IMG/VR virus record: IMGVR_UViG_3300045988_117301
Length of the DNA stretch: 41,741 nucleotides
Reading direction: 5' to 3' (one strand)
DNA from: a virus
Lineage: Duplodnaviria > Heunggongvirae > Uroviricota > Caudoviricetes
In this document: one piece after another, positions 1-41,741 of the stretch
How the letters are laid out: the number at the start of each line of letters is the position of its first letter
Numbering within the stretch: position 1 is the stretch's first letter
Translations under genes and position numbers: made by a program
Notes under the pieces: generated by a model
What the model saw: only the letters and a program-made list of their open reading frames with translations
Databases searched by the model: none
Told to the model about the DNA's origin: nothing

Positions 1-151
1 TGCGGGAAAGCAGACGCAAGAAATAGCGGCAATGTCTGTCCGTCCAGTCGAGCATAGGAGCAATGCTAAACCGAGAACTCCCGTAAGCGCCAGTTTTCTC
101 AGGCATCGCGCTGGTTTGATTAGTTTTCTGTGTTTCAGGATTATCGTGCAT
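1..151 (-). CDS. dusA: tRNA-dihydrouridine synthase A, 5' portion (continues beyond window start); N-terminus supplied by prophage DNA
   Basis: Minus-strand frame from ATG at 151-149 (internal ATG at 106-104) reads [50 protein letters not shown] and stays open to position 1; [14 protein letters not shown] is the conserved DusA N-terminal motif. Confidence 0.7.
44..105. repeat. attL: left copy of imperfect direct repeat, 8-bp identical core TCGAGCAT at 48-55
   Basis: About 79% identity to 41683-41741 over roughly 57 bp; core tcgagcat identical at both ends. Confidence 0.7.
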
Positions 152-184
152 TTTTGAACATTTCAGGCTATTTTTCTCGCGTTA

Positions 185-219
185 GGTTCCCGCACAGGTT
201 CCCACGATTTATGGGAACC
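185..219. promoter_or_regulatory. GGTTCCC repeat cluster upstream of int (two direct copies 185-191 and 197-203, one inverted 213-219); candidate integrase arm-type sites or int promoter elements
   Basis: Exact heptamer repeats seen directly; similar GGTTCCC/GGCTCCC pair at 41626-41643 on the other att arm. Confidence 0.35.
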
Positions 220-239
220 CGAAATAACGAGGTCGTGTA

Positions 240-1337
240 ATGGCGTACTATAACATAGAGAAACGACTAAAATCCGATGGCACACCACGCTATCGCTGTA
301 ATGTGATTATCAAAGAAAAAGGTGTTATCACTTACAGGGAAAGCAAAACATTCCCTAAACATGCCCATGCCAAAACATGGGGTACACAGAAAGTGATGGA
401 ATTAGATCTATATGGCATTCCATCATCAAATGCAGTTGACGGACTTACAGTCCGTGACTTACTACACAAATATTTAAATGACCCAAATGCCGGAGGTAAA
501 GCAGGTCGTACTAAAAGATATGTGCTGGAACTGCTTATGGATAGTGACATCTCCGCGATCAAACTATCCGAACTGACAGAAAATGACGTAATTGAACATT
601 GTAGGCTAAGAAACAACGCTGGTGCAGGTCCAGCAACAGTCAGCCACGATGTTAGTTATCTTGGCAGTGTTCTGGATGCGGCCAAACCTGTATACGGAAT
701 TAATTACACATCAAACCCGGCGAAAAGTGCTCGTCCATATCTACTTAAACTTGGTTTGATTGGTAAATCAAACCGTCGTAATCGTAGACCGGCATCTGAT
801 GAACTGGACATGCTCATTGAAGGTCTTCAACAACGATCTACACATAAATGCTCAAAAATTCCGTTCGTTGATATCCTCAAATTTTCTGTGTGGTCCTGTA
901 TGCGAATCGGAGAAGTATGCCGGTTACGATGGGAAGATCTCGACCAGGAACAAAAATCTATACTCGTAAGAGACAGGAAAGATCCACGCAAAAAGGAAGG
1001 CAACCACATGAAAGTAGCCTTGCTTGGGGAAGCCTGGGATATCGTCCAACGACAGCCCCAAAAATCGGAATTCATTTTTCCATATAACAGCACTTCTGTT
1101 ACTGCGGGATTTCAGAGGGTAAGAAGCAAATTAGGTATTAAAGATCTGCGATACCATGATTTGCGTAGAGAAGGGGCAAGTCGCTTATTTGAGGCTGGTT
1201 TTAGTATTGAGGAAGTCGCCCAAGTTACAGGGCATCGTTCATTAAACGTGCTATGGCAGGTATATACCGAACTGTATCCGAAATCTTTACATAATCGTTT
1301 TGAAGAGCTCCAAAAGAGCAGAAATAAGACCTCTTGA
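240..1337 (+). CDS. int: Tyrosine recombinase/integrase (dusA-targeting phage integrase)
   Basis: 365-aa ORF with ATG at 240 and a Shine-Dalgarno GAGG upstream; C-terminal region with R..HxxR..Y-type motifs (HDLRREGASR, LYPKSL); adjacent to attL. Confidence 0.9.
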   Translation: MAYYNIEKRLKSDGTPRYRCNVIIKEKGVITYRESKTFPKHAHAKTWGTQKVMELDLYGIPSSNAVDGLTVRDLLHKYLNDPNAGGKAGRTKRYVLELLMDSDISAIKLSELTENDVIEHCRLRNNAGAGPATVSHDVSYLGSVLDAAKPVYGINYTSNPAKSARPYLLKLGLIGKSNRRNRRPASDELDMLIEGLQQRSTHKCSKIPFVDILKFSVWSCMRIGEVCRLRWEDLDQEQKSILVRDRKDPRKKEGNHMKVALLGEAWDIVQRQPQKSEFIFPYNSTSVTAGFQRVRSKLGIKDLRYHDLRREGASRLFEAGFSIEEVAQVTGHRSLNVLWQVYTELYPKSLHNRFEELQKSRNKTS

Positions 1338-1385
1338 CACTGTTTATCCATACAGTTAAAAATAACACTGTATACAAACACAGTA
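1334..1385 (+). promoter_or_regulatory. Promoter with perfect -35 TTGACA (1334-1339) overlapped by two LexA (SOS) boxes, CTGT-N8-ACAG, at 1340-1355 and 1368-1383
   Basis: cACTGTttatccatACAGtt and cACTGTatacaaacACAGta match the E. coli LexA box pattern; located immediately upstream of the dinI-like gene. Confidence 0.6.
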
Positions 1386-1398
1386 TAGAGGGACTTTT

Positions 1399-1647
1399 AT
1401 GCGTATTGAAATCTGCATAGCCAAAGAAAAAATGACTAAAATGCCAACCGGTGCTGTGGATGCGTTAAAGGAAGAATTAACCCGACGCATCAGTAAACGT
1501 TATGACGATGTAGAGGTGATCGTAAAAGCCACCAGCAACGATGGCCTTTCTGTTACGCGCACCGCCGATAAAGATTCAGCTAAAACTTTTGTTCAGGAAA
1601 CTCTGAAAGATACCTGGGAGTCTGCTGACGAGTGGTTTGTTCACTAA
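1399..1647 (+). CDS. DinI-like damage-inducible protein
   Basis: 82 aa, [11 protein letters not shown]...[11 protein letters not shown] resembles E. coli DinI (about 81 aa, C-terminal TWESADDWF); Shine-Dalgarno AGAGGGA; LexA boxes upstream. Confidence 0.8.
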
Positions 1648-1713
1648 TTAACACGTAAAATCGGTAACGGCTGGAAATCATTCAATACTCGCACTATCGA
1701 AAGTTAACCAGCC

Positions 1714-1760
1714 AGCCGCAGTATCCTATCATGACAAGTTACTGCGGCTTTTTACTTTTT
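1714..1760 (+). terminator. Rho-independent terminator after the dinI-like gene
   Basis: 10-bp stem agccgcagta/tactgcggct (1714-1723 and 1740-1749) followed by ttttacttttt. Confidence 0.55.
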
Positions 1761-1764
1761 ATAT

Positions 1765-2052
1765 TTAACGGATCAACATCCAGATCAGCAGACACGCCAC
1801 CACCGGCACAGCAAAATCCATCAGACTTGCCACATCCCATGCACGTGGATCAAAACCGCCCCACCACGGCATATTCATACGCTTGCCATGCCCGAACATT
1901 TCAATCCAGCGATATTCTGCCTGGGTGTGTTCACGCGCAATGAAGAACGTACAACCGGCTATCGCCCCGTAAGCCCAGTTTCCGGTAAAAAGACCAGCCA
2001 GTACCTGCACCGCTACGGCACAAAGCGCATGAAGTATCGACGTGATATCCAT
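1765..2052 (-). CDS. Hypothetical small membrane protein
   Basis: 95-aa ORF with ATG start; hydrophobic segments (AVAVQVLAGLF, FAVPVVACLLIWMLI); position between attP-side region and tail fiber genes. Confidence 0.45.
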   Translation of the reverse strand: MDITSILHALCAVAVQVLAGLFTGNWAYGAIAGCTFFIAREHTQAEYRWIEMFGHGKRMNMPWWGGFDPRAWDVASLMDFAVPVVACLLIWMLIR

Positions 2053-2061
2053 CTGCTATCC

Positions 2062-2340
2062 TTAAAACCACTCCCTGAGCGGGCGCTCTGGTGTAACCAC
2101 CCACTCACGGAACACGGAATCATCAAATCCATCGTCAAGAAGACGGATATTAACAAAGTACCCTTCGTTTCGCGTGTATTCTGGTTCTCCGTCATCAGGA
2201 ACATCTGTCTCCCTGAACGTAAAACCAATCTCATCAACCAGAACGGCATTCTGCAGCTCTTCGTCCTCTTCCCAGTTAAGTTTCCTGAGAAATGCCCTGA
2301 AATCTGCTTTATCACTGAAACGCAACGTGAAATCTCTCAC
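2062..2340 (-). CDS. Hypothetical phage protein downstream of side tail fiber (position of a tail fiber assembly/chaperone gene; no recognisable Tfa similarity)
   Basis: 92-aa ORF, GTG start overlapping stf stop (GTGA), Shine-Dalgarno GGGAGG 7 nt upstream. Confidence 0.4.
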   Translation of the reverse strand: MRDFTLRFSDKADFRAFLRKLNWEEDEELQNAVLVDEIGFTFRETDVPDDGEPEYTRNEGYFVNIRLLDDGFDDSVFREWVVTPERPLREWF

Positions 2341-4400
2341 TCCACAACCTCCCCAAGCTGCGCATCTGTTAGCTCTTTATGCCAGAGACGAAAATTCCTC
2401 ACATGCCCAAATAAATGGCGTAATCCTGCTGTAGTTTGTCCACCAATGCGAATGGTTGCTGTACTCCGGATATATTCCCATTTGGTTTTAGTTTCGCTGC
2501 TTAACTTACCGTTACTGACTACACATGTGGACCGTTCGGACTTTACCCGCATACCAATAAGCATTTTTTCCAGCCCGGCATTTTCATTTATTCGTCGGTC
2601 TGAACCACCTATATCGCAATACGGAAAACCGTCGTACCCACCTGATGAACCAAACCCCATTACGATCCCCGCTCCGGTTTGATGACCGCCGGTATCAAAA
2701 ACACGCGGCGCTACATTTGGCGTTTTATACCAGTTCTTATGTACCTCACAAAGAACCGTAAAAGGAAGATTATAAAGGTTATTCTTGATTGGGACTGTCA
2801 CCATATCGCTTGCCCGCGTTGCCGGTGTCGTCCCCGTAACAATAAAAGATGATGTGCCTGTACCAGCCTCAATCTGTGGAGTGGTTACATCGAGATAATC
2901 CCCTGATGCAACCATCTGCCCTGTATCCGGAGAATACTGGACAAAACCACCAACCGTATTTTCTGTTGTATCTGCTTTTAATGTAGCCTCAAAAAATATC
3001 CAGCCAGTTGCATCATCCTTAACAGACCTTGCTGTAACACGGCTTGTCTGACCTGTCTTGCTAATTATGCGGGTGGTAAGGTTCAGGTTTGCTGCTCCTA
3101 TTGATGTCCTTACCTCCCCATCATAATGTTCAAATAAAATACGAACGGCGATATTATCAACTTCACTTTTTACCCGACAGGATATAGTTACATGCTTTTC
3201 GTCCCCTGAAGTATCAACCCCTCCGGTACTCGAATACAGTCCGATAATGGTATGCGCTTTACTTGTACCAACAATCGAATCCTGTACGACAAACCGGCCA
3301 TAATTAAACCCGAAACTATCTGTGCCTGTTTCTGTAACGTCCAGTGAAGTTGACTTATTCCACTTCGAAGGGTCTGTACTGTTCTGGAAGAAGTTCGTTC
3401 TTTGTCCCTCAATAAGCAGGCCATCACACTCAAATCGCGGCTCATTAATTTCCGCCGTTTTCAGTTCGCCAGATTTGTTGATATATGTTGCCGTTGATGC
3501 GCGACTGAAATTAACCTGTTTATCACTGGCAACCTGAACCACATTATCACCAATCTTCACTTTTTTATAACCCGGAGAATAGCCCGTAATCATATCCAGC
3601 GAATCATTAAAGGGTATCCACACATCCGGCAGCGGCTGTAAAACATATCTGTACGGCTCTGCTGTCTGGTTTGCGTATTCTCTGGCAGCATCTTCACTTG
3701 CTTTTGCTGCCGTCTGGCTTGCTGCCGATGCTTTCGCCGAGTTCGCCGCCGCTGTTTCGCTCACCTTTGCGTTGGCTTCACTGTCTTTGGCATTCGTCTC
3801 ACTGGTTTTCGCTGCCGTCTGGCTGGATTTTGCGTTTTTTTCGCTGGCCTTTGTGGCTGTCTCGCTATTTTTCGCGCTGGTTTCTGATTTTTTGGCTGCT
3901 GTCGCGGAGTTTGCCGATGCAGTCTGCGAGGCCGCTGCCGCCTGTGCGCTGTTAGCTGCATTCGTTTCTGAGGTTTTCGCCGCATTCTTCGATGAGGCTG
4001 CTGCCGTTTCGGATTTCTTTGCCGCCGCTGCACTCTGTGATGACGCTCCGGCATGACGTGCCACTTCATTCACCATCAGCTCAAAACGGCGCAGTGCCTC
4101 CGGACGAACATCATCCTCCGTCATGGCACCGAGAAAATCATTCAGCGTACCTGGTCTGGAACCTTCATAGACGGTAATGGTCCCGGCATGTGAAGGCGGA
4201 AAACCTTCAACCAGCAGGGCGACGCTGTACTGGCCATACTCAACATCCATGCTGTAACGCCCGGCTTCATCCGGATTTTCAGAGGCCACCGTGTTCACCA
4301 CCACCGTGCTGCTGGTCCGTCTGGCCTTCAGCACAATGGTGCAGTTCTGTACTGGTTTTCCTGTGCCATCTTTAAGCACGCCAGAAATTTTTACTGTCAT
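2337..4400 (-). CDS. Side tail fiber protein
   Basis: 687 aa; N-terminal MTVKISGVLKDGTGKPVQNCTIVLKARR... is the conserved prophage tail fibre N-terminal domain; long Ala/Ser/Thr/Lys-rich repeat tract (AAKTSETNA-type) as in StfR-type fibers; Shine-Dalgarno GGTGGA. Confidence 0.85.
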   Translation of the reverse strand: MTVKISGVLKDGTGKPVQNCTIVLKARRTSSTVVVNTVASENPDEAGRYSMDVEYGQYSVALLVEGFPPSHAGTITVYEGSRPGTLNDFLGAMTEDDVRPEALRRFELMVNEVARHAGASSQSAAAAKKSETAAASSKNAAKTSETNAANSAQAAAASQTASANSATAAKKSETSAKNSETATKASEKNAKSSQTAAKTSETNAKDSEANAKVSETAAANSAKASAASQTAAKASEDAAREYANQTAEPYRYVLQPLPDVWIPFNDSLDMITGYSPGYKKVKIGDNVVQVASDKQVNFSRASTATYINKSGELKTAEINEPRFECDGLLIEGQRTNFFQNSTDPSKWNKSTSLDVTETGTDSFGFNYGRFVVQDSIVGTSKAHTIIGLYSSTGGVDTSGDEKHVTISCRVKSEVDNIAVRILFEHYDGEVRTSIGAANLNLTTRIISKTGQTSRVTARSVKDDATGWIFFEATLKADTTENTVGGFVQYSPDTGQMVASGDYLDVTTPQIEAGTGTSSFIVTGTTPATRASDMVTVPIKNNLYNLPFTVLCEVHKNWYKTPNVAPRVFDTGGHQTGAGIVMGFGSSGGYDGFPYCDIGGSDRRINENAGLEKMLIGMRVKSERSTCVVSNGKLSSETKTKWEYIRSTATIRIGGQTTAGLRHLFGHVRNFRLWHKELTDAQLGEVVE

Positions 4401-4413
4401 ACTTTTCCACCAA

Positions 4414-4446
4414 TAAAAAAAGCCCGCAGCAGTGACGCCACGGGCT
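4414..4446 (-). terminator. Rho-independent terminator between lom and stf
   Basis: Minus strand: stem GCCCG..CGGGC followed by TTTTTTTATT (plus-strand A-run 4414-4420, hairpin 4421-4446). Confidence 0.5.
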
Positions 4447-4551
4447 TCAGGACAGTGTAACTTTACGTTTCCTCAAACGCAGTTCACCCCATAAGGCGGA
4501 TGAACCTGCGTATCATAACAATATTTACAGAAGATAAATCGGCGTCTGTTG

Positions 4552-5151
4552 TCAGAAACGGTATCCGATACCAACAATAAATGCATCCGTTCGCCAGTCG
4601 CCACTGCCGGAGCCTTCATAAGCAATATCAATGGCCACGGATTCGGTCGGGTTAAACTGCACGCCAGCTCCCCACGCCAGAGAGGTATTGCTGTGGCGAC
4701 CGTCATCACTTCCGGTCAGCACGTCGTGCGTTTTCCCCTTGTTGTCAGTTACGCGGAGATAATCCCCGGAGAAAGTCGACACACGGCTGTAAGCCACACC
4801 CGCGATCGCATACGCGCTGAACCATTCATTCACGCGCACAGACGGCCCCGCCATCACGCTGAACCAGCGGTTACGCACGGAATCTTCATGCCAGCGGGTA
4901 TCGCTGTAATGCGTTTTTTGTTCATCTTCTGCGTCGGCATAACTGAAAGACGTAATCAGCCCCAGCGTGTCCGTAAATTCATAACGGTATTTCACGTTAA
5001 TCCCGTTCAGATTATCGCTTCCTGGCATATCAGTGTGGGTCTGAAGATACCCGGCGCTTAGTGTGGACTGATGCTCTGCTGCGCTCGCTGGCGTACCAGC
5101 GGCAACCAGCCAGACTACTGCGGACAGAATAACAGCACATAATTTACGCAT
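4552..5151 (-). CDS. lom: Ail/Lom/PagC-family outer membrane protein
   Basis: 199 aa with signal peptide (MRKLCAVILSAVVWLVAAGTPASA), beta-barrel OMP pattern ending in aromatic GIGYRF; in the lambda lom position between J and stf. Confidence 0.85.
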   Translation of the reverse strand: MRKLCAVILSAVVWLVAAGTPASAAEHQSTLSAGYLQTHTDMPGSDNLNGINVKYRYEFTDTLGLITSFSYADAEDEQKTHYSDTRWHEDSVRNRWFSVMAGPSVRVNEWFSAYAIAGVAYSRVSTFSGDYLRVTDNKGKTHDVLTGSDDGRHSNTSLAWGAGVQFNPTESVAIDIAYEGSGSGDWRTDAFIVGIGYRF

Positions 5152-5174
5152 AATTACCTCTCGCTTTTCTGCAA

Positions 5175-5200
5175 TAAAAAAGGCGCCATTTCTGGCGCCC
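5175..5200 (-). terminator. Rho-independent terminator downstream of J, upstream of lom
   Basis: Palindromic stem GGCGCC (5182-5187 and 5194-5199), T-run on the minus strand (plus-strand A-run 5175-5181). Confidence 0.55.
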
Positions 5201-5218
5201 GTATTGGGGTTATAAAAT

Positions 5219-8200
5219 TCAGCTAATCGTGATGCCTGCAGTGGCTTTCTTCATCACAACAACCAGCAAATCGCTGATACTTGCTGTGGGATACCAGCCA
5301 TTTACCCACCATGCTGATACAGAAAACTCCAGCGTCATGTGGCCGCGACCAGCAGGCATATCAATAACACCACTGTAAACCAGCGTATTATCCATCGCGG
5401 TACGGTTATAAATTTCAGCACCGTTTTTCTTCACTATCAGGCGGCATGACGAATAAGTATCGCTGTTCTCCCGCTCATGTCTGGCACCGCTGAAAGCCAC
5501 CGCCGGAATAACAATCTGCCGGTTAAACGGCTGATCGTCATAAACCCTGACGGTAATGGTTCCTGATGGCCAACGCTCCGGTGCACGGGAGTCACGAGGG
5601 AAAGCCTTACCCACTGTTTTAACGAGATCGCCTTCAATCTGGTTTGCAGACAGTTTCCCTCTGATGACACAGTTCTCGTTAATGGTGACATTATTGAGCG
5701 TGCCGGTATTCGCCGTGATGGCTCCACTGATATCCGCATTGCGGGCTGTCAGCCTGCCATCCGGCGTCAGGGAAAACGTCGGAGGATTGCCGGATGACGT
5801 GATGCTCACCGCAAACAGTCGCTTCAGGAACACGTCGTTCATGAACAGCTGATTCCCCTGCGCCACAAACAGCGGCGTGGTGTTGCCGTTCTCCGGGGTA
5901 ATCATCGCAATGCGATCGGCCTGCAGCAGAATGTTACTCAGGGTCTGACCATCAACATCCTCAATCCCCGCACCAATCCCGGCCACATAGGGAATACCGT
6001 TTTTTGTTTTCTGCACCTTCAGCATATACATGGCATTCAGCTCATTGCGCGTGTCTGACTGAACCCGCTGGATTTGCTGTATGGTCACGGCCTGGTCACC
6101 CAGCTTTTTATCCGTGGTCGAGGTAATTTCACTCCCTTTTTTATCCACGTACTGGCGGACCTGTGCTATCTGTCGGGCGTTTTCTGACTGCCCCTGGCTG
6201 ACAGTCTGTGAGATTTCACTGCTCACCCGGTCCACTTTCTGGCTCACCTGCGCGATGGCCAGTGTCTGGTCCTCATTCTTTTTCGCAACCAGCTGCGTGA
6301 GGCTGTTTTCCGCCTTCCCGATTTTCCGGGTCACTTCTGCGATATCCGTGTCCATCCGCTGACGGATATCTTCTTCCAGTTGCGTGACCTCCGTACGCAG
6401 CGCTGAAGCATCAATGCGCTCTTTCAGTGCCTGGCCCAGAAGCGTCTCATCTATCAGCCCCCGGAAAATTTCCAGATACCCTTCACCATCATTGCTGGGC
6501 TGCCCGCTGGCTTCCACAAAAGCAGATTTTCCCACCAGGTTGACGCTTCGCACGTAAAACCAGAAATCCGTCCCCGGCTTAATCCGGCTCCCCTGGACAG
6601 TCCACTGACTGCCGGTCCCCAGATAACGGGCAGATTTTTCCACCTGTGCTGTGTTCGTGATGCGTTTTTCTGAGAACCAGAATTCAAACTGTACCGTCGG
6701 GTCATACACCGCAAGACGCGGGACCGCCGTTATCTGAAAATACCCCGGCGTCAGCTCAATGGTGGCGGGTTTTGCAGGTGCGTTAATCCGGAACGATACC
6801 GACGCCGGATCGCCCTGCTGTCCCCGGGTATTTACCGCCCGGACCGTCAGCGTGTAACGCCCCAGCGCCAGCTGCCTGAAGCGGTAAGTGGTTTCCGCCG
6901 TCCGGGCCGTGCTGACCAGCCGCTCACTGCCGTCATCCGCTGTTACGGTCAGACGGAGCAGGAAGCTCACGCCCTTCACCACCTTCGGCGTGTCCCAGCG
7001 CGCCAGCACCTGATATTCCCCGCTGTCTGCGGTGACTTCGGCGGTCAGGTGCTGCACCGCTGGCGGCGTGACACCATTCACCGTGCCGCTCTGGTCGCCG
7101 TCAAAGTGCGCTCCGTTATCCACGATGGCCTCTTTTTCCGGTACATGCTGCACGGCGGTGATGGCATACGCACCGTCATCGTTCTCCCGGATACTCACAC
7201 AGCGGAACAGGCGCTGGCGCAGCGTCGGCAGCTTCAGCCCCCACACGCTGTATTCGGCAACGCCGTCAGGAATACGGCTCACTTTCACCTTCACGCCGTC
7301 GGTGACGGACTGGACCTCCACGCTGACCGGATTACCCTGACCGTCAACAAGGCTTATCAGCGTGGTACCGGAGGATGGCAGCGTGATTTCACGGTCGAGC
7401 GTCAGCGTCCGGGTCTGGCTGTTCACCGCCAGCACGCGCCCGCCGGTGCTGATACCGGCATAGTCATCATCACAGATTTCAATGACATCGCCCGGAACAT
7501 GGCGAAGCCCTTCTGCGCCCACGCTGAAATCCACGGTCTGCGTTTCCAGCAGTTCCGTTTTAATCAGCCACAGCCCGGCGCGGTGTGCCTGCCCCCGGCT
7601 GGTACAGCCAAAGGCATCCATCTTCGTGACATTACGACCGTAACGGGCAATGGCCTGCGTATCTTCAACAAGCTCTGTCGCCGTCTCCCAGCCGTTGTTC
7701 GGGTCAATCCAGTTCACCTCAACGGCATTATGGCGGTCCTTCAGGGCGCTGAAGCTGTAGCGGAACGGCGCGCCATCATCCGGCATCACCACATTACTGC
7801 GGTTATAGGTCCACACCTTATCCGACTGTCGGTCCTGCACGAACGTCAGCGTCTGCCCGTTCCATACCGGCATACAGCGCATCGCCGAGCAGAAATCACT
7901 GAGCACATCCCACGCCTTGCGCTGTGTGGTCAGGTACGCATTACAGGTGATGCGCGGCTCCGTGCCGCCAAAGCCGTCCGGCACTGACTGGTCGCAGTAC
8001 TGGCCGATGACATACAGCGCCCATTTGTCCACATCCGCCGCACCAAGACGTTTCCCCATGCCGTAGCGCGGGTGGGTCAGCATATCCCACAGACACCAGG
8101 CCATGTTGTTGCTGTATGCTGGTTTTAACGTTCCGTCCCAGATACCGCTGTATTGCCGCGTCTGCGGGTTATAATTCGACGGCACCTGCAGAATGCGCCC

Positions 8201-8917
8201 GCGAAGATGATAATTACGGCTCACCTGCTGGCTGCCGAACTGCTCCGAATCCACCTGCACGCCGACCAGTGCCGTGTTCGGGTAGCACTGTTTCACATCG
8301 ATGATTTCGGTGTATGACGACCAGAGCGTTTTGTTCTGCAGCTGGTCTGTGGTGCTGTCCGGCGTCATCCTGCGCATCCGGATATTAAACGGGCGCGGCG
8401 GCAGGTTATCCACCACCACCGAGGCCAGATACTGTGAAGTGGTTTTACCCTTAATGGTGATGTCTTTTTCCGTCACCCAGCCACCGTTACGTTGTATCTG
8501 AACCAGCAGGCGGACTTCCGATGGATTCCTGTCCCCCTTTGAGGTGGTTTCCACCAGTGCCTGCACGCCGAAAGTAAAACGCAGACGGTCAATGTTTGCC
8601 GACGTGATGGTCCGGGTGATCGGAGTGTCATATTTCACTTCTGTACCGAGCACCGTCTCGGAGCCGGAGGATTCAAACCCCTCCGGCGGTGTCTGCTCCT
8701 GCTCACCGGCACGGAACACCACCGTGACGCCGGAGATATTGGTATTCCCCTCACTGTCCAGCACCGGCGTACTGTTCAGCAGCACGCTTTTTAATCTATC
8801 CACCGGACCTTCAACCGGCCCTTCGCTGATGGCATCGATCACACTCAGCAGCTGCGTGGACTTCAGGTTGTCCTTCGCTTCGCGCGGGGTATGCCCCTTA
8901 CTGCTGCCTTTACCCAT
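5219..8917 (-). CDS. J: Tail tip / host specificity protein J
   Basis: 1232 aa; N-terminus [37 protein letters not shown] and overall architecture match lambda J; follows the I-K-L-M block. Confidence 0.95.
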
Positions 8918-8977
8918 TCGTCATGCTCCATAAACGATAAAACCGCCCGGAGGCGGTTTCACATAAAACATTTTGCA

Positions 8978-9625
8978 TCAGCGACCAATCACCACAACCT
9001 GACCACCATCCCCTTCGTCTGCCGTGCTGATCTCCTGAGAAACCACGCGTGACCCCACGCGCATTTCACCGTACAGAACCGGCAGAACATTGCCCTGGGC
9101 AACCATGTTATCCAGTGACGAGAAATAGGTGTTCTGTTTGCCGTTATCTGTACTGGCTGCCGTGGGCGTCCTGGCTTTCGGTGCCAGCATCTGCGCCACA
9201 CCACCCAGGATCATACTGGCCCCTGCTGCATACAGACCCGATACAGCCGCGGCCCCCAGCCAGCCAACAGGGTTCCACCATGCCACCGCAATCAGCGCCG
9301 CACCCAGCACCGCCTGAAACACACCGCCACTTTTGGCACCCGCCAGACGCGGAACGACGTGGATCACGGCACCATTTGCCAGCGGTTCATTAAGACGGGC
9401 AGATAATTCATTTTCGCCTGCATCACGCCCGGAAATGCGCACCTGATACCAGCCCTCATTCAGTTTCTGGCGAAACGACGGAAGCTGTGTGGCCAGCGCC
9501 CGGATGGCTTCAGCCCCCGTTTTCACACGAAGGTCGATGCGGCGGCCAAATCGTTGTAAATCCCCGTAAAGGCAGATGCGTGCCATGCCCGGTGACGCCA
9601 GAGGGAGTGTGTGCGTCGCTGCCAT
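8978..9625 (-). CDS. I: Tail assembly protein I
   Basis: MAATHTLPLASPGMARICLYGDLQRFGRRIDLRVKTGAEAIRALATQLP... and C-terminal ...VSQEISTADEGDGGQVVVIGR closely match lambda gpI as recalled; overlaps the K 3' end as in lambda. Confidence 0.9.
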   Translation of the reverse strand: MAATHTLPLASPGMARICLYGDLQRFGRRIDLRVKTGAEAIRALATQLPSFRQKLNEGWYQVRISGRDAGENELSARLNEPLANGAVIHVVPRLAGAKSGGVFQAVLGAALIAVAWWNPVGWLGAAAVSGLYAAGASMILGGVAQMLAPKARTPTAASTDNGKQNTYFSSLDNMVAQGNVLPVLYGEMRVGSRVVSQEISTADEGDGGQVVVIGR

Positions 9626-10266
9626 TTGTCGGTATACCTCTCTCGTTTGCTCAGTTGTTCAGGAATATGGTGCAGCAGCTCGCCGTCACCACAGTAAATG
9701 GCGGCATGATTCGGCACCGATGAACCAAAACAGCACAGCAGCACATCGCCCGGCTGCGCCGCTGACAACGGCACCTGATACAGCCCTGTGGCCTCCAGAT
9801 TATCCAGATAGAGATTCTGACCGTGACGCCACCAGTCATCCTCGCGATGAAAATCCGGCATCTCAATCCCCGCCAGATGGTAAGCATCCCGGAACAGCGT
9901 GTAACAGTCCGTCACCCCGTGCTCAAAGCGCCGCCCGGTGAGATACGGCACACAGCGGAACTTGTGAATCGCCCCCCGGCAGACCAGCCACCACGGCAAA
10001 TCACTCTGCACCTGCAGCCGCCGGTCAGCCTCACTCAGCCAGGGCAGACCACCGGGATGACTGTGGACCAGTGCCACAATCTCACCCTGCATCTCTGCCT
10101 GCAGCCAGTCCTCCGGCGACATCCGGAAATACGCCTCCGGCTCACCGGAGATATTCACGCAGGGAAAATATCTTTCCCCTTCCGGCGTTCTCACCACGAA
10201 GCCGCACGACTCCGCTGGCGCACATCGCCGGGCGTGCGCCAGAATCGCTGATTCTGTCTCTGTCAT
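9523..10266 (-). CDS. K: Tail assembly protein K (NlpC/P60 + MPN-like domains)
   Basis: 247 aa; lambda gpK-like sequence and position between L and I. Confidence 0.9.
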   Translation of the reverse strand: MTETESAILAHARRCAPAESCGFVVRTPEGERYFPCVNISGEPEAYFRMSPEDWLQAEMQGEIVALVHSHPGGLPWLSEADRRLQVQSDLPWWLVCRGAIHKFRCVPYLTGRRFEHGVTDCYTLFRDAYHLAGIEMPDFHREDDWWRHGQNLYLDNLEATGLYQVPLSAAQPGDVLLCCFGSSVPNHAAIYCGDGELLHHIPEQLSKRERYTDKWQRRTHSLWRHRAWHASAFTGIYNDLAAASTFV

Positions 10267-10271
10267 GGGAT

Positions 10272-10970
10272 TTACTGCGAAAGTTTGTTAATGGAAAGGA
10301 AGCCGCCAAAGTTGCCGACGTTATTGCGAAACTTACAGCCATTCAGGCATTTGCTGCATTTATCCTTCGTGATATCGGACGTCGGCTGATCATATTCATC
10401 CGCGACAGCCGGACCGTGATAACCGCACTCATCACCGCGATAGGTCCAGGTGCAGGTATTAGCCAGCATGATGCGCCCCGGAAAAACGGCACCATCCGTT
10501 TCCGTCGGTGTGGACAGTACAAAGGAGGCACTCACCGCACTCAGTTCGCTGCACTGCTCGATGCGCCAGCGGCTGATCACCTCCTGCTCCGGATCGGCGT
10601 CGCTGTTTCCGTTGACGAAGTTCACCGCATCCAGAAAACGGGCGTAAACCTTACGCCTGACCACCGTTCCGCCGACCAGACTCTGCAGGTCTTCCGCCAT
10701 CCCGGTGACCATGCCGTGCAGGTTAGAGACCGTCAGTGTCGGACGGGCAGCACTGCCCTTACCGTTCAGTTCAAATCCCGTCCCCTGAATGGGGTATGCC
10801 TGATACTGCCGCCCCTGCCAGGTGACCGGCTCACCTTTTTCGTTCTGCTCATTACAGAAAAAATAACGTTCACCACCGACCTCTGTCAGATCGATTTCCC
10901 AGAGCACCACCTGGGCTGACTGAGTGAGGCGTGTCGTCTCATGATGTGTTTCCTGTGGAATATCCTGCAT
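10272..10970 (-). CDS. L: Minor tail protein L
   Basis: 232 aa; MQDI...VVLWEIDLTEVGGERYFFCNEQNEKGEPVTWQGRQYQ...KCSKCLNGCKFRNNVGNFGGFLSINKLSQ closely matches lambda gpL as recalled. Confidence 0.95.
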   Translation of the reverse strand: MQDIPQETHHETTRLTQSAQVVLWEIDLTEVGGERYFFCNEQNEKGEPVTWQGRQYQAYPIQGTGFELNGKGSAARPTLTVSNLHGMVTGMAEDLQSLVGGTVVRRKVYARFLDAVNFVNGNSDADPEQEVISRWRIEQCSELSAVSASFVLSTPTETDGAVFPGRIMLANTCTWTYRGDECGYHGPAVADEYDQPTSDITKDKCSKCLNGCKFRNNVGNFGGFLSINKLSQ

Positions 10971-10979
10971 CAGGGCCTC

Positions 10980-11309
10980 CTATGCCACGACCTGTTCAAA
11001 ATCTGCCGTTATGGTTACCCACAGCGCCCCCACGCTTGCCGACCATTTACGACAAACCACCCTGATCGGCTTCCAGTCATAAGGTGGCGTCCACTGAAAT
11101 GCGCGGACGCCACCGTGCCGTTCCAGAAAGGCTTTCAAAGATGGGTGTTCACATTTACGAACACGTATCGTCACGCTGTAAGTCGACAACTGGTTATTCA
11201 GTCCCGCCGCACGACGCTGTTCATAACCATCGCCCAGCTTCACTGTCACCACTTTCGGCTCTGATACCACATTCATATCCGGGCGCACTTTCCAGTGAAA
11301 CGTCTCCAT
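10980..11309 (-). CDS. M: Minor tail protein M
   Basis: 109 aa, lambda gpM-like; position between H and L. Confidence 0.9.
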   Translation of the reverse strand: METFHWKVRPDMNVVSEPKVVTVKLGDGYEQRRAAGLNNQLSTYSVTIRVRKCEHPSLKAFLERHGGVRAFQWTPPYDWKPIRVVCRKWSASVGALWVTITADFEQVVA

Positions 11310-14300
11310 TACCGATATGCTCCACTTAACCGACCACCATCACGGGCCTGCTGTTGCATAAAGTCCGCTGCCGCTTTTTTCCCAAGGTCATAAACCACCT
11401 TCAGGGCAGCCGGACCTATCTGCCCGTTCGTGCCATCGTTATTGATCTCGATGTTGTACTGCGGGGCAAACATCGCCATACCTGAACCACCAATATCCGC
11501 CACAACCCCCAGCTTACCGTCAGCACCACGACGCAGTGGCAGAATGGCTTCAGGTCCAGCTTCCCCCATCACACCCGCGCCTTTTGCAAAAGCAAAAAAC
11601 GTCGGACGGTTAACCACCGTGCCACTGTAACGACTCAAATCAGCAGACTGATAAATCCCCCCATTGGCATTCAGGGAAAGGCTGCTGAGATCAAATCCCA
11701 GTACACTGCCAATCCCTTTTATCGATTTCATCATGGTTGCCTGCGCCAGGATTTTCGCCATATCTGACAGCACAGAAGAGGTGAAGGATTTGAAATTGAG
11801 TTTGCCGGTAGTGACAAAAGTTGCCAGGCCATTTCCCATGTTGCTGAAGGCTGACGAGAACACCTGTTCTGCTGTTCCTGCCGTATTATCTGCATCCACG
11901 GTAAAATCCTGAAATGCACGCAGGACTCCGTTTTTCCAGTTACCCTGAGCAATTTCAAGCTGTTGCCAGTAACGGCGATTCTCATTCAGTTGTCGGTTCA
12001 GGCTCTCCGTCAGCGCCTGCTCGGCCTTTCTGTAGTCATCCGTGTTATATGTCCCTTTCTGCTCACTATCCCGCCTCAACTGCTCCAGCTGTTGCTGGTA
12101 TTTCTGGCGAAGACTCAGTTGTACCTGATATCGCTGCCGCTGCTGATCACCCATACCCACCGTGGCGATATCCTGGTCATGTTGCTGACGCTGAGCGCGC
12201 TCTTCTTCAGCCAGTTGACTGGTCAGCTGAATTGTTTTTTTCTTCAGATCGTTGAGTGCCGTCTGTTTCTGAAGCTCCTGCTGTTTTACATCCAGCAGCG
12301 TCAGTGCCTGAATCAGTTCATCTTTACGGGCCAGCACACTCTTTTCATCTGCCGTCAGTTTTTTCCCGTCCAGATCGCTGATGCGCTGCTGCAGAGCCAG
12401 AAGCTGTTTATGCGCTTCTGTCATCCTGTCAGTGGCAATGCCTGCTGACTGTCTTGCAGCAGCAATCTGTCCTTCCACCTGTGCCTGTTGCTGGCTGTAC
12501 TGCAGCAATAACCGGGTGGCCTCATCATTACGGGTTTCGCGTGTTTTTTTCTTACCGGATGCCAGGGCTTTCTCGTAACGTTCATTTTCACGTTGTATCG
12601 CCGCATCCCTGACAGCCTGATCGGCGTACTGCATGGCATTAATACGCGCAATTTCACGCTGATGTCGTGCAGCTTCCGTTTCATTCATCCGATTCAGTGC
12701 AGCATTTTCAGCATTACGGCGTTTCTGTTGCTCCTGATAATTCCGCTCTGCCTGCTCTTTTGCATCCTGCAAATCCTTCTGGCGTTTTTTCTCCTGAAGA
12801 TCGTTAAGACGCTGCTGATCGTATTCAACCTGAGAAGATGATGCCGTCCAGGGGAGTCTTTTCGCCCGCGACACTTTCTCCTGCAAAGTGGCAATCTGCG
12901 CATCCAGCGAATCTTCACGACCAATATTCATGGCCGCATCCCAGAAACGACTCCATAAATCAGACAGATACTTCAGCGTACTGCCCAGCGCATTGAGGTT
13001 ATTATCAATATCCGCAGTACGTCGACCGGTTTCCTCTGCCAGTGCAGACATGGCTATCCGTGCCGCATCACTGGACCGCCCCTGTTCCCCAAGGACGCGT
13101 ATCTGCTCAAGCTGAGTGGCAGTAAGAAAATGCAGCTCATTGTCCAGAGCCTTCGCGGCATTTACAGGATCATCCTTCAGCCGCTTAAACTGACTTATGG
13201 TATCGCTGACCGACTGGCCAACCGATCGCTCCATCTGTGCGGCAGCTCTCGCCACCATACTGATATCGTTTCCACGAAATGCACCACTCCCCACCACCTG
13301 AGCCAGCGCACCGACTGCAGCATGTTGCGTGATACCATTCCCGGAAATAGCACGACTGAGCGTCCACAGCTGCCCGGCAGTGACTCCGGCATAATGCCCC
13401 GTCAGCGACAGCTGGCGGTTAAATTCTTCCCCCTCCTTCTGACCGTCATACCAGGCTTTACCCAGACCATAGACAGCCGCGGCAATACCACCAATAACCC
13501 CGCCAAGCATCATGCCTTTCGGTGACATCAGTGTGTCTATCCACCCGGCACGGTTAGCCAGCGTTATTCCGGATCCCCTCAGCGCACCTAAATTTCCGCG
13601 GGCCAGTTCACCTATCAGAACGCCTATCTCCTGACGGGCCGCTGCACTTTTCAGACCCAGCGAATGCGTGGCTTTTCCTGCCTGCTCCATTTTGCGGATA
13701 TACACTTCTGCAGCACTGCTTACCCCCAGCTGGGCAGCCCTGGCACGAAGCAACTCAGAAGAAGAAAGATTCTGGCGGGTTGCCTGCTCTTTAAGCTGAC
13801 GGATAAACGCCACTTTCTGTCGGGTAGCCTCTTCCTCAGCCTGTGTAAGAACACGGGTTTTCGCCGTAACCTCAGAAATCAGCGCCAGATAATCCTGCTG
13901 ACCAATCCCGCCACTGTTTCTGGCCTGTCGGATCTGCTGCTGAATACGCTGTAATTCCTGCAGCCCCGCACTGGCCTGTTTCACACTGTCAATCTGACGA
14001 TAAAACGCGGCAGCCGCTTTATCCTGAGCCTCCGCCAGAGCCATGGCCTGCGCCTGTTCCTCGCGTATTTTCTGGCTCAGTGCCTCCATACGCTGGCGGG
14101 TTTTCTCCACCTCGCGGGCCATGCGTTCATGAGCCTGTGCGTTCTTCTCCACCGTCTGCGCATGGACGGATGCGGCTGTTGCAGCCGAAGACGCCGCCTG
14201 CGTTGTCTGCCGGGCGGCCTGAGTCTGACGCTCCATAAAACGCTGCATACGGGCAGAAGACCGTTCTGCATCGCTGGCTGCACCATTCAGAAGGTTTTTG

Positions 14301-14374
14301 ATACGGGGAATTTCATTTTTAAACTCTGCCGCATCAATCCCCAAATCAATGACCAGGTTAGCTATCTGGTCCAT
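11309..14374 (-). CDS. H: Tail tape measure protein H
   Basis: About 1020 aa, coiled-coil rich; C-terminus INNDGTNGQIGPAALKVVYDLGKK...DGGRLSGAYR matches lambda gpH C-terminus as recalled; start set at ATG 14374 (Shine-Dalgarno GGAGG 8 nt upstream) rather than the track's TTG at 14404. Confidence 0.9.
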   Translation of the reverse strand: MDQIANLVIDLGIDAAEFKNEIPRIKNLLNGAASDAERSSARMQRFMERQTQAARQTTQAASSAATAASVHAQTVEKNAQAHERMAREVEKTRQRMEALSQKIREEQAQAMALAEAQDKAAAAFYRQIDSVKQASAGLQELQRIQQQIRQARNSGGIGQQDYLALISEVTAKTRVLTQAEEEATRQKVAFIRQLKEQATRQNLSSSELLRARAAQLGVSSAAEVYIRKMEQAGKATHSLGLKSAAARQEIGVLIGELARGNLGALRGSGITLANRAGWIDTLMSPKGMMLGGVIGGIAAAVYGLGKAWYDGQKEGEEFNRQLSLTGHYAGVTAGQLWTLSRAISGNGITQHAAVGALAQVVGSGAFRGNDISMVARAAAQMERSVGQSVSDTISQFKRLKDDPVNAAKALDNELHFLTATQLEQIRVLGEQGRSSDAARIAMSALAEETGRRTADIDNNLNALGSTLKYLSDLWSRFWDAAMNIGREDSLDAQIATLQEKVSRAKRLPWTASSSQVEYDQQRLNDLQEKKRQKDLQDAKEQAERNYQEQQKRRNAENAALNRMNETEAARHQREIARINAMQYADQAVRDAAIQRENERYEKALASGKKKTRETRNDEATRLLLQYSQQQAQVEGQIAAARQSAGIATDRMTEAHKQLLALQQRISDLDGKKLTADEKSVLARKDELIQALTLLDVKQQELQKQTALNDLKKKTIQLTSQLAEEERAQRQQHDQDIATVGMGDQQRQRYQVQLSLRQKYQQQLEQLRRDSEQKGTYNTDDYRKAEQALTESLNRQLNENRRYWQQLEIAQGNWKNGVLRAFQDFTVDADNTAGTAEQVFSSAFSNMGNGLATFVTTGKLNFKSFTSSVLSDMAKILAQATMMKSIKGIGSVLGFDLSSLSLNANGGIYQSADLSRYSGTVVNRPTFFAFAKGAGVMGEAGPEAILPLRRGADGKLGVVADIGGSGMAMFAPQYNIEINNDGTNGQIGPAALKVVYDLGKKAAADFMQQQARDGGRLSGAYR

Positions 14375-14675
14375 AACGCACACCTCCGGAAATACCTTCC
14401 CCAAGATGCATCAGTTCTTCGTCCGTTCGCTCCGGTATCCCGTTCTCTTCCGGTAAAAGGCTGAAATCAGCCACCGCAGCATCACTGCTGCCGGACACCA
14501 TTCTCACGATCAATGCCTTCAGCGAGGCAAACTGCGCATCCATCCACACATCACTGAAGCTCTGCATCCGGAAATAATCGCCCCACTCACCAAGCTCAGT
14601 GGCCGACATTTCCGACAGCATCCGCCGCCAGTCTGCCCGCCGGAACTCCCGGGCAAGCCGCATGACAAACTGCAT
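14358..14675 (-). CDS. T: Tail assembly chaperone T segment (expressed as G-T fusion by -1 frameshift)
   Basis: ORF in the -1 frame relative to G, open upstream into the G 3' end; lambda G/T arrangement. Confidence 0.7.
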   Translation of the reverse strand: MQFVMRLAREFRRADWRRMLSEMSATELGEWGDYFRMQSFSDVWMDAQFASLKALIVRMVSGSSDAAVADFSLLPEENGIPERTDEELMHLGEGISGGVRYGPDS

Positions 14676-14683
14676 TTCCCGCG

Positions 14684-15070
14684 TCAGGACTTTTCCGGCG
14701 TCAGCACCTCATGCTCCAAATCCCCGGCATTATCAATGGCCCCCATACCGCTCAGCGACAGAACCATCTCCGCCCCCGCACCCAGGGCATCATACGACCA
14801 TGTTGTAATAACGGATGCGTAAAGCGTCTCAACATCCTGAGACTGTTCCGCATTCCACAGTGAGCGGGAAACCAGCCAGGCATTGATATCCATCCCCATC
14901 CGCAGAAAAGCAATCTGTCGTTCAGCCTCCGGCAGTTCTCCCTCCCCGGCATCAAACTTTGCCGTTCGCTGCTGAACAAACGTCAGATATTCAATTCTCT
15001 GCAGCCCGGACAGCTCACTGAGCACCACGGACTGTTTTTCATAATTAAACGTGTCCTGTTTCAGAAACAT
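14684..15070 (-). CDS. G: Tail assembly chaperone G
   Basis: Starts MFLKQDTF... like lambda gpG (MFLKTESFE...); Shine-Dalgarno AGGTGGAG upstream of tandem ATGs at 15073 and 15070. Confidence 0.85.
   Translation of the reverse strand: MFLKQDTFNYEKQSVVLSELSGLQRIEYLTFVQQRTAKFDAGEGELPEAERQIAFLRMGMDINAWLVSRSLWNAEQSQDVETLYASVITTWSYDALGAGAEMVLSLSGMGAIDNAGDLEHEVLTPEKS
14688..14699 (-). other. Candidate -1 programmed frameshift site for G-T (CCGGAAAAG; G frame ..CCG GAA AAG TCC TGA)
   Basis: A-AAG slippery context a few codons before the G stop; the -1 frame is open across the site into T. Confidence 0.45.
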
Positions 15071-15086
15071 CATGTTCTCCACCTGT

Positions 15087-15110
15087 AAAAAAGCCCCGAA
15101 TAACCGGGGC
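15087..15110 (-). terminator. Stem-loop/terminator between V and G
   Basis: Minus strand GCCCCG-gttatt-CGGGGC followed by a T-run (plus-strand A-run 15087-15092). Confidence 0.45.
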
Positions 15111-15130
15111 AAATGATGAGTATCGTCCTG

Positions 15131-15874
15131 TTAACCTGCTGCGCTGACAGTCACCGCAGCCACAGCCACAAAATTCCCGTCAGCGGTCATGCCCACAATG
15201 CTGACACTGCCCTGCTTCACGCCTTTCACCGTGGCCACAAGCCCGTTCAGGGTCACCGTGGCAGTCTGTGGATCTGTCGAATGCACACTGATCGCTTTGT
15301 CACTGGCTCCGTCAGGTTTTACTGTAAAGGTCAGCGTGGTGGTTGCTCCCACTTTTACACTGGCAGATGCCGGTGCCACCGTCAGCCCGGTAACGCTCAC
15401 TGTTTCAGTGCCTTCCTCTGCCAGATACGGACGCCCCACACCGCTGATTTTCACTGTGCGGGTCATCACGTCTTTTGAGGCAATGGTTTTACCCAGTGAA
15501 CTCAGCCAGCCACGGAAAACATCAACAGTACCGTTGGGATATTTGATACGAAACGCGCAGACTTCACCGGAGTCGAACAACTGAACCAGTTTTTTCTGCC
15601 CGCTGTCACCCGGACGCCAGGCCAGCGTCGCCGAAGTATCACCAACGGATTTCTGCCCCTGGGTTGTCGTTTTCCAGTCTGCATCTTCATCATCGAGATA
15701 AGTGTCATCTTCTGCATCAGCGGTCATTTCGCCAGGTTGCAGATCCTTCACCATCGCAAGACGCAGCCAGTCAGTGTCCGACAAAGGGTTCGCAAACGCA
15801 TCGCCGTTGCCGGTATACATCCAGAACGTCGTCCCCGCACCTTTCGTCTTTGCCAGTGGATTTGGTGTGGTCAT
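15131..15874 (-). CDS. V: Major tail protein V
   Basis: Start at ATG 15874 with Shine-Dalgarno AAGGAGG; MTTPNPLAKTKGAGTTFWMYTGNGDAFANPLSD...LDDEDADW... matches lambda gpV as recalled; C-terminal Ig-like domain. Confidence 0.9.
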   Translation of the reverse strand: MTTPNPLAKTKGAGTTFWMYTGNGDAFANPLSDTDWLRLAMVKDLQPGEMTADAEDDTYLDDEDADWKTTTQGQKSVGDTSATLAWRPGDSGQKKLVQLFDSGEVCAFRIKYPNGTVDVFRGWLSSLGKTIASKDVMTRTVKISGVGRPYLAEEGTETVSVTGLTVAPASASVKVGATTTLTFTVKPDGASDKAISVHSTDPQTATVTLNGLVATVKGVKQGSVSIVGMTADGNFVAVAAVTVSAAG

Positions 15875-15884
15875 TACCACCTCC

Positions 15885-16298
15885 TTAATTCGTGTACGTG
15901 ATCTGGTACGTGATTTCCGCCATCGCCCAGGTGGCCATCTCATTATCACGTTGATAGTTAAAACCGAGTGGGATCAGGGTGTCGATGAGTCCGGAAAGTG
16001 CCGGTACATCATTCAGGGCCGGGAAAATGGTGCTCTCCATCCACATATCCAGCTCTGAATCCGGTGCCTGTGCCCGGATGAAGACAGCAATATGCAGAAC
16101 AGCCTGCCAGTCATCTTCATCCGTCATTTTTCCGGTGTACTGAGCATCACTCAGCCACACCGCCACGGCAGGCAGTTCCTGCGCATCAATAAATGCCGGA
16201 AGCCCGTCAAAAAACGTGGCGCTGTCTCCACACTGTTCCCGAAGGCGTGCCAGTACGACCTGGCGGATTTGTGTATGTCGGTTCATCGGGTCAGCCAT
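15885..16298 (-). CDS. U: Tail terminator protein U
   Basis: 137 aa; ATFFDGLPAFIDAQELPAVAVWLSDAQYTG...PDSELDMWMES... resembles lambda gpU. Confidence 0.85.
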   Translation of the reverse strand: MADPMNRHTQIRQVVLARLREQCGDSATFFDGLPAFIDAQELPAVAVWLSDAQYTGKMTDEDDWQAVLHIAVFIRAQAPDSELDMWMESTIFPALNDVPALSGLIDTLIPLGFNYQRDNEMATWAMAEITYQITYTN

Positions 16299-16873
16299 AA
16301 TCTCAGTTGTTGTTTCAGTGCATACCCCAGCTGTTTCGGCATTTCCGCAGCAATGATGCGGTCGCGGGCATCTTCAAATGCCTGTGTCAGCGGTCCGGAC
16401 AGCGGGATTTTCACTACCTCCACAGGAAGACGATTTTTTCTTGGCCTGCCCTGATGGTCATGCCCTGTTGCAAAACGCGCTTCAGGAAGACGCCTCAGAA
16501 CATGCCAGCGGCCATTCGCCAGTTGCTGAACAAATGCCCCCCGGAAAAAGTATTTTCCCACTCTCAGTCCTTCACCAGCACGCCGCCGTGTTGTGTTCAG
16601 TTTGATGGCGGGCAGATTGCCCCGGTTAACGCGGATCCTGGCCGTCATTTTTCCTGACGGACTGGCTTTAAACACCCGGACACGCTGACGTACCAGTTTC
16701 AGGGGGATCCCTTTCACCTGGTTATCTCCCGCAACGGTATTCCCGGCAACCTTCCGGGTGGCAACCGAGACCGCTTTCTGTGCCACACGGTTTATCGCCC
16801 ATGCGCTGGCCTGTGGCACCATACGGGTATCAAGGCTGTTCAGATTGCGGATGGCATTCTCAAGCCCCTTCAT
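16283..16873 (-). CDS. Z: Tail completion protein Z
   Basis: 196 aa; position and size match lambda gpZ. Confidence 0.8.
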   Translation of the reverse strand: MKGLENAIRNLNSLDTRMVPQASAWAINRVAQKAVSVATRKVAGNTVAGDNQVKGIPLKLVRQRVRVFKASPSGKMTARIRVNRGNLPAIKLNTTRRRAGEGLRVGKYFFRGAFVQQLANGRWHVLRRLPEARFATGHDHQGRPRKNRLPVEVVKIPLSGPLTQAFEDARDRIIAAEMPKQLGYALKQQLRLWLTR

Positions 16874-16884
16874 CCCACACCTCT

Positions 16885-17160
16885 TTACTCAATAAAGATC
16901 ATTGGTTTACCGTTAAAGCGTTCATGCCGTGTGACCGTCCATTGTTGTCCGTCATAAACAACGCGATCCCCGCGCCGTGGGCGGTATCCCGAAGAAAACA
17001 CCACCAGAGAGACCGCAGGTCCGGACAGAGCATTCAGCTCTGCCAGTGTTTCTCCCGGGATCACAGTCATATCGACATCATTAATCGAGGCTGTCTTTCC
17101 CATCTTTCTGACCGTGATCGCATCCATACGCGCTGCCAGCCGGGAAAAGGGATCAGACAT
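16885..17160 (-). CDS. Head-tail connector FII-like protein
   Basis: 91-aa ORF immediately upstream of Z in the lambda FII position. Confidence 0.65.
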   Translation of the reverse strand: MSDPFSRLAARMDAITVRKMGKTASINDVDMTVIPGETLAELNALSGPAVSLVVFSSGYRPRRGDRVVYDGQQWTVTRHERFNGKPMIFIE

Positions 17161-17476
17161 TGAGTTTTACCGGCACTTCTTCTGCACTGGTTCCGGCATC
17201 TGCCCAGACAACCCCGACCAGCGGATCAGAGCCGCTGTTAGTCAGCTGAACTTTTCCGGACTTCAGATAAACCTTCTTACCCGTTTTCATATCATCCGTT
17301 TTCAGCTTAGGCAGCATAAACACACCTTCGGTCATGCCGTCGCCTGTTTCACCCTGTGGAATATCGGTCAGCGCCACCGCAAAAACATCACCCACCTGCA
17401 CCAGATCTCCGCTGCTGATGGCTGCACTGGCAACAATCGCCACCGTTTTTCCTTCTTCTACAAAATTCTTTGCCAT
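17153..17476 (-). CDS. Phage structural protein (DUF2190-like head-associated protein)
   Basis: Start at ATG 17476 with Shine-Dalgarno GGAG (track start is TTG 17521); follows major capsid gene. Confidence 0.5.
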   Translation of the reverse strand: MAKNFVEEGKTVAIVASAAISSGDLVQVGDVFAVALTDIPQGETGDGMTEGVFMLPKLKTDDMKTGKKVYLKSGKVQLTNSGSDPLVGVVWADAGTSAEEVPVKLNV

Positions 17477-17562
17477 AACTGTCTCCGCACAGCCCCGTTC
17501 AGGGGCTGATTTCAGGTACAAAAAAAGCCCTTACGGGCCATCAGAGTTGTTATCTGCGACGT

Positions 17563-19521
17563 TTACGCCGTACATTTCACCAGACCGCGGTGATCAACTG
17601 GCGCGACACCGGCGTCAATACGCACTTTCGTTGTCACGCCATCCACACTGAAGCCCTCCATCTGATCAATATATGGCGTATCCACACCGTTGAGATAAGC
17701 CACTTCAATCGTATCGGAGCCTTTTGACGCAGCCAGGTAGAAGGTGGTCTGGCTGTTATCATCAAGACGAGGCTCTGCAATAACGGTCGCAAAATCTTTC
17801 ACCGGGTTAATAATACCGGCGTTAATGTCAGCCCCCTTGACACTTGAGGAGCGAATGACCTGGTTAGCAACAGACTCCATCGCCGTCGGTACCAGTACGA
17901 ACGCAGGACGAATATTCAGATGACGCTCCCCCTCTTTCTGAACGCGCATCAACTGGCGGGCTTTATCCAGCGATGCCACGTCCATTGCAGCGCTCTCCAG
18001 TACGTTTGCATGTTTCGCTTTATCGAACAGACTTACATTATCTGTGGAGATTTTCGGGTTAGACGTCAGAATGGCATAAACCAGATCGGCAATAGTGGAT
18101 TTCGCCGCACGGCCCAGTTTCATCGGGACATCGGTCAGCATATTCAGATCATCATTGATAATGGCCTGACGGGTGATACTGAACAGCTCGCCATAGGTCG
18201 CCAGTGCAATAGTGGCCTGTTTATCTCCGGTGGTGACGTATTTATATTCCGCCCCTTCACGCACCTGACGCAGAGCACTGAAGCCCCCCATACCCACACG
18301 ATGGGCAATTTTAAAATCAGACAACTGACCTTTCCGCGTCCACTGTTCATAGGTTTCAGGAGCATCTTCCCAGCCCTGCAGAATGGCTTTGTTCGCAACA
18401 TCCAGCAGAATATTACCGAAGTCAGACGTACTGTGTGTGAACGCCGCACCGACCATCTGCATCGGGTTATAACTGGAAACCCCAATACCCCGTTCAGTCA
18501 GTGACATACGGGCATATTCACGCAGGGTCATCCCGTTGTAGACATTATCACGTTCGGTTTTTTCAAATCCGGCACGCGCCATCAGCGCCTGGCGGATCCC
18601 GTCCCCCACAAAATTACCGTTACCGGCATAAATATGAGCCGGTGTATTTTTATTGGATGGCGTGGACTCGCGCCCCATCTCGTTCAACAGCTTTTCGCGG
18701 GCCTGCTCCAGCGAACATTCAGGATCGGCAAGACACTGAGCCTGCAGCGTCTGATAACGCCCGCCAAACATGGCAAACAGATCATTAATACCGTTTACAC
18801 GCGCTTTTTGCTCTGCCAGTACCTGCGCACGGATACTGTTTTCATCCACCACGGGTGCTGCTGCCTGCACTGGCGTCCGGGAGGCTGCAGGTTCATCATC
18901 CTGTACGCGTGGAGCACTGTTGCGTGGCGGAGTAATCATGTTTCGAATGGATTCCGGCATCTTTTTAAATTCCTCTGTACGTTTTGACTGAATACATGCC
19001 ATTGCCTTAACGGCTGGCGTCACCTGATCAGCAAATCCATGTGCCAGACATTCGGCACCGGACATCCAGGTCTCATCCGCCAGCATGGCAGCAATTTCAT
19101 CGGTGGTTTTCCCGGTTTTCTGTGCATAAGCGGGTAACAGAACCGCCTCAACCTTATCGAGCAGGTCGGCATAGGTGCGCATGTCCTCCGCATCACCGCC
19201 CGTAAAGCCAAATGGTTTATGAATCATCATGAAGGTGTTTTCCGGCATAATGACCGGGTTTCCCACCATCGCAATGACCGACGCCATTGACGCCGCCACA
19301 CCGTCGACATAAACGGTAATGGACGCACCATGTGTTTTCAGCGCATTAAAAATGGCGATGCCTTCAAAGACATCGCCACCCGGTGAATTGATATGGAGAT
19401 TAATGTGGGTGATATCGCCCAGTGCATTCAGATCACTGATAAACTGCTTCGCTGTAACACCCCAGAAACCAATCTCGTCATAAATATAAATATCCGCGTC
19501 ACTCTGGTGACCAGCCTGCAT
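17563..19521 (-). CDS. Prohead protease (ClpP/S14-like) fused to major capsid protein
   Basis: N-terminal region INLHINSPGGDVFEGIAIFNALK...VDGVAASMASVIAMVG (ClpP-like Ser motif) then a large capsid domain; start chosen at ATG 19521 just after the portal stop (19535). Confidence 0.85.
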   Translation of the reverse strand: MQAGHQSDADIYIYDEIGFWGVTAKQFISDLNALGDITHINLHINSPGGDVFEGIAIFNALKTHGASITVYVDGVAASMASVIAMVGNPVIMPENTFMMIHKPFGFTGGDAEDMRTYADLLDKVEAVLLPAYAQKTGKTTDEIAAMLADETWMSGAECLAHGFADQVTPAVKAMACIQSKRTEEFKKMPESIRNMITPPRNSAPRVQDDEPAASRTPVQAAAPVVDENSIRAQVLAEQKARVNGINDLFAMFGGRYQTLQAQCLADPECSLEQAREKLLNEMGRESTPSNKNTPAHIYAGNGNFVGDGIRQALMARAGFEKTERDNVYNGMTLREYARMSLTERGIGVSSYNPMQMVGAAFTHSTSDFGNILLDVANKAILQGWEDAPETYEQWTRKGQLSDFKIAHRVGMGGFSALRQVREGAEYKYVTTGDKQATIALATYGELFSITRQAIINDDLNMLTDVPMKLGRAAKSTIADLVYAILTSNPKISTDNVSLFDKAKHANVLESAAMDVASLDKARQLMRVQKEGERHLNIRPAFVLVPTAMESVANQVIRSSSVKGADINAGIINPVKDFATVIAEPRLDDNSQTTFYLAASKGSDTIEVAYLNGVDTPYIDQMEGFSVDGVTTKVRIDAGVAPVDHRGLVKCTA

Positions 19522-19534
19522 CCTGAACCAGGAA

Positions 19535-21043
19535 TTATTCTTCGGACTGGTCGTCGGTGTGCTGCGGCTCCTGTCGTTTCGTTGCGGCACTGCTGCCTCC
19601 TTTATCACTGGCCGGATCGGTATCAAATACCAGATCCAGCTTGCGGTTTTCATCAATTTCGGCCTTGCGCCGACGTTTGACATCATCCGGATTACGACCA
19701 CCAGCACGTACCCAGTCTGATTCTGTCGCCGCTCCACCACGAATCTGGATTTTCCAGGCCTCAGCCTCCTTAACAGGGTCAATCCACGGCATCACTGGTC
19801 CGGAATACACCGCGGTATACAGTGAAGAACGGTCAAGATCGCGGGGTAGCCTGATAACACCGGATGCCACAGCCTGTTTCAGCCAGGCACGATACATCGG
19901 GCGGGTGACGGCACCAATAAACCAGTCCTGCAGGATCAGGTAGCCATCAGTAGATTCAACCAGCTCCTGACGCTGGGCGCTGTAAGTGCCGTTATAGTTG
20001 CGCGCTGTACTGGAAAAACTCAGACGACTGCCCGCCGCCACGGCACGCAACTGACCATTACGAAAAGTTTCAAGGTTAGGATTGGGGCGATCCGACTTCA
20101 CCATTCCGATTTCTTCGCCGGGTTTCAGATCGTCGTAAATAATGCCTGGCTGAATGGTAAGCTCGCGTTCCTTATCCTTGCTGCCATTACCATCCGGTTC
20201 ATAGCTCTGCCCGTCGCCTTTGCGGATGTACATCCCCAGAGCAGCGGCGATCCTTGCTGCAGTCAGCTCATAATCTTCATAATCTTTCAGGGCACTGAGG
20301 CGGATCAGCACACCGGACAACAAAGACGTCCCGCGTATCTGGTGCAGACGGCGAACAAATTTAAGATGCAGCATTCGCTCTGCATCCACTTCTTTGGTTT
20401 CCATCTGCCGTCCGGATACGGGACGGCTTTTATACACCAGATATTTTTCGGGACGCCCCCAGTCATCAACAAACACGCCCTGATTCAGCCTGTTGCTCTC
20501 ATCACTGGTCATGGGAATAAAGTCTGGCTCGAGCGCCTCCAGCCAGAAATGAACACCGGCAGAAGGCGTCAGGCTGTTTATGCGCCCGGAAACCATCTGG
20601 GCAAACACCTCACCATCGCGCAGCCAGGTACGCAGCATCAGACGTTCCAGCATCGGACGGGTAAACTGCCCGGTGACTTCCGGGCTGACAGACCATTCAC
20701 TCCATCGGGTGCGAATCTCCGCTGCCAGATCACGGGCAATGGCCCCATTGCGTAATACCGGATGTGGCTCGACAATAATCCCGTTTTTCCCCACCACCCG
20801 TTCTTCCAGCTTGTCAAATACACCAATAACCAGATCGTGGTTGTTATCAAGGTAACGGGCCTGCTCACGTAACGACACGGCCCCGTACTGGCTTAGCTGG
20901 TCGGCAGTTCGGTTCTCCCGTCGGGCTTTGTGTGTCCGCGTCGTTTTTACGGCTTCATAAGCCTGGATCACCGCACGGGAACGCAGCCTTGCCGCTTTCC
21001 ATCCAGGTGAAAAAACGCCAATCACATCATCAAGAATTGCCAT
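19535..21043 (-). CDS. Portal protein
   Basis: About 500 aa between W-like and capsid genes; start ATG 21043 overlaps the W stop (TGATG). Confidence 0.9.
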   Translation of the reverse strand: MAILDDVIGVFSPGWKAARLRSRAVIQAYEAVKTTRTHKARRENRTADQLSQYGAVSLREQARYLDNNHDLVIGVFDKLEERVVGKNGIIVEPHPVLRNGAIARDLAAEIRTRWSEWSVSPEVTGQFTRPMLERLMLRTWLRDGEVFAQMVSGRINSLTPSAGVHFWLEALEPDFIPMTSDESNRLNQGVFVDDWGRPEKYLVYKSRPVSGRQMETKEVDAERMLHLKFVRRLHQIRGTSLLSGVLIRLSALKDYEDYELTAARIAAALGMYIRKGDGQSYEPDGNGSKDKERELTIQPGIIYDDLKPGEEIGMVKSDRPNPNLETFRNGQLRAVAAGSRLSFSSTARNYNGTYSAQRQELVESTDGYLILQDWFIGAVTRPMYRAWLKQAVASGVIRLPRDLDRSSLYTAVYSGPVMPWIDPVKEAEAWKIQIRGGAATESDWVRAGGRNPDDVKRRRKAEIDENRKLDLVFDTDPASDKGGSSAATKRQEPQHTDDQSEE

Positions 21044-21261
21044 CAGAACCTCGCCAGCCGGTACCCGGGATGCCCCCGTCGTCGTGTAATCAGAGCCGCA
21101 AGGCGGCGCTCCCACTCCTGCCGTCCCTGCCGGATCTCAGATAAGTTTTCCATGGTCATCTGCTGACCATTAAAGGTGACGGATTTTCCGTCCAGCACCG
21201 CCATTTCAGCTTCCATATAACGCTGAATCATGGCTTCGATATCATTCTGGTTCATAACCAT
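21043..21261 (-). CDS. Head-tail joining protein W-like
   Basis: 72 aa ending RRRGHPGYRLARF (compare lambda gpW ...RRRGPAGFYV); between terminase and portal. Confidence 0.7.
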   Translation of the reverse strand: MVMNQNDIEAMIQRYMEAEMAVLDGKSVTFNGQQMTMENLSEIRQGRQEWERRLAALITRRRGHPGYRLARF

Positions 21262-23354
21262 CCTCCGGAAGTCAGCCAGGGGTTAACATCGTCAGTTACT
21301 GTTTTCTTCCGTTTTTGTTTTTTAACAGGCGTGGATACCGGTTCCGGTGAGGATGACGGTTCGGTACTGTCCTGGACACACTCCAGCCAGGTTTCCCGGC
21401 TCGCCCACTCCGGTGCATCCGGCCAGCGGATCTTTTCGTATCCATGCAGAATGACCAGAGCCTCGGCATACACCATCAGGTCAAAAGCTTCGTTGGCACC
21501 GCGACCCGGCTTACTCCATTTCCCGTCACTGCTCCGCTCTTCATACGTCAGTTCGTCGTAAAACCAGCTCCCCAGCCAGTCAGGGAAATGCACATAGCCG
21601 GGACCTGGCGAGTCACGCCATAACGCGTTATTCACCCGGTCTTTCAGTGCATCCGTCTGAAGAAGCCAGAGCAGCACATCACCTGCGGCCTGCGCCCGTC
21701 GGCCCGTTCGTCCGGTGTTATCAGGGAATGTACGGGTGATCAGTTTTGCGCGCCGGATGCTGTCGCCCTTAAACAGGTAAATACGTTTACCAAGGCCATC
21801 ACGACGGCAACGACGCCAGAATTTATAGGCATTATCAGTGACCCCGTCTTCACCGCCGGAGTCCACCGCCATTGCCATCAGTCGCATTTGTTGAGAAGGA
21901 TCGGAGGCCAGCGGCCAGCTTTTATGAAAAACATCCGTCAGCAGGACATCCCAGTCTTCCGGATAGCTGGCCGGATCAATTCGCTGGCTCTCCCCGTCAC
22001 TGTCACCGCGCAATGACTGCGTGATGTTGTAACGATCAATAATCCAGCGTTCGCCACGGCTGCCATAGCCCGTTACCTGAACCACAAAACGGCGATGACG
22101 TCCCGCCTGCACATCCACTGTCGCCACAAGGAAATTAACGCCATCCGGCACACTGCGGGAAGGAACTGGCTCTGCCCGCTGCTCAAGCAGTTCACTTTTT
22201 CGTTGCTCCATGCTGGCGCGGGGAAGATAAGGTAATCCCCAGTCGGTATTGATAACCGTCTTGAGTGTTTCTTCACTTCCGGTTGTCTCGTATTCCTGTT
22301 CTGCAGTAAGCAGTTTGTAAACGAGTTGCGAGAGTGTCTGGTAAGCAGCTGCCGGACCCTCCATCCAGAATGACGCAATACGTGAGCGTCGGGGATCACC
22401 ATAACGACTGCCATCCGCATTGATGGATTCACCATCCCGCAACCAGACCCCACGTCCGTTCAGCTCACGTTTTTGTTCAGGCATAATCCGTCCTGAACAG
22501 GAAGGACACTGAATATAAGCCGCCTCACTTGCCAGCACGGGATCGGCAATATCACGGAAACCAGCAACCACATCGCCGCAGGGCTGAAAATACTCACCAC
22601 AGTGTGGACAGGGCCAGTACCAGCGACGGCGATCACCACGGTTATAGAGCGACAGGATCCCCGTGGTTGGTGGAGCCTCATGCGGTGAAGTCCGTCGCCA
22701 TTTCACATCCTTCACATCCCTGCCGGGGGAACTCTCCACCAGCGTCATACCACTGGACATAAATGTGGTGGTACGTTTTGAGGCAAGAGAGAAAGCATCC
22801 CCCTCGCCATCAATATCTTCCGGAAAACGGTCATAATCCGTCAGCGCGACGCATTTATAATCTGATGAGGACATGATATTGACTGACGGCCAGCCGATTT
22901 TCAGGTAGTTACCAGCAAGGAATGTTCTGTCATAAACGTTGTTGTCATTTTTGTTCGGACTCAGGCGACTGACCACTTCCGGGCTGACGCGAAACGTTCT
23001 GGCGAGTCGTTTTTTGGAGTGTTCGCGGGCTTTTTCCTCCGTCATCTGAATGATCAGCATATCAGCAGGATCGCAAATCACGTTGTAAATCACCCAGCCG
23101 TCAATCAGGCCGATAGTCTTGCCGGTTCGTGCCGGGCCAACAAATATCACTGCGTCGTATTCACGCGAGGCCAGGCAGTTCATCGGCTCAATAACATACG
23201 GTGCCACCAGCGGATCCCACGGGACTGAGTTCCCTGCCCCCATGGGCACCCGCATATACTGAGCAACGGCATCAGCAACCCGCATTCGTCTCGGTGCGCG
23301 AAGGATATAACCTGAATCGGTTCGTGCTGCCTTTGCGGTTTCCTGATTCAGCAT
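21252..23354 (-). CDS. Terminase large subunit (lambda gpA-like)
   Basis: 700 aa; ATPase Walker A (VGPARTGKT), Zn-finger-like CPHCGEYFQPC, C-terminal nuclease region; ATG 23354 overlaps terS stop. Confidence 0.95.
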   Translation of the reverse strand: MLNQETAKAARTDSGYILRAPRRMRVADAVAQYMRVPMGAGNSVPWDPLVAPYVIEPMNCLASREYDAVIFVGPARTGKTIGLIDGWVIYNVICDPADMLIIQMTEEKAREHSKKRLARTFRVSPEVVSRLSPNKNDNNVYDRTFLAGNYLKIGWPSVNIMSSSDYKCVALTDYDRFPEDIDGEGDAFSLASKRTTTFMSSGMTLVESSPGRDVKDVKWRRTSPHEAPPTTGILSLYNRGDRRRWYWPCPHCGEYFQPCGDVVAGFRDIADPVLASEAAYIQCPSCSGRIMPEQKRELNGRGVWLRDGESINADGSRYGDPRRSRIASFWMEGPAAAYQTLSQLVYKLLTAEQEYETTGSEETLKTVINTDWGLPYLPRASMEQRKSELLEQRAEPVPSRSVPDGVNFLVATVDVQAGRHRRFVVQVTGYGSRGERWIIDRYNITQSLRGDSDGESQRIDPASYPEDWDVLLTDVFHKSWPLASDPSQQMRLMAMAVDSGGEDGVTDNAYKFWRRCRRDGLGKRIYLFKGDSIRRAKLITRTFPDNTGRTGRRAQAAGDVLLWLLQTDALKDRVNNALWRDSPGPGYVHFPDWLGSWFYDELTYEERSSDGKWSKPGRGANEAFDLMVYAEALVILHGYEKIRWPDAPEWASRETWLECVQDSTEPSSSPEPVSTPVKKQKRKKTVTDDVNPWLTSGGWL

Positions 23355-23845
23355 TACTCCTCCTGCTGTAATTCCTCCTCATCATCCGCACCTGCTTCGG
23401 TCACCCGCAGGGCTATCTGATCGCGCAGATCATCAATAATGGACTGAACACGGCTCACAGCGGCAGGCTGCAGACCGCAGTCACGTTCCAGAATATCCGG
23501 TAATGTCTCCAGCACCTGCACGACCGCTTTTGCCCAGATGGCAAACTCCCGTCTGACATCACTGGCCGGAATGAGTTGTGCCGTTTCCTGTTCGAACTTA
23601 AGACGCTCACGTTCAGACTGATACCAGGCTTTGCGTTCATGTGGATCCATTTCGCCCTCAGCAACCGGCGGTGGTAACCCCATAAATTCAGTCAGAATAT
23701 CGGTCAACCGGTATAGCTTGAGTTTGTCATGTCCACCAGCGGGACGAATGTTTTTCAGTCTTGCCACGACAGTCTGGCGGTGCAGACCAGATAAAGCCGC
23801 CAGTTGATTAATATTCAGCACCAGGTTTTTCAACTCATGATCCAT
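23354..23845 (-). CDS. Terminase small subunit (Nu1-like, HTH DNA-binding)
   Basis: 163 aa with N-terminal HTH (LNINQLAALSGLHRQTVVARL); Shine-Dalgarno GGAGG; about 185 bp downstream of the cosN-like sequence. Confidence 0.75.
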   Translation of the reverse strand: MDHELKNLVLNINQLAALSGLHRQTVVARLKNIRPAGGHDKLKLYRLTDILTEFMGLPPPVAEGEMDPHERKAWYQSERERLKFEQETAQLIPASDVRREFAIWAKAVVQVLETLPDILERDCGLQPAAVSRVQSIIDDLRDQIALRVTEAGADDEEELQQEE

Positions 23846-23899
23846 ATTTCCTCCGGAGAGCTTTAAACATGCATCGTGCGAACAACTTTAAGAAAACGC

Positions 23900-24040
23900 G
23901 TTCGATGTCGAACAAAAAACACTCAATTCGACATGCAAAAAACAAATAACCATTAATAATCAATAAGATGCAAAGATGATGGTGGCCGATAAAAATGCAA
24001 AAACTAGCCTTTTTCCGCGACGCTCCCGCCCCGTGGCAGG
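23900..24040 (-). other. cos region: cosN-like GC-rich element (about 24015-24035) and cosB with inverted TCGACAT motifs (23901-23935)
   Basis: Minus strand reads GGGGCGGGAGCGTCGCGGAAAAAGG..., resembling lambda left end GGGCGGCGACCTCGCGGGTTTTCG; spacing to terS start about 185 bp as in lambda. Confidence 0.5.
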
Positions 24041-24583
24041 CCACCCCACCGGGAGGACCCGTCAGCCTGACAGCCATGACGAACGTCTGATACAGCGCCT
24101 TGCATGAATGGCATCGGGATAATCCAGAAAGGAATAGCATCGTGCCCACAAGAATCTGTGTGAGTATCCTGTTTCTTCCACCCCCGCACAGGACTGGCGA
24201 GCATGAGGGACAAACCCGCGAACCATAAACGCGGTAAAAACCCGGTGTGCATCGTTTTTGATTATTCCCGCACACTCTCGCAGAAGGAGTTCCCCGTCGG
24301 GCTACGGTCTCTGTTAATACGGGAATACGGCGACGATACAGCGCATGATGTGTCAGGCTTGAATACCTTTATCCGTTAAAAGGGATATCAGTTAAGTTAT
24401 CCCGTGTAGGGTATAAGCCATTGTCGAGACCACTCATTGAATGGCCTCTGCAATAACCGATGTCTTTCCATCAGTCCGCCACCACAAAGAATCTTTTTTG
24501 CCATAAGGCTGGAGGTTCATCTTTCAGTGGCTGCCAGTGTTATTTCCCCACTTACTGGCTTGGGTTGTTTCGCTGTACTGCCG

Positions 24584-25126
24584 TTAATTGGTGAGTCCGG
24601 GGATTACGGTTTGCCCGTGCTGTTCAAGGCGTTCAATTCTCGCCAGTAGCTGAGGCTTCTTAATTTTTCCCCAGCGATTAAGCAGGCGGCCTGACATGCT
24701 GGCAACATCCTTCTCTTTCATGTACTCCAGCATTACGGCATTTCTCTCTTCTTCAAATTGACGATGACCAACCTGAAGCATGGCGTACATCCAGTTGAAT
24801 GCGTTGATGTAAGCAATTTTGATACGCATTGCTTCTTTTTTGGTGTAGGACATAACCAAAAGCATCAACCCATCCTTGCGGAGACGGTAGAATTTTTGCG
24901 GCTTACCATTCTGTAACTCATTGTTTTTATAGCAAAGCTCAAAATTGAGCTTTGTATCAAACTCAGGAGGGCAAGCTTCTATGGTTCGTTCAATGTCACG
25001 AACCACGTTCTTCGGCAGCTTTCCAAATGCTTTTGCCACCATAAAAGAATCTGTAACCGGATCGTTGTTTGCTACAAAAATTAGGTCTCTGAAATCTATA
25101 TCGTTAACAACGGTTGGGTAGTTCAT
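24584..25126 (-). CDS. Rha-family phage regulatory protein (moron between lysis and packaging genes)
   Basis: 180 aa; N-terminal FVANNDPVTDSFMVAKAFGKLPKNVVRDIE matches the Rha domain signature. Confidence 0.75.
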   Translation of the reverse strand: MNYPTVVNDIDFRDLIFVANNDPVTDSFMVAKAFGKLPKNVVRDIERTIEACPPEFDTKLNFELCYKNNELQNGKPQKFYRLRKDGLMLLVMSYTKKEAMRIKIAYINAFNWMYAMLQVGHRQFEEERNAVMLEYMKEKDVASMSGRLLNRWGKIKKPQLLARIERLEQHGQTVIPGLTN

Positions 25127-25274
25127 TGCGTCTTTACCTTTTAGAAAGATGAGCCTGTTCGCACAGAAAAGCCGTCCCCGAGATGGTCGCCACCATATAC
25201 GGCAATTCTCAGGCTCAGCTTTCTGAAAGACTCGGGATTGTTACGCGCTGCGATGCGCGGTTTACTGCAGATGT

Positions 25275-25298
25275 AAAAAAGCCCCGCGAATGCGAGGC
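25275..25298 (-). terminator. Rho-independent terminator after the lysis cassette
   Basis: Minus strand hairpin (plus 25281-25298 gccccgcgaatgcgaggc) followed by TTTTTT (plus A-run 25275-25280). Confidence 0.45.
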
Positions 25299-25473
25299 TA
25301 AATCCTGGTATTTGTAATGAACTGGCTCTTATCTCAACGCAGCCCCTTACCGCGCGCCATATGCTCAACTTCAAGCATCAGCAATGAGATGTTTAATCTG
25401 GATTCACTCCAGAAGTGAGCACCACCCTGTCTACAGAGCCAGATGTGAAGGATGATGAGTAAAATTATCGCTA

Positions 25474-25941
25474 TCATCGAAGGCATTGCGTCCTGATGTA
25501 TTCCTGAAGCGTTCTCAGTGCTGTCTGGTCTCTGATGATTCCGTCCCGGATACCGAGAACGTTTCGTCCAGCAACTGGAGAGAGTTCGACGGTGGCATCA
25601 TTGCCCATGCCGGAGGCGCTGGAGGTTTCGGCTGAGGATGGCACAGAGCATTTTCCTTTGACGAGCACCCGACCACCATTATCAAGCTTGCGCCGAAGAG
25701 CATCATTTTCAGCTTTCGCATCAGCCAACTCCTTCGTGTATTTAGCATCGAGTACATCAGCAGCACGCTGGCGTTGCTGCATGTCAGTAATGGTGGCGGT
25801 CGCCTGCTTCAGCTCACTGACTTTTTTATCACGCTGTTCTTTGTAGGCGATGGCGTTATCACGGTAATGATTGACCGCCCACGACAGGCAGACGATGATG
25901 CAGATAACCAGAGCATAAATAATCGCGGCGACTCTGCTCAC
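25474..25941 (-). CDS. Rz: Spanin inner-membrane subunit Rz
   Basis: Start GTG 25941 overlapping endolysin stop (GTGA); (V)[33 protein letters not shown]... closely matches lambda Rz as recalled. Confidence 0.85.
25515..25721 (-). CDS. Rz1: Spanin outer-membrane lipoprotein Rz1, embedded in +1 frame within Rz
   Basis: [21 protein letters not shown]... with lipobox VVGC and Pro-rich PKPPAPPAW, like lambda Rz1. Confidence 0.75.
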
Positions 25942-26471
25942 TGATCTATCCCCCAACAGGCTAATGCGCTTTCCTGGTCACGACGAATAACCTGTCCATA
26001 GCAGTTATTTGAACGTATGCGGCAATCGCGCCCACCATCTTTTATCCACCAGCGAATCGCCTCGCATGCACTCTTACGATCACCGGCATTCAGCCGCTTA
26101 TAAAACGTCGACGGGAAACACTTACCGGGGCCAATGTTATAGGGACAAAATGACGCTATACCCGCTTTCTGTGGTTCGGTCAGTGGTACTTTAATATTGC
26201 GCTCCACCCATGCCAGCGCCTTATCACGTTCAATAGCGTTAACCTGGTCGCATTTTTCCTTCGACAGCTTCATTCCCGGTATGACGGGCTTACCATCCAC
26301 CATTGTGGCACCACGACAGATGGTCCATATACCGGAACCATCGCGGTATGCCGTAGTGTGGTTACCCTCTTTTTCATCCAGAAACTGGTCAAGTATTTGA
26401 GGAGCAGACGAGCCTGCAGCAATCAGCGCCAGAACGGCAGCCGACAGGCCGTATCTGATTTTTGCGTTCAT
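25938..26471 (-). CDS. SAR endolysin (T4-lysozyme-like muramidase with N-terminal signal-anchor-release domain)
   Basis: 177 aa; N-terminal weakly hydrophobic Gly/Ala-rich segment [18 protein letters not shown]; lysozyme core; partner of a pinholin. Confidence 0.9.
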
Positions 26472-26534
26472 GGATATTTATCAGGATTTATCGGTTTCTG
26501 CCCACGGACAGGTTTATCTGTTCCGGTCAGTGAC

Positions 26535-26885
26535 TTAAGGTTGTGATTCCGGAGGAGTCTTCAGAGAACCAGTAATTCTTCCTGGTAGCTTTCCTTTGTA
26601 GGTTATCCACACATTCTGCGCATCTAAAATTACGGGGCGCTTTTCCGGCGACTGCTCATCCCCTTCACATAACCCGGCAGCAACATCCAGGAAGACCTGT
26701 CTGATGCTCCTTCTGGCTGCTGCCTCATAAAACTCCAGCGCGGCACCTTCAACACGGTCCAGCGAGATGTCCAGGTCAAAAATTTCACCGTCAAAGCGTT
26801 TTTTGTCCCGTAACGCTACAGTTACCGTAACTTTATTCTCAAAATTGCGGATCCCTTTCACAATCAGTTCATAGTTTTGAGTCAT
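26535..26885 (-). CDS. Uncharacterized protein inserted between holin and endolysin (YdfR/DUF1327-like)
   Basis: 116 aa, ATG 26885 with Shine-Dalgarno GGGGAGAG overlapping the holin 3' end; no TM segment; recalled similarity to Qin prophage YdfR, which sits between essQ and rrrQ. Confidence 0.6.
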   Translation of the reverse strand: MTQNYELIVKGIRNFENKVTVTVALRDKKRFDGEIFDLDISLDRVEGAALEFYEAAARRSIRQVFLDVAAGLCEGDEQSPEKRPVILDAQNVWITYKGKLPGRITGSLKTPPESQP

Positions 26886-26889
26886 TGAA

Positions 26890-27105
26890 TTACTCTCCCC
26901 GTGCAGCCTTACGCTTGTCTTCTTTAATCTTGAAATAAAGGTTTGTCAGATACGTCAGCAAGCCAAATACCAGACTACCCAGCACACCTATTGCCGCCCA
27001 CTGTGAGGGCGTGACTTTATCGAGCAACTGTAAAAACCAGTACCCGGCACTACCTGCTGAGGTGCCATAGGCGACACCCGTTGTTAACTTATCCATGGAT
27101 TTCAT
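26890..27105 (-). CDS. Pinholin, phage 21 S-type, with dual-start motif
   Basis: [71 protein letters not shown] closely matches S21 as recalled; two ATGs (27105 and 27096) separated by Lys-Ser give antiholin/holin forms. Confidence 0.85.
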
Positions 27106-27140
27106 AACCCCACCTCGCAGATGCGGGTGCTGTGTAATGG

Positions 27141-27166
27141 AAATAAAAAGGCCACCTGACGTGGCC
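27141..27166 (-). terminator. Rho-independent terminator between the methyltransferase moron and the holin
   Basis: Minus strand GGCCAC-gtcag-GTGGCC followed by TTTTTATTT. Confidence 0.5.
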
Positions 27167-27172
27167 ACCAGA

Positions 27173-28225
27173 TTATTTCCCCACCAGCTCGTTTATCTCT
27201 TTCACTGTCTGGTTAAACCGCTCTGACTCAAGCTCAACACCTAAGGCCCGACGCCCCAGCGCCATTGCTGCTTTTATTGTGGAACCGGAGCCCATAAAAA
27301 AATCAGCAACCAGATCACCTGGTCGACTACTGGCATTGATTATTTGCCTGAGCATATCCGCCGGTTTCTCACACGGATGTTTCCCCGGGTAGAACTGAAC
27401 GGGTTTATGCATCCAGACGTCGGTATAAGGCACGGAAACTGATACGGAGAAATAGCGCCGGAGAGTTTTAAACTCATCCAGCAATTCATAATATTTGCGA
27501 TTCAGTGAATCATAAGATGCCACCAGCTGGTGGTGTGGTTGTTCCAGTTGTTTTTCCTGAAACTTCTCTGCCGCTATACGGGAAAACAGTGCCTGCAACT
27601 TCCGGTAGTCAGCCTCATTCGGCAACTGCCACTGACTGGCACCAAACCAGTGGGAAACCATATTTTTCTTACCAGTGGCTTCGGCAATCTGTTTTGCCGT
27701 TATACCCAGTTCGGCACGAGCATCCCTGAAATACGATATCAGCGGTGCCATTATGTGCTGTTTGAGTTCCCTTTCTTTTGCCGCATAGCCGTCACTTTTG
27801 CCGCGATATGGCCCCTGGTAATGTTCAGCAAACAGAACGCGCTCTGTGGCAGGAAAATATGCGCGCAGACTTTCTTTATTACACCCATTCCAACGTCCGG
27901 ACGGCTTCGCCCAGATGATATGGTTAAGCACGTTGAAACGTTCACGCATCATGATCTCAATATCAGATGCCAGGCGATGCCCACAGAACAGGTAAAGGCT
28001 TCCGGCAGGTTTCAACACCCGCCAGAACTGGGCCAGACAGTGGTCCAGCCACTTAAGGTAATCTTCGTCCCCTTTCCACTGATTGTCCCAGCCGTTGGGT
28101 TTCACCTTGAAGTAAGGCGGATCGGTAACAATCAGGTCAATGGAATCATCAGGCAGGGACTGAATAAAATGCAGGCAATCAGCGTTGATTAAATCAACAC
28201 TGTTTATTTTTACAGTATTTTTCAT
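27173..28225 (-). CDS. Orphan DNA methyltransferase, beta-class (DPPY motif; likely N6-adenine)
   Basis: 350 aa; motif [10 protein letters not shown] near N-terminus, AdoMet motif FFMGSGST near C-terminus; no adjacent restriction endonuclease. Confidence 0.85.
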
Positions 28226-28375
28226 GGATCAGTAAGCGTAACTCTGGTAGGCTCACTCTGCTTTTGCGCTAAAGCAGTGGGCCGTGGTTCGCTTGTGACC
28301 AGTAGGCATGAGCGAATGGCTGGCAGGTGCTACCAACACCCACCAGCCGCCCATTTTCACAGCAGGAAACCGCCA

Positions 28376-28603
28376 TTACTGGCAGCGTCTGAATTTATTC
28401 CCGTACCCGCCGTTATCCTTCGCCAGACCCGCCAGAACTAACTGAGTCAGTATTAACTGGCACCGGGCTTCGCTTACTCCGGTAGTTCTCGTCATCATGC
28501 GTGGCGTTACCCACTTGTCAGCAGGTAAGAAATGAAGGACTGCGGCGGCGGTTTCTGTCATATCTTGCTGTTTTAGCATGTCTTTTTCCCTTCTGGTTAA
28601 CAT
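28376..28603 (-). CDS. Hypothetical small protein, possible winged-helix regulator
   Basis: 75-aa ORF with ATG start upstream of the methyltransferase; helix-rich segment TGVSEARCQLILTQLVLAGLAKD. Confidence 0.4.
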   Translation of the reverse strand: MLTRREKDMLKQQDMTETAAAVLHFLPADKWVTPRMMTRTTGVSEARCQLILTQLVLAGLAKDNGGYGNKFRRCQ

Positions 28604-28849
28604 GACATACCAATAACTCTTGTCTAAAAAGCCAGCAAGATAAAAGGTCAGTATTCACGACCACCAGCGTGTTTACTGTACTGCACCAAGTTTACAGGTA
28701 CAAAAAAACCGCTCAGCGGCGGGTTTAAGTTGTGTGGCGAAGTAACCACTCTTAACAGCATATTTGATTTTTTACGATTGTAAACGGTTGATTATTCATC
28801 TCCAATAAAAATAATTGTGTAGGTATGCCCTTAACAATGGATAAGAAAC

Positions 28850-29296
28850 ATGAATAAAATGACTGTACTATTACTTAGCGCAACTATCATTTCAGGTTGT
28901 ACTTCTTCCGTACCATTGATAAAAAAAACTCAATCAGGAAAACCTGAGGGGGTTTATCAAAATACGACAAAAGATAAAGTCAAAGATGCCCTTGTGAATT
29001 ACTGCAATAGTAGAGGGTTGATAATTTACAACGCTGATAACAGCAGTGTTATATGTGGTAAAGAACTGGAAGGCGGGTCTGCTGTTTTTGGACAAATGTT
29101 AATCGGCAATGCCTATTCAACAACCCCGGTATCAAAAGTCAGATTTACTATCGCTCAAGTTAATAACGATACAAAAGTGTGGGCCGATATGTGGATGGAA
29201 ACTCAAATGGCAATGGGGCAAGTACAACAAATGGCTATAACAGACAACGCAAGCAAAAACACTATCCAACAACGTCTTGATGAATTAAAACCTTAA
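28850..29296 (+). CDS. AT-rich moron lipoprotein
   Basis: 148 aa; signal peptide with lipobox IISGC (Cys17); markedly AT-rich codon usage; opposite strand to surrounding late genes. Confidence 0.65.
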   Translation: MNKMTVLLLSATIISGCTSSVPLIKKTQSGKPEGVYQNTTKDKVKDALVNYCNSRGLIIYNADNSSVICGKELEGGSAVFGQMLIGNAYSTTPVSKVRFTIAQVNNDTKVWADMWMETQMAMGQVQQMAITDNASKNTIQQRLDELKP

Positions 29297-29316
29297 GTAA
29301 ATTAATTAAATAAAAT

Positions 29317-29338
29317 GGGGAGAATAAATCGACTCCCC
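29317..29338 (-). terminator. Terminator hairpin about 45 nt downstream of Q (tR'-like); may also end the lipoprotein transcript
   Basis: Stem GGGGAG/CTCCCC (29317-29322 and 29333-29338), 10-nt loop; minus strand followed by TTTTATTTAATT. Confidence 0.55.
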
Positions 29339-29380
29339 ACACATTAAACTGATTCAATTACCCCCTCAATAAGAGGTCTT

Positions 29381-29746
29381 CTAACGATCCATCTCTAGCT
29401 CAATTTCTAACATCATTAACATGCCATCAACTACACCTTCAGCCTTTTGCAATAAACGCCCAACCCAGCAATCAGAACGCCCATGTTTACGGGCAAGCGC
29501 CATAAACGTCATACCACCTACATAATAATCCACTAATAAATCGTGCAAATCGCTGTTGTTCTTTTTCAGGCGAGCCATGCACCCACAAATGATCATCGCA
29601 TCATCGTCACAACATTGCGGGCGGGATTTTACTTTTGAAGGGATTAGTCCTTTAAATCCTGCAGCAATAGACGACCAGGTGACATCCTCGTGATTATTTG
29701 CCACCCATGCCCCCCAACGTTCAAGAACCATTTGAATATCACGCAT
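29381..29746 (-). CDS. Q: Late antiterminator Q (phage 82 / QuuD-type)
   Basis: [34 protein letters not shown]...[32 protein letters not shown] matches QuuD as recalled; start taken at ATG 29746 (track start is TTG 29761). Confidence 0.85.
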
Positions 29747-29763
29747 CAACGTTCTCCACAAAA

Positions 29764-30759
29764 TCAGGCCAGCACGCCAATTGCCAGCGCACGATCGATA
29801 AAACGAAATATCAGCTCCAGCTGGGAGCCATACTTCTCTTCAAATGCCACGGTATCCGCATGCAGCTCGTCGTGATGCTTTCTGCACAAAGGCAACACAA
29901 AGAGGTCATGCGCTTTTGTACCCATTCCCCCCTGACCGTGGCCTATCAGGTGGTGGGGATCATCAGCAGGCTTTCCACAACATGCACACGGCTGTGTCTT
30001 AACCCAGCGTGTGTACTTTTCATTAACCCAGCGGCGACGTTTTGGGCGTAACATAAAAGACTCCGGCGACTCCGGATCCACTTTCAGCGCCAGCACCTTT
30101 TTCGCCTTATCCTGGATGATGCTGGTGGCAGGAACCGAAGGCACAAGGTCACTTTCCCGGGTGACAGACGGCACAACAGGCTTCGGTAATCTCAGTGCCT
30201 TACGGGCTGCACTTTCCGGTAAGGCATCCGCCAGGTCATTACGAATCAGCCACCAGCACAGTTCCGGCATTGTCACAACGTGACTATCATCAAAACCGAG
30301 ATCCCGACGCACAACAGACAACACCCAGCGGGCACAGTTATCCGTTGCCATTGATTCCAGCCGTTCCGTGAACTGATCGCGCAGCTGGTTATCGCAGTGC
30401 CAGCACAGACGGATTGCGCCCGGCGCGTGTCGCATTGTTGTCATGTTCTCGCTGTGCCAGTCGGAATGAGGCCACTGGCAGCCTTTTTCACGAAGTAACC
30501 AGCTTTCAAGACATTCCACGCCACCAGCACGACGGATCACTTCCTCATTGCGGAACACGGCCCGAACGGCAGGATCATCCGCCAGCGGTTGTGATGCCGC
30601 CGGAACGACACCACTGGCGAAAGATGAATAACGTTCCGGCTCAGGCTCCAGCAGGACACGCCCCTGCATAAACAGGGGCATCAGCTCTGAACCTGGCCTG
30701 AACAATACGATCCCCATACGCGGGGCAATTTCAGGGGTCAGTAGTGCTCTCACGGTCAC
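29764..30759 (-). CDS. DUF968-like protein with C-terminal HNH-type nuclease motif
   Basis: 331 aa; C-terminal [43 protein letters not shown]; lies upstream of Q as in Qin/Rac-type prophages. Confidence 0.7.
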
Positions 30760-30760
30760 C

Positions 30761-31570
30761 TCAATGAACGGTATCGAGCAGCTTTAACAGCTCAGGGAAT
30801 CGGGATTCGAAGAAATGCGGCTGCGTCTCGCGCGGATTTGCGGGACTGGTGATGTTCTTGCCGAACATGCAACCTTTCGCTGTCAGCGACCAGAATTTTT
30901 TGATGTTGTTAATCGCGGTACGGCTGTATCGTTCGCGTTGTTCAACGATCCCCAGCTTCGCCATCTGGTGATATGCCTGATTAGCCGTAAGGCGGATACC
31001 ATACTGTTTCAGCAGTGCACTCAGCGACAGCGTAGGACGACTTGAGCCATCAGGCGCGTCAGCAGGAGCATCAATGGCATAGCGCGGTGCCAGATTCGGT
31101 AAGCCAACAGCCTCCTGGAGTTTCTGACAGGCACCAAGCACTGAAGAGTTAGACAGGTTTAATTCCCGGCGCATAAAGTCCAGCAGAATCACACCAGCCT
31201 GCATCTTGTCAGCAGCCTGTCCGGATAATTTTTCCGGTGCGCTGGTTACCATGTCGAAAGTACGGATCACCTTCAGATGGAATGACGGGCTGATCCACAT
31301 TGCATAGGCATACACCAGTTCCTTGCAGACATACGTTCCCCGTTCATTTCCCCCATGAATCACACTCACCGGGTCAACACCCAAATTCTGGGTGTTGGTC
31401 AATTCATGAACAAGCTCAACAGTTTGTTGGCTGGAAAGAAACTTTCCTGGCTCCTTGGTTCTGGCATTTGCACCAGATGCTACTGCTGCGCGATGCAGAT
31501 CGTTCAGGCTGTAACGCCCATAAGCATCACGACGAACTTCAATACCATCAATGACCATCAGATTATTCAT
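30761..31570 (-). CDS. KilA-N domain protein (antirepressor-like)
   Basis: 269 aa; N-terminal KilA-N-type region (MVIDGIEVRRDAYGRYSLNDLHRAA...). Confidence 0.75.
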   Translation of the reverse strand: MNNLMVIDGIEVRRDAYGRYSLNDLHRAAVASGANARTKEPGKFLSSQQTVELVHELTNTQNLGVDPVSVIHGGNERGTYVCKELVYAYAMWISPSFHLKVIRTFDMVTSAPEKLSGQAADKMQAGVILLDFMRRELNLSNSSVLGACQKLQEAVGLPNLAPRYAIDAPADAPDGSSRPTLSLSALLKQYGIRLTANQAYHQMAKLGIVEQRERYSRTAINNIKKFWSLTAKGCMFGKNITSPANPRETQPHFFESRFPELLKLLDTVH

Positions 31571-31589
31571 ACTTCGTTTCTCCTCTTAA

Positions 31590-31979
31590 TCAGGCGGCTG
31601 CACCCGCCGGTTTCTCATACTTACTGATAGTGATCTCGACCTTCCCTTTCGGGATAACCGGTCCCCACTCCACCAGCATTCTTTTCACCTGTCTGTCGTC
31701 TTCCCACACACCCGCGTGGGTCAGGGCGTCAAACAGCGCCTTGTTATAGTTGTCCAGATCGCGGATCCGGTTATCCGGAGGAAACAACACGATCTCCACT
31801 GAAGCAGGTGCCGACGTTGGTTTCGGCAGACGACGTAACTGCTCAACTATTGCTGCGCACGCCGCGCTCTGAAATTTTCGCCCCGCCTCGCTTATCAGGC
31901 TCTTACCAGCAAATGCCCCTTTGTTGGGGTGTCGCCAGTACGTGTTCACACTGGGCGGGAAAGGCAGGATCAACTTCAT
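31590..31979 (-). CDS. rusA: Holliday junction resolvase RusA
   Basis: 129 aa; LPFPPSVNTYWRH...RDLDNYNKALFDALTHAGVWEDDRQV matches the RusA family. Confidence 0.9.
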   Translation of the reverse strand: MKLILPFPPSVNTYWRHPNKGAFAGKSLISEAGRKFQSAACAAIVEQLRRLPKPTSAPASVEIVLFPPDNRIRDLDNYNKALFDALTHAGVWEDDRQVKRMLVEWGPVIPKGKVEITISKYEKPAGAAA

Positions 31980-32302
31980 ACTTTCAGGCCCCTCTCATGT
32001 AACCAGTGGGCTGCACGCAGCCTGGCGTTCTCCTCACCGGCAAGCAGTGCGCGGATGATACCGACCGCTTCGCTGTCGTCGTCCTTCACTGCGGTATGAA
32101 GCGTTATCCCCCGGGCCACGCCACGCTTTATCGTGATGACGCCTTTTTTCTCCAGTGCGCGAAGATGCTCCACCGCTGCATTCACTGAACGGTATCCCAG
32201 CATGGTTGCCACCTCCTGATTGGTTGGCGGAAAGCCACGCTCTTGCTGGTAAGAAATCAGCATATCCAGCACCTGCTGCTGGCATTGAGTTAACGTCGTC
32301 AT
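31976..32302 (-). CDS. LexA N-terminal DNA-binding-domain-like protein (no peptidase domain)
   Basis: 108 aa; QQQVLDMLISYQQERGFPPTNQEVATMLGYRSVNAAVEHLRALEKKGVI resembles the LexA winged-helix domain; ATGA overlap with upstream gene. Confidence 0.6.
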   Translation of the reverse strand: MTTLTQCQQQVLDMLISYQQERGFPPTNQEVATMLGYRSVNAAVEHLRALEKKGVITIKRGVARGITLHTAVKDDDSEAVGIIRALLAGEENARLRAAHWLHERGLKV

Positions 32303-32952
32303 GCCGCCATCTCCCTGACAAGTTTTTCTGCCTGCTGGCGAACCTGCGCCAAAAACGCCTCACCACATGCCTCAAGTTCATCGCGCCCGATGTAGCTGAT
32401 TGCCGGTCCCTTCCAGGTCTTGTCGAAAACAGCAATAGCACCAGCGAAGAAAGCGCCTGTCGGCACCTGCTTCTCATCCTTCGGGATAAACCAGGCAGGC
32501 AGTTCAAAACCAATACGCCCGCGAATAAAAGCAATATGGTCTGCATCTTCCGGCCACCACACTTCGCTGGTGGCAGCTTTGATCAGGAAAACATAGCGCC
32601 CACCCTTATCACGCATGGCACTGGCATGTTTCATGATGTAACGCATGCCGGTGATGTATTGCCCCTCATGCTGACTGGCGCGGCTGTATGGGGGATTACC
32701 AAAGGCAGCCCCTTTAAGCTCCGCAAGACGTTCTGACCAGTCATGCGCCAGCGCGTTGTCTTCCGCCGTGTAATACGCAGCACATTTGGCGTTATCACCG
32801 TCAGTGAACAGATCCAGAACAAACGGGCCAAACAGGGTGTTAATTCCCCAGAAAATGTTGTCCGGCGTGCGCCACTGATCGCCCACTTCCTTCAGTTCAT
32901 GGGCTGGTTTGTTCCGCAGTTCCACCAGCGCCTGGCAATATTTATTACTCAT
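32299..32952 (-). CDS. Phage N6-adenine DNA methyltransferase (Dam-like, NPPY motif)
   Basis: NPPY catalytic motif (GNPPYSRA); start at ATG 32952 overlapping upstream stop (TAATG). Confidence 0.8.
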   Translation of the reverse strand: MSNKYCQALVELRNKPAHELKEVGDQWRTPDNIFWGINTLFGPFVLDLFTDGDNAKCAAYYTAEDNALAHDWSERLAELKGAAFGNPPYSRASQHEGQYITGMRYIMKHASAMRDKGGRYVFLIKAATSEVWWPEDADHIAFIRGRIGFELPAWFIPKDEKQVPTGAFFAGAIAVFDKTWKGPAISYIGRDELEACGEAFLAQVRQQAEKLVREMAA

Positions 32953-33440
32953 TAAGCCCCCACGTAATTCCCTGACAGATACCACTCTTCACCCGATGCA
33001 GCGCGCTTGCTGCTTTTCCGTAAGCACCGCTCACGACGCGTCAGAAAATTGTTTCGTTCTGGCTGGGAGTGGCTTTCACGGAATGCCGCCATCCACACGG
33101 TTGCAGCACGACGGTATAAGCCCCTTGACTCCAGTTCTTCAGCCTGGCGGGTCAGGCACAAAATCACCCGGGGATCGTTAGTGCCGACATAGAAATTGCG
33201 CACAGGTCTGGTTTCACGAACTGGTTGTGGTTCCGGCTCCTGCGCTCTCTCAGTCAGGCGCGGGAAATGTCTGCGTGTATCTCCTTCACAACGGTGAGCC
33301 ACACGCCCACTCTGACGTAACTTGCTTGCTGACTGCAGAACGCGCTGCCGTGAGTAACCTGCAAAAGCATCCGCAATGTCTCCGGAAGTACACCCCGGAT
33401 GGGCTTCAATGAATTTCTGAACTTCATTCAAAAGACTCAT
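32952..33440 (-). CDS. Regulatory protein with PerC/Pch-like C-terminal motif
   Basis: C-terminal LYRRAATVWMAAF...ERNNFLTRRERCLRK resembles the PerC/Pch family pattern (LWRRA..W....RRxxC); N-terminal winged-helix-like segment. Confidence 0.45.
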   Translation of the reverse strand: MSLLNEVQKFIEAHPGCTSGDIADAFAGYSRQRVLQSASKLRQSGRVAHRCEGDTRRHFPRLTERAQEPEPQPVRETRPVRNFYVGTNDPRVILCLTRQAEELESRGLYRRAATVWMAAFRESHSQPERNNFLTRRERCLRKSSKRAASGEEWYLSGNYVGA

Positions 33441-33442
33441 GA

Positions 33443-34261
33443 TCACCCCCTGAATCCTGCCGGGATCTGGCTGTAGTCCACGTTGTCGTAACTGGCTTTG
33501 AAGTACGGATCCTCACGTCTGGCTGCAGATACCGCAGGAACTTCCCAGGATTCTTCGAAATGACGATCCGGACCAAAGAACGTGACAGCCTGTTTCACAA
33601 ATTGTGTGCCGCTGTTACCCATCGCAGATACCCAGCCCGCATAGCGTTTCACACCTTCCAGCATGGTTTCGGGGTTTACCCCCTCATTCAAACGGGCTTT
33701 CCAGGCTTTGAAGGCTGCAGATTTTGAATTGCCACCAGCACGTTTGGGGTATGCCAGCCATGCCTGCTCAAACTCCGGAGAGTATTCCGGTCGGTTTGAA
33801 CGAACTCGCACAGACTCATCAGCAGATGCACCAACAGCTATTGGTTCATTGACTGGTTCTTTGACTGGTTCAAAAGAGTGACTGGTTCTGGGTGAATCTC
33901 CTGCACCACCCCCTGGTGCAACTCCTGCACTACCTGGTGAATTTGCTGCACCAGATAGTGAATTATTTGCACTACCCCCTAGTGAATCTCCTGCACCATC
34001 AAGATGAAGGAGATAGATATTACTTGAGTTACCTTTTTCACCTTTCCGGGTGACTTTTTTTACCAGTCCGGAATCACAAAGAGCCGCAATATGATTCATC
34101 ACAGAACGTTTGCTAATCTCGCACTGGTCAGCAATATGCTGGTAGCTGGGCCAGCACTCACCCTGATCGCTGGCGTTATCAGCCAGCTTGATCAGAACCA
34201 GTTTTCGCAATGGATTACCCACTCGAATTTTCATCGCTTTAACCATCAGCTCCATACTCAT
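33443..34261 (-). CDS. Replication initiator O-like protein (N-terminal HTH, Gly/Ala/Ser linker encoded by iterons)
   Basis: Start ATG 34261 with Shine-Dalgarno GGAGG and ATGA overlap; low-complexity linker GSANNSLSGAANSPGSAGVAPGGGAGDSP coincides with DNA iterons. Confidence 0.8.
   Translation of the reverse strand: MSMELMVKAMKIRVGNPLRKLVLIKLADNASDQGECWPSYQHIADQCEISKRSVMNHIAALCDSGLVKKVTRKGEKGNSSNIYLLHLDGAGDSLGGSANNSLSGAANSPGSAGVAPGGGAGDSPRTSHSFEPVKEPVNEPIAVGASADESVRVRSNRPEYSPEFEQAWLAYPKRAGGNSKSAAFKAWKARLNEGVNPETMLEGVKRYAGWVSAMGNSGTQFVKQAVTFFGPDRHFEESWEVPAVSAARREDPYFKASYDNVDYSQIPAGFRG
33849..33998. repeat. Candidate replication origin: three TGACTGGTTC repeats and five 18-bp iterons (consensus GGTGAATCTCCTGCACCA) at about 22-bp spacing, then an AT-rich stretch
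   Basis: Iterons at 33891, 33915, 33936, 33958 and 33981; located inside the O-like gene as in lambda ori. Confidence 0.6.
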
Positions 34262-34482
34262 GCTGCACCTCCGAGATGCTTCATGTTTTTTCCGGAGCAA
34301 AAGGCTATAAGCGGCATACTGATGCGGTAATTACGGCCCAGCGGTTCACAAATCACCTTCTGACATTCACGGTCAACCAGGCTGACACGTAGAACATGCC
34401 CTGCAGGCGTGGTGTACCACTGACCAGGACGAGGACAACGGAAAGTCTGATTGGTAAACCGTTTGAAAATATTCCGGATCAT
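34258..34482 (-). CDS. Hypothetical small protein (translationally coupled)
   Basis: 74-aa ORF whose start and stop both overlap neighbouring genes (ATGA overlaps). Confidence 0.4.
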   Translation of the reverse strand: MIRNIFKRFTNQTFRCPRPGQWYTTPAGHVLRVSLVDRECQKVICEPLGRNYRISMPLIAFCSGKNMKHLGGAA

Positions 34483-35630
34483 TTGCGCCCCCTTACCTCT
34501 GAAGGGTTCAGCGACAAATTTATGAGGCAGGCCAGTGCCGAAGCATCATTAATATAGTCATACAAGCTAACAGCCAGCGGAGATTCGGCTTTTGCCAACA
34601 TAGGATAAAGCTGCTGCAGCCAGACCTGATGAATTGATGAAATGTAGGAATAGAGAACGCTGGCGTTATGTGCAACGTCGCTCAGTACAGAGGGATTTGA
34701 AAGCTGTTTCTCCATCTGGTTAAAGGCATTGATGTATGCCTCTTTGAACTGGGCAGCACGTTTACCCGTGAACCCCATAGCAAGAAACGCAAAGCCGTCG
34801 CGGGTTATTTGATAGCAAGGTAGTTTGCGGCCTGTGCAATCGGTGTAATCACTCACCGAAAAATTGCGGGCAGTGAATGATGCAGAGCATTCAAGCGTGC
34901 GGATCTTTTTCAGTACATCGTCATGACGTTTGGAGAAGAAGTTGGCAACAGCCAGGGATGAAGTAACAGCCTGACCATCAACGATGGCAATTTCAGGTTG
35001 AGTGAGGGTTGGGATCGTAGCCATGATGGCAGCCTCTTTGGTGATTTTTAATAACTCACCACCAAGGCTTTCCACGACCTTATTGGTGGTGAGACGTACA
35101 GGGGTGGAAATACCGGTCACCAAAGAACCCGGCCCAACCGAAGTTGGCCCTGCACGCCCCACCATAATTTGGGCGTAATGCTGCTCATTACACAAAAAAA
35201 CCGCAAGAGCGCGGTTGTGCGCTTTGGTGAATTCCGGGTTTCCACGCCCGGCACCCGCTTTATAAGGTGCCTGAACAGTGTAACGTCCCGGAATGGCAGA
35301 ATCAATGTGCTGGTGGTCCTTCACACTCAACAAAATCATGCCTGAATTTCCACAAAGGACTAAAGCACTCATGCGGGTAGTCTTTGCGAAGATAGATAAC
35401 GCGCTGTGTTTCTGGCTCCCAACGAATAACATGGACATAAAGCCCTCTTCCGTCACGAAACCAGCGGTTAAGTTCCTGCACAACTCGCCCCCCACAGTCA
35501 GGTAAAGTTCTCTGTGGTTACTTACAGCCAGGTGATTTGGTAATCTGCATTCATACCGTAACAACAGGTGTTCAGCGACACTGACCACCAGCTGTTGCGA
35601 CAAACGGTTATTTGCCGTTAAACTGTTCAT
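34479..35630 (-). CDS. Rha-family regulatory protein with a 200-aa in-frame N-terminal extension of unknown function
   Basis: ATG 35630 overlaps cII-like stop (ATGA); internal ATG 35027 with Shine-Dalgarno AAGAGG precedes the Rha-like part (MATIPTLTQPEIAIVDGQAVTSSLAVANFFSKRHDDVLKKIR...). Confidence 0.6.
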   Translation of the reverse strand: MNSLTANNRLSQQLVVSVAEHLLLRYECRLPNHLAVSNHRELYLTVGGELCRNLTAGFVTEEGFMSMLFVGSQKHSALSIFAKTTRMSALVLCGNSGMILLSVKDHQHIDSAIPGRYTVQAPYKAGAGRGNPEFTKAHNRALAVFLCNEQHYAQIMVGRAGPTSVGPGSLVTGISTPVRLTTNKVVESLGGELLKITKEAAIMATIPTLTQPEIAIVDGQAVTSSLAVANFFSKRHDDVLKKIRTLECSASFTARNFSVSDYTDCTGRKLPCYQITRDGFAFLAMGFTGKRAAQFKEAYINAFNQMEKQLSNPSVLSDVAHNASVLYSYISSIHQVWLQQLYPMLAKAESPLAVSLYDYINDASALACLINLSLNPSEVRGRK

Positions 35631-36178
35631 GCGTTAGTTTCTCCACAGACACAAAACGCCACGACGCCCGGAGCTGCACACTCGCGGGCGTCACTCTTTT
35701 CTGGAGCGCAGAAGATTTTGTAGACCAGTGCTGCATGCTCCTGGAGCTTCGAAATTGACAGATACAACTCATCATTAATTGCTGTCTGCTCGTGTGGCTC
35801 CACGACCCCATCTTCGATTGCCGAACGAATCTGCTTTGAGTAATTCCCGATCTGTTCGATGACTTCCAGCAGGCGCTGGTTTATATCGGCGTTCTCTACT
35901 TCCTCAATTTCAGGAAGCGATACGAACACCCCACCAGCAGACTGTGCGACAGCATCCGCAATGTAGTGAGTGCCAGCCGCGCGCTGTAAAACCATTGCCC
36001 ATCCCAGCGGGAAAATCTGATCGCCATCTGCACGAAGGCGGTTGAATAAAGCGTTCTCTGTTACATCCAGCCAGTCAGCAGCTTCAGCGTAACCCCCAGG
36101 CAATGCCGCGATAGTTTTTCTGACAGCTTTCACGTACCACTCAGGTTGTTTTTCCACTTTCCAATGATGCTTACCCAC
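35627..36178 (-). CDS. CII-like / YdaT-like early regulatory protein
   Basis: 183 aa directly downstream of cro; GTG start with Shine-Dalgarno AGGAGG. Confidence 0.5.
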   Translation of the reverse strand: MGKHHWKVEKQPEWYVKAVRKTIAALPGGYAEAADWLDVTENALFNRLRADGDQIFPLGWAMVLQRAAGTHYIADAVAQSAGGVFVSLPEIEEVENADINQRLLEVIEQIGNYSKQIRSAIEDGVVEPHEQTAINDELYLSISKLQEHAALVYKIFCAPEKSDARECAAPGVVAFCVCGETNA

Positions 36179-36431
36179 GGCTTACCTCCTGTTCCTGTGG
36201 TTTAAACCCATTCTGGTTTTGGCTAGATTGAAAACGTGCCGGATAAAGAATCTGCATTTCGCTGATTTCACCCTTAAAAAAATTGGCCAGACGTTCTGCA
36301 AGATCGATAGATGGAATTTGTTCCAGTCTTTCAATACGACTCAGCGTCGCTGGATTGACCTGAACGCCCGCAGCAACATGCTGCAAAGTAAATCCGTGCG
36401 CCTTACGCACATTCCGTAATGGTGATTGCAT
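36171..36431 (-). CDS. cro: Cro-like HTH repressor
   Basis: 86 aa, XRE-type HTH (FTLQHVAAGVQVNPATLSRIERLE); divergent from cI; Shine-Dalgarno GGAGG. Confidence 0.8.
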   Translation of the reverse strand: MQSPLRNVRKAHGFTLQHVAAGVQVNPATLSRIERLEQIPSIDLAERLANFFKGEISEMQILYPARFQSSQNQNGFKPQEQEVSRG

Positions 36432-36445
36432 ATAACCTCCACATA

Positions 36446-36522
36446 TTGCGTGATGAGCATATTATTTCACGCAAATATTTTGCGCAAGTTGATTTGCTTA
36501 ACGCGCAATAAAGAAATGTAAT
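36446..36522. promoter_or_regulatory. Immunity control region: operator sites TTGC-N7-GCAA (36446-36460, 36494-36508), palindrome CGCAAAtatTTTGCG (36469-36483), PR for cro and PRM for cI
   Basis: Minus strand -35 TTGCGC / 17 bp / -10 TAATAT upstream of cro; plus strand -35 TTGCTT (36494-36499) / 17 bp / -10 TGTAAT (36517-36522) ending a few nt before the cI ATG. Confidence 0.5.
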
Positions 36523-36528
36523 AAACGC

Positions 36529-37221
36529 ATGAACATAGGAAATCGAGTCAGACAACTTCGCCAGGCGAAGAACATGAAAATCGCCGATCTCGCTGAAGCA
36601 ATAGGAGTGGATGCGGCGAATATCTCGCGCCTCGAAACAGGTAAGCAGAAACAATTCACTGAACAAGCCCTGAGTAATATTGCCAGGAGCTTAGGTGTTG
36701 ATATTGCTGATCTCTTTACCTCAGACCTCAAAAGTAATACTGTATGTAAAAACAGTATTAGTGAGGATGTTGCGCAGGTGAAGGATGTATTCCGTATTGA
36801 AATGCTGGATGTCAGTGCCAGTGCGGGAAATGGCCTTATCCAGGGCGGTGATGTCATTGATGTGATTCATGCCATTGAATACAGAACTGATAATGCTGTA
36901 TCGATGTTTGGTGGACGACCAGCAAATCACATTAAAGTTATCAACGTTCGTGGGGACAGTATGTGTCCAACCATTGAGCCAGGAGATCTCATCTTCGTTG
37001 ATATCAGTATCAATCAGTTTGATGGGGATGGTATATATGTATTTGGTTTTGATGATAAAATTTACGTCAAACGACTGCAAATGATACCTGATAAACTGCT
37101 GGTAATTTCTGATAATCAGATTTACCGCGAATGGGGAATTACCAGCGAAAACGAACACCGGTTTATGGTCTTTGGAAAGGTCTTAATCAGTCAGTCACAG
37201 ACCCTTAAGCGACACAATTAA
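36529..37221 (+). CDS. cI: CI-type repressor (HTH_XRE N-terminus, S24 LexA-like autopeptidase C-terminus)
   Basis: 230 aa; N-terminal HTH (MKIADLAEAIGVDAANISRLETGKQ), C-terminal RGDSMCPTIEPGD Ser motif and downstream VKRL Lys; candidate Ala-Gly cleavage site in SASAGNG. Confidence 0.9.
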   Translation: MNIGNRVRQLRQAKNMKIADLAEAIGVDAANISRLETGKQKQFTEQALSNIARSLGVDIADLFTSDLKSNTVCKNSISEDVAQVKDVFRIEMLDVSASAGNGLIQGGDVIDVIHAIEYRTDNAVSMFGGRPANHIKVINVRGDSMCPTIEPGDLIFVDISINQFDGDGIYVFGFDDKIYVKRLQMIPDKLLVISDNQIYREWGITSENEHRFMVFGKVLISQSQTLKRHN

Positions 37222-37242
37222 CCCCCTACCTCAACATCAATT

Positions 37243-37267
37243 AGCCACCAGAAGGTGGCTTTTCATT
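37243..37267 (+). terminator. Rho-independent terminator after cI
   Basis: Stem AGCCACC/GGTGGCT with loop agaa, followed by TTTCATT. Confidence 0.6.
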
Positions 37268-37277
37268 ACCCACCAAA

Positions 37278-37329
37278 TTGCTTATCTCGCAATAAAACAC
37301 TTGCATAATGCGCAACTTCATTTTATCTT
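37278..37329 (+). promoter_or_regulatory. OL/pL candidate: two operator sites TTGCTTATCTCGCAA (37278-37292) and TTGCATAATGCGCAA (37301-37315) with -35 TTGCAT and -10 TATCTT
   Basis: Same TTGC-N7-GCAA motif as in the cI-cro intergenic region; 17-bp promoter spacing; rightward toward the early-left genes. Confidence 0.4.
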
Positions 37330-37740
37330 TCTCTCCAGACCTACAAACAAGGTACTAACAAAATTTGGTTGTAACACGGCGTATGGCACATGCGTCGTTA
37401 GCGGTCTGGGGACGTTAAAGGGGACAATCCACTCCTTGCTCGGGCAAACAAACCAGGTAGCCGGAATGTGCAAGTCAATGAGGATGCTGATAAGACGCCT
37501 AACCAGCGTGGCGATCCGGTTTGACGCCTGGGAAGAGACCAGGGTGCAACGATGAGGGCATTTATGGAACCGCGACAAAGTGTGGTGCCGTAACTGGCTA
37601 AGTGCTCTCAGCGTTGTGGTAATCCGCGAAATGGCGCGGCGGTAAGTATGGCGGGGTTACTCTTTCCCCGTTGAGGACACCGGATTGTCAGGTTGACCAT
37701 ACGCCTGAGTGACAACCCCACCACAACAGCCACTGCTTTG

Positions 37741-37788
37741 GCGGTACCAGTTTGTACACTTGCTTCCGGCTGGTACCGCTCTTTTTAC
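37741..37788 (+). terminator. Strong hairpin plus T-run in the early-left leader (tL-like terminator)
   Basis: Perfect 10-bp stem GCGGTACCAG/CTGGTACCGC with 19-nt loop, followed by TCTTTTTAC. Confidence 0.45.
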
Positions 37789-37875
37789 AAAACAGAGAAG
37801 AGCATCACCGGACGACGGGCTCATAACCCAATCCATCCGGGCGGCTGCCACCGCAGGTGTTCTTCTCTGTTTTGT
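37787..37875 (+). other. Long imperfect inverted repeat (18-bp arms, 17/18 paired, 53-nt structured loop); candidate structured RNA or regulatory element
   Basis: ACAAAACAGAGAAGAGCA (37787-37804) pairs with TGTTCTTCTCTGTTTTGT (37858-37875); no ORF explains it. Confidence 0.3.
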
Positions 37876-37999
37876 GGAGAAACTAACCGCCCCTACGGGG
37901 GCATTTATGGAAATGTAATTGACTCAATAATCGCCGGACGGTGAGGGCTTCCTTTTACCCGAATTCAGCGCGGTGCAGCGCATATACGTGGAGAACAAA

Positions 38000-38536
38000 A
38001 TGTCATTTATTAAAACTTTTTCCGGGAAGCATTTTTATTATGACAGGATAAATAAAGACGACATCGTTATTAACGATATCGCGGTTTCCCTTTCAAATAT
38101 CTGTCGCTTTGCAGGACATCTTTCACACTTCTACAGTGTCGCCCAACATGCGGTGCTTTGCAGCCAGCTGGTGCCGCAGGAATTTGCTTTTGAAGCGTTA
38201 ATGCATGATGCAACAGAAGCGTATTGCCAGGACATCCCCGCACCACTGAAACGACTTCTTCCTGACTATAAACGGATGGAAGAAAAAATAGACGCCGTAA
38301 TACGTGAGAAATACGGGTTACCTCCTGTTATGAGCACGCCAGTGAAATATGCCGATCTCATTATGCTGGCAACCGAACGCCGCGATCTCGGGCTTGATGA
38401 TGGCTCTTTCTGGCCTGTACTGGAAGGTATCCCGGCAACAGAGATGTTCAAAGTTATTCCACTGTCGCCAGGCCATGCCTATGGGATGTTTATGGAACGT
38501 TTTAACGAGTTATCGGAGTTACGCAAATGCGCATGA
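38000..38536 (+). CDS. HD-domain phosphohydrolase (YfdR-like)
   Basis: HD motif (ALMHDATEAY); start ATG 38000 with Shine-Dalgarno GGAG (track start is GTG 37973). Confidence 0.8.
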   Translation: MSFIKTFSGKHFYYDRINKDDIVINDIAVSLSNICRFAGHLSHFYSVAQHAVLCSQLVPQEFAFEALMHDATEAYCQDIPAPLKRLLPDYKRMEEKIDAVIREKYGLPPVMSTPVKYADLIMLATERRDLGLDDGSFWPVLEGIPATEMFKVIPLSPGHAYGMFMERFNELSELRKCA

Positions 38537-38889
38537 ATGTTTTCGAAATGGAAGGGTTTCTTCGTGGGAGATGTGTACCGCGAGATCTGAAAGTAAATGA
38601 AACAGATGCTGAATACCTGGCGCGTAAATTCGATGCGCTTGAAGCTAAATGTGCAGCACAGGAAAACAAAGTAATACCAGTGTCAGCTGAACTGCCACCA
38701 GCAAATGAAAGTGTTTTGTTATTCGATGCTAACGGAGAAGGCTGGCTAATTGGCTGGCGTTCTCTCTGGTACACCTGGGAACAAAAAGAAACCGGAGAAT
38801 GGCAGTGGACATTTCAGGTCGGGGACCTTGAAAACGTCAATATCACTCACTGGGCAGTAATGCCAAAAGCACCGGAGGCTGGAGCATAA
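38527..38889 (+). CDS. DUF551-like phage protein (YfdS-like)
   Basis: 120 aa; C-terminal W-rich segment (GWRSLWYTWEQKETGEWQWTF...HWAVMP); stop overlaps next start (TAATG). Confidence 0.5.
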   Translation: MRMNVFEMEGFLRGRCVPRDLKVNETDAEYLARKFDALEAKCAAQENKVIPVSAELPPANESVLLFDANGEGWLIGWRSLWYTWEQKETGEWQWTFQVGDLENVNITHWAVMPKAPEAGA

Positions 38890-39698
38890 TGACCACATTT
38901 ACCGATAAAGAACTGATTAAAGAAATCAAAGAACGAATCAGCAGCATGGACGTGCGAGACAATGTTGAGCGCCGTGCTTATGAAATTGCTCTGGCATCGC
39001 TGGAAGAGGATCCGGTGGCATGGCTGCATTCAGACAATGGCTTAGGTATTCCGGCAATAACTAGGAGTAAAAACATTGCTGACAGTTGGTTATCAAAGGG
39101 CTGGTATGTTCAGCCGCTATATATAGCCAAGCCAGTGCCGGTGGTGCCAGATGCTCGTCCATCTTTAAATAATGGCATAGTCGGTTTTGATGAAGGCTGG
39201 AACGCCTGCCGAGCTGCCATGCTCTATGGTGCCGTACCTGCAAGCCAGGCTTACAAGTTGCCACAAACGCAGTTTAAACAGGTTGCTGACCTCTACGAAA
39301 TGCAATTTGATGACGGTCGCACTTGTACCTTTCACACTGATGCGCAAAAGGCTGTGCAATGGCTTCAGGCGTGCGACGGAAACAGGGTTCAGGAATACGT
39401 TAAGCTGGAACGATTGCAGAACGCACTGTCTGGCAACTCTCCGGTAACTCCGGATGGTTGGGTTATGGTGCCGAAGAGACTAACAGCCGAGAACGGCGCT
39501 AAGGGGGCGCTATCCGGTGAATTTTCAGAAACTACGTTTATAAGCTGCCTGGAATGCTTTGGCGATGATGATTGCGATACCTGTGACGGGAGCGGACGTA
39601 TTGAAATTAAAGTGCCAGTCACGTGGTCGACCATAAAATCTATCTGGGATAAAGGTATCGAGTATTTTGCAGCAAAACCATCACAAGAGGTGAAGTGA
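38889..39698 (+). CDS. Hypothetical protein with C-terminal DnaJ-type CxxCxGxG zinc-ribbon motif (YfdQ-like)
   Basis: 269 aa; CLECFGDDDCDTCDGSGRI near C-terminus. Confidence 0.5.
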   Translation: MTTFTDKELIKEIKERISSMDVRDNVERRAYEIALASLEEDPVAWLHSDNGLGIPAITRSKNIADSWLSKGWYVQPLYIAKPVPVVPDARPSLNNGIVGFDEGWNACRAAMLYGAVPASQAYKLPQTQFKQVADLYEMQFDDGRTCTFHTDAQKAVQWLQACDGNRVQEYVKLERLQNALSGNSPVTPDGWVMVPKRLTAENGAKGALSGEFSETTFISCLECFGDDDCDTCDGSGRIEIKVPVTWSTIKSIWDKGIEYFAAKPSQEVK

Positions 39699-40270
39699 TG
39701 AACAACTTAATGATCGACCTTGAGACGATGGGGAAAAATAAGGATGCACCGATCGTTTCCATTGGCGCGGTGTTCTTCACTCCAGAAACCGGAGACATCG
39801 GACAAGAATTCTATACGGTTGTTAGCCTGGACAGTGCTATGAAGCTAGGAGCTACACCTGACGGCGATACCATCCTGTGGTGGTTGAAACAAAGCCCTGA
39901 AGCACGAGCTGCAATCTGTATTGATGATACTTTGTCGATCAGCGATGCTCTCTCAGAACTAAATCATTTCATTAACCGGCACGCAGACAATACGAAATAT
40001 TTAAAAGTCTGGGGTAACGGAGCCACCTTCGACAACGTAATTTTACGTGGAGCTTATGAGCGAGCAGGACAAATCTGCCCGTGGGCATACTGGAATGACC
40101 ACGATGTACGCACGATCGTTACGCTTGGGCGTTCCATCGGATTCGACCCCAAAATGGACATGCCTTTCGATGGCGAACGGCACAACGCCCTAGCTGATGC
40201 CCGTCATCAGGCAAAATATGTTTCCGCTATCTGGCAGAAATTAATTCCTGCCACCAGCACAGAATTATGA
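39698..40270 (+). CDS. DEDDh-family 3'-5' exonuclease (DnaQ-like)
   Basis: MNNLMIDLETMG... (Exo I motif DxE), later acidic/His motifs (HNALADARH); Shine-Dalgarno AAGAGGTGA; start ATG 39698. Confidence 0.8.
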   Translation: MNNLMIDLETMGKNKDAPIVSIGAVFFTPETGDIGQEFYTVVSLDSAMKLGATPDGDTILWWLKQSPEARAAICIDDTLSISDALSELNHFINRHADNTKYLKVWGNGATFDNVILRGAYERAGQICPWAYWNDHDVRTIVTLGRSIGFDPKMDMPFDGERHNALADARHQAKYVSAIWQKLIPATSTEL

Positions 40271-40306
40271 TTTTCCCGGGTGCAGCCGGTTTTGATGGAG
40301 AAAATT

Positions 40307-40588
40307 ATGAACACCTTGTTTTTACTGATGGCTGAATTCAATACCCCAAACATTGAACTCTCAGCAGTTAGCCAAAAGTACTTTGGTATGAGTCCAGCCA
40401 CGGCAGAAGCAAAAGCAAACGCTTGTAAGTTGCCCGTTCCAACATATCGCATCGGCACATCACAAAAAGCAAAACGTTGCATCAATATTCAGGATCTTGC
40501 GGAATACATAGACAAAAGGCGAGAAGAAGGACGTATCGAGTGGGAACAGGTCAGAACAGTCAAACAGAAGGGCAAAGAACATCACTAA
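40307..40588 (+). CDS. PrtN-family / excisionase-like small DNA-binding protein
   Basis: MNTLFLLMAEFNTPNIELSAVSQKYFGMSPATAEAKANACKLPVPTYRIG... resembles PrtN-family proteins as recalled; last gene of the early-left operon; Shine-Dalgarno GGAG. Confidence 0.5.
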   Translation: MNTLFLLMAEFNTPNIELSAVSQKYFGMSPATAEAKANACKLPVPTYRIGTSQKAKRCINIQDLAEYIDKRREEGRIEWEQVRTVKQKGKEHH

Positions 40589-40589
40589 A

Positions 40590-40618
40590 GAAAAAACCCG
40601 CCTGAAGGCGGGTTTTCA
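40590..40618. terminator. Bidirectional rho-independent terminator
   Basis: Stem AACCCGCC/GGCGGGTT with loop tgaa, flanked by an A-run upstream and a T-run downstream; between convergent genes. Confidence 0.7.
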
Positions 40619-40635
40619 AAAAGCACCAGCTATGA

Positions 40636-40809
40636 TCATGCTGCTTTGCGACGACGAAGCTTACCCTGCTGCTCTTTACCAGAGACAGTAGCGTGAGTGA
40701 ACGCATTAGGAGCAGCCTTCATCAGAACTTCAACAGCAGCACCCATACCTGCGAATGCTTTCATTGTGTCGAACTTAACCTGTGGCTTGGTTGCTTTTTG
40801 ATCTTTCAT
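40636..40809 (-). CDS. Hypothetical 57-aa basic protein (below the ORF-track size cutoff)
   Basis: ATG 40809 with Shine-Dalgarno GGGAG 6 nt upstream; translates MKDQKATKPQVKFDTMKAFAGMGAAVEVLMKAAPNAFTHATVSGKEQQGKLRRRKAA; ends at the bidirectional terminator. Confidence 0.45.
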   Translation of the reverse strand: MKDQKATKPQVKFDTMKAFAGMGAAVEVLMKAAPNAFTHATVSGKEQQGKLRRRKAA

Positions 40810-41005
40810 AGAAAACTCCCGAGACAGTAAAGGCGTCTCTAACCCTTTCTTTAAAGCTAGCTTGTTTCGCTAACTTATGCCAATCGATCATGTCGATTGG
40901 TGACATCGTTTCTTAGTAGTTTAAGCACAAAACGACTGCCATAGATGTACCTTTAAGGTAATCTGGACGGGTATCCTACAATTTGTAGACCCTTCTCGTC
41001 TATAC

Positions 41006-41539
41006 CTACTGAGCAAATTTAAGAAAGATATCCTGCAGCTCATCAATGACTGCCGACATCACATAACCGCACTGTTCCATGCGGAAACCAAAAGACTCGT
41101 AATACTGCACCAGTTCTGGTACTGGCTCTACAATGTGGACAACTTTACATTCAACAGCTTTACAAAATATAAAAGCACTCATAAGAGTGAGTAAAACCAT
41201 GCGCCCTTTCAATGGGTGAGATTCATCTTCTCTAGAAAACCTTTCGATCATATGGATACGAAAGATGTTTTCTTCAACCCCATAAACACAAATTGCTGCT
41301 CCTGATGGTATTCCCTGAACCCGACCTTGCTGAACAAGTTTTATGCAGAACTCATACTTTTCTCTGGAGTTGCCATAGGTACTTAACGCATAGTCCCATT
41401 CAAGCTCACCATAGCCACCACACAGAATCTTGTAATCATCATCACTGAGCGGACCAACAGCAAGAGGTAAGCCGACATGATCAATAATCAACTGGATATT
41501 GTTACGTACTGATTGACCTATCTCGTCCAGGGTAAGCAT
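41006..41539 (-). CDS. Hypothetical 177-aa protein, AT-rich cargo gene; possibly a divergent GNAT-like fold
   Basis: About 40% GC versus about 52% in phage core genes; C-terminal ...VHIVEPVPELVQYYESFGF resembles the GNAT motif B ending (Y..GF) but no clear acetyl-CoA Q/RxxGxG motif; Shine-Dalgarno GAGAGG. Confidence 0.55.
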   Translation of the reverse strand: MLTLDEIGQSVRNNIQLIIDHVGLPLAVGPLSDDDYKILCGGYGELEWDYALSTYGNSREKYEFCIKLVQQGRVQGIPSGAAICVYGVEENIFRIHMIERFSREDESHPLKGRMVLLTLMSAFIFCKAVECKVVHIVEPVPELVQYYESFGFRMEQCGYVMSAVIDELQDIFLKFAQ

Positions 41540-41667
41540 CATGGCCTCTCAAGCGGAACACTAAAAGTCGCATTATATCTCATTCTTAAGCCGCGTATGG
41601 ATTACACCTTGAAATGAAAACGCCGGGTTCCCAATAGGCTCCCGCAAAGTATATAACTACTTGTTTT

Positions 41668-41741
41668 TCAAAAACGGTACATCCTATCGAGCATTGGTGC
41701 AACGCTAAACCGACCACTCCAGTGAACGTCAGTTTTTTCAG
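41668..41741 (-). pseudogene. dusA: Displaced native 5' fragment of dusA (enters from beyond the window end, terminates in phage DNA)
   Basis: Minus strand reads ...EKTDVHWSGRFSVAPMLD then RMYRF and stop (TGA at 41670-41668); FSVAPMLD is the native DusA N-terminal motif, interrupted at the att core. Confidence 0.6.
41683..41741. repeat. attR: right copy of imperfect direct repeat, core TCGAGCAT at 41687-41694
   Basis: Aligns to 44-105 at about 79% identity; identical 8-bp core. Confidence 0.7.

Follow-up and report, generated by a model that had tools for sequence, protein, structure and literature searches.

The stretch of DNA analysed here (the window; 41,741 nucleotides) is almost certainly a complete lambdoid prophage of Escherichia coli, of the mEp460/PhiR40_1 type, that sits at codons 33–35 of dusA by way of site-specific recombination. 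The target, the tRNA-modification gene for tRNA dihydrouridine-20/20a synthase, stays whole because the prophage brings its own copy of the first 35 codons. Both the integration into dusA and the restoration of the gene are real, yet they were already described between 2015 and 2021, and the mechanism is not new; the prophage is a further instance of a well-documented strategy, in which a conserved gene is targeted and then repaired by the element's own gene end. The present analysis makes only a modest addition, namely repeats flanking the core that resemble integrase arm-binding sites and whose layout is conserved across related phages.

In whole-length comparison, PhiR40_1 covers 92–95% of the window at 98–99.4% identity, and mEp460 covers 79–86% at 97–98% identity. 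Both are essentially the same phage as the one in the window, with identical attP organisation, and differ from it in the tail-fibre and accessory regions; their records are phage genomes, whereas the window holds the integrated state together with both host junctions. The int–dusA junction was found in 741 of 5426 complete E. coli genomes, counting those with one continuous alignment spanning at least 80% of window positions 1–400. Because dusA is thus occupied next to such an integrase in about 14% of complete E. coli genomes, Stx-converting phages among them, the site is relevant to prophage typing.

Host junctions and the crossover segment

An earlier note on the window, made from the sequence alone, had correctly placed both prophage junctions and the crossover. 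The left end is, as it held, the N-terminus of DusA on the minus strand, positions 1–151 translating as a 50-residue DusA start; within it, positions 1–47 are host coding sequence for codons 36–50 of 345, identical to K-12 and continuing leftwards outside the window. At the right end, the divergent dusA copy (minus strand, 41668–41739) reads EKTDVHWSGRFSVAPMLD followed by RMYRF and a stop, with the predicted five extra codons and a TGA at 41670–41668. Positions 41695–41741 (minus strand) are the 5' remnant of the host gene, again identical to K-12 and continuing rightwards to the ATG and the native promoter; positions 41668–41686 (minus strand), translated as RMYRF and the TGA, are phage sequence identical to attP that closes the displaced fragment and includes a TCCTA arm (41682–41686). 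The DNA outside the window is dusA, and both sides match the K-12 neighbourhood: on the left lies the rest of an intact 345-codon dusA, whose 1038-bp coding sequence in the host locus spans the left junction, and then pspG–qorA–dnaB, and on the right lie the dusA 5' pseudogene, labelled in RefSeq as 'tRNA-dihydrouridine synthase, incomplete, missing C-terminus', and then yjbM/yjbL–zur–yjbJ–dinF, the same neighbours as in prophage-free K-12.

The two dusA copies form an imperfect direct repeat. The identity of about 79% over about 57 bp proposed earlier was reproduced as 45 of 57 positions when two mismatched bases on the left are included; positions 48–102 and 41687–41741 by themselves agree at 45 of 55 (82%), and the chance of a match of at least this quality anywhere in the window is about 6e-9. 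A repeat search returned this terminal pair as the longest direct repeat of the window (65 nt, 78%, spacing 41639). The homology is truncated by the end of the window, and the full run extends over 104 bp, of which 85 are identical (82%), to reach the dusA start codon.

To locate the exchange, we set four sequences against one another, namely the empty attB of K-12, attL, attR, and attP as carried by the free phages mEp460 and mEp460_4F5. Their alignment narrows the crossover down to the proposed 8-bp core, TCGAGCAT, at 48–55 in attL and 41687–41694 in attR: attL equals attB to the left of the core and attP to its right, and at all 19 diagnostic differences beyond the right edge of the core, attL has the phage variant and attR that of the host. 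Although TCGAGCAT is not the longest exact match of the repeat, since GCTAAACCGA (65–74 and 41704–41713) has 10 bp, it is the crossover segment. The empty-site comparison with K-12, set beforehand as a test on which the reading could fall, puts the repeat exactly at the insertion boundary. Joining the window ends rebuilds an attB that agrees with K-12 at every base around the junction, over an interval that starts 4 bases to the left of window position 1 and reaches 433 bases past it, and the attP predicted to carry a dusA 5' mimic is found in the genomes of mEp460_4F5 and mEp460, from which the rebuilt attP differs at 5 and 11 of 640 positions, respectively.

The reverse complement of the core, ATGCTCGA, covers DusA codons Met33–Leu34–Asp35, and in attP the core is flanked by the inverted repeats TCCTA and TAGGA. 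The overlap is likely the 7-bp TCGAGCA (48–54); a 7-base core has been reported for the Stx2 phage 1720a-02, the Int of which is 99.2% identical to that of the window (PMC6328086). In the proposed mechanism, attP comprises a 7–8-bp overlap (TCGAGCA/T) between short inverted repeats, a stretch of 96 bp on the int side that mimics the start of dusA in frame, clusters of candidate arm repeats on both sides, and int itself, which directly adjoins the mimic and runs in the opposite direction. The strand exchange would take place within the overlap, at predicted cleavage positions, and be carried out by a tyrosine recombinase from the dusA-associated family.

Two other routes by which such junctions could arise were weighed against integrase-mediated recombination. 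The stretch of homology to host dusA on the phage, with exact runs longer than the core such as the 10-bp GCTAAACCGA, might suggest entry by RecA-dependent homologous recombination between the phage fragment and the host gene, but about 100 bp at 82% identity is a poor substrate for RecA, and the exchange took place in none of the longest identical runs but at the very margin of the homology, within 8 bp that are flanked in attP by TCCTA and TAGGA. The identical junction moreover recurs in the 741 genomes and is the same in laboratory-made lysogens of C. rodentium (PMC6328086), and we consider the RecA route highly improbable. Direct repeats at both ends of an element are also a signature of transposition, yet a transposase-type target-site duplication is already refuted by the attP/attB comparison: the repeat is imperfect and about 104 bp long, one of its copies is pre-existing phage sequence in free virion genomes, and the terminal gene adjoining the junction encodes a tyrosine integrase, not a transposase. 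With chance similarity opposed by the probability given above, this last pair of explanations deserves practically no credence.

The phage-supplied dusA start and its predicted expression

The mimic (56–151, minus strand) supplies codons 1–32, fuses in frame to host dusA, and shows 1–3 point differences from the attP of the free phages. Compared with the native 5' end in E. coli, it has 82% identity and lacks indels and stops; at the protein level, 25 of 35 residues agree with native DusA, and the codon differences comprise 10 nonsynonymous and 6 synonymous ones. With the host gene body joined to the phage 5' end, the DusA frame has its full length of 345 codons and departs from the native protein at 10 of the first 35 residues, and the original 5' end, together with the native promoter, is stranded at the far junction, where it forms a stub of 40 codons. 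The mimic reading frame is conserved across related phages: six of them, from Yersinia, Morganella, Salinivibrio, Vibrio, and Pseudoalteromonas, carry beside int an ATG-initiated frame that ends in ...R(F/L)SVAPM and extends to L or LD where the record reaches, the N-terminal parts being divergent.

Because the native promoter lies 41.6 kb away, transcription of the restored dusA must begin in phage DNA. The promoters of both int and the restored gene must lie within or adjoining positions 152–239, the divergent intergenic region between dusA' and int, which is phage sequence in the att alignment and forms the int-proximal arm of attP. A strict sigma-70 scan of 1–1500 and 40200–41741, run with a terminator scan, returned no promoter on either strand in 152–239, the region from which the earlier note had the restored dusA driven, and a relaxed home-made scan gave weak candidates only, the best one for dusA having its -35 at 166–161 and its -10 at 145–140, the latter overlapping the annotated dusA start codon. 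By these scans, there is no clear promoter or Shine–Dalgarno sequence upstream of the chimeric start. For a related element, it has been established experimentally that a new promoter and a 35-residue N-terminus keep dusA of E. coli expressed (PMC8409611).

The scan results would accord with a mimic that serves as recombination-site sequence only, the chimeric dusA being silent or inactive and lysogeny effectively knocking out the gene. It also fits that dusA is dispensable, its loss giving no phenotype in A. baumannii (PMC4482086), and that expression dropped upon integration of the element IMEVchUSA3 (PMC8409611). However, the mimic continues for 96 bp beyond the core, free of indels and stops, its ATG coincides exactly in position with the native one, and this length counts against a role as site only because it far exceeds what core-type binding needs. 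An in-frame, ATG-initiated frame ending in ...SVAPM is likewise kept in the six divergent phages despite their differing N-termini, and a dusA'-lacZ fusion was still expressed after a related element had integrated in E. coli (PMC8409611). We regard a functional knockout as unlikely, and infer that the chimeric DusA is transcribed and active.

Integrase, probable excisionase and candidate arm-type sites

The gene at the left end of the element (int, 240–1337, plus strand) encodes a 365-residue tyrosine recombinase (PF00589, E = 7.5e-21) of the dusA-associated integrase family, in which R222, H306, R309, H332, and Y342, that is, the RHRH tetrad and the nucleophilic tyrosine, are invariant in a six-member alignment. 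It is 98.6–100% identical to the integrases of mEp460 (98.6%), PhiR40_1, phiSTEC1575-Stx2k, and 1720a-02, all sequenced as free or induced phages. The class of dusA-targeting integrases to which the earlier note referred does exist, and the mEp460 integrase is named as a member by Farrugia et al. 2015 (PMC4482086); the relatedness of the window Int to the family rests on this mEp460 protein, a BLASTP match in that study to the A. baumannii reference AGH34419. Further family traits are found in the window. The int gene is located at the element end beside the dusA 5' end, the dusA ATG (151–149, minus strand) and the int start (240, plus strand) being divergent and 88 bp apart, and semiconserved imperfect direct repeats (attL/attR) lie in the conserved dusA 5' region. 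The occupied dusA 5' end is element-derived, attL being attP right of the core, and the joined halves give K-12 dusA. The codon position of the insertion is the same as in the A. baumannii attL and attR in the supplement of PMC4482086.

Near the other end, 40280–40588 (plus strand) encodes a PrtN/RdfN-family protein, a predicted excisionase (PF11112, E = 4e-23; phrog_1300 'excisionase', E = 8e-40), which is likely the recombination directionality factor of the prophage, judging from these profile matches. It probably directs excision, which would regenerate wild-type dusA. RdfN is the directionality factor of dusA-specific elements, as shown for IMEVchUSA3 (PMC8409611), a PrtN/RdfN homologue occurs in 64% of dusA elements (Farrugia et al. 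2015, PMC4482086), and excised attP circles were detected by sequencing for phage 1720a-02 (PMC6328086).

Both arms of attP carry short repeats. The int-side arm has three copies of GGTTCCC (185–219), two direct (185–191 and 197–203) and one inverted (213–219), situated 20–55 bp upstream of int, and the other arm has a direct pair on the plus strand (41626–41643), GGTTCCC (41626–41632) and GGCTCCC (41637–41643), some 60 bp away from the core. The 41.7-kb window has four exact copies of GGTTCCC, every one of them in the att arms (chance about 1e-9), to which the five GG(T/C)TCCC copies are confined. The significance lies in this clustering only: window-wide, the motif is not enriched, either as GGTTCCC (4 copies against 5.1 expected) or as GGYTCCCRC with one mismatch allowed (36 against 33 expected). 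Two direct repeats 11–12 bp apart, of different sequence, are present in YeP1, Morganella IME1369_02, ACA1, SMHB1, and Vibrio PE001; a third, inverted copy recurs in YeP1 and IME1369_02 and, in degenerate form only, in ACA1, and YeP1 (AGCACCCC twice) and SMHB1 also have far-arm pairs, roughly as distant from the core as in the window. The A. baumannii elements have similar repeats. Spacing and position are kept across elements of E. coli, Vibrio, and Acinetobacter, and the sequence varies with the integrase. From this layout, integrases of the dusA family may use the GG(T/C)TCCC repeats as arm-type binding sites, in the manner of heterobivalent (lambda-type) integrases, for which such sites cluster on both attP arms and differ in sequence from the core-type ones. 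A literature search gave no account of arm sites in the dusA-associated family. Since the repeats occupy the 88-bp divergent region, occupancy by Int could couple autoregulation of int to expression of the restored dusA.

Integration may also swap promoters, in that a phage promoter would drive host dusA and the displaced native one would read into a cassette beside attR, composed of a GNAT-fold gene and a small partner ORF (41542–40636, minus strand); no terminator was predicted between the displaced promoter and the GNAT-fold gene. If so, the cassette would be a lysogen-specific accessory operon under a host promoter. The GNAT fold was assigned by structure prediction and Foldseek only, the ORF, at 41542–41006, having no match in Pfam, NCBIfam, or PADLOC. 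Its standing as a dusA-specific gene dependent on promoter capture is weakened because prophages of Pseudescherichia, Edwardsiella, and Shewanella that sit at places other than dusA have homologues accompanied by the same small partner and because the ORF has its own perfect -10. The joint reading, in which the repeats are arm-type Int sites and integration swaps the promoters, is accordingly offered as a tentative one, more doubtful than probable. The prophage sRNA-17 (PMC7719688), suspected in the 1.15-kb region beside attR, maps instead to about 37719–37779.

Relation to known dusA elements and other gene-restoring integrators

Phage 1720a-02 (Phi-stx2dact; Balasubramanian et al. 2019, PMC6328086), with its nearly identical Int, shares the core of the window, the C. 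rodentium attB being TCCAGTCGAGCATGGGAGC. It inserts 100 bp into dusA with experimentally verified junctions, an in-frame phage dusA', and int beside attL (PMC6328086), but has another backbone, Stx-converting and of 47 kb, alignable with only about 63% of the window's right part, and the host studied was C. rodentium instead of E. coli. The elements of A. baumannii D1279779 (RGP05) and P. protegens Pf-5 (PMC4482086) are inserted at the same codons (S-V/I-A-P-M-L/M-D-W-T), the A. baumannii attL, TCAGTAGCCCCTATGATGGATTGGAC, being comparable with the site in the window; as here, the element supplies a new 5' end and encodes a PrtN homologue, and wild-type dusA returns upon excision. In contrast, their integrases are only distantly related to the window Int, their att repeats measure 26–28 bp against the 104-bp mimic, and their cargo is different (a restriction-modification and metabolic island, and a P2-like phage). 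IMEVchUSA3 and other SGI1-like elements (Durand et al. 2021, PMC8409611) replace the first 35 residues of DusA in E. coli and bring a new promoter, and the RdfN of IMEVchUSA3, a PrtN homologue encoded across attP from int, is needed for excision. However, IMEVchUSA3 is a mobilisable island that relies on IncC plasmids and AcaCD, whereas the window holds a phage, and its N-terminus shares 61% identity with native DusA, compared with 71% for that of the window. The same strategy is followed by the SXT ICE at prfC, where an attP copy of the target-gene end leaves an intact gene after integration. In phages that use tRNA genes (P4, P22, and HP1), an attP copy of the target-gene end likewise regenerates the gene. 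The target genes and integrase families of SXT and of these phages differ from those of the window, and the tRNA integrators replace the 3' end of their target, not the 5' end.

Insertion site, terminal repeat and crossover

The left end of the window matches, at 100% identity, E. coli genomes where it adjoins an intact 1038-bp dusA followed by pspG, qorA, and dnaB, and beyond the right end lies a fragment annotated as 'tRNA-dihydrouridine synthase, incomplete', followed by yjbM/yjbL, zur, yjbJ, and dinF. Because these genes match the prophage-free K-12 order (dinF-yjbJ-zur-yjbL-yjbM-dusA-pspG-qorA-dnaB), the window represents an insertion inside dusA. The earlier note, which proposed a prophage in the 5' end of dusA supplying a replacement N-terminus, had named two observations that would speak against it, flanks other than dusA and a repeat lying off the insertion boundary; both flanks are dusA, and the empty K-12 site places the repeat at the boundary.

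On the minus strand, window 1–151 translates into a 50-residue DusA N-terminus, and the right end into ...EKTDVHWSGRFSVAPMLD followed by RMYRF and by a stop codon at 41670–41668. The 8-bp core TCGAGCAT occurs at both 48–55 and 41687–41694, and the segments 48–102 and 41687–41741 align without gaps (45/55 identical), forming the longest direct repeat found in a search of the whole window; a match this good would arise by chance somewhere in it with a probability of about 6e-9. The terminal repeat noted previously is confirmed in its two copies, their coordinates, and their identity (79%, that is, 45/57 once two mismatched extra bases are counted), with two refinements: the 10-bp GCTAAACCGA exceeds TCGAGCAT as an exact run, and the extent of about 57 bp holds within the window, whose end cuts off a similarity of 104 bp (85/104) that, with outside sequence, continues through the dusA start codon.

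We aligned the empty K-12 site (attB), the left and right junctions (attL and attR), and attP of the free phages mEp460 and mEp460_4F5. attL coincides with attB as far as ...CCAGTCGAGCAT and with attP from TCGAGCAT on, attR being the reciprocal, and right of the core attL carries the phage variant and attR the host variant at all diagnostic differences (19/19). Since attB and attP differ directly beside TCGAGCAT (AG versus TA on the left, T versus A on the right), strand exchange is confined to these 8 bp, as had been suggested. When 1–55 is joined to 41695–41741 with flanks, the product agrees with K-12 at every base between 4 bases left of position 1 and 433 beyond it, and when 41400–41694 is joined to 56–400, the resulting attP differs from mEp460_4F5 at 5/640 positions and from mEp460 at 11/640; the predicted attB, and the predicted attP carrying a dusA 5' mimic, are thus both recovered. 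The attP core is surrounded by inverted pentamers, TCCTA (41682–41686) and TAGGA (55–59), whose 7-bp spacer TCGAGCA fits a tyrosine-recombinase overlap region, the cleavage positions being inferred. Read as its reverse complement, ATG-CTC-GA, the core corresponds to codons Met33-Leu34-Asp35 within the conserved APMLDWT motif. Free mEp460_4F5 has TCAAGCAT in place of TCGAGCAT in its attP core (aligned to 41687–41694), a mismatch to attB within the overlap that can be expected to hinder tyrosine-recombinase integration.

The int–dusA junction, counted where one unbroken alignment spans 80% or more of window 1–400, is present in 741/5426 complete E. coli genomes. Its recurrence across hundreds of genomes, and also in lysogens made in the laboratory, together with an exchange at the extreme edge of the homology and between inverted repeats, makes it unlikely that RecA-mediated homologous recombination produced the integration. 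That the terminal repeat is a target-site duplication is excluded by the presence of one copy already in free phage DNA.

Integrase and the att arms

The integrase gene (240–1337) encodes a tyrosine recombinase (PF00589) in which R222, H306, R309, H332, and Y342 are invariant among six relatives. Int is 100% identical to that of PhiR40_1, PhiR47_1, and PhiR55_1, 99.2–99.7% to those of mEp460_4F5, phiSTEC1575-Stx2k, Lys8385Vzw, SKA5, and 1720a-02, and 98.6% to that of mEp460, and has relatives at 55–68% identity in Yersinia, Morganella, Salinivibrio, Vibrio, and Pseudoalteromonas phages. PhiR40_1 matches the whole window at 98–99.4% identity over 92–95% of bases, and the window is therefore of a known lambdoid siphophage type. 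About 12 Vibrio records of 14 kb, besides the similar Vibrio phage 10N.286.54.F4_PE001 (PE001) itself, have an Int 55% identical, the core TCGAGCAT, and a dusA mimic; these prophages with the dusA module at their ends are non-tailed and classified in Tectiliviricetes, so that the integration module is common to tailed and non-tailed virus realms.

A PrtN/RdfN-family gene (40280–40588; PF11112; phrog 'excisionase') lies at the prophage end opposite int, and across attP from int once the element is circular. Between this gene and the convergent small ORF of a GNAT-fold cassette, a strong GC-rich hairpin of 11 pairs with T-runs on both sides (40592–40617) is probably a bidirectional terminator. 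Beside int, a dinI-like gene (1399–1647) has a near-consensus promoter (TTGACA at 1334–1339) that two LexA boxes (CTGT-N8-ACAG; 1340–1355 and 1368–1383) overlap, and for this reason looks SOS-regulated. The stretch ~37719–37779 (minus strand), some 4 kb away from attR and without connection to the att site, matches exactly parts of sRNA-17, an ArcA-regulated small RNA of E. coli K1 RS218 located in an mEp460-like prophage (PMC7719688).

As an exact match, GGTTCCC occurs four times in the 41.7-kb window, each time in the att arms (185–191 and 197–203, direct; 213–219, inverted; 41626–41632), a clustering with a chance of about 1e-9, and GGCTCCC at 41637–41643 makes a fifth copy. Five other elements likewise have a direct-repeat pair 11–12 bp apart just upstream of int, with a different sequence in each: CAGCACCCC in YeP1, GGACACC in Morganella IME1369_02, AGTCACCC in ACA1, AGTCTCCC in SMHB1, and AGTACG in PE001. 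After the pair, YeP1 and Morganella IME1369_02 have a third copy in inverted orientation; ACA1 has only a degenerate one, and SMHB1 and PE001 showed none. On the other arm, the E. coli phage, YeP1, and SMHB1 have a repeat pair at a distance of ~60–66 bp from the core. Similar repeats, TGGTGTAA, are present in an A. baumannii sequence in the supplement of Farrugia et al. (PMC4482086). Conserved geometry with changing sequence is the pattern expected of arm-type Int sites, for which these repeats are candidates. A full-text literature search on dusA with arm-type sites returned none described for dusA-associated integrases, and the arm repeats are our addition to known dusA integration.

The restored dusA and its surroundings

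The mimic, the phage-supplied copy of the dusA 5' end (56–151, minus strand), has no indel or stop relative to native dusA and has its ATG at the same position. Of the 35 DusA residues replaced, 25 stay identical, the codon changes being 10 nonsynonymous and 6 synonymous; the β1 segment RFS(I/V)APMLD is kept. YeP1, Morganella IME1369_02, SMHB1, PE001, ACA1, and mEp460 each have an int-adjacent, ATG-initiated ORF reading towards the core and ending in ...R(F/L)SVAPM, on to L or LD where the record reaches, with otherwise divergent N-terminal parts. That an in-frame ORF persists well past the extent required of a core site suggests selection on the ORF itself. This conserved ORF, together with lacZ data on a related element (PMC8409611), disfavours the reading of the mimic as mere att sequence with dusA effectively knocked out.

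Because the native promoter is 41.6 kb away, transcription of the restored dusA must begin in phage DNA. The interpretation in the earlier note is supported overall, except for its placement of the promoter at 152–239, where a strict sigma-70 scan of both strands found none. Under relaxed criteria, the best candidate for dusA (minus strand; −35 at 166–161, −10 GATAAT at 145–140) overlaps the annotated start codon, and a weak one in the int direction (plus) has its −10, GATTAT, at 139–144, each being a consensus match only. These two weak candidate −10 elements overlap each other and both fall within the 15 codons annotated as an N-terminal extension of DusA, and the true start codon may accordingly be either Met1 or Met16; were the dusA candidate real, translation would start at Met16.

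Between the probable excisionase gene and attR lies a two-gene cassette (41006–41542 and 40636–40809, both minus). It reads in the same direction as the displaced host dusA promoter and its stub, directly downstream of both, and no terminator is predicted between the stub and the cassette. Its 178-residue protein, with no match in Pfam, NCBIfam, or PADLOC, is confidently predicted to adopt a GNAT acetyltransferase fold (pLDDT 94), and its Foldseek matches include GCN5, SpeG, and the GNAT toxins AtaT and TacT (TM 0.5–0.58). An ORF of 56–57 residues always comes after the GNAT-fold gene, and the pair also occurs in Pseudescherichia, Edwardsiella, and Shewanella prophages not at dusA. It is conceivable, if rather doubtful, that family-wide arm-type sites are coupled to the dusA'/int control region and/or that a promoter swap feeds the GNAT-fold cassette, which would be of modest interest.

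Comparison with dusA-associated integrases

The class of dusA-targeting integrases invoked in the earlier note does exist: dusA-associated integrases were defined by Farrugia et al. in 2015 by one insertion site in the dusA 5' end, semiconserved attL/attR repeats, an element-supplied new 5' end, and PCR-proven excision, with PrtN homologues in 64% of the elements, and mEp460 Int and several E. coli prophages are named there (PMC4482086). Every defining feature of the family that is testable here is present. Phage 1720a-02 (Balasubramanian et al. 2019), with an Int 99.2% identical to ours, integrates 100 bp into dusA with a phage dusA' in frame and a 7-base core common to attL, attR, attP, and attB, attP circles having been found by sequencing (PMC6328086). 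Durand et al. (2021) showed that RdfN is the directionality factor, and that a dusA-specific element, once integrated into E. coli, contributes a new promoter and a 35-residue N-terminus by which dusA expression is maintained at a reduced level (PMC8409611). Prophage insertion in dusA with restoration of the gene is thus already known.

What the first reader, a model, noticed from the sequence alone, without database searches (positions are those of the whole stretch)
185..219. GGTTCCC repeats on both att arms as candidate integrase arm-type sites
Upstream of int there are two direct GGTTCCC copies (185-191, 197-203) and one inverted GGGAACC (213-219). On the other prophage end, about 45 bp inside attR, there is GGTTCCC (41626-41632) followed by GGCTCCC (41637-41643). 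In the circular phage these would flank the core on both P and P' arms, as lambda arm-type Int sites do. The left cluster also overlaps the int / restored-dusA divergent promoter region.
Basis: seen in the sequence. Interest (0 to 1): 0.4.

Follow-up and report, generated by a model that had tools for sequence, protein, structure and literature searches.

The report
Integrase arm-type sites in dusA prophage
The five GGTTCCC-like repeats at the two ends of this dusA-inserted prophage are very probably the arm docking sites for the phage integrase's extra N-terminal domain. This is an ordinary lambda-style arrangement, but I found no description of it for this integrase family in the papers I could search.

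Summary
GGTTCCC occurs at 185, 197, 213 (inverted) and 41626, with GGCTCCC at 41637. These four exact copies are the only ones in the 41.7 kb window, and all lie in phage DNA beside the dusA crossover (TCGAGCAT, 48-55 and 41687-41694).

About 130 related loci show the same layout:
- Two direct repeats sit 11 bp apart, about 62 and 51 bp from the core on the int-distal arm.
- Two direct repeats sit 12 bp apart, about 136 and 148 bp from the core on the int-proximal arm, often followed by an inverted copy.

The heptamer sequence changes by lineage (GGTTCCC, GCACCCC, GGACACC, GTACACC, TTGCTAC and others). It tracks residues about 20-37 of a beta-beta-beta-alpha domain at the integrase N-terminus. 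Two natural mosaics swap the proximal repeats together with this domain while the rest of Int stays similar; in the one pair where RdfN could be compared, it is 90% identical.

Best reading: these are lambda-type arm sites bound by the Int N-domain. Binding is inferred, not shown. Overlap with the int/dusA' promoters could not be confirmed. This is a new member of a known kind, of moderate interest.

The parts
48..55 (.). Left copy of the crossover identity TCGAGCAT (attL core), inside the dusA coding sequence (dusA is on the minus strand).
   Evidence: Direct repeat 38-102 / 41677-41741. The attB rebuilt from 1-55 + 41695-41741 is 100% identical to intact dusA; the best match is at least 99% identical in 3621 E. 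coli records.
56..151 (-). Phage-supplied replacement 5' end of dusA (dusA'); the start codon is at 151-149 on the minus strand.
   Evidence: Reading. Elements of this family are known to restore the dusA 5' end and supply a promoter (PMC4482086, PMC8409611).
151..180 (.). Run of phased T-tracts (cATTTTTgaacATTTcaggctATTTTTctc) between dusA' and the first arm site. It may be an intrinsic bend or an accessory-factor site (inferred).
   Evidence: The sequence. A similar T-tract pattern is conserved in enteric relatives, and 10-bp TGAATTNC repeats occupy this position in marine relatives. Not followed up.
184..191 (+). Int-proximal arm site 1 (P'1-like), AGGTTCCC, starting 136 bp after the core.
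   Evidence: The first called repeat starts 135-137 bp after the core in 40 of 50 relatives, whatever the core-to-ATG distance. No variant within 185-191 in about 78 E. coli-lineage loci.
196..203 (+). Int-proximal arm site 2 (P'2-like), AGGTTCCC, 12 bp after site 1.
   Evidence: A perfect 8/8 direct repeat at 10-13 bp spacing is present in 56/86 loci, against 8/1720 shuffles. Only the central bases 199 and 200 vary in the E. coli lineage.
213..220 (-). Int-proximal arm site 3 (P'3-like), an inverted copy (GGGAACCc on the + strand).
   Evidence: An inverted copy matching the lineage's own motif is seen in 19 of 55 scorable loci, mostly enteric plus several marine ones. Only position 216 varies in the E. 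coli lineage.
240..1337 (+). Tyrosine integrase of the dusA-specific family. Codons 1-58 (240-413) form the candidate arm-binding domain, followed by the core-binding domain (about residues 71-171) and the catalytic domain (about 186-364).
   Evidence: PF00589. Int_N weakly on residues 72-165 (E 0.029, below cut-off) and no Pfam model on 1-65. AF2 models give E2-10, E16-26, E29-38, H41-58 with pLDDT about 90.
40280..40588 (+). rdfN, a PrtN-like recombination directionality factor (excisionase). It is the main rival candidate for binding the repeats.
   Evidence: PF11112 at 4e-23. phrog_1300 excisionase. RdfN was shown to be the RDF of a dusA element (PMC8409611).
41625..41632 (+). Int-distal arm site 1 (outer), gGGTTCCC, starting 62 bp before the right core.
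   Evidence: The outer distal site starts 61-62 bp before the core in 6 of 6 elements with a defined core, and carries each lineage's own motif with 0-2 mismatches in 8.
41636..41643 (+). Int-distal arm site 2 (inner), AGGCTCCC, 11 bp after the outer site and starting 51 bp before the core.
   Evidence: The inner distal site starts 49-51 bp before the core in 6 of 6 elements and often departs from the proximal motif by 1-2 nt. GGCTCCC also serves as proximal site 2 in Kosakonia, Pluralibacter and Phytobacter relatives.
41687..41694 (.). Right copy of the crossover identity TCGAGCAT (attR core).

Best explanation
The five repeats are arm-type binding sites of the attP of a dusA-specific, lambda-style (heterobivalent) tyrosine integrase.

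In the excised phage the layout is: two sites 62 and 51 bp before the core, then the core TCGAGCAT, then the dusA' 5' coding stretch, then three sites 136, 148 and 165 bp after the core, then int.

Proposed mechanism (inferred):
- The small N-terminal beta-beta-beta-alpha domain of Int (residues about 1-58) reads the 8-9-bp sites (C)AGGTTCCC.
- The core-binding and catalytic domains of the same protomers bind and cut the dusA core.
- The arms fold back onto the core to build the integrative intasome and, with RdfN, the excisive one.
- Neighbouring sites 11-12 bp apart lie on one face of the helix, which would allow cooperative binding.
- The proximal cluster sits directly upstream of int, in the int/dusA' intergenic space. 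Int bound there would probably also damp int expression, as shown for KplE1 IntS. This last step is the least supported.

Shown here: the repeats exist, are non-random, keep their position across the family, change sequence by lineage, and track the Int N-domain. Inferred: physical binding by Int, any requirement for recombination, and autoregulation.
For: 1. Clustering. All 4 exact GGTTCCC copies in 41.7 kb lie in the arms.

2. Both arms in relatives. In 8 independent elements the lineage's own motif recurs on the distal arm. These are lambdoid, P2-like and non-tailed double-jelly-roll prophages from E. coli, Yersinia, Morganella, Klebsiella, Salinivibrio, Vibrio, Shewanella and Pseudoalteromonas. 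Where the core is defined, the distal sites start 61-62 and 49-51 bp before it in 6/6.

3. Distant members. Relatives at 35% Int identity show the same layout with TTGCTAC (BcepIL02, Ralstonia GP4) or GTGCTCC (Marinobacter AS1). Rhizobium shows GTACGAC on the distal arm with degenerate proximal copies.

4. Proximal repeat pair. A perfect 8/8 direct repeat at 10-13 bp spacing lies within 110 nt upstream of int in 56/86 loci. Controls gave 8/1720 shuffles and 2/344 segments inside int. The first site starts 135-137 bp after the core in 40/50 loci although the core-to-ATG distance ranges 172-205.

5. Footprint within the E. coli lineage. Only 3/21 heptamer positions vary against 14/21 spacer positions (Fisher p = 0.0013).

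6. Domain architecture. Int has an extra N-terminal domain ahead of the core-binding and catalytic domains. Its strand-strand-strand-helix order matches that described for the lambda Int arm-binding domain. Full-length lambda Int structures are among the top Foldseek hits.

7. Covariation. Motif class tracks Int residues about 20-37: GKY.YREN with GCACCCC, GKH.HRET with GTACACC, GKR..[NS]ES with GGACACC, G[VI]IT[YF]RES with GGTTCCC. The four columns with the highest adjusted mutual information with motif class are I23, I30, N5 and S35. Eight of the top 11 columns lie in residues 1-40 (hypergeometric 2e-6).

8. Natural swaps.
- Morganella phage IME1369_02 and M. morganii H1r Ints are about 98% identical from residue 38 on. 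They differ at 14 of the first 37 residues. The divergent DNA tract begins exactly at the first arm site, and the motifs differ (GGACACC against GCACCCC).
- L185 and L187 have RdfN 90% identical and Int 71-355 85% identical. Their beta2-beta3 segments and motifs differ (GCACCCC against GGACACC).

9. Not a host factor. Co-resident elements in one genome use different motif classes, for example Xenorhabdus hominickii L107 and L119.
Against: - There is no binding or recombination data for these sites.
- The N-domain model alone gave no significant Foldseek hit to the lambda or Tn916 Int N-domains (best E 0.07).
- It shows no sequence or profile similarity to lambda Int 1-64 (hhalign probability 3.9%).
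- No Pfam arm-binding model matches it.
- RdfN homologues are present in all 8 elements for which both arms were examined, so RdfN cannot be excluded by absence.
- A crude pairwise test on those 8 elements correlated motif similarity with RdfN identity (rho 0.40, p 0.03) and not with overall Int 1-40 identity (rho -0.04).
- The proximal sites and the N-domain coding DNA are adjacent, so a single recombination tract would carry both without any functional coupling.
- No sigma-70-like promoter was found overlapping the cluster, so the autoregulation step is speculative.
Confidence: 0.78

Rival explanations
1. The repeats are binding sites for the excisionase RdfN (PrtN-like) and not for Int. RdfN would coat direct repeats about one helical turn apart, as lambda Xis or P2 Cox do, and bend the arms for excision.
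For: - An RdfN homologue is present in all 8 elements for which both arms were examined.
- Recombination directionality factors typically bind direct repeats spaced about 10-11 bp (established knowledge).
- A crude 8-element test correlated motif similarity with RdfN identity (rho 0.40).
- KplE1 TorI binds in attL and represses int (PMC2951348).
Against: - L185 and L187 carry RdfN proteins 90% identical, with differences mostly in the C-terminal tail, yet their repeats differ (GCACCCC against GGACACC/GGGACGCC). Their Int beta2-beta3 segments differ accordingly.
- L188 and Kp4884-1 share GCACCCC with YeP1 although their RdfN is only 52-55% identical.
- The columns most informative about motif class lie in Int residues 1-40.
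- The same motif on both arms, with an inverted copy, is the pattern of Int arm sites. Characterised directionality factors usually occupy one arm (established knowledge).
Confidence: 0.12
2. The left cluster is mainly a transcriptional operator for the divergent int and dusA' promoters. Under this reading the copies on the other arm have no role in recombination.
For: - The cluster lies in the 88-bp int/dusA' intergenic space.
- In distant relatives the last inverted copy overlaps the int start.
- Many relatives carry further own-class copies inside int at nt +140 and +175, too far from the core for a classical arm.
- The KplE1 precedent for autoregulation.
Against: - The proximal site position is fixed relative to the core and not to the int ATG.
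- The distal pair sits at a conserved distance from the core, next to unrelated genes in different phage types.
- No consensus promoter overlaps the cluster.
- A regulatory role would add to the arm-site role and would not replace it.
Confidence: 0.06
3. The second direct copy and the inverted copy (197-219) form a hairpin that acts as an RNA or cruciform element, for example in the int leader. Alternatively, the repeats are chance matches with no function.
For: - GGTTCCC-9 nt-GGGAACC could pair.
- In L087 both halves changed together (GGTCCCC / GGGGACC).
Against: - Kosakonia, Pluralibacter and Phytobacter relatives have GGCTCCC paired with GGGAACC or GGGGACC, which breaks complementarity.
- Many lineages lack the inverted copy but keep the direct pair.
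- No terminator-like site is present.
- Chance is excluded by the shuffle and int-CDS controls and by the label permutation.
Confidence: 0.02

Closest known systems
Bacteriophage lambda attP arm-type sites (P1, P2, P'1, P'2, P'3) bound by the N-terminal domain of lambda Int
   Same: - Five short repeats unrelated to the core, split two and three between the arms, with the group of three on the int side.
- Neighbouring sites about one helical turn apart.
- An integrase with an extra N-terminal strand-strand-strand-helix domain ahead of the core-binding and catalytic domains.
- A separate small directionality factor.
   Different: - No detectable sequence or profile similarity between the N-domains, and Foldseek on the isolated domain was not significant.
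- Different site sequence.
- The int-side sites are much farther from the core (136-172 bp after it), because about 100 bp of replacement dusA coding sequence lies in between.
- The directionality factor is PrtN-like, and in this phage it is encoded at the opposite prophage end.
- The target is a protein-coding gene whose 5' end the phage replaces.
KplE1/HK620 IntS-TorI module (Panis et al. 2010, PMC2951348)
   Same: - int lies at attL with its upstream region inside the recombination arm.
- The directionality factor is encoded at the other prophage end.
- P' arm-type sites lie just upstream of int.
- That system shows negative autoregulation of int by Int and by the directionality factor.
   Different: - The promoter and the autoregulation are not mapped here, and no consensus promoter was found.
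- Different integrase family, directionality factor family and target (tRNA argW against dusA).
dusA-specific integrases and RdfN (Farrugia et al. 2015, PMC4482086; Durand et al. 2021, PMC8409611)
   Same: - The same integrase family.
- The same target, with restoration of the dusA 5' end.
- The same PrtN-like directionality factor.
   Different: Those papers define the 21-bp core repeats, the directionality factor and a promoter for dusA. They do not mention arm-type sites or an arm-binding domain: the term 'arm-type' occurs zero times in both. The arm architecture described here adds to that family description.

Membership tests
Lambda-type (heterobivalent) tyrosine integrase attP with arm-type sites | The integrase carries a separate N-terminal DNA-binding domain in addition to the core-binding and catalytic domains. 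| tested here: met
   AF2 models give E2-10, E16-26, E29-38, H41-58 (pLDDT about 90), a flexible linker at 59-70, then the core-binding and catalytic domains. The Pfam Int_N match on residues 72-165 is weak (E 0.029, 15.5 bits, below the 27-bit cut-off) and nothing is assigned to 1-65.
Lambda-type (heterobivalent) tyrosine integrase attP with arm-type sites | The N-terminal domain is homologous to, or shares the fold of, the lambda/Tn916 Int arm-binding domain. | tested here: inconclusive
   The order of strands and helix is the same, and full-length lambda Int structures (1z1g, 1z1b, 5j0n) align over 357-380 columns. The isolated domain gave no significant Foldseek hit, no PDB sequence hit and an hhalign probability of 3.9% against lambda Int 1-64.
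Lambda-type (heterobivalent) tyrosine integrase attP with arm-type sites | Repeated sites, different in sequence from the core, are present on both arms of attP. | tested here: met
   Window sites at 184-220 and 41625-41643. Own-lineage motifs occur on both arms in 8 independent elements plus 4 distant ones, one of them degenerate.
Lambda-type (heterobivalent) tyrosine integrase attP with arm-type sites | The sites are conserved in position across relatives and evolve together with the integrase domain that reads them. | tested here: met
   Positions. Class-to-residue correspondence and mutual information. Mosaic pairs L084/L098 and L185/L187. Caveat: the proximal sites are physically linked to the N-domain coding DNA.
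Lambda-type (heterobivalent) tyrosine integrase attP with arm-type sites | The Int N-domain binds the sites directly, and the sites are required for recombination. | not testable with these tools
   This needs EMSA or footprinting and attP x attB assays with mutated heptamers.
Lambda-type (heterobivalent) tyrosine integrase attP with arm-type sites | Accessory bending-protein sites (IHF, Fis, directionality factor) lie between the arm sites and the core. | not tested
   Only seen by eye: AT-rich spacers of about 43 bp on the distal arm and phased T-tracts at 151-180. No scan or comparison was made.
dusA-specific integrase elements (Farrugia 2015) | The element is inserted in the 5' end of dusA, is flanked by semi-conserved direct repeats, replaces the dusA 5' end, has int adjacent to it, and carries a PrtN-like RdfN. 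| tested here: met
   Direct repeat 38-102 / 41677-41741. The rebuilt attB equals intact dusA. int lies at 240-1337 next to dusA'. rdfN matches PF11112. The closest phages are mEp460 and PhiR40_1 at 98-100%.
KplE1-type autoregulated integrase genes (int promoter overlapping attL) | The int promoter overlaps the Int/directionality-factor binding sites in attL. | tested here: inconclusive
   The geometry fits: the sites end 20 bp upstream of the int ATG, and int and dusA' are divergent. No sigma-70-like promoter was found in 152-239. The only weak match lies upstream at 116-144.

The most novel reading that the evidence does not exclude
The first 37 or so codons of int, together with the adjacent repeats, form an exchangeable specificity cassette. 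It gives each dusA element its own private arm code: a simple residue-to-base correspondence between beta2-beta3 and the centre of CAGnnnCCC. Co-resident elements would then not cross-react.

The same code would be reused for gene control. Int bound at the proximal cluster would throttle int and the rebuilt host gene dusA'. In about a third of lineages it would also bind own-class copies embedded in the int coding sequence at codons 47-49 and 59-61.
Probability: 0.3. Interest if true: 0.55.

Novelty: new member of a known kind. Interest (0 to 1): 0.4.

Why it matters
dusA-specific integrases mobilise prophages, Shiga-toxin and cdt phages, non-tailed vibriophages and resistance islands across Proteobacteria. 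In the papers I could search, their att sites have been defined only by the 21-bp core.

Knowing the arm sites has practical uses:
- It sets the minimal functional attP, roughly from 65 bp before the core to 175 bp after it.
- It explains why int and its upstream region travel together.
- It predicts which co-resident elements can cross-mobilise each other.
- It offers a natural set of about 15 matched pairs of N-domain and heptamer, useful for studying or engineering arm specificity.

Conceptually this is the lambda paradigm applied to another family, so it refines existing knowledge and does not overturn it.

Tried and rejected
- **Chance.** Rejected by shuffle, int-CDS and cross-element controls.
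- **RNA or DNA hairpin at 197-219.** Rejected because relatives break complementarity or lack the inverted copy. No terminator-like site is present.
- **Host-factor site.** Rejected because elements in the same genus, and even the same genome, use different motifs.
- **Excluding RdfN by absence.** This failed: P2-like and non-tailed elements also carry RdfN homologues.
- **Crude pairwise-identity test on 8 elements.** It did not favour the Int N-domain. I give it less weight than the mosaic pairs because whole-domain identity is a poor proxy for specificity residues. It is reported as counter-evidence.
- **Fold and sequence comparison of the isolated N-domain with solved structures and with lambda Int.** Nothing significant.
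- **Promoter search in and around the cluster.** Only one weak match, upstream of the cluster.
- **Avoidance of the motif elsewhere in the genome.** True for this window (0 copies outside the arms against about 5 expected) but not general in relatives.
- **Search for further relatives of the Morganella rdfN/distal arm among deposited phages.** No useful hits.
- **First viral-contig scan with the single protein.** It returned only near-identical E. coli loci. These served only for the within-lineage footprint.

Full report
**What is in the window**

The window is one complete lambdoid prophage, 98-100% identical around int to Escherichia phages PhiR40_1 and mEp460. It is inserted in the 5' end of dusA, which runs on the minus strand.

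The ends are marked by an imperfect direct repeat, 38-102 and 41677-41741. The only stretch of perfect identity around the junction is TCGAGCAT, at 48-55 and 41687-41694. Joining 1-55 to 41695-41741 rebuilds a 102-nt sequence that is 100% identical to uninterrupted dusA. The best match is at least 99% identical in 3621 E. coli records. So the boundaries are secure, and everything between 56 and 41686 is phage DNA.

The phage supplies a replacement dusA 5' end with its ATG at 151-149 on the minus strand. The other relevant genes are:
- int at 240-1337 (PF00589);
- a DinI-like gene at 1399-1647;
- near the other end, a PrtN-like excisionase gene at 40280-40588 (PF11112).

This is the family of dusA-specific integrases described by Farrugia et al. 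2015. The PrtN-like protein is the directionality factor RdfN of Durand et al. 2021. Neither paper mentions arm-type sites. Searches of the held library for 'arm-type' or 'heterobivalent' together with dusA found nothing relevant.

**Check of the observation**

GGTTCCC lies at 185, 197 and 41626 on the plus strand and at 213 on the minus strand. GGCTCCC lies at 41637.

- The four exact copies are the only ones in 41.7 kb. Their total number is unremarkable, since shuffles give 5.1. Their placement is the point: all are in about 190 bp of arm DNA, and three are within 35 bp.
- No further copy with one mismatch or fewer lies in either arm.
- The real unit is 8-9 nt, (C)AGGTTCCC.
- Measured from the first base of the core, the sites start 62 and 51 bp before it on the int-distal arm. 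On the int-proximal arm they start 136, 148 and 165 bp after it, the last one inverted.
- Spacing is 11 bp on the distal arm and 12 bp on the proximal arm.

**Comparative test: both arms**

The decisive evidence comes from relatives. Yersinia phage YeP1 (Int 68% identical) has exactly the same layout with a different heptamer. GCACCCC occurs twice in direct and once in inverted orientation upstream of int, and twice on the other side of the core. Morganella phage IME1369_02 uses GGACACC.

I then examined both arms in eight independent elements of very different virus types. These were lambdoid, P2-like, and a non-tailed double-jelly-roll Vibrio prophage.
- In all eight, the heptamer defined from the int-proximal arm recurs on the distal arm.
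- Wherever the core is defined (6 of 6), the two distal sites start 61-62 and 49-51 bp before it.
- Relatives with only about 35% Int identity show the same plan. Burkholderia phage BcepIL02 and Ralstonia phage GP4 use TTGCTAC, and Marinobacter phage AS1 uses GTGCTCC. A Rhizobium phage has GTACGAC on the distal arm, with degenerate proximal copies.

**Comparative test: the proximal arm in many loci**

Across 86 loci, comprising 78 species-dereplicated genome loci, seven phage elements and the window itself:
- A perfect 8/8 direct repeat at 10-13 bp spacing lies within 110 nt upstream of int in 56 loci. Controls gave 8 of 1720 shuffles and 2 of 344 segments inside int.
- The first proximal site starts 135-137 bp after the core in 40 of 50 scorable loci, although the distance from core to int ATG ranges from 172 to 205. 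The sites are therefore positioned relative to the recombination core and not to int. One caveat applies. The dusA' coding stretch also fixes this distance, so position alone cannot rule out a role tied to dusA'.
- Within the E. coli lineage (about 78 loci at 83-100% Int identity), variation falls in the spacers. Fourteen of 21 spacer positions vary against 3 of 21 heptamer positions, and those three are the central bases (Fisher p = 0.0013).

**Who binds the repeats**

The elements share only Int, RdfN and the att region. Elements in the same genus, and even the same genome, use different motifs. Examples are Xenorhabdus hominickii L107 and L119, and the Morganella phage against M. morganii H1r. 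This rules out a host factor and leaves Int or RdfN.

The case for Int:

1. *Domain structure.* Int has an extra N-terminal domain. AlphaFold models of the full protein (pLDDT 86) and of residues 1-68 (pLDDT 88) give three strands and a helix (E2-10, E16-26, E29-38, H41-58). A flexible linker follows, then the core-binding and catalytic domains. This is the domain order of heterobivalent integrases, and full-length lambda Int structures are among the best Foldseek hits.

2. *Covariation.* Motif class follows residues about 20-37:
   - GKY.YREN with GCACCCC, including Raoultella and Klebsiella Ints only 53% identical overall;
   - GKH.HRET with GTACACC;
   - GKR..[NS]ES with GGACACC;
   - G[VI]IT[YF]RES with GGTTCCC;
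   - TK.IYRES with GGATCCC.

   The four alignment columns most informative about motif class are I23, I30, N5 and S35. Eight of the top eleven lie in residues 1-40 (2e-6).

3. *Two natural mosaics.*
   - The Ints of Morganella phage IME1369_02 and M. morganii H1r are about 98% identical from residue 38 to the end. They differ at 14 of the first 37 residues. At the DNA level the divergent tract begins exactly at the first arm site and ends near codon 37. The motifs differ, GGACACC against GCACCCC.
   - Loci L185 and L187 have RdfN proteins 90% identical, with differences mostly in the C-terminal tail, and Int 71-355 85% identical. Their beta2-beta3 segments and motifs differ.
   - Conversely, elements sharing GCACCCC can have RdfN only 46-62% identical.

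**Evidence against, or missing**

- Nothing here shows binding.
- The isolated N-domain gave no significant structural or sequence match to the lambda or Tn916 arm-binding domains, and no Pfam arm-binding model fits. Homology with the lambda domain is therefore unproven.
- RdfN homologues occur in all eight elements for which both arms were examined.
- A crude pairwise test on those eight correlated motif similarity with RdfN identity and not with overall Int 1-40 identity.
- The proximal sites and the N-domain coding DNA are adjacent, so they would be co-inherited even without functional coupling.

I weigh the mosaic pairs, the column-level association and the two-arm geometry more heavily. 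I put about 0.78 on Int arm-type sites and about 0.12 on RdfN sites.

**Promoter claim**

The cluster does lie in the 88-bp space between the dusA' ATG and the int ATG. Elements of this family are known to provide a promoter for dusA and a constitutive Pint. However, neither the consensus scan nor a relaxed scan found a sigma-70-like promoter overlapping the cluster. The only weak match (TTGATT at 116-121, GATTAT at 139-144, plus strand) lies upstream, and would place the sites in the int leader.

The KplE1 IntS precedent makes autoregulation plausible. There, P' arm sites overlap Pint, and both Int and the directionality factor repress it. Autoregulation remains untested here.

**An unexpected side observation**

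In about a third of the dereplicated relatives, an inverted copy of the lineage's own motif lies inside int. This is not the case in the window's E. coli lineage.
- It sits at nt +175 (codons G59-[V/I/A]60-P61, the inter-domain linker). In the GCACCCC class there is also a copy at +140 (W47-G48-A49).
- Codon and residue choices follow the class, for example GGG GTG CC, GGT GTA CC, GGG ATC CC and GGG ATA CC.
- The own-class inverted motif occurs in int nt 131-215 in 17 of 47 loci, against 2.8% for other classes' motifs. No shuffle reached this in 5000 label permutations. Only 3 of 47 loci have a copy in nt 301-1000.
- These copies are too far from the core, about 330-370 bp, to be classical arm sites. 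They point to a regulatory use of the same recognition code.

**Verdict**

The arrangement is the lambda paradigm in a family where I found no description of it, so I rate it a new member of a known kind, of moderate interest. Its added value is a family-wide map of site positions and a set of matched pairs of N-domain and heptamer.

Noticed in passing
Relatives only, e.g. L002:1640-1682, L094, L097, L110, L129, L136, L167 (int nt +140 and +175). Window codons 59-61 at 414-422 carry no copy.: Many relatives carry an inverted copy of their own arm motif inside int, at codons 59-61 (G-[V/I/A]-P); the GCACCCC class also has one at codons 47-49. Codon choice tracks the motif class. The own-class motif occurs in 17/47 dereplicated loci against 2.8% for other classes' motifs (no shuffle reached this in 5000 label permutations). 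The window's E. coli lineage lacks it (GGC ATT CCA).
   Followed up: partly
L084:130-315 against L098:1440-1620; L185 against L187: Two natural mosaics exchange a roughly 180-bp cassette holding the proximal arm sites plus int codons 1-37, while the rest of int stays 85-98% identical. In the L185/L187 pair rdfN is 90% identical. The Morganella phage's distal arm is a hybrid, GGACACC at the outer site and GCACCCC at the inner.
   Followed up: partly
window 1334-1383: Two tandem LexA-box-like sequences (CTGT-N8-ACAG) lie at 1340-1355 and 1368-1383, next to a TTGACA at 1334-1339. They sit just upstream of the DinI-like gene (1399-1647), which suggests an SOS-controlled prophage dinI.
   Followed up: no
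window 151-180; marine relatives such as L146, L154, L169 upstream of their arm sites: Phased T-tracts lie between the dusA' start and the first arm site. In Vibrio, Shewanella and Colwellia relatives the same position holds 3-4 copies of a 10-bp TGAATTNC repeat. These could be an intrinsic bend or sites for RdfN or another accessory factor.
   Followed up: no
window 41006-41542 (-): A 178-aa ORF lies directly inside attR, between rdfN and the distal arm sites. It has no Pfam or NCBIfam match and only phrog_4350 (unknown function). This is a typical position for an accessory ('moron') gene.
   Followed up: partly
L107 and L119 (Xenorhabdus hominickii DSM 17903); L091 and L108 (one Enterobacteriaceae metagenome-assembled genome): Single genomes carry two integrases of this family with different arm-motif classes (GTACACC and GCACCCC). 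This fits non-cross-reacting arm codes in co-resident elements.
   Followed up: no
whole window: GGTTCCC/GGGAACC is absent from the 41.5 kb outside the arms, against about 5 copies expected. Six relatives tested with their own motifs do not show such avoidance, so this is probably chance.
   Followed up: yes
L188:900-1200: This Serratia-like viral contig has a contiguous attP (rdfN, then GGTCACC/GCACCCC distal sites, then the GCACCCC proximal pair, then int). The sequence at the expected core position (CCAGATATCGAAC) does not resemble the dusA core TCGAGCAT, so it may use a variant target.
   Followed up: no

Follow-up and report, generated by a model that had tools for sequence, protein, structure and literature searches.

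Small SOS-controlled proteins of the DinI family are encoded on mobile and island DNA, as in the case of ImpC (impCAB plasmid operon) and Salmonella MsgA. The msgA gene is listed with a LexA box (PMC8072944). The dinI homologues of Gifsy prophages accumulate after mitomycin C treatment in a LexA box-dependent manner (PMC3121763), and are induced 5–23-fold by nalidixic acid (PMC8072944). In chromosomal DinI of E. coli K-12, mutagenesis showed that RecA binding is mediated by hydrophobic pocket residues L13, L21, W71, W77, and F78, and by an acidic patch composed of E24, E69, and D76 (PMC9926225). DinI and λ CI bind the same elements of the RecA groove, for which DinI, UmuD, LexA, and λ-type repressors compete (PMC9926225). 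UmuD cleavage is inhibited when DinI is abundant, and RecA filaments are stabilized when it is stoichiometric; the physiological role of the protein, whose effect varies with concentration, has been called elusive (PMC6590174). A search of the literature for experiments on prophage-encoded DinI in E. coli, or on an influence of DinI on lambdoid prophage induction, returned only chromosomal dinI induction and the Gifsy and 186 precedents, and no LexA-binding, transcript, or protein data for the E. coli dinI cassette described below. An EHEC ciprofloxacin omics supplement contained no DinI entries.

Here, we analyze a dinI gene located downstream of int in a 41,741-nucleotide viral sequence (IMG/VR record IMGVR_UViG_3300045988_117301; the whole stretch is referred to as the window). 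It corresponds to a lambdoid prophage that resembles the inducible phages mEp460 and PhiR40_1 and is sited in the dusA gene of E. coli. Taken as a whole, the locus is best explained (with a probability of about 0.7) as a LexA-repressed moron coding for a DinI paralogue that raises the DinI dose of the cell and probably damps prophage induction.

Results

Organization of the cassette

The features of the region are collected in Table 1. The int gene adjoins the truncated 5′ end of dusA, and the gene order dusA–int–DinI is also found in an identical E. coli locus. As read from the sequence, the int stop codon (TGA, 1335–1337) falls within the −35 hexamer; the perfect TTGACA that the initial annotation had placed over the int stop is indeed present, as is the good Shine–Dalgarno sequence it had reported ahead of dinI. 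In a promoter scan, TTGACA-18-AAAAAT scored 10 matches out of 12, with four of the six in the −10 hexamer alone; an alternative −10 hexamer, TAAAAA (1357–1362), would be separated from TTGACA by a 17-nt spacer. The −10 hexamer is unchanged in nearly all promoter variants compared. Ungapped promoter identities are limited to PhiR12_1 and 2H10, the Stx-type variants carrying a 1-nt indel.

Table 1. Features of the int–dinI region, in window positions.
Feature	Position	Strand	Evidence and remarks
Tyrosine integrase, int	240–1337	+	ORF; Pfam Phage_integrase, E 7.5e-21
−35 hexamer, TTGACA	1334–1339	+	Sequence, promoter scan; doubles as 5′ edge of the cassette
Predicted distal LexA operator, box 1, CACTGTTTATCCATACAGTT	1338–1357	.	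Exact CTGT-N8-ACAG; occupies the whole −35/−10 spacer
−10 hexamer, AAAAAT	1358–1363	+	Promoter scan; 18-nt spacer
Predicted proximal LexA operator, box 2, CACTGTATACAAACACAGTA	1366–1385	.	Exact CTGT-N8-ACAG; over the predicted transcription start
Shine–Dalgarno sequence, GAGGG	1388–1392	+	6 nt 5′ of ATG at 1399; kept in variants
DinI-family protein, 82 aa (PGAP DinI-like family protein WP_001217553.1)	1399–1647	+	Pfam PF06183, PDB, fold
Conserved lambdoid element, start	1655–1713	+	Outside the moron; hairpin GGCTGG...CCAGCC, 1669–1674/1708–1713; folding
Intrinsic-terminator-like hairpin	1714–1760	+	10-bp stem 1714–1723/1740–1749, 16-nt loop, then UUUUACUUUUU to 1760

Predicted LexA operators at the dinI promoter

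Two tandem LexA-box matches had been claimed at this promoter. Both proved to be exact in their cores, with the 16-mers CTGTTTATCCATACAG at 1340–1355 (box 1) and CTGTATACAAACACAG at 1368–1383 (box 2), and both are conserved in close copies of the cassette. The operators end 41 nt (box 1) and 13 nt (box 2) from the dinI ATG, and match 15 and 16 of the 20 positions of the consensus TACTGTATATATATACAGTA. The window contains five occurrences of the motif CTGT-N8-ACAG where 0.65 would be expected, a count reached in none of 100 shuffles. When the 20-mers were scored with a heterology-index (HI)-type matrix, constructed from 24 known E. coli operators rather than taken from the published table, values of 5.3 for box 1 and 4.2 for box 2 were obtained. 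Both are inside the range of genuine operators (0.6–13 for known E. coli operators, leave-one-out, with the same matrix). The matrix also recovered the genuine uvrA/ssb operator in the flanking chromosome (L001, 6597–6616) and recognized the K-12 dinI operator. Only four sites in the window score 6 or less, compared to none in 30 shuffles. The fifth CTGT-N8-ACAG site, at 35512–35527, has an HI of about 18, and was set aside as probably due to chance.

Both operators are present in all 56 close viral copies found in IMG/VR, and no variation is seen in their CTGT and ACAG cores over 20 promoter variants. The proximal operator is kept in every 82-aa clade member examined, while the distal one is degraded to CTGG (HI about 10) in Stx-phage variants or lost (BP-4795). 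Among chromosomal dinI orthologues, 77 of 80 have a single upstream operator, and so do 75 of 79 viral dinI genes of the Gifsy type. The center-to-center distance of the two operators, 28 bp, does not correspond to whole turns of the helix and gives no indication of cooperative LexA binding. The presence of two operators where chromosomal dinI has one predicts tighter repression and later derepression of the phage gene than of the host copy. Operator quality, overlap with the promoter, and conservation support the assignment of the cassette to the predicted LexA (SOS) regulon.

No terminator separates dinI from the int gene, which precedes it in the same orientation, and dinI could in principle be expressed by read-through from int, or be a silent passenger, the LexA-like sites being non-functional. 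We consider this highly improbable, given that two perfect sites are located within 44 nt over a promoter-like element ahead of a gene homologous to a classical SOS gene, that the operator cores are invariant in all copies, that the cassette occurs without int upstream in other phages, and that the dN/dS values of the gene are well below 1. Moreover, the Gifsy homologues are LexA-dependent in experiments (PMC3121763, PMC8072944).

The 82-aa protein belongs to the DinI family

The product of the gene matched Pfam profile PF06183 (DinI) with 70.9 bits against a cutoff of 24.2 (E 1e-19), residues 16–80 of 82 covering profile positions 1–63 of 63. A phmmer search of the PDB returned K-12 DinI (1GHH/7YWA, E 3.7e-13, residues 1–81), to which the phage protein is 47% identical. 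A single-sequence AF2 model (pLDDT 77) had the β-α-β-β-α order, and the best Foldseek matches of this model were again 1GHH and 7YWA (probability 1.0, TM 0.64–0.68). The K-12 residues that mediate RecA binding align with M15, L23, W73, W79, and F80 of the hydrophobic pocket, and with E26, D71, and E78 of the acidic patch; five of the eight contact positions are identical and three are conservative replacements (L13 to M, E69 to D, and D76 to E). With Pfam, PDB, fold, and RecA-contact residues in agreement, the 82-aa ORF, which had been named a DinI homolog, is by sequence a clear member of the family. The dN/dS values of 0.05–0.24 indicate that phage dinI is under purifying selection.

The 3′ end of the transcription unit

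The initial annotation had the gene end in a strong terminator within 1334–1647. A real hairpin followed by a U-run exists, but it is located outside of this interval, at 1714–1760. Folding of the terminator region gave −30.1 kcal/mol (z −4.6), and the stem bases co-vary among variants, while the U-run is peculiar to the variant found in the window. A consensus terminator scan of 1100–2100 called no terminator, the hairpin being missed because its loop is too long for the scan. Transcription of dinI probably ends at this hairpin. The element that starts at 1655 is common to HK97 (where it is beside sib), the λ b region, and Stx phages, and in HK97 and λ it is present without dinI. An Rfam search of 1200–1900 (E ≤ 1) returned no family for the cassette or for the downstream element.

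In phage 186, a DinI-like sequence is fused to the antirepressor, and in Gifsy prophages it is co-transcribed with one (PMC3121763); since the promoter logic is the same, with a LexA box just upstream, phage DinI could likewise be all or part of a LexA-controlled antirepressor, akin to 186 Tum or the Gifsy dinI-gfoA/gftA products, that would directly inactivate the phage repressor. There is very little chance of this, in our estimate. The 82-aa protein consists of the DinI domain only. It is 30% identical to the C-terminal half of Tum (phage DinI residues 2–74, Tum residues 70–141), but the alignment stops before the SADEWF tail of phage DinI. No further same-strand ORF is present between the dinI stop at 1647 and the terminator hairpin. 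The cassette is at the prophage edge, whereas the Gifsy operon is in the nin region, and the phage cI is a cleavable-type HTH+S24 repressor. We also considered the antirepressor module represented by 186 Tum, Gifsy GfoA/GftA, and N15 AntC as a class for the cassette and rejected it; neither a fusion or co-transcribed partner nor a non-cleavable repressor was found.

Mobility and spread of the cassette

The cassette is 321 bp long (1334 to about 1654). Homology begins at the −35 hexamer, the upstream DNA being unrelated in 2H10, PhiR12, and Stx phages. The term moron is used here for an autonomous accessory unit, in the sense adopted in HK97/λ comparisons. At the level of sequence, dinI is flanked by a promoter-like site and a terminator-like hairpin; the unit has sharp edges, and is present in some related phages and absent from others. 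These properties support the view that the cassette is a compact, horizontally mobile accessory gene of about 320 bp, presumably monocistronic. The claim of a moron next to int is borne out, since the −35 hexamer forms the exact start of the unit, which turns up elsewhere in unrelated surroundings.

The cassette is found in 1814 of 5426 complete E. coli genomes, at up to seven copies each, with four to five copies in O157 strains, and many Stx phages carry it, in differing contexts. It is a real but common phage accessory gene that was already annotated, not the noteworthy find it had been presented as.

Other LexA-type features of the prophage

Three further observations were made in the window. 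A near-perfect LexA palindrome is present inside the cI coding sequence, in the HTH/S24 linker (36738–36757). A strong LexA-type site (28198–28217) covers codons 3–9 of a late-region DNA methyltransferase gene. A 108-aa protein encoded on the minus strand (31976–32302) contains the LexA DNA-binding domain only, with the recognition helix conserved. When a cI-internal LexA box was sought in the K-12 prophage e14, which carries relatives of ymfL and ymfK, no site with HI ≤ 9 was found.

Operator DNA is contacted by LexA residues S39, N41, A42, and E45. Equivalents of all four are kept in the recognition helix of the 108-aa protein, which matches the whole LexA_DNA_bind domain and has no S24 domain. 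Among the matches listed, the LexA-like gene is found in the dinI cassette-bearing phages mEp460, cdtI, 2H10, Lys8385Vzw, and Stx2c. The dinI operators may therefore be bound in part by this protein, leading to re-repression during lytic growth or to control independent of LexA cleavage. However, E44 is replaced by V, the short C-terminal part may not support dimerization, and co-occurrence may simply reflect phage relatedness; cassette-bearing Stx1/Stx2a and BP-4795-type phages are absent among the 30 LexA-like gene records listed of 61. Such binding seems to us rather improbable. Equally doubtful is a private SOS regulon, in which an uncleavable LexA-domain protein would re-occupy four phage sites, the only strong LexA-type sites of the window, and the host SOS operators after induction, when the LexA of the host is gone. 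If true, dinI and the host SOS response would be shut off, and expression of cI and the methylase gene would be modulated, in the course of lytic growth. The LexA boxes in the cI and methylase genes, together with the LexA-domain protein, are more intriguing than the dinI cassette, which by itself matters little and confirms a routine annotation.

The cI repressor

The cI gene (36529–37221) encodes an HTH domain and a Peptidase_S24 domain (E 5.9e-19), so the S24 autopeptidase domain claimed for this repressor is there. The protein also has an Ala–Gly site, a GDSM serine, and a VKR lysine. Since cI is of the HTH+S24 type, and since DinI and λ CI use the same RecA groove, feedback of phage DinI on cI cleavage is plausible by analogy. 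Such an effect could have either sign, given the elusive role of DinI and the dependence of its effect on concentration.

Discussion

The preferred model, a LexA-repressed moron that adds to the DinI dose, can be formulated as follows. In the lysogen, host LexA dimers bound to both operators would keep the dinI promoter shut, as suggested by operator sequence, conservation, and precedent. Upon DNA damage, activated RecA filaments would stimulate LexA self-cleavage, and the dinI promoter would fire without involvement of the phage repressor. The 82-aa protein would then enter the groove of RecA–ssDNA via the DinI hydrophobic pocket and acidic patch, the contact residues of which are conserved, and the total DinI dose of the cell would rise. 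Most likely, RecA filaments would be stabilized, and the slow, late groove substrates UmuD and the S24-type cI would face competition. SOS mutagenesis and prophage induction would be damped or delayed rather than triggered; neither the direction nor the size of this effect is as certain as the rest of the model.

An effect of the opposite sign may be envisaged, in which phage DinI stabilizes filaments, prolongs the RecA* signal, and promotes, or commits the cell to, cI cleavage and induction. DinI that is stoichiometric with RecA stabilizes filaments and has a positive modulatory effect (PMC6590174, PMC9926225), conservation of the RecA-contact residues extends to phage DinI, and a committed switch under strong SOS would benefit the phage. 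Yet DinI, bound at one copy for every two RecA protomers, occupies the groove that λ CI has to enter as a monomer (PMC9926225), which predicts steric competition. In addition, deletion of the Gifsy dinI homologues left both the level and the rate of induction unchanged (PMC3121763), though that experiment is not equivalent, as Gifsy prophages use antirepressors and not cleavable repressors. Positive feedback thus appears unlikely, and damping by an increased DinI dose remains our preferred reading.

With a third of complete E. coli genomes carrying the cassette, and O157 strains four to five copies of it, the SOS response may yield several-fold more DinI-type protein than in K-12. Through competition for the RecA groove, cassette copy number could shift the thresholds of SOS mutagenesis, Stx-phage induction, and quinolone responses. 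In E. coli, the evolution of quinolone resistance has been associated with a set of accessory genes that includes a prophage DinI-like gene (PMC10575684).

The closest known relatives are the DinI-like proteins of VT1-Sakai (H0001), cdtI, CP-1639, and mEp460, which are 95–100% identical to the window DinI; in the VT1-Sakai record, a putative promoter and a "putative SOS box", the counterpart of box 2, are already annotated for a 95%-identical gene. The dinI genes of Stx and lambdoid phages have the −35 and −10 hexamers, the Shine–Dalgarno sequence, the proximal operator, and the prophage-edge position in common with the window. They differ in the distal operator, which is degraded or lost in the Stx type whereas the window type has two strong operators, and in their neighbors, which are att sites, effector genes, or a YkgJ-like gene instead of a dusA-type integrase. 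K-12 DinI (b1061; PDB 1GHH, 7YWA) shares the Pfam family, fold, size, and C-terminal WESAD(D/E)WF helix with the window protein, where an insertion of two residues is seen in the first loop and another ahead of the last helix. The K-12 gene also has a LexA operator just upstream, but a single one, ending 19 nt from the ATG, compared to two, at 41 and 13 nt, in the window; it is chromosomal, while the window gene is phage-borne and variable in copy number. ImpC and MsgA, which are plasmid or island genes and not lambdoid morons, are likened to the window protein by description, not by sequence.

Tum of phage 186, and the split tum/dinI of PSP3 and Fels-2, share a DinI-like domain with the window protein. 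The 186 promoter p95 is LexA-repressed, with the operator over the −10 element, and according to the 186 record nested truncated DinI-like Tum products modulate prophage SOS induction. Unlike the window DinI, Tum (146 aa) has an N-terminal antirepressor part, and the alignment of its DinI-like half (30% identity) ends before the C-terminal Trp–Phe pocket residues; moreover, 186 is a P2-like phage whose CI is non-cleavable. In the dinI-gfoA/gftA-irsA operon of Gifsy-1, -2, and -3, a DinI homologue is likewise first behind a LexA-repressed, damage-induced promoter (PMC3121763, PMC8072944). Gifsy DinI is 77 aa long and 42% identical to the window DinI. Its gene has one operator and maps to the nin region, where it shares a transcript with a small antirepressor, the actual inducer, while the window cassette appears to be monocistronic; and Gifsy repressors are not cleaved, whereas the window cI is of the S24 type.

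The dinI cassette and its boundaries

The window is, on its sequence, a lambdoid prophage of E. coli: the inducible phage PhiR40_1 is 98% identical to it over most of its length, and mEp460 is a close relative. In identical chromosomal copies the gene order is dusA, int, the DinI-like gene and, on the opposite strand, the tail-fibre end of the late operon. The prophage is inserted at the 5' end of dusA through a tyrosine integrase of the dusA type, whose gene is read away from attL (window 1-240; 17865-20088 of L001, a locus with flanking chromosome). In the circular phage, int and dinI therefore converge with the late (tail-fibre) operon at its end, an arrangement unlike that of lambda. [quoted passage not shown]

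The initial annotation had described, directly downstream of int, a perfect -35 hexamer overlapping the int stop codon, two tandem LexA-box matches, a Shine-Dalgarno sequence, an 82-aa ORF and a strong terminator. All of these elements are present, and the first four lie where it had placed them; the hairpin and U-run of the terminator are also real, but are located beyond the interval that had been assigned to the gene. A promoter scan returned TTGACA-18-AAAAAT (10/12 matches). Homology between phages begins at the -35 hexamer, upstream of which the DNA of 2H10, PhiR12-type and Stx phages is entirely unlike that of the window, and ends at about 1654. The cassette thus delimited is about 321 bp long and comprises the promoter, two operators, the ribosome site and the ORF. 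Among copies with enough flank, 52/57 lie behind the same integrase and 5/57 elsewhere. No same-strand ORF was found between the dinI stop codon and the hairpin, and the unit is therefore monocistronic. The cassette reads as an autonomous promoter-operator-gene unit.

Features of the window discussed in the text
Feature	Position	Strand	Basis or remark
int	240..1337	+	ORF; Phage_integrase E 7.5e-21; stop TGA 1335-1337
-35 hexamer TTGACA	1334-1339	+	sequence; contains int stop; 5' edge of dinI homology
Box 1 (distal), predicted LexA operator	1338-1357		fills -35/-10 spacer; HI-type 5.3; CTGTTTATCCATACAG at 1340-1355
Box 2 (proximal), predicted LexA operator	1366-1385		over predicted start site, ends 13 nt before ATG; HI-type 4.2; CTGTATACAAACACAG at 1368-1383
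Ribosome site GAGGG	1388-1392	+	6 nt upstream of ATG
dinI ORF, 82 codons	1399..1647	+	ORF call; Pfam DinI
Structured element	1655-1750		~95 nt, two hairpins
Terminator-like hairpin	1714-1723/1740-1749	+	fold; 10-bp stem, 16-nt loop, then UUUUACUUUUU
DNA methyltransferase ORF	27173..28225	-	late region
LexA-type site CACTGTTTATTTTTACAGTA	28198-28217		HI-type 5.3
LexA-domain protein, 108 aa	31976..32302	-	PF01726 positions 1-65/65
'Rha family' ORF, 383 aa	34479..35630		annotated
C4 antisense RNA and isrK matches	35082-35169 and 35194-35270	-	Rfam, 83.6 and 67 bits
CTGT-N8-ACAG match CTGTGGTTACTTACAG	35512-35527		HI-type 18.3
cI ORF	36529..37221	+	HTH + Peptidase_S24
LexA-type palindrome TACTGTATGTAAAAACAGTA	36738-36757		HI-type 2.0
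YafO-family toxin gene and partner	about 41.1-41.7 kb		zur-side end

The terminator region has a folding energy of -30.1 kcal/mol (z -4.6). A consensus terminator scan missed the hairpin, because the loop limit of the scan is 8 nt. The structured element downstream of dinI is present without dinI in HK97, where it lies directly beside the sib site, in the lambda b region (24190-24256), in many Stx phages, and in further phages. It had no Rfam match, its second stem carries compensatory changes between variants, and only the window's variant has the U-run 3' of the second hairpin. The cassette appears to borrow this resident element as its terminator. A 'capsid protein' pseudogene fragment placed by PGAP over the same element looks spurious.

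The DinI-family protein

The ORF product, already called 'DinI-like family protein' in the NCBI pipeline annotation, matches the complete Pfam DinI profile at 70.9 bits (cutoff 24.2), in agreement with the homology proposed for it initially. It is 47% identical to K-12 DinI, and matches the solved DinI structures 1GHH and 7YWA (E 3.7e-13, residues 1-81); in a single-sequence AlphaFold model (pLDDT 77), strands and helices follow the DinI order, and the same two structures were the only significant PDB matches of the model. Cryo-EM and mutagenesis of the RecA-DinI complex revealed a DinI pocket (L13, L21, W71, W77, F78) that receives RecA F203, as well as an acidic patch (E24, E69, D76) (PMC9926225). 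The aligned residues of the window protein are M15, L23, W73, W79, and F80 in the pocket, and E26, D71, and E78 in the patch. In comparisons with five alleles, four diverged and one close, dN/dS was 0.05-0.24. Thus, profile, structure and contact residues agree on every feature of DinI-family membership that can be tested in silico, and identify a bona fide family member with an intact predicted RecA-binding surface.

LexA-type operators at the dinI promoter

The window contains five CTGT-N8-ACAG matches, compared to 0.65 expected, a number reached in 0/100 shuffles; both dinI boxes are exact palindromes of this form. Sites were scored with a heterology-index-type (HI-type) matrix, in which lower values are closer to the LexA operator consensus. 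The matrix was built from 24 E. coli LexA operators, and not from the published heterology-index table; it yields the consensus TACTGTATATATATACAGTA. Leave-one-out scores of known operators ranged from 0.6 to 13, and the genuine uvrA/ssb operator was the only chromosomal match in 20 kb of flanking chromosome. Only four sites in the window, and none in 30 shuffles, scored ≤6.

Of the close IMG/VR copies with at least 100 nt upstream, 56/56 have both boxes. Among chromosomal dinI orthologues, sampled once per enterobacterial species, 77/80 have an operator, usually a single box whose end lies 19 nt from the ATG; of the Gifsy-type viral dinI genes, which are more distant, 75/79 have one box. The close copies comprise 20 promoter variants, in which neither the CTGT nor the ACAG core varies and substitutions are located in the -35 element, operator spacers and flanks. 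The distal box is degraded to CTGG in the Stx-phage promoter variant and lost in BP-4795; the proximal box is kept in all promoter variants compared. Two strong operators therefore mark this promoter type, not dinI genes generally. Coding alleles and promoter types reassort: PhiR12_1 is 77% identical to the window in the coding part and 95% in the promoter, and VT1-Sakai is 96% identical in the coding part and has the other promoter type. That the operators are non-functional is highly improbable, and was rejected on their conservation. This conservation and the homologues suggest that host LexA represses the cassette and that SOS relieves the repression. We place the probability of the identity and regulation of the cassette as read here at about 0.85-0.9.

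Other LexA-type sites and candidate regulators in the phage

A near-perfect LexA-type palindrome inside the cI ORF has the best score in the window. With its flanks it forms a 24-nt palindrome (AATACTGT...ACAGTATT) in the stretch that links the HTH domain to the S24 domain; PhiR40_1 has the site and K-12 e14 lacks it. The site could serve as a roadblock, in internal/antisense promoter control, or as a target of the phage's own LexA-like protein. Another strong site, also found in PhiR40_1, covers codons 3-9 of the methyltransferase ORF. The fifth CTGT-N8-ACAG match, near the 5' end of the 'Rha family' ORF and upstream of the isrK/C4 matches, scored poorly overall and is probably due to chance.

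The phage encodes a 108-aa protein made up of a complete LexA DNA-binding domain, without an S24 cleavage domain. It keeps residues equivalent to LexA recognition-helix S39, N41, A42, and E45, and is predicted to be an uncleavable SOS-box binder. Its gene occurs in 61 phage records, including mEp460, cdtI, SfII/SfIV/SfV, Stx2c phages, 2H10 and Lys8385Vzw, and among these records many phages also carry the dinI cassette. No functional study of the protein was found in the literature. Such a binder might partly control dinI, a reading that we consider quite unlikely.

The C4 and isrK matches, both above the Rfam gathering score, represent RNAs that regulate antirepressor or anti-Q loci of the P1/P7 and Gifsy types. 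Within the 'Rha family' ORF, they lie over the part assigned by Pfam to the 'Ash protein family'; the ORF may thus be annotated as too long, or be dual-coded. The cI and methyltransferase sites, the LexA-domain protein and isrK/C4 are more unusual than the dinI cassette.

Predicted effect on the SOS response and induction

The S24 autopeptidase domain that had been ascribed to cI was recovered, together with an Ala-Gly site, a GDSM serine and a VKR lysine; its sequence identifies this cI as cleavable-type. DinI stabilises RecA filaments at about stoichiometric levels and inhibits UmuD cleavage at higher levels (PMC6590174). Going by established DinI biochemistry, the window DinI would bind in the RecA filament groove with the same dose dependence. 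On the reading that we prefer, the cassette would raise the DinI dose late in SOS, the extra DinI may compete with UmuD and cI, both slow substrates of the groove, and mutagenesis and prophage induction would be damped or delayed. This direction of effect is tentative, at well below even odds. Filament stabilisation could instead produce positive feedback, which appears unlikely.

Relation to known systems

Elements of this kind, their annotation and their LexA logic have been recorded before, and public phage genomes already contain the exact protein: the annotation of mEp460 lists it at 100% identity, and those of phage cdtI, CP-1639 and many Stx phages list near-identical versions. The VT1-Sakai GenBank record has a 'putative promoter' and 'LexA protein, putative SOS box' ahead of H0001, a 'DNA-damage-inducible protein I' 95% identical to the window protein. 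The only detail that we did not find recorded is the presence of two strong operators in this promoter type, whereas the VT1-Sakai annotation and other dinI genes have one. The cassette (1334-1650) occurs in 1814/5426 complete E. coli genomes; a single genome can carry it at as many as 7 places, and O157 strains carry it at 4-5. A prophage DinI-like gene is among the accessory genes associated with the evolution of quinolone resistance (PMC10575684).

[quoted passage not shown] Its product accumulates after mitomycin C, and damage control is lost when the LexA-box region is replaced; deletion of these homologues left both the extent and the speed of induction unaltered (PMC3121763). Nalidixic acid increases expression of the Gifsy genes 5-23 fold (PMC8072944). 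The inducer in the Gifsy operon is a downstream small antirepressor (PMC3121763), and in coliphage 186 a DinI-like C-terminal half belongs to the antirepressor Tum, with nested truncated products that, according to the 186 record, 'modulate SOS induction'. An antirepressor role for the window's gene is nevertheless very improbable and was rejected on the anatomy of the cassette; its product is only 30% identical to the DinI-like half of Tum.

Follow-up and report, generated by a model that had tools for sequence, protein, structure and literature searches.

The tail assembly chaperone locus

The window analysed here is the whole 41,741-nt stretch of DNA of IMG/VR record IMGVR_UViG_3300045988_117301, and all features described below lie on its minus strand. 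A gene at 14684..15073 (-) encodes the tail assembly chaperone G, whose product matches PF06894 (Phage_TAC_2; 1.4e-40) and the equivalog profile TIGR01674 (phage_lambda_G), the latter with 185 bits against a cutoff of 74 and with profile positions 1-138 of 138 covered. G comprises 129 aa when read from the ATG at 15073 and 128 aa from the ATG at 15070, the second of which is better spaced from a GGAG Shine-Dalgarno (SD) sequence at 15080-15077. The reading frame ends at a TGA at 14686-14684, and the predicted mass of gpG is about 14 kDa. A T-family domain overlaps the end of G and sits in the -1 frame. The T segment that would be read after a shift (14358..14690, -) begins GTC CTG ACG, ends at a TAA at 14360-14358, and matches PF06223 (Phage_tail_T; 4.1e-15) and the equivalog profile TIGR01715 (phage_lam_T; 133 bits against a cutoff of 77).

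The upstream neighbour of G is a major tail (tube) protein gene at 15131..15874 (-), a lambda V homolog with a C-terminal Ig-like domain (Pfam Phage_TTP_12, 1.2e-66; Big_2, 7.9e-12), annotated by PGAP as a CDS in an E. coli record that is 100% identical. The downstream neighbour, at 11309..14374 (-), is a tape measure protein gene of 1021 aa, a lambda H homolog with the Pfam domains TMP_2, Tape_meas_lam_C and TMP_4 and a PGAP CDS; the first 17 nt of this gene are shared with the end of T. G and T thus have the major tail protein gene on one side and the tape measure gene on the other, as in lambda-type G/GT pairs. Between V and G, a terminator scan revealed an intrinsic-terminator-like hairpin, GCCCCGGTTATTCGGGGC, followed by a T run (15087..15110, -), and the records of mEp460, Ayreon and N15 mark a terminator at the homologous place. 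This hairpin is strong and may reduce transcription of G, GT and H relative to V. An Rfam search over 14300-15200 gave no relevant match; its single hit, a sub-threshold match to anti-hemB (E = 0.19) overlapping the hairpin, was taken as chance.

Phages mEp460, cdtI, Ayreon, Tritos, phi458 and others share 98-99% identity with the region, and a prophage of E. coli FDAARGOS_497 matches it at 100%. The module is present in 1849 of 5426 complete E. coli genomes, and the same exact module is carried by mEp460, Ayreon, Tritos and cdtI, which are plaque-forming or inducible phages. The locus is an ordinary lambda-type tail assembly chaperone cassette of a lambdoid E. coli prophage of the mEp460/cdtI type. 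Elsewhere in the window, a 739-aa open frame (17563-19782, -) appears, from sequence alone, to combine ClpP-type prohead protease and major capsid protein regions in one ORF; the database protein P0069 carries ClpP-family Pfam domains.

A separate observation concerns the end of T, where the TAA at 14358-14360 (-) stops the frame four codons earlier than in relatives. In 83 of 86 close relatives T ends ...GPDSQPGH and has CAA at 14358-14360, and this stop occurs in none of the 86. The change leaves the amino acid of the overlapping tape measure frame unaltered (GCC to GCT) and is shared by the FDAARGOS_497 prophage. The early stop is probably harmless, since lambda T itself ends at ...GGVRYG.

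A 22-nt shift window containing a single candidate site

In the zero frame the 3' end of G reads ...GAG GTG CTG ACG CCG GAA AAG TCC TGA. The last -1-frame stop upstream of T is a TGA at 14709..14711 (-), and the -1 frame is open from 14708, 12 nt before the candidate heptamer, to the TAA at 14360-14358. This stop and the stop of G together confine any shift from G into T to 22 nt (14708-14687). The sole shift-prone element in this interval is the A_AAG contained in G_GAA_AAG (14690..14696, -), read as CCG GAA AAG in the zero frame and GGA AAA G in the -1 frame, a heptamer annotated as slippery in phages N15 and LLS. A preliminary description of this DNA had given the same end and stop codon for G, had stated that the -1 frame is open from upstream of that end through T, and had named G-GAA-AAG as the only slippery-like sequence of the overlap; direct reading of the sequence bears out each of these statements. 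The range it gave for the heptamer, 14688-14699, does contain the site, the exact bounds being 14696-14690.

In-frame A_AAG occurs 39 times in the 11,543 codons of the long open frames of the window, corresponding to about 0.024 expected in any seven codons, and in-frame G_GAA_AAG was found 0 times in the same count. Against the canonical X_XXY_YYZ pattern, the A site conforms (AAG to AAA), but the P site does not, as the move from GAA to GGA creates a second-position mismatch, a point likewise made for GAA AAG in PMC6924986. Against the Z_ZZN tetramer or NNA_AAG hexamer pattern, the zero-frame GAA AAG conforms, with cognate re-pairing of tRNA-Lys. The site had been called non-canonical, which holds formally because GAA must re-pair with GGA; it is no oddity, being the commonest spelling in its family and already annotated in N15 and LLS.

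A GT fusion built in silico across this site comprises 238 aa (about 26.9 kDa), with the junction ...EVLTPEK/VLTREMQF..., and aligns end to end, across the junction, with phrog_32165, a PHROG family of full-length GT proteins. Such a fusion might in principle form by another route, through transcriptional slippage on the run of four A within the site or through a shift elsewhere in the overlap. A four-A run is far below the lengths at which RNA polymerase is known to slip (reviewed in PMC5009743), and the rest of the 22-nt interval (GGTGCTGACGCC..TCC) holds no repeat permitting tRNA re-pairing, so that we consider such a route very improbable.

Four singleton proteins in a database of 5.8 billion proteins (P0001, P0002, P0003 and P0021) are in-frame G-T fusions. 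They arose by deletions of about 8-28 codons that removed the end of G, and in P0002, P0003 and P0021 the slip-site residues are also absent from the alignment. They likely represent defective prophages or assembly errors, which would make a GT-like protein alone. As they are deletion-made and are not annotated as slippage, they were given no weight as slippage products.

Conservation of the heptamer across diverged lineages

For the comparison, G/T loci were taken from phages with annotated records and from a single genome of each species, and for each locus the G stop, the -1 overlap and in-frame A_AAG were located. The heptamer lies at the same codon relative to the T domain in 16 diverged lineages, with G identity falling to about 31%, and the 80 nt downstream of it align without gaps across all 16. 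GGAAAAG is found in 11 lineages (the clade of the window with mEp460, Gifsy-2, Citrobacter, Atlantibacter, Phytobacter, N15, phi80, mEp043, Superficieibacter and Pluralibacter), GGGAAAG in four (lambda, E. albertii, Serratia and Symbiopectobacterium), and AAAAAAG in one (Stx2_95). Heptamer positions 4-7 (AAAG) are invariant in 16 of 16; the Lys codon is always AAG, whose share among the Lys codons of E. coli is only 0.24 (PMC3296357), and the codon before it ends in A in every lineage, while the flanking G codons vary freely. The -1 frame encodes Gly-Lys in every lineage with GGAAAAG or GGGAAAG, and from the heptamer onward every lineage keeps an open T frame with the conserved sequence GK[VA][LF].

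A scan of IMG/VR returned close relatives alone (92-100% identity), and so attests to invariance and adds no diversity: the heptamer is unchanged in 80 of 80, and the site GCCGGAAAAGTC[C/A]TGA is kept as upstream G codons vary. The cassettes of Serratia and Symbiopectobacterium have the layout of the window (ACGCC, heptamer, TCN, stop) but the canonical GGGAAAG, and we therefore consider that the two spellings interconvert by a single transition in equivalent cassettes.

Two further observations were made in these comparisons. Among the lineages compared, GGAAAAG is followed by CCC, TCC or CCT, and GGGAAAG by TCT or TGT. According to PMC5009743, shifting on A_AAA_AAG is promoted when the 3' context is rich in C, and the C-rich flank after GGAAAAG could be a compensation, a correlation confounded by phylogeny and by coding in the T frame. 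In a scan of genome contigs, loci L038-L050 match lambda exactly in the site region and the T-frame sequence. These come from Kitasatospora, Oceanobacillus, Shewanella, Leeuwenhoekiella, Pseudoxanthomonas and other unrelated bacteria, on contigs that are mostly short and in several cases of low coverage, and their lambda-like G/T is almost certainly contamination of the assemblies by lambda control DNA.

The comparison also bears on how T is translated. PGAP, mEp460, PhiR55_1 and most other records of the module give T as a separate CDS from the ATG at 14673..14675 (-), with no joined CDS. Read in this way, T would be an independent 105-aa protein, and no fusion would be needed; the ATG is in frame and lies 9 nt after the G stop. 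However, this codon is specific to the clade, the aligned position being Leu in Gifsy-2, Citrobacter, Atlantibacter, N15, phi80 and lambda, and Val in Serratia, and no start codon for T itself is conserved among the lineages compared. The sole SD-like bases, GGGA, lie 2 nt before the ATG, which is poor spacing. The openness and conservation of the T frame from the heptamer on, across all lineages, also stand against a separate start, which would leave the invariance of the heptamer without a reason. Separate initiation was accordingly rejected as a conserved feature, and translation of T from its own ATG in the window appears unlikely. Because the ATG is confined to a clade and poorly spaced from SD-like bases, the separate T start is best regarded as a convenience of annotation.

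Relation to known frameshift sites

The G/GT cassette and the GGAAAAG shift site are already known: the arrangement is standard, the heptamer is the commonest spelling in the family, and the site is flagged in public records. The GenBank record of N15 (genes 14/15) carries a misc_feature naming GGAAAAG the 'slippery sequence for -1 translational frameshift', the heptamer being identical and at the same codon, and LLS is annotated with a 'minus-one programmed translational frameshift site GGAAAAG' and a joined tail assembly chaperone CDS. The phi80 and mEp043 homologs also have an identical GGAAAAG at the same codon, with G identity of about 35% for these two. This group of N15, phi80, mEp043 and LLS differs from the window in the codon before the heptamer (GCG or GTG instead of CCG), in that G runs 5 codons past the heptamer, and in having no SD-like element upstream. 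In Salmonella, Gifsy-2 (STM1039 / STM1041.1n) has an identical 18-nt site, ACGCCGGAAAAGTCCTGA, in the same layout, and the label on its T segment reads 'part of G+G' frameshift hybrid protein', but G identity is 57% and there is no ATG near the T start.

Lambda and the window have homologous domains for both G and T and the same gene order, V-G-T-H. In both, T lies in the -1 frame, that frame encodes Gly-Lys, the heptamer falls at the homologous codon, and no downstream structure is conserved. The lambda G/GT site is proven (Levin, Hendrix & Casjens 1993; Xu, Hendrix & Duda 2004, 2013, 2014; as cited in PMC5009743 and PMC3296357). The lambda heptamer, given in the preliminary description as G-GGA-AAG, is indeed G_GGA_AAG at the homologous codon, compared with G_GAA_AAG in the window; as a consequence of this difference, the P-site tRNA of the window is tRNA-Glu, with a middle-position mismatch on re-pairing. 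Further differences are the distance from the heptamer to the G stop (3 nt in the window, 15 nt in lambda), the identity of G to lambda gpG (about 31%), and the absence from T of the C-terminal duplication of lambda, the T-frame ORF comprising 116 aa compared with 159 aa in lambda.

A mechanistic parallel is provided by IS1222 (G_CGA_AAG) and B. subtilis cdd (A_CGA_AAG), in which, as PMC5009743 summarises from Licznar et al. 2003, the A-site tRNA-Lys slips from AAG to AAA with the P-site tRNA lacking canonical re-pairing, as it would in the window. Their first codon is CGA, whereas that of the window is GAA, and the IS elements have strong downstream stimulators, whereas no conserved stimulator was found for the window.

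Proposed frameshift mechanism

The DNA and its relatives show directly which genes are present and in what order, the 22-nt interval open to a shift, and a heptamer whose position is conserved, and from these we infer, with considerable confidence, that a -1 ribosomal slip on G_GAA_AAG yields a GT fusion beside G. The preliminary description had held that a -1 frameshift produces the G-T fusion, and the comparison of sequences supports this through the two equivalog assignments, the gene order, the homologous site and the lack of a conserved T start.

In the proposed mechanism, most ribosomes would read G through CCG-GAA-AAG-UCC and stop at UGA, producing gpG of about 14 kDa, and a minority would slip back by one nucleotide on G_GAA_AAG. 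Of the tetramers, A_AAG shifts most readily in E. coli (PMC4066793), because the sole tRNA-Lys can move from AAG to the cognate AAA. At the heptamer this single tRNA-Lys would move from AAG to the fully cognate AAA, and either tRNA-Glu would re-pair from GAA to GGA, with a G.U-type middle-position mismatch, or tRNA-Lys alone would slip, in the manner of the NNA_AAG sites used naturally in IS1222 and B. subtilis cdd (PMC5009743). The two-tRNA and single-tRNA routes would give the same protein: after the slip, reading would continue with GUC CUG ACG in the -1 frame to the TAA at 14360-14358, producing GT of about 27 kDa.

In lambda, G forms a coat on the tape measure protein, T brings in the tail tube protein, and the ratio of G to GT is about 30:1 (PMC5009743). 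By analogy, the G parts of both proteins may coat the tape measure protein, with the T domain recruiting the major tail protein, and because of this division of roles the frequency of the slip would fix the G:GT ratio.

Shift efficiency and stimulatory elements

In a reconstituted E. coli system, G_GAA_AAG is much less slippery than G_GGA_AAG; there, AUG GAA AAG was translated mainly in the zero frame and, unlike G GGA AAG, was used as an 'only one tRNA can slip' control (PMC6924986). In vivo, A_AAG without a stimulator gives about 0.15% shifting, barely above background, and reaches 5.6% only with the IS3 pseudoknot (PMC4066793). Our literature search found no in vivo efficiency measurement for G_GAA_AAG, queries combining GGAAAAG or 'GAA AAG' with phage tails matching an EF-G study alone, and it found neither protein-level evidence nor a published G/GT measurement for this phage group.

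Tetramer and hexamer -1 sites require a stimulator, either an SD-like sequence upstream or a structure downstream, to reach percent-level efficiency. Single-sequence folds of the region downstream of the heptamer were no better than those of shuffled sequences (z = -1.1 and -0.2), and the alifold consensus of 13 lineages was negligible (-2.05 kcal/mol), with no pairs near the heptamer. On these grounds a downstream RNA stimulator was rejected. Upstream, the SD-like GAGGTG (14705..14710, -) lies 8 nt from the heptamer and forms a duplex with the 3' end of 16S rRNA of -9.2 kcal/mol. SD-like elements stimulate -1 shifts over a range of spacings that includes 8 nt, and GAGGTG is a possible local enhancer of frameshifting in the allele of the window. 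It was rejected as a feature of the family: the duplex energy at the homologous place is +0.4 kcal/mol in N15 and -1.7 kcal/mol in phi80, nothing comparable to the window, and some close relatives (sister alleles) have GAGGCG in place of GAGGTG. Owing to the poor slipping in vitro, the weakness of unstimulated A_AAG, the lack of conserved structure and the unconserved SD-like element, the efficiency of the shift may be well below the roughly 4% of lambda.

Poor slipping in vitro could also be taken to mean that the prophage is defective and that its heptamer, once of the lambda type, has decayed from GGGAAAG to GGAAAAG with the loss of useful frameshifting; a single transition separates it from the canonical site kept by Serratia and Symbiopectobacterium in the same layout. 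Against this, the same heptamer is found in isolated and propagated phages, namely mEp460, Ayreon, Tritos, HannyBb, phi458, N15, phi80 and LLS, and decay would be less uniform than its retention in 80 of 80 close relatives and 11 of 16 diverged lineages. Loss of function by decay is thus very improbable, and GGAAAAG evidently suffices for viable phages such as mEp460, N15, phi80 and others.

Discussion

The main value of this analysis lies in annotation: the joined GT product, which we consider the probable outcome of a -1 slip on G_GAA_AAG, is missing from most records of a very widespread module. A mechanistic point also emerges, in that the commonest natural G/T heptamer among the lineages sampled is the poorly slippery control of an in vitro study.

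A more tentative reading, which we put forward as a possibility with the odds against it, is that G_GAA_AAG is a deliberately weaker, tunable form of the lambda site. The choice of G or A at heptamer position 3 would then set the G:GT ratio for each tail module, with local context compensating in the form of a C-rich 3' flank or, as in the allele of the window, an upstream SD-like GAGG, and tail assembly could be even more sensitive to Tus/IscS than that of lambda. The basis for this reading is how the two spellings are distributed across the family, together with published work on slipping in vitro and on tRNA modification. The extra sensitivity to host tRNA thiolation (Tus/IscS) is suggested by the fact that tRNA-Glu and tRNA-Lys both carry mnm5s2U34. 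If this reading is true, the prophages whose tail assembly could respond to the thiolation state of host tRNA are very common ones of E. coli and Salmonella.

What the first reader, a model, noticed from the sequence alone, without database searches (positions are those of the whole stretch)
17491..19521. Prohead protease fused in-frame to the major capsid protein, followed by stem-loops
A single ORF of about 650 aa combines a ClpP-like serine protease region (catalytic-type motif VDGVAASMAS) with a capsid domain, whereas lambda has separate C, Nu3, D and E genes. The tail module is lambda-like, so the head module appears to be of a different lineage. Two GC-rich hairpins with an adjacent A/T run (17491-17540) follow the capsid stop and may attenuate read-through.
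Basis: partly seen in the sequence, partly recalled or inferred. Interest (0 to 1): 0.4.

Follow-up and report, generated by a model that had tools for sequence, protein, structure and literature searches.

The report
Known protease–capsid fusion gene with terminator
This is an ordinary, already catalogued phage head gene that makes the capsid-maturation protease, a scaffold-like linker and the shell protein as one polypeptide; it sits in about 40% of complete E. coli genomes and is followed by a conserved terminator-like hairpin.

Summary
One uninterrupted minus-strand ORF ending at 17563 encodes a ClpP-like serine protease (Pfam CLP_protease, 4e-36), a helical linker and an HK97-fold capsid domain (Phage_capsid_4, 7e-55). 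It matches the curated NCBIfam model NF045540, [quoted passage not shown], end to end (985 bits, cut-off 475), and PHROG 133.

The DNA is 100% identical to Escherichia phage PhiR55_1 and 99% identical to mEp460, cdtI, Tritos and Ayreon. It occurs in 2136 of 5426 complete E. coli genomes, where PGAP gives it exactly this name. Full-length fused relatives extend down to about 36% identity, so the fusion is old and is not a sequencing artefact.

One correction: the true start is most likely GTG 19590 (strong AAGGAGG, 675 aa), not ATG 19521.

Both hairpins exist. The first (17539-17526 plus T7) fits an intrinsic terminator. A terminator-like hairpin follows the stop codon in 39 of 46 distinct relatives, often with unrelated stem sequences, against 9.7% of control windows. 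The second hairpin (17508-17490) has no T-run and abuts the ribosome-binding site of the decoration gene.

Verdict: already known, low interest.

The parts
17563..19590 (-). Whole gene for the ClpP-like prohead protease / scaffold-like linker / major capsid protein fusion. The stop codon TAA is at 17565-17563.
   Evidence: ORF list and sequence. NCBIfam NF045540 at 985 bits against a cut-off of 475. PHROG 133 at 1203 bits over the full length. PGAP annotates the identical 675-aa CDS, WP_001360054.1.
19522..19590 (-). Probable true N-terminus: GTG start with AAGGAGG 5 nt upstream, followed by 23 codons that include the conserved S-W-F motif. Positions 19535-19590 overlap the 3' end of the portal gene in another frame.
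   Evidence: The GTG and its Shine-Dalgarno sequence are conserved in 1720a-02, mEp213 and Kp4865-4, whereas ATG 19521 has no Shine-Dalgarno sequence. The Trp is at least 90% conserved in a column upstream of the ATG-start sequence. 'Met1' of the ATG version is I, L or V in half of 60 relatives.
19012..19497 (-). ClpP-like (S14-type) head-maturation protease domain, aa 9-170 in ATG numbering. Catalytic Ser78 is at 19290-19288 and His101 at 19221-19219. Glu150 occupies the position of the ClpP triad Asp.
   Evidence: Pfam CLP_protease, 4.4e-36. NF045542 Clp_rel_HeadMat at 216 bits against a cut-off of 120. Sequence alignment to solved ClpP structures. Foldseek matches to ClpP with TM 0.72-0.81 normalised to the target and rmsd about 2-3 A. 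S78 and H101 invariant.
18844..19011 (-). Linker 1 (aa 171-226). It is poorly conserved and predicted disordered, apart from a short F-x-x-x-P motif with invariant P189.
   Evidence: AlphaFold pLDDT below 50 at aa 172-177 and 196-225. Many gaps and variable length in the alignment.
18667..18843 (-). Three-helix domain (aa 227-285) that looks like a scaffold or delta domain. R241 and F249 are conserved.
   Evidence: AlphaFold helices at 227-250, 253-265 and 271-284. It is shared with the second fusion family, NF045541, whose match covers aa 197-649. The scaffolding role is inferred by analogy with the HK97 delta domain and lambda Nu3.
18616..18666 (-). Linker 2 (aa 286-302), predicted disordered. 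This is the most likely region for the maturation cleavage.
   Evidence: pLDDT below 50 at aa 286-302, and variable in length and sequence. The cleavage itself is inferred, not shown.
17566..18615 (-). HK97-fold major capsid protein domain (aa 303-652).
   Evidence: Pfam Phage_capsid_4, 7.4e-55, and a weak Mu-like_gpT match. An AlphaFold model of aa 289-652 has pLDDT 80.5 and pTM 0.77. The 50 listed top Foldseek PDB matches are HK97-fold shell proteins (encapsulins and encapsulin-derived cages, HK97 proheads, phage capsids), with probability 1.0 and E 3.5e-9 to 3.7e-7.
17520..17539 (-). Hairpin 1 plus U-tract: GGCCC-GTAA-GGGCT followed by TTTTTT. It looks like an intrinsic terminator and starts 24 nt after the stop codon.
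   Evidence: Terminator scan hit. Folding energy -8.8 kcal/mol. Annotated 'terminator' in Ayreon, mEp460 and mEp213. The stem is invariant in enteric relatives while the loop varies among GTAA, GAAA, GTCA and ATCA. Hairpins of unrelated sequence occupy the same position in distant relatives: 39 of 46 against 9.7% of control windows.
17490..17508 (-). Hairpin 2: CAGCCCC-TGAAC-GGGGCTG, with no T-run. It ends 3 nt before the GGAG Shine-Dalgarno sequence of the decoration gene.
   Evidence: Folding energy -13.9 kcal/mol, z = -3.6. It is in the RNAalifold consensus, with 3 pairs changed on both sides. Fels-1 and L232 have stems of different sequence (CCGG.. / ..CCGG) at the same place. It is absent from distant relatives.
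17153..17486 (-). Downstream head decoration (cement) gene of the DUF2190 / Phage_cement_2 family. Shine-Dalgarno GGAG at 17486-17483, ATG at 17476, 107 aa.
   Evidence: Pfam PF09956, 9e-21. PHROG 122 'head decoration', 1.8e-47.

Best explanation
**What it is.** The region holds one late gene of a lambdoid temperate phage, at 17563-19590 on the minus strand. It encodes a polyprotein made of:
- an N-terminal ClpP-fold serine protease;
- a disordered linker;
- a small helical scaffold-like domain;
- a second disordered linker;
- a C-terminal HK97-fold major capsid protein.

It is an ordinary member of the catalogued family NF045540 / PHROG 133, the head type found in Gifsy-2, Fels-1, cdtI and mEp460.

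**Likely mechanism** (inferred from HK97, lambda and Mu; not shown here).
1. The capsid domains assemble around the portal into a procapsid. Their N-terminal extensions point inward, so each subunit brings its own scaffold and protease inside.
2. The crowded protease domains cut the linkers and digest the internal material.
3. This leaves a mature shell protein of about 350 aa that begins near aa 286-305.
4. DNA packaging expands the shell, and the DUF2190 cement protein encoded next stabilises it.

**The hairpins.**
- Directly after the stop codon there is an intrinsic-terminator-like hairpin with a U-tract. Relatives conserve such a hairpin at this position. It most likely lowers the amount or stability of transcript that continues downstream, relative to the capsid cistron.
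- A second hairpin with no U-tract sits just 5' of the ribosome-binding site of the decoration gene. It probably affects the stability or translation of that cistron.
For: **Family and domains.** Pfam CLP_protease plus Phage_capsid_4. NF045540 at 985 bits against 475, and NF045542 at 216 bits against 120. PHROG 133 over the full length.

**Structure.** AlphaFold gives three folded regions separated by disordered linkers. Foldseek matches the N-terminal part to ClpP and the C-terminal part only to HK97-fold shells.

**Catalytic residues.** Ser78 and His101 are invariant and align to the active site of solved ClpP structures.

**Distribution.**
- 100% identical to phage PhiR55_1 and 99% identical to mEp460, cdtI, Tritos and Ayreon.
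- Present in 2136 of 5426 E. coli genomes under exactly this PGAP name.
- Thousands of fused homologues, with full-length relatives down to about 36% identity.

**Context.** The gene order is terminase, W-like, portal, fusion, cement, FII-like, Z, U, V.

**Hairpins.** Searches show the structures. Searches show their conservation. Lambda has an analogous hairpin 3 nt after the stop of its capsid gene E. In this window another follows the major tail gene V.
Against: - No experiment on this protein turned up in the searchable literature. Cleavage sites, protease activity and the mature N-terminus are therefore inferred.
- The position of the third ClpP triad residue (Asp) holds Glu150. It is Thr or Val in 3 of 32 distant relatives.
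- If all of the roughly 415 subunits of a T=7 shell carry about 36 kDa of internal cargo, the procapsid interior would be very crowded. This is my own rough estimate, and the true stoichiometry is unknown.
- The phage encodes a Q antiterminator, so hairpin 1 may terminate little during lytic growth.
- The stem of hairpin 1 is short: 4-5 bp, -8.8 kcal/mol.
Confidence: 0.85

Rival explanations
1. The single ORF is an artefact. On this view two adjacent genes, a protease and a capsid protein, were joined by a sequencing or assembly frameshift, or by a recent mutation in this one phage.
For: Unfused ClpP-like head proteases do exist in other phages. Many viral contigs match only aa 1-191 of a relative.
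Against: - The same uninterrupted ORF occurs in 2136 complete E. coli genomes and in 16 sequenced phages at 98.5% identity or more.
- All 120 listed best homologues carry the capsid domain and 119 of them also carry the ClpP domain.
- Most of the best 150 representatives at 36-60% identity align end to end.
- A curated full-length HMM exists for the fusion.
Confidence: 0.01
2. The gene is fused, but a second product lacking the protease (scaffold plus capsid, or capsid alone) is also made from an internal in-frame start. Lambda Nu3 inside C and Mu Z inside I work this way. Protease would then be present on only a minority of subunits.
For: - An in-frame ATG (M188 in ATG numbering) lies exactly at the end of the protease domain. 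GAGG lies 11 nt upstream of it.
- This Met is kept in the enteric subgroup, including Fels-1 and Gifsy-2.
- Crowding of the procapsid interior would make a lower protease dose attractive (inference).
Against: - The Met is present in only 3 of 32 diverse relatives.
- The 11-nt spacing of the Shine-Dalgarno-like GAGG is poor.
- The GAGG is explained by the conserved Glu-Glu codons.
- No other internal start with a Shine-Dalgarno sequence lies in aa 170-350.
Confidence: 0.08
3. Hairpin 1 does not attenuate late transcription. It serves mainly as a protective 3' end for the processed capsid mRNA. Alternatively it insulates the silent prophage by stopping polymerase that has not been modified by Q. 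Either way, Q-modified polymerase reads through it.
For: - The phage has a Q antiterminator upstream of the late genes.
- Hairpins of the same kind follow the two most abundant structural genes, the capsid gene and the major tail gene V, and also lambda E.
- This pattern fits differential mRNA stability.
- It is established knowledge that lambda Q makes polymerase resistant to terminators.
Against: - The conserved U-tract (7 T, invariant in enteric relatives) is the hallmark of termination rather than of a simple stabilising stem.
- Nothing here measures RNA ends or half-lives, so this reading and attenuation cannot be separated.
Confidence: 0.35
4. The ClpP-like domain is catalytically dead. 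On this view it serves only as a bulky scaffold or core, and another protease, from the host or the phage, carries out maturation.
For: The canonical triad Asp is replaced by Glu150, and by Thr or Val in a few relatives. No activity data exist.
Against: - Ser78, His101 and the G48-G49 pair of the S-P-G-G motif (oxyanion-hole role assumed from general knowledge of ClpP) are invariant across relatives of 34-54% identity. That is the pattern expected of an active enzyme.
- No other head protease is encoded between the terminase and tail genes.
Confidence: 0.04

Closest known systems
NCBIfam NF045540 (scaf_prot_MCP1) / PHROG 133. Members include WP_001360054.1 and the head genes of phages mEp460, cdtI, Tritos, Ayreon, Fels-1 and Gifsy-2.
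   Same: Same protein. The HMM match covers the full length (985 bits). The DNA is 99-100% identical to several sequenced phages. The neighbours are the same: portal upstream, DUF2190 cement and Z/U/V downstream.
   Different: Nothing of substance. Published records disagree on the start codon (652, 659, 671 or 675 aa). Many name the gene only 'protease/scaffold' or 'Nu3' and list no capsid gene at all.
HK97 gp4 protease plus gp5 capsid protein with its N-terminal delta domain
   Same: HK97-fold shell (Foldseek matches to HK97 Prohead I and II). The scaffold function is carried as an N-terminal extension of the capsid protein. A phage protease removes it after assembly (this last step is established knowledge for HK97).
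   Different: In HK97 the protease is a separate gene of a different, herpesvirus-assemblin-like fold, and about 100 or fewer copies are packaged. Here a ClpP-fold protease is covalently attached to every subunit. HK97 cross-links its shell and has no decoration protein, whereas this phage encodes a cement protein.
Lambda C (protease) / Nu3 (scaffold) / D (decoration) / E (capsid)
   Same: Same place in the genome, between a lambda-family portal and the FII-Z-U-V genes. The order of functions is the same. A terminator-like hairpin also follows the capsid gene.
   Different: Lambda has four separate or nested genes. There is no significant sequence similarity to the fusion protein (best BLASTP E 0.06). 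Lambda E belongs to a different Pfam capsid family.
Phage Mu gpI (protease, with nested scaffold gpZ) and gpT (capsid)
   Same: The capsid domain has a weak match to Mu-like_gpT (PF10124, 3.7e-8). The order protease, scaffold, capsid is the same.
   Different: In Mu the capsid protein is a separate gene and the scaffold is made from an internal start. This statement rests on my own knowledge and was not tested here.
Other protease-capsid fusions: NF045541 (scaf_prot_MCP2), PHROG 4523 'major head and protease protein', and actinobacteriophage EpicDab gp9 'major capsid protease fusion' (PMC9671378)
   Same: The same idea of a protease fused upstream of the capsid domain. NF045541 and PHROG 4523 also share the linker and capsid part, aa 197-649.
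   Different: The N-terminal protease domain differs. The window protein scores 400 bits against NF045541, below its cut-off of 525.
Intrinsic terminators placed after major capsid genes, for example T7 T-phi after gene 10 (my own knowledge)
   Same: A GC-rich stem, a tetraloop and a U-tract directly after the most highly expressed structural gene.
   Different: Termination has not been measured here. The operon is probably transcribed by Q-modified, terminator-resistant polymerase.

Membership tests
NCBIfam NF045540, ClpP-like prohead protease/major capsid protein fusion protein | Whole-protein HMM score above the curated cut-off of 475 bits, with end-to-end coverage | tested here: met
   985.2 bits. 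Protein aa 9-651 align to model positions 2-651 of 652.
NCBIfam NF045540, ClpP-like prohead protease/major capsid protein fusion protein | N-terminal ClpP-related head-maturation protease domain | tested here: met
   NF045542 at 215.8 bits against a cut-off of 120. Pfam CLP_protease, 4.4e-36. Foldseek matches to ClpP with TM up to 0.81.
NCBIfam NF045540, ClpP-like prohead protease/major capsid protein fusion protein | C-terminal major capsid domain in the same uninterrupted reading frame | tested here: met
   PF25209, 7.4e-55, at aa 352-649. There is no stop codon between 19590 and 17566.
MEROPS S14 (ClpP) serine peptidases | Catalytic Ser and His at the ClpP positions | tested here: met
   S78 and H101 align to the Ser and His of solved ClpP structures and are invariant in 32 and in 60 relatives.
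MEROPS S14 (ClpP) serine peptidases | Third triad residue Asp (ClpP Asp171) | tested here: not met
   The aligned residue is Glu150. It is invariant in the 60-sequence set but is Thr or Val in 3 of 32 diverse relatives. Glu might substitute for Asp functionally; this is unknown.
MEROPS S14 (ClpP) serine peptidases | Heptameric-ring barrel assembly and measured peptidase activity | not testable with these tools
   This needs biochemistry or a structure of the oligomer.
HK97-fold major capsid proteins | HK97 fold (A and P domains, spine helix, E-loop) | tested here: met
   The model of aa 289-652 has pLDDT 80.5. The 50 listed top PDB matches are HK97-fold shell proteins with probability 1.0 and target-normalised TM 0.38-0.59. 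The viral-model library also returns capsid proteins.
HK97-fold major capsid proteins | Actual presence as the main shell protein of the virion, after removal of the N-terminal part | not testable with these tools
   No virion proteomics for this phage group turned up in the paper library. No other capsid gene is present in the genome, which supports the role indirectly.
Intrinsic (rho-independent) terminator, applied to hairpin 1 | GC-rich stem-loop followed directly by a U-tract, placed after a stop codon | tested here: met
   Five pairs (4 of them G-C), a 4-nt loop, then a run of T (seven consecutive T in all, the first of which is the closing G-U pair of the stem); the hairpin starts 24 nt after TAA. 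A hairpin is conserved at this position in 39 of 46 relatives against 9.7% of control windows.
Intrinsic (rho-independent) terminator, applied to hairpin 1 | Measured transcript termination | not testable with these tools
   This needs Term-seq, Northern blots or reporter assays, with and without Q.
Intrinsic (rho-independent) terminator, applied to hairpin 2 | U-tract after the stem | tested here: not met
   The stem is followed by TGCGGAGACAGTT, and the terminator scan does not report it.

The most novel reading that the evidence does not exclude
Because the protease is covalently tied to every shell subunit, several hundred ClpP-fold domains would sit under hexamers and pentamers of the capsid protein. 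The fold would then have to work outside its canonical seven-fold ring, as monomers, dimers or six-fold clusters. The single polypeptide would be a self-contained unit that assembles, digests its own interior and matures. In addition, the conserved pair of hairpins after the gene could be an RNA element that sets the ratio of capsid to decoration protein even though transcription is antiterminated. None of this has been studied experimentally in the literature I could search.
Probability: 0.25. Interest if true: 0.4.

Novelty: already known. Interest (0 to 1): 0.12.

Why it matters
For genome annotation it matters a little. Many deposited phage records (PhiR55_1, cdtI, mEp460, Ayreon) label this gene only as protease, scaffold or 'Nu3' and list no capsid gene. 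Readers can therefore wrongly conclude that the capsid gene is missing. The start codon is also called inconsistently between records.

Biologically, the one-polypeptide arrangement of protease, scaffold and shell is a tidy way to get the protease inside the procapsid. It could interest people who engineer protein cages. But it is a catalogued and extremely common prophage gene, so finding it here is not a discovery. The conserved terminator-like hairpin after the capsid gene is a modest, testable example of expression tuning within a long late operon.

Tried and rejected
1. **Sequence search of the PDB.** Only ClpP entries match, at aa 31-173. No solved capsid is close in sequence.
2. **Foldseek with the full-length model.** ClpP chains swamped the list. 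I made a second model of aa 289-652 to see the capsid matches.
3. **First scan of viral contigs.** It returned only copies 100% identical to the query and said nothing about conservation. I repeated it with relatives of 44% and 54% identity.
4. **Literature.** Seven full-text searches found no experimental study of this fusion family.
   - The CBASS preprint concerns a protease-scaffold fusion of T1-like phages, not a capsid fusion.
   - The Phage_Finder and Sp5 papers were irrelevant.
   - Only an actinobacteriophage 'major capsid protease fusion' was described.
5. **Rfam.** No family matches the intergenic hairpins.
6. **Internal start at M188.** Considered and set aside, because the Met is not conserved.
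7. **Covariation in hairpin 1 among enteric relatives.** The four core pairs never vary, so they carry no information. The support comes instead from non-homologous hairpins at the same position in distant relatives.
8. **ATG 19521 as the start.** Rejected in favour of GTG 19590.
Full report
**1. What is in the sequence**

On the minus strand an ORF runs without interruption to a TAA stop at 17565-17563.

- Pfam places a CLP_protease domain at aa 23-168 (E 4.4e-36).
- Pfam places a Phage_capsid_4 domain at aa 352-649 (E 7.4e-55), with a weak Mu-like_gpT match.
- The quoted motif VDGVAASMAS is present.
- Its first Ser (S78, codon 19290-19288) and H101 (codon 19221-19219) align to the catalytic Ser and His of solved ClpP structures.
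- Both residues are invariant in an alignment of 32 relatives that are only 34-54% identical and in a second set of 60.
- The position of the third ClpP triad residue holds Glu150. It is Thr or Val in three distant relatives.

**2. It is a named, very common family**

- NCBIfam model NF045540, [quoted passage not shown], matches end to end at 985 bits against a cut-off of 475.
- The protease-only model NF045542 scores 216 bits against a cut-off of 120.
- PHROG 133 matches over its whole length, and PHROG 4523 is even called "major head and protease protein".
- The 2.7 kb around the gene is 100% identical to Escherichia phage PhiR55_1. It is 98.5-99.9% identical to phi458, Tritos, mEp460, cdtI, Ayreon and others, and about 78% identical to a group of Stx-converting phages.
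- It is found in 2136 of 5426 complete E. coli genomes, where PGAP gives it exactly the NF045540 name.
- Fels-1, Gifsy-2 and mEp213 have the same gene in the same place.
- A search of 1.84 billion cluster representatives found 6757 hits at E of 1e-30 or better. Most of the best 150, at 36-60% identity, align over the full length in proteins of 640-740 aa.

The fusion is therefore ancient and widespread. The refuting scenario of two genes joined by an error is excluded. Unfused ClpP-like head proteases also exist, as do other protease-capsid fusions (NF045541; actinobacteriophage EpicDab gp9, PMC9671378).

**3. Domain anatomy**

An AlphaFold model built on 60 homologues (mean pLDDT 78) shows three folded parts separated by disordered stretches:

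| Region (aa, ATG numbering) | Prediction |
|---|---|
| 1-170 | folded (protease) |
| 172-177 and 196-225 | disordered |
| 227-284 | three helices |
| 286-302 | disordered |
| 304-652 | folded (capsid domain) |

- The N-terminal part superposes on ClpP structures, with TM 0.72-0.81 normalised to the target and rmsd about 2-3 A.
- A separate model of aa 289-652 has pLDDT 80.5 and pTM 0.77.
- The 50 listed top PDB matches of that model are all HK97-fold shells: encapsulins and encapsulin-derived cages, HK97 Prohead I and II, and capsids of phages phiXacJX1, FCWL1, Adjutor and GP4. Probability is 1.0, E is 3.5e-9 to 3.7e-7, and sequence identity is 15% or less.
- No close capsid relative has been solved.

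**4. Start codon**

The ATG at 19521 has no Shine-Dalgarno sequence. An in-frame GTG at 19590 lies 5 nt after AAGGAGG, and this pairing is conserved in 1720a-02, mEp213 and Kp4865-4.

A motif S-W-(F/Y)-x-(M/I)-x-A is conserved throughout the family, and it lies upstream of the ATG. Its Trp occupies a column that is at least 90% conserved and in which the 652-aa version has only a gap. The "Met1" column is Ile, Leu or Val in half of the relatives.

The gene is therefore most likely 17563-19590 and 675 aa, as PGAP calls it. It overlaps the last 56 nt of the portal gene in another frame.

**5. Context and the comparison with lambda**

The gene order is:
- small-terminase candidate, gpA-type large terminase, W-like gene, lambda-family portal;
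- the fusion gene;
- DUF2190 / Phage_cement_2 decoration protein and an FII-like protein;
- Z, U, V and the rest of a lambda-type tail.

By BLASTP, Z, U and V are 40-55% identical to their lambda counterparts. Terminase and portal are about 24% identical. The fusion protein has no significant match to lambda C, Nu3, D or E. Lambda has these as separate or nested genes.

It holds less well for terminase and portal.

**6. The hairpins**

*Hairpin 1.*
- Sequence GGCCC-GTAA-GGGCT at 17539-17526, then TTTTTT to 17520. It begins 24 nt after the stop codon.
- The terminator scan picks it up. It folds at -8.8 kcal/mol.
- The Ayreon, mEp460 and mEp213 records annotate a terminator here.
- Among enteric relatives whose capsid 3' ends and upstream spacer have diverged, the block GCCC-loop-GGGC-T7-..CTGAAA is invariant. 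The loop varies among GTAA, GAAA, GTCA and ATCA.

In more distant relatives the sequence is unrelated, but a stem-loop with a T-run sits 7-40 nt after the stop. At least ten different stem sequences occur. Across 46 distinct downstream sequences, 39 have such a hit, against 198 of 2033 control windows (9.7%) from the same loci. That is strong evidence that a hairpin at this position is under selection.

Lambda itself has a similar hairpin 3 nt after the stop of gene E. In this window an even stronger one (-13.8 kcal/mol) follows the major tail gene V at 15110-15093.

*Hairpin 2.*
- Sequence CAGCCCC-TGAAC-GGGGCTG at 17508-17490. It folds at -13.9 kcal/mol, z = -3.6.
- It has no T-run and ends 3 nt before the GGAG of the decoration gene.
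- It is kept in the enteric group, with some changes on both sides of a pair. In Fels-1 and locus L232 a stem of different sequence replaces it.
- It is absent from distant relatives.

No Rfam family matches either hairpin.

**7. Mechanism**

*Shown here:* domain composition, conserved catalytic Ser and His, disordered linkers, HK97 fold, gene context and the positional conservation of the hairpin.

*Inferred by analogy* with HK97 (delta domain and gp4), lambda (C and Nu3) and Mu (I, Z and T):
1. The N-terminal protease and helical domain face the inside of the procapsid.
2. The protease cuts the linkers and digests the internal material after assembly.
3. A capsid protein of about 350 aa, starting near aa 286-305, remains.
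4. The shell expands on DNA packaging and is stabilised by the DUF2190 protein.

Hairpin 1 probably reduces, or marks the 3' end of, a fraction of transcripts, so that the capsid cistron outweighs the downstream ones. The phage encodes Q, so the extent of termination is uncertain. A role as an mRNA stabiliser or as a prophage insulator is a serious alternative.

An internal start at M188 would yield a product without the protease. It was considered, but that Met is not conserved.

**8. Verdict**

However, the feature is a catalogued, ubiquitous prophage gene that automatic pipelines already name correctly. Novelty: already known. Interest: low.

The remaining open points are experimental:
- the cleavage sites;
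- how many protease domains a procapsid really holds;
- how a ClpP fold works outside a seven-fold ring;
- what the hairpins do to the RNA.

I found no published experiments on these points in the searchable library.

Noticed in passing
window 19522-19590 (-): The fusion gene probably starts at GTG 19590, 5 nt after AAGGAGG, and not at ATG 19521. It then overlaps the last 56 nt of the portal gene, whose stop is at 19535-19537. Public records disagree on the length (652, 659, 671 or 675 aa).
   Followed up: yes
window 15093-15110 (-): A strong terminator-like hairpin, GCCCCGG-TTAT-TCGGGGC followed by T6 (-13.8 kcal/mol, z = -3.8), lies 21 nt after the stop of the major tail protein gene V. So both of the most abundant structural genes are followed by such hairpins.
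   Followed up: partly
L089 (lambda J02459) 7163-7180: Lambda has a terminator-like hairpin, ATGGCCC-TTCG-GGGCCAT followed by a T-rich tail, 3 nt after the stop of its capsid gene E. A hairpin after the capsid gene is therefore not specific to this head type.
   Followed up: partly
window 35082-35270 (-): Rfam finds a C4 antisense RNA (35082-35169, 83.6 bits) and the isrK Hfq-binding sRNA (35194-35270, 67 bits) next to each other in the early or immunity region.
   Followed up: no
fusion gene; L084 (1720a-02), L086 (Fels-1): There is mosaicism inside the fusion gene. In Fels-1 the capsid part is 86% identical to the window protein but the protease part only 63%. In 1720a-02 it is the reverse (73% and 90%). 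This suggests recombination between the domains.
   Followed up: partly
L083 (VT1-Sakai AP000400) 2626-3935: In the Stx1 prophage VT1-Sakai the homologous fusion gene is split by an IS629 insertion. The two halves are annotated as 'scaffolding protein' and 'hypothetical protein'.
   Followed up: no
L239 (PhiR55_1 PV340571) 22772-24730; also the cdtI, mEp460 and Ayreon records: Several GenBank phage records call this gene only 'Nu3', 'protease/scaffold' or 'head maturation protease' and annotate no major capsid protein anywhere in the genome.
   Followed up: partly
protein hits P0006, P0033, P0061, P0080: Some database entries join this protein to terminase, portal or tail-protein domains, giving lengths of 800-1135 aa. 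These look like chimeric gene calls or rearranged prophage remnants.
   Followed up: no

Follow-up and report, generated by a model that had tools for sequence, protein, structure and literature searches.

Lambda-like cos sites, the natural variation of their cosN and the complex architecture of cosB are established (PMC4669245, PMC9026076). In lambda-like phages cosQ, the left half of cosN and the CG dinucleotides flanking the nicks are conserved, and cosN bp 7-12 are naturally variable and tolerate mutation (Feiss et al., PMC4669245). Phages 21 and N15 have a common cosQ and cosN and derive their specificity from pairs of TerS recognition helix/wing and R boxes, and Gifsy-1, which is listed with the phages whose cohesive ends are lambda-like, deviates at cosN bp 8, 9 and 11 (PMC4669245). 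R3 of lambda occupies bp 50-65 (PMC9026076). For the Cylindrospermopsis phage Cr-LKS3, 9-nt 5' cohesive ends flanked by lambda-like bases were reported (PMC9303873), and for phage LLS the cos was inferred on the grounds of TerL similarity and of a putative cos in mEp213 (PMC12315714). Phages with a TerL of the gpA family are placed in the cos-type, 5'-overhang class (Casjens-type classification cited in PMC12315714).

The site described here lies in the window, by which we mean the whole stretch of DNA that was analysed (41,741 nucleotides; IMG/VR record IMGVR_UViG_3300045988_117301). The whole genome of PhiR40_1 (42,251 bp) is ~98-99.5% identical to window positions 46-41704, and the outermost ~45 bases at the beginning and ~37 at the end of the window are absent from the PhiR40_1 record. 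Judged by this similarity, the mEp460/Gifsy-2-like lambdoid phage in the window would be essentially Escherichia phage PhiR40.1. The window has the order of a prophage (att to att) and its cos is therefore internal. PhiR40.1 is a plaque-forming phage that was employed in plaque assays, and since the window represents about its whole genome, the cos found here should be functional. We consider it very probable that the site is the functional cos of this phage and that it works as the cos of lambda does. The initial annotation had proposed cos-type packaging, and this proposal is supported by the gpA-family TerL, the lambda-family portal, the cosN-like site, cosQ, an AT-rich cosB, the right place among the genes and the starts of the cdtI and Tritos records. 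The site is an ordinary, expected feature and a further example of the known lambda-like cos family.

Along the minus strand the genes for lysozyme, Rz and a Rha-like regulator are followed by cos, terS, terL and a lambda-family portal gene, and ~740 nt without genes on this strand separate the Rha-like gene from terS (Table 1). This is the placement of lambda-like sites, i.e. after the lysis genes and directly before terS, where the late morphogenetic operon begins. The packaging and head genes are all intact. In an E. coli prophage that is 100% identical to the window, the head genes further on include a ClpP-protease/capsid fusion of the Gifsy-2 type and are followed by lambda-like tail genes. 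A promoter scan of positions 23700-24700 found none. An ORF of 146 aa with a GTG start (23835-24275, minus strand) spans cosB, cosN and cosQ; the PhiR40_1 record has a 'hypothetical protein' over this stretch and RefSeq PGAP makes no call there. The ORF is almost certainly spurious, because virion DNA would split it in two. Upstream of cos, a stretch of ~230 bp (24167-24400) recurs with 88-97% identity in over 100 lambdoid phages, Stx1/Stx2-converting ones among them, and the match carries no annotated feature.

Table 1. The cos region and adjacent genes of the window (cos bp in brackets; slashes mark predicted nicks).
Feature	Sequence	Position in window	Strand	Basis or remark
terL, 700 aa		21252..23354	-	gpA ATPase PF05876 (E 8.5e-72); gpA endonuclease PF20454 (E 3.7e-85)
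terS, 163 aa		23354..23845	-	Pfam DUF1441 (E 4.6e-44); PHROG 141 'terminase small subunit'
R1-like box	TTCGACATC	23912..23904 (120-128)	-	other repeat arm; inside palindrome GTTCGACATCGAAC (23900..23913)
R2-like box	CATGTCGAA	23927..23935 (97-105)	-	inverted; holds one repeat arm
IHF-consensus site (I1-like)	CATCTTATTGATT	23958..23970 (62-74)	-	complement of WATCAANNNNTTR, 1 mismatch
R3-like box	CCACCATCATC	23975..23985 (47-57)	-	forward copy of putative TerS box
Spacer cosN-R3	AAAAAGGCTAGTTTTTGCATTTTTATCGG	23986..24014 (18-46)	-	nearly invariant in enterobacterial loci whatever the R-box type
cosN nicking region	ACG/GGGCGGGAGCGT/CGCGG	24015..24034	-	lambda match and family alignment
Predicted 12-nt 5' cohesive end	GGGCGGGAGCGT	24020..24031	-	lambda match; cdtI/Tritos record starts
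cosQ-like heptamer	GGGTCCT	24054..24060 (-28..-22)	-	putative packaging-termination signal by lambda match
Rha-like regulator gene		24584-25126	-	upstream of cos
Rz		25474-25956	-	upstream of cos
Lysozyme gene		25938-26471	-	upstream of cos

The centre of the site reads ...GACGGGTCCTCCCGGTGGGGTGGCCTGCCACG GGGCGGGAGCGT CGCGGAAAAAGGCTAGTTTTTGCATTTTTATCGGCCACCATCATC... on the minus strand; the right end of lambda is ...ACGGGTCCTTTCCGGTGATCCGACAGGTTACG and its left end is GGGCGGCGACCTCGCGGGTTTTCGCTA... A lambda-like end ~185 bp before terS had been noted in the initial annotation, and indeed GGGGCGGGAGCGTCGCGGAAAAAGG is present at 24032..24008 (minus strand), at a distance of 186 nt from the terS ATG at 23845. 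The 12-mer is the same as GGGCGGCGACCT of lambda at 8 of 12 positions, with a left half that is identical (6/6). The differences are confined to positions 7, 8, 9 and 11, all inside bp 7-12, which agrees with the pattern of Feiss et al. (PMC4669245). Both flanks are as in lambda, ACG preceding and CGCGG following the 12-mer, and the cosQ-like heptamer lies 22 nt from the predicted top-strand nick in the window and 23 nt in lambda. The complete patterns are GGGTCCT-22 nt-ACG/GGGCGG GAGCGT/CGCGG for the window and GGGTCCT-23 nt-ACG/GGGCGG CGACCT/CGCGG for lambda. The nicks are predicted between 24032 and 24031 on the minus-strand (top) sequence and between 24020 and 24019 on the opposite one.

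The motif ACGGGGCGGNNNNNTCGCGG occurs without mismatch only once in the window (the mean in shuffled sequences was 0.08 even with 2 mismatches allowed), and GGGTCCT-N18-28-CGGGGCGGNNNNNNCG likewise occurs once, compared to 0 of 100 shuffles. Overall similarity was rejected as evidence: Smith-Waterman alignment of lambda cos with the whole window scored 23 vs a shuffled-query mean of 24.8. As this local alignment is at chance level, the significance of the site rests on motif, spacing and position. An inverted pair GGTGGCC/GGCCACC around cosN was dismissed as chance; it is off-centre to the nick and its right arm is unconserved in cdtI-type loci. An Rfam search of the cos region gave no match.

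Deposited records bear on the position of the physical ends. The GenBank records of cdtI and Tritos start exactly at GGGCGGGAGCGTCGCGGAAAAAGGCTAGTTTTT, i.e. at the cohesive end GGGCGGGAGCGT, and end with ...GGGTCCT(T/C)CCGGTGGGG..CCTGCCACG, i.e. ...CCACG; deposited genomes thus already have an identical cosQ-cosN at their ends. These starts may be convention and not measurement. The record of Hafnia phage yong2 begins directly after the homologous 12-mer, and in the LLS record the homologous 12-mer GGGCGGCGCGCT is annotated as '5' extended single-strand cohesive site'. We found no published end-mapping for PhiR40.1 or close relatives, including cdtI, Tritos, mEp460 and LLS; measured ends are absent from the Tritos, mEp460_4F5 and Ayreon papers, and the Tritos paper is silent on ends. 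From the match to lambda and the record boundaries, virion DNA would be expected to carry a 12-nt overhang of 5' polarity produced by nicks at the predicted positions. The mEp460_4F5 record (LR595868.1) begins 5 nt ahead of the predicted nick, with CCACG, reads GGGCGGGAGCG-CGG and lacks 2 nt precisely where the second nick is predicted (...GCGT/CGCGG...). An artefact of assembly at a physical end of the DNA may explain this, which would be a weak hint of reads stopping there. IMG/VR contigs that end at the site were discarded as evidence for physical ends, as nearly all are prophages inside bacterial contigs.

Between cosN and terS lies the AT-rich cosB. Its first part, the spacer up to R3, contains A/T tracts at intervals of about one helical turn, which suggests a role in bending. 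The R3-like box and R3 of lambda are equally far from cosN, but the box is a weak copy that matches R1 at just 5/9 positions. The candidate TerS boxes conform to a 9-bp consensus, tTC(G/A)NCA(T/C)(C/T). Inverted TCGACAT/ATGTCGA motifs at 23901-23935 had been put forward in the initial annotation as plausible TerS sites, and they are part of a perfect 8-nt inverted repeat, ATGTCGAA (23905-23912) and TTCGACAT (23927-23934) as read on the plus strand, with arms 14 nt apart. The repeat by itself is only marginally unlikely (~0.1 expected by estimate), and its support comes from the comparison with related loci. There the two arms take the R2 and R1 positions in a conserved R3-I1-R2-R1 layout and co-vary with each other and with the N-terminal domain of TerS, which supports the assignment of the inverted boxes as TerS sites. 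The anatomy first drawn for the site thus had cosN and the R2/R1 arms in place; it missed the R3-like box, the IHF site and also cosQ, the last of which lies beyond its coordinates. By sequence and comparison, the window cosB has candidate R3, inverted R2 and R1 boxes and an IHF-consensus site between R3 and R2; R2 and R1 are ~23 bp apart in the window vs ~45-50 bp in lambda. A triple direct repeat of TTTGCAT (bp 31, 58 and 93) was rejected as a TerS box, since only its first copy is conserved in relatives.

Membership of the window TerS in the Nu1 family found no support: there was no Pfam Nu1 match, BLASTP against Nu1 returned nothing, and hhalign gave a weak alignment of TerS residues 9-52 on Nu1 wHTH residues 2-47 with a probability of 9%. 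In the AlphaFold model (mean pLDDT 75) the N-terminus consists of strand, helix-turn-helix, hairpin (wing) and helix, followed by long helices. Fold searches with TerS gave no significant match and the best local Foldseek matches were MerR-type wHTH domains; among PDB chains the TerS profile found only insignificant HTH matches and no Nu1. The DNA-binding domain of Nu1 is a MerR-like wHTH, and a resemblance of the modelled TerS N-terminus to it is plausible. The window TerL is 25% identical to gpA of lambda over nearly its full length (BLASTP, E 3e-19).

In comparison with lambda, the window has the same cosQ heptamer and the same ACG/GGGCGG....../CGCGG pattern with 12-nt spacing, a first putative TerS box ~47 bp from the nick, an IHF-consensus site between the R3-like and the inverted R2-like box, terS starting at bp 187 (191 in lambda), a gpA-family TerL and a lambda-family portal. 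It differs in its R boxes, which are unrelated (TTCGACATC in the window vs the CGTTTCCTTTCT type in lambda), in a DUF1441 TerS that has no detectable sequence similarity to Nu1, and in the low identity of its TerL. Phages 21 and N15, unlike the window, have a TerS of the Nu1 family, and the cosB of N15 is 'simple' with one critical R site, whereas that of the window is of the complex three-box type. The phages cdtI, Tritos and mEp460 have an identical cosQ-cosN and first 33 bp, the same TerS family and the same layout; TerS family and layout are also common to LLS/mEp213. The box types of cosB differ among these phages, being CATC-type in the window (TTCGACATC), CACC/CACT-type in mEp460 and quite different in cdtI. 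Gifsy-2 shares the DUF1441 TerS, the head type and a perfect inverted R2/R1 pair (CAGTGTCGAA/TTCGACACTG) with the window, but has AGGTACT as cosQ, 14 nt between the cosN flanks and CACT-type boxes. Cr-LKS3 has a DUF1441-like TerS with 37% identity over 79% of the query and lambda-like flanking bases; it differs from the window in its 9-nt overhang (GGGCTCGCG), its unrelated host and its GC-rich genome.

For a comparison across the family, 18 DUF1441 proteins were aligned and 42 genomic loci were obtained from these (Enterobacterales, Halomonadaceae, Marinobacter and others). The cos regions upstream of terS were aligned for 28 DUF1441-terS loci; IHF sites were counted in 26 distinct regions and R2/R1 pairs in 21. 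Nearly all loci keep the order cosQ-cosN-spacer-R3-IHF-R2 (inverted)-R1-terS. The cosQ heptamer carries GGTCCT in 17 of the 28 regions and GGTACT in 9, and is followed after ~20 nt by a cosN-like segment in which G(-1), G2, G3 and C13-G16 are invariant and bp 7-12 vary. The spacer after cosN is strongly conserved as GGAAAAAGGCTAGTTTTTGCATTTTAT. A triplet-repeat box stands at the R3 position (CATCATCATC, CATCACCACC or CAGCAGCAC), the inverted R2 box is GATGTCGAA, GGTGTCGAT or TGCTG..., and the forward R1 box lies just upstream of the terS start or overlaps it. The IHF consensus WATCAANNNNTTR is found with at most 1 mismatch, in the same place and orientation, in 19 of the 26 distinct regions (2.5 expected), and perfect matches number 11 (0.14 expected). 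In 9 of the 28 regions, that of Gifsy-2 included, the cosQ position holds A(A/G)GGTACTCC and not GGGTCCT. This may be a natural cosQ variant; natural variation of cosQ was described as 'not apparent' (Feiss et al. 2015, PMC4669245). There is also a second cosN subtype, CCGAG/GGGGCG...ACA/CGCGG.

Comparison of the reverse complement of R2 with R1 as 9-mers in the 21 distinct loci showed that T2, C3, C6 and A7 are invariant and that position 8 is concordant in 21/21 (T/T in 12, C/C in 9). R2 and R1 are more identical within their own locus than across loci (permutation p = 0.0004), and R1 is closer to the R3 region of its own locus than to those of other loci (permutation p = 0.007); all these co-variation counts are phylogenetically non-independent. 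Box switches do recur in unrelated backgrounds, i.e. between the window and the mEp460 type (TerS 87% identical) and in Gifsy-2, Citrobacter and Serratia loci. A further box type in IMG/VR, ATGTTAA/TCAACAT, represents a compensated change. The box type tracks TerS residue 13 and the wing, with N accompanying T-type and S or T accompanying C-type boxes: T-type loci encode a TerS with LNINQ and a ...(D/N)xKLKLY wing, and C-type loci one with LN(I/V)(S/T)Q and ...SNLKLY. The TerS of the TCAACAT type has AGICRQT in place of SGLHRQT, and box position 4 (G or A) appears to track TerS residues 19-22 (SGLH or AGIC) in these alignments. The window TerS has a T-type N-terminus joined to an otherwise mEp460-type protein. 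It is a mosaic, identical to the mEp460-type TerS from residue ~60 to the end and differing within the N-terminal 45 residues at positions 13, 21, 26-27, 31, 33-35 and 40-42.

Conservation of the cosQ+cosN pattern extends to hundreds of E. coli genomes. A 28-nt stretch, made up of the 12-nt cohesive end and the next 16 nt, is shared by 115 IMG/VR loci, where it is joined to at least 4 cosB/TerS types (mEp460 59, cdtI 36, window 19, TCAACAT 1). Since one stretch is joined to so many types, cosB and the DNA-binding domain of TerS travel together, as would be expected if the boxes are targets of TerS. A sharp mosaic junction is visible at about cos bp 33-40, with a common cosQ-cosN and first ~33 bp on one side and differing cosB and TerS N-terminal domains on the other.

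We propose that packaging of this phage proceeds as follows. The N-terminal wHTH of the DUF1441 TerS would bind R3 and R1 in forward and R2 in inverted orientation (Table 1), with TerS dimers on R3 and the inverted R2 across an IHF-induced bend and R1 as an accessory site. The complex of TerS and IHF would anchor the gpA-family TerL on cosN, where it would make two nicks 12 bp apart and so create a new left end with GGGCGGGAGCGT as 5' overhang. Packaging would start from the cosB/terS side, run toward lower window coordinates and end at the next cos, with GGGTCCT, 22 bp upstream of the nick, probably needed for the termination cut. Lambda terminase reportedly 'measures' 47±2 bp (title of Higgins & Becker 1994), with which the start of R3 in the window, 47 bp from the nick, agrees. 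It is conceivable, at somewhat under even chances, that DUF1441 TerS represents a second lineage without sequence relationship to Nu1 and combines the R3-IHF-R2-R1 design known from lambda with a readable specificity code, with cosB and the DNA-binding domain forming a mosaic cassette behind an invariant cosQ-cosN.

Three other explanations have to be weighed against a lambda-like cos. The site could be a cos whose cut geometry differs from that of lambda, with another overhang length or register, e.g. 9-10 or 14-16 nt. Precedents exist in the 9-nt overhang of Cr-LKS3, which has a related TerS, and in Gifsy-2, where the conserved flanks ACG and CGCGG are 14 nt apart, and the mEp460_4F5 record starts with CCACG 5 nt early and is without 2 nt at the second nick. 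Still, the spacing between G(-1) and CGCGG is exactly 12 nt in 27/28 aligned loci, the lambda-like CG flanks are retained, and the predicted nicks coincide with breaks in three independent records, those of cdtI and Tritos at the first nick and that of yong2 at the second, which makes a different geometry unlikely. That the prophage is defective and the site a cos relic, or that the phage packages by headful (pac) and resembles lambda only incidentally, we regard as extremely unlikely: the window is in prophage order and its sequence leaves activity unproven, but the near-identical PhiR40.1 forms plaques, no packaging or head gene is damaged, the TerL is of the gpA family and thus of the cos-type, 5'-overhang class (PMC12315714), and the cosQ+cosN pattern recurs in the E. 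coli genomes mentioned above and in more than 115 IMG/VR loci.

The repeat ATGTCGAA/TTCGACAT and the palindrome GTTCGACATCGAAC could also form an RNA hairpin (terminator or attenuator) or serve as operator for another regulator before terS. A consensus scan does flag TGTTCGACATCGAACG followed by CGTTTTCTTA on the minus strand as terminator-like, and the perfect 8-nt repeat taken alone is of the marginal improbability given above. However, the scan of 23700-24700 returned 2 terminator-like sites vs 1.1 expected, which is not significant, and in most relatives R1 is non-palindromic and overlaps the start codon of terS (TTCATCATCATG), so that no terminator is possible there. A terminator would moreover stand in the way of late transcription, which in lambda reads through into terS and has to do so here. 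Both the terminator and the operator are at odds with the third, forward copy at the R3 distance of lambda from cosN and with boxes that co-vary with the DNA-binding domain of TerS and do not preserve a stem. A hairpin or foreign operator is therefore very unlikely, and we keep to the reading of the boxes as TerS sites within a lambda-like cos.

For annotation, the likely physical left end is 5'-GGGCGGGAGCGT at window position 24031, with packaging toward terS. Proteins of the DUF1441 family, which are of 'unknown function' in Pfam and RefSeq, gain a role and are actually small terminases. The comparison also yields candidates for the TerS boxes and for an IHF site in a group of prophages that is widespread in E. 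coli and Salmonella, with Stx, Cdt and Gifsy phages among them, which bears on predicting which terminase can package which phages and satellites. The current understanding of packaging is unchanged by this. A dedicated survey of the natural history of cosN, Vahanian et al. 2017, is said to exist and is cited in the literature. We did not find the box consensus and the co-variation of boxes with TerS described for the DUF1441 family in the literature; they are a modest extension and not a new kind of system. If the DUF1441 specificity code is true, this family would provide several packaging specificities of natural origin, much as the lambda/21/N15 system does.

Lastly, two Rfam models matched elsewhere in the window above their gathering score, C4 antisense RNA (RF01695, 83.6 bits) at 35082-35169 and isrK (RF01394, 67 bits) at 35194-35270, both on the minus strand. 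They lie within, or at the 5' end of, an ORF of 383 aa (34479-35630, minus strand) that is a Rha-family regulator in a related E. coli prophage. The region resembles a c4-ant immunity module of the P1/P7 type, here within a lambdoid phage.

Follow-up and report, generated by a model that had tools for sequence, protein, structure and literature searches.

The stretch of DNA analysed here, a 41,741-nucleotide phage sequence that we call the window, carries an ordinary Qin/mEp460-type lysis cassette of an Escherichia coli lambdoid prophage, with one well-annotated, optional gene—ydfR, encoding a protein of 116 aa—set between the genes for the pinholin (S) and the endolysin (R). The whole cassette is already known and annotated, and its gene order is that of Qin in K-12. 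The new detail lies at the S/R junction: ydfR takes the Shine-Dalgarno (SD) sequence embedded in the holin gene, and R is left on an SD-less, AU-rich leader. The gene is real and under purifying selection. What its product does is a matter for graded opinion; of the accounts weighed below, we lean toward one that involves host RNase E or RNA.

The cassette and its setting

The five genes named in the sequence-only reading are all present on the minus strand, and lie as follows:

29761-29381, minus strand: antiterminator Q gene (PF06530, E 2e-51)
28225-27173, minus strand: DNA methylase gene (PF01555)
27150..27166, minus strand: intrinsic-terminator-like hairpin and T-run, between the methylase stop and the holin start
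25474-27105, minus strand: lysis cassette, five genes
26890..27105, minus strand: S21-type class II holin (pinholin), 71 aa (PF04971 'P21 holin S', E 2e-35)
26893..26900, minus strand: Shine-Dalgarno GGGGAGAG, within the final codons of the holin gene and 7 nt ahead of the ydfR ATG
26535..26885, minus strand: YdfR-family (DUF1327) gene, 116 aa, soluble product (PF07041, E 2.4e-43)
26472..26534, minus strand: ydfR-R spacer, 63 nt; SD-less, AU-rich, unstructured R leader (...GAUAAAUCCUGAUAAAUAUCC-AUG)
25938..26471, minus strand: GH24 endolysin R, 177 aa, SAR-like N-terminal domain of the RrrQ / 933W-R type (PF00959, E 2e-24)
25474..25941, minus strand: Rz i-spanin, 155 aa (PF03245, E 9e-29)
25515..25721, minus strand: Rz1 o-spanin lipoprotein, 68 aa, lipobox VVGC (PF06085, E 8e-21)

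The prophage is of the E. coli lambdoid type, with its late genes on the minus strand; a Rha-like regulator gene follows the cassette, and then the terminase, head and tail genes. The Q gene, the terminators—the hairpin and T-run before the holin read GGCCACGTCAGGTGGCC TTTTTATTTC—and the lack of any sigma-70-like internal promoter for ydfR or R on the coding strand together argue for a late-operon setting. The cassette would be transcribed from a Q-dependent late operon, Q-modified RNA polymerase reading through the terminator-like hairpin at 27150..27166.

Many E. coli chromosomes contain a 1.85-kb region spanning these genes at 99.9% identity, and their annotation calls the ydfR product 'YdfR family protein'; identity is 99.8% in phages PhiR40_1 and PhiR55_1, and 98.7% in mEp460. 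The same lysis module is found in mEp460, PhiR40_1, Tritos and BP-4795, and the last two, BP-4795 being an Stx1 phage, have the gene arrangement of the window cassette. Qin (essQ-ydfR-rrrQ-rzpQ/rzoQ) shares the gene order and the 4-nt spacing between holin and ydfR, and its holin is 94%, its endolysin (RrrQ) 94% and its YdfR N-domain 82% identical to those of the window. It differs in three respects: its YdfR ends in a KVESYLQ... tail, whereas the window protein has a module B with an ESQP end; its ydfR and R overlap as ATGA, whereas 63 nt separate them in the window; and its spanin is a DUF2514 RzpQ, not a lambda-type Rz/Rz1 pair.

As read from domains and motifs, the lysis machinery is complete: a pinholin, a SAR-type endolysin and an Rz/Rz1 spanin. 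The holin had been taken for an S21-type pinholin with an M-K-S-M dual start, and it is one by family match (PF04971, and phrog_20/9876, holin, among the PHROGs), by length (68 or 71 aa, according to the start), by its two transmembrane domains, and by its N-terminus, MKSMDK..., in which a basic residue separates starts at M1 and M4. The first transmembrane domain is rich in Gly, Ala and Ser, as read from the sequence; the second reaches 2.0 on the Kyte-Doolittle scale (17-residue window, KD17). As the phage 434 protein curated as 'pinholin' is 80% identical to it, the holin is predicted to form small depolarising pin holes.

The SAR assignment of the endolysin likewise stands. Its domain is T4-lysozyme-like, the motif E-x8-D-x5-T that holds the triad can be read directly in the sequence, and its N-terminal segment is a weakly hydrophobic transmembrane domain rich in Ala, Gly and Ser (KD17 1.66 at residues 7–27). 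Relatives of solved structure include the SAR endolysin R21 (3HDE, E 2e-15) and RrrD (4ZPU). Sec-dependent export, tethering to the membrane and depolarisation-triggered release are predicted for a protein of this kind.

The spanin genes are of lambda type, with Rz1 wholly inside Rz in the +1 frame, as had been proposed: (25941-25721) mod 3 = 1. Rz has an N-terminal transmembrane domain (KD17 3.0), and Rz1 has its lipobox. The sequence-only reading had begun Rz at a TTG, 25956. Rz is annotated in both PhiR40_1 and mEp460; its start is most likely the GTG at 25941, which overlaps the R stop as GTGA and is so annotated in PhiR40_1.

The YdfR protein and its family

The protein encoded between holin and endolysin had been described as soluble, as resembling YdfR of Qin, and as having no assigned function, and an HMM search for DUF1327 had been suggested. 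That search gives a match well over the threshold (PF07041, 146.7 bits against a curated cut-off of 25). The protein has no hydrophobic segment (maximum KD17 0.56). It belongs to the known YdfR/DUF1327 family, which is functionally unassigned, as are the five PHROG families that it matches. The likeness to K-12 YdfR holds for residues 1–74, at 82% identity; it does not extend to the C-terminal 40 residues, which are unrelated.

This partial likeness reflects the make-up of the family, which is modular: a conserved N-domain of 75 residues is joined to varying C-terminal pieces. In the window protein the N-domain (residues 1–75, beta-beta-beta-long helix, net acidic) is followed by an acidic linker and module B (RPVILDAQNVWITYKGKLPGRITGSLKTPP). 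C-terminal pieces elsewhere are the tail seen in Qin or, as in the window protein, module B (RPIILEAQNVWITYKGKLPGRITGSLKTPP); module B plus a coiled-coil extension makes up YdfR forms of 176 or 183 aa, and larger forms run from 206 to 287 aa. Some alleles, such as that of Stx2k, are recombinant. The only domain fusions in the longer members (176–287 aa) are to families of unknown function.

The family is small—81 representatives at 50% identity among 1.84 billion proteins, many of them fragments—and narrowly distributed. In a species-level genome set it is confined to Escherichia and Shigella, save for two MAG contigs, apparently contaminants; Pantoea, Yersinia and Cronobacter have distant members that stand alone. 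Among 50,697 phage records searched by tblastn, the N-domain finds only coliphage, Stx-converting and 'Enterobacteria phage' records, and scanning viral contigs with the tail-type alignment gave no match.

AlphaFold2, applied to the N-domain with a diverse alignment, confidently gives three strands in antiparallel arrangement and, after them, a single long helix (pLDDT 87). Fold searches gave no more than generic beta-beta-beta-alpha matches, none significant by Foldseek, and a profile search against PDB sequences gave no match. A double-stranded RNA-binding domain was considered and set aside: such domains run alpha-beta-beta-beta-alpha with an N-terminal recognition helix, and YdfR is not built in this way.

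The S/R junction

In phage 21 (S21 68/71, R21, Rz/Rz1), 434 and 933W/VT2-Sakai, the holin family, the dual-start motif, the GH24 SAR-type endolysin and the embedded spanins are all as in the window. No gene stands between S and R in those cassettes, and R uses the SD at the 3' end of the holin gene; in the window, ydfR fills this place and R is without an SD. The letters GGGGAGAG, followed by TAA, four bases and ATG, form the start context of R in VT2-Sakai and the start context of ydfR in the window, BP-4795 and Qin, and predicted pairing with the anti-SD is -8.5 kcal/mol both for ydfR of the window and for R of VT2-Sakai. The SD that had been credited to the 116-aa gene as its own is the same holin-embedded site that R uses in cassettes without ydfR.

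What R loses is plain from the same calculation. Predicted anti-SD pairing lies between -7.9 and -8.5 kcal/mol for the holin (-7.9), ydfR, Rz and Rz1 (-8.3), and is +0.6 for R. In VT2-Sakai and 434, from which ydfR is absent, R has an SD (-8.5 and -7.1, respectively); where ydfR is present, R has none in any of 96 loci, which include the diverged BP-4795 and Qin types and are for the most part close relatives rather than independent cases. The first codons of R also co-vary with the presence of ydfR, MNAKI or MNTKI against MSRKL. An RNA element in the spacer between ydfR and R was considered and discarded, the 63 nt having a fold z-score of -0.10 and no match in Rfam.

Distribution, partners and selection

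Among phage records, 445 have an S21-type holin and 101 have DUF1327; by this count, which is record-level and redundant, ydfR is missing from about three quarters of those with such a holin. In VT2-Sakai, 434 and Shigella phage 7888, R follows S directly, with the same 4-nt spacing. Where ydfR is present its position is constant: in more than 90 Escherichia loci, whose N-domain variants range from 57 to 100% identity, exactly 220 nt separate the holin start from that of ydfR, and in every Escherichia locus examined ydfR comes immediately after the holin. Its affinity for the lysis neighbourhood is real.

Its partners are another matter. The cassette had been called mosaic, and rightly, for the alleles on either side of ydfR are shuffled: ydfR alleles 96–100% identical lie beside holins of 79–100% and Rz of 44–100% identity, which also speaks against allele-matched partners. 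Family members are found with five holin families and three endolysin types. In phiSTEC1575-Stx2k an S21 holin-ydfR pair is followed by a holin/holin/M15-peptidase cassette that replaces R, and in locus L098 a PF16080 holin precedes a long, frameshifted ydfR. The stand-alone 75-aa N-domains of Pantoea/Yersinia-type phages lie either among tail genes, between L and K (gpL, gpK; L092-L097) or I and J (gpI, gpJ; L107/L108), or ahead of holins: those of PF16931/PF05449, which come with a soluble lysozyme (L109), or, directly after Q, one of lambda-S type that is accompanied by a GH19 endolysin (L111). Late-operon transcription and a preference for moron-prone sites are common to these locations, and several are near lysis genes. 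With viable phages such as mEp460, PhiR40_1, BP-4795 and Tritos among its carriers, ydfR is best described as an optional accessory gene without a fixed partner, and it looks optional for lysis.

Purifying selection acts on the gene. For ydfR as a whole dN/dS comes to about 0.30, with 0.16 for the N-domain and 0.20 for module B; the holin, at 0.08, and R, at 0.06, have lower values. Between deeply diverged N-domain types it runs from 0.17 to 0.41; the figures are rough, since close alleles differ little.

What YdfR may do

From its position, the sequence-only reading had suggested that the 116-aa protein modulates lysis timing or endolysin release. Comparison does not support this: most S21-type cassettes are without ydfR, its neighbours vary, and its N-domains turn up in tail modules. 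The one experimental lead, from the K-12 homologue, points to RNase E and RNA. Goepel et al. (2026; PMC13232886) recovered the first 72 codons of K-12 ydfR in a two-hybrid screen; residues 1–72 bound the N-terminal half of RNase E, which is the catalytic one, and full-length YdfR gave a bacterial two-hybrid signal with Rne 1-597. Strep-tagged YdfR co-purified both FLAG-Rne 1-598 and DNase-resistant nucleic acid, the authors noting that a contaminant retaining RNA could not be excluded; overproduction of YdfR altered few transcripts (PMC13232886). Literature searches on DUF1327, essQ/rrrQ and pinholin cassette genes turned up no other functional study of YdfR, and no study of lysis timing for any member.

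The reading toward which we lean, tentatively and without surprise should it prove wrong, is that the 116-aa protein is an optional cytoplasmic late protein that acts on host RNase E or RNA. Its gene, exactly at the S/R junction, uses the ribosome-binding site in the holin 3' end, and the protein, small and cytoplasmic, contains the conserved beta-beta-beta-helix domain of 75 residues. From its homology to K-12 YdfR, its most likely binding partner is the N-terminal, catalytic half of host RNase E, and RNA may be bound as well; any effect would then fall on RNA metabolism during late expression, and not directly on the holin or endolysin. Phages do encode RNase E modulators, among them T4 Srd, which binds the N-terminal half, T7 gp0.7 and phiKZ Dip. 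For YdfR these serve as a working analogy only, drawn by way of the K-12 protein (PMC13232886).

Several observations sit awkwardly with the RNase E reading. The data come from overexpressed K-12 YdfR, whose C-terminal half differs. The N-domain is net acidic, which is atypical of RNA binders. Escherichia ydfR keeps its place right after the holin, and elsewhere family members directly precede holins. Finally, the Keio ydfR mutant is among the hits in the CPRG envelope-leakiness screen of Paradis-Bleau, where it appears in the supplementary tables only; this fits a lysis role, and an equally likely cause would be polarity of the kan cassette on rrrQ, which overlaps ydfR.

The screen hit can also be enlisted for a different protein-level account, in which YdfR works in trans on lysis timing, binding the basic C-terminal tail of the pinholin, or its N-terminus, and so delaying or sharpening triggering. 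The constant 220-nt offset, the retention of the holin-ydfR pair in phiSTEC1575-Stx2k though R has been replaced, and the pairing of a net acidic protein with a holin tail that reads as basic all fit. So does precedent. T4 RIII and P1 LydB are soluble, antiholin-type lysis regulators, and LydB is encoded immediately after its holin gene. ORF52 of phage BSPM4 is reported to be a holin modulator that disrupts membranes when expressed (PMC11657625). All three are small proteins encoded beside a holin gene, as YdfR is. None has detectable sequence likeness to YdfR, however, and no likeness to other phage antiholins emerged from the tblastn search of the 50,697 phage records; and where ORF52 disrupts membranes, YdfR has no hydrophobic segment. 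Nor does YdfR keep company with one cognate holin, as would be expected of an antiholin-type regulator: the holin may belong to PF04971, PF16080, PF05106 or PF16931/PF05449, or, in tail modules, there may be none. Most S21 cassettes, those of well-studied phages included, make do without ydfR, and its alleles are shuffled against those of the holin. We consider a trans-acting holin factor unlikely, on balance.

Alternatively, the gene might matter more than the protein. By taking the holin-coupled ribosome-binding site, ydfR would uncouple R from S and retune the ratio of endolysin to holin; lower or later synthesis of the SAR endolysin would limit leaky, holin-independent lysis, and the protein might be secondary. 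Several observations at the junction suit such a cis effect: the strong SDs of the other four genes beside the +0.6 of R, the SD-less R in 96 of 96 loci, its SD in VT2-Sakai and 434, and the matching change in its first codons. We nevertheless think it quite unlikely. Efficient initiation through ribosomal protein S1 is possible on AU-rich leaders that lack structure, so this one may or may not lower endolysin synthesis. The mechanism could not be uniform, R being coupled to the ydfR stop (ATGA) in Qin and Tritos and set 63 nt away in the window; the 96 loci are not independent; and a purely cis role leaves purifying selection on the protein unexplained. The useful distinction to come out of this is between an effect in trans, of the protein, and one in cis, of ribosome-binding-site capture, with RNase E as the candidate partner for the former.

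YdfR might equally have nothing to do with lysis or RNase E, and be moron-type cargo: an anti-defence, superinfection-exclusion or host-takeover function, for example. The family occupies classic moron sites (after Q, among the lysis genes, and in the tail region between L and K or I and J), its C-terminal extensions vary in a modular, shuffled way, and its taxonomic range is narrow (Escherichia/Shigella, Pantoea, Yersinia and Cronobacter). Yet the gene starts 4 nt from the holin stop with no promoter or terminator of its own, the PADLOC defence models do not match it, the domain fusions are uninformative, and positive evidence for any specific activity is absent. On this showing the cargo explanation is improbable.

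YdfR and the SD-less leader of R might also act together, as a post-transcriptional timer that sets the amount of SAR endolysin against that of pinholin; RNase E, or RNA bound by YdfR, would then act on the ydfR-R junction. This is a long shot. Were it true, it would amount to a new, RNA-level control of lysis in pinholin/SAR systems, linking host RNase E to timing.

That ydfR is a decaying or selfish remnant without function is scarcely credible: constraint is weaker than on its neighbours (0.30 against 0.06–0.08), frameshifted or split copies exist (L098), and databases hold many truncated or chimeric forms, but dN/dS is clearly below 1 even between deeply diverged types, a strong SD and an intact frame persist in dozens of viable phages and thousands of genomes, and the N-domain has been kept as far afield as Pantoea and Yersinia.

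The question has a practical side. Many E. coli prophages, Stx1a- and Stx2c-converting phages among them, carry a YdfR-family gene in the lysis cassette, and if YdfR modulates RNase E or the expression of the SAR endolysin, phage release would be affected, and in Stx phages possibly toxin release as well.

Genes bordering the lysis cassette

The methyltransferase gene adjoins the holin gene on its upstream side, in the late operon, and a terminator-like hairpin lies 3′ of it; phages PhiR40_1 and mEp460 have the same methyltransferase–hairpin–holin order as the window.

Features on either side of the lysis cassette
28850–29296, + strand: ORF of 148 aa, carrying a lipoprotein-like signal (MNKMTVLLLSATIISGC)
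27173–28225, − strand: N6/N4 DNA methyltransferase, 350 aa (PF01555)
25334–25486, − strand: 50-aa ORF, its start overlapping the final 13 nt of Rz
25299–25280: further terminator-like hairpin, between the 50-aa ORF and the regulator gene
24584–25126, − strand: Rha/ORF11CD3-type regulator gene, downstream of Rz

The 148-aa ORF looks like a moron. It is placed between the antiterminator gene Q and the methyltransferase gene, on the strand opposite to both, and a promoter-like site (28831–28860, 10/12 matches) lies just upstream. It has no match in Pfam.

At the other end of the cassette, the 50-aa ORF may encode a small membrane protein of the lysis region. Its N-terminus is strongly hydrophobic (KD17 2.46); neither Pfam nor PADLOC gave a match, and the annotations of PhiR40_1 and mEp460 list the ORF as a hypothetical protein. 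Stx phages carry an ant gene between R, the endolysin gene, and Rz; the window, instead, has its Rha/ORF11CD3-type gene downstream of Rz.

A repeat in the R leader

Within the spacer between ydfR and R, the motif GAUAAAU occurs twice, 3 nt apart (26472–26492, − strand: GAUAAAUCCUGAUAAAUAUCC), and the Stx1 phage BP-4795 keeps it with one change. An S1 or AU-rich enhancer is one possible reading of the motif, a site prone to RNase E another, and chance a third.

Other copies of ydfR

Two YdfR loci on genome contigs, L008 and L010, are assigned to MAGs, one of Veillonella parvula and one of Bacillota. Their holin and endolysin genes are 94% identical to E. coli counterparts, and both are probably E. 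coli contigs that were mis-binned. Splitting of the long ydfR by frameshift is recurrent, found in at least 10 contigs (e.g. loci L098, 5001–5517, and L103, 3001–3345). The ydfR allele of phage phiSTEC1575-Stx2k is an intragenic recombinant of BP-4795-type and window-type N-domains.
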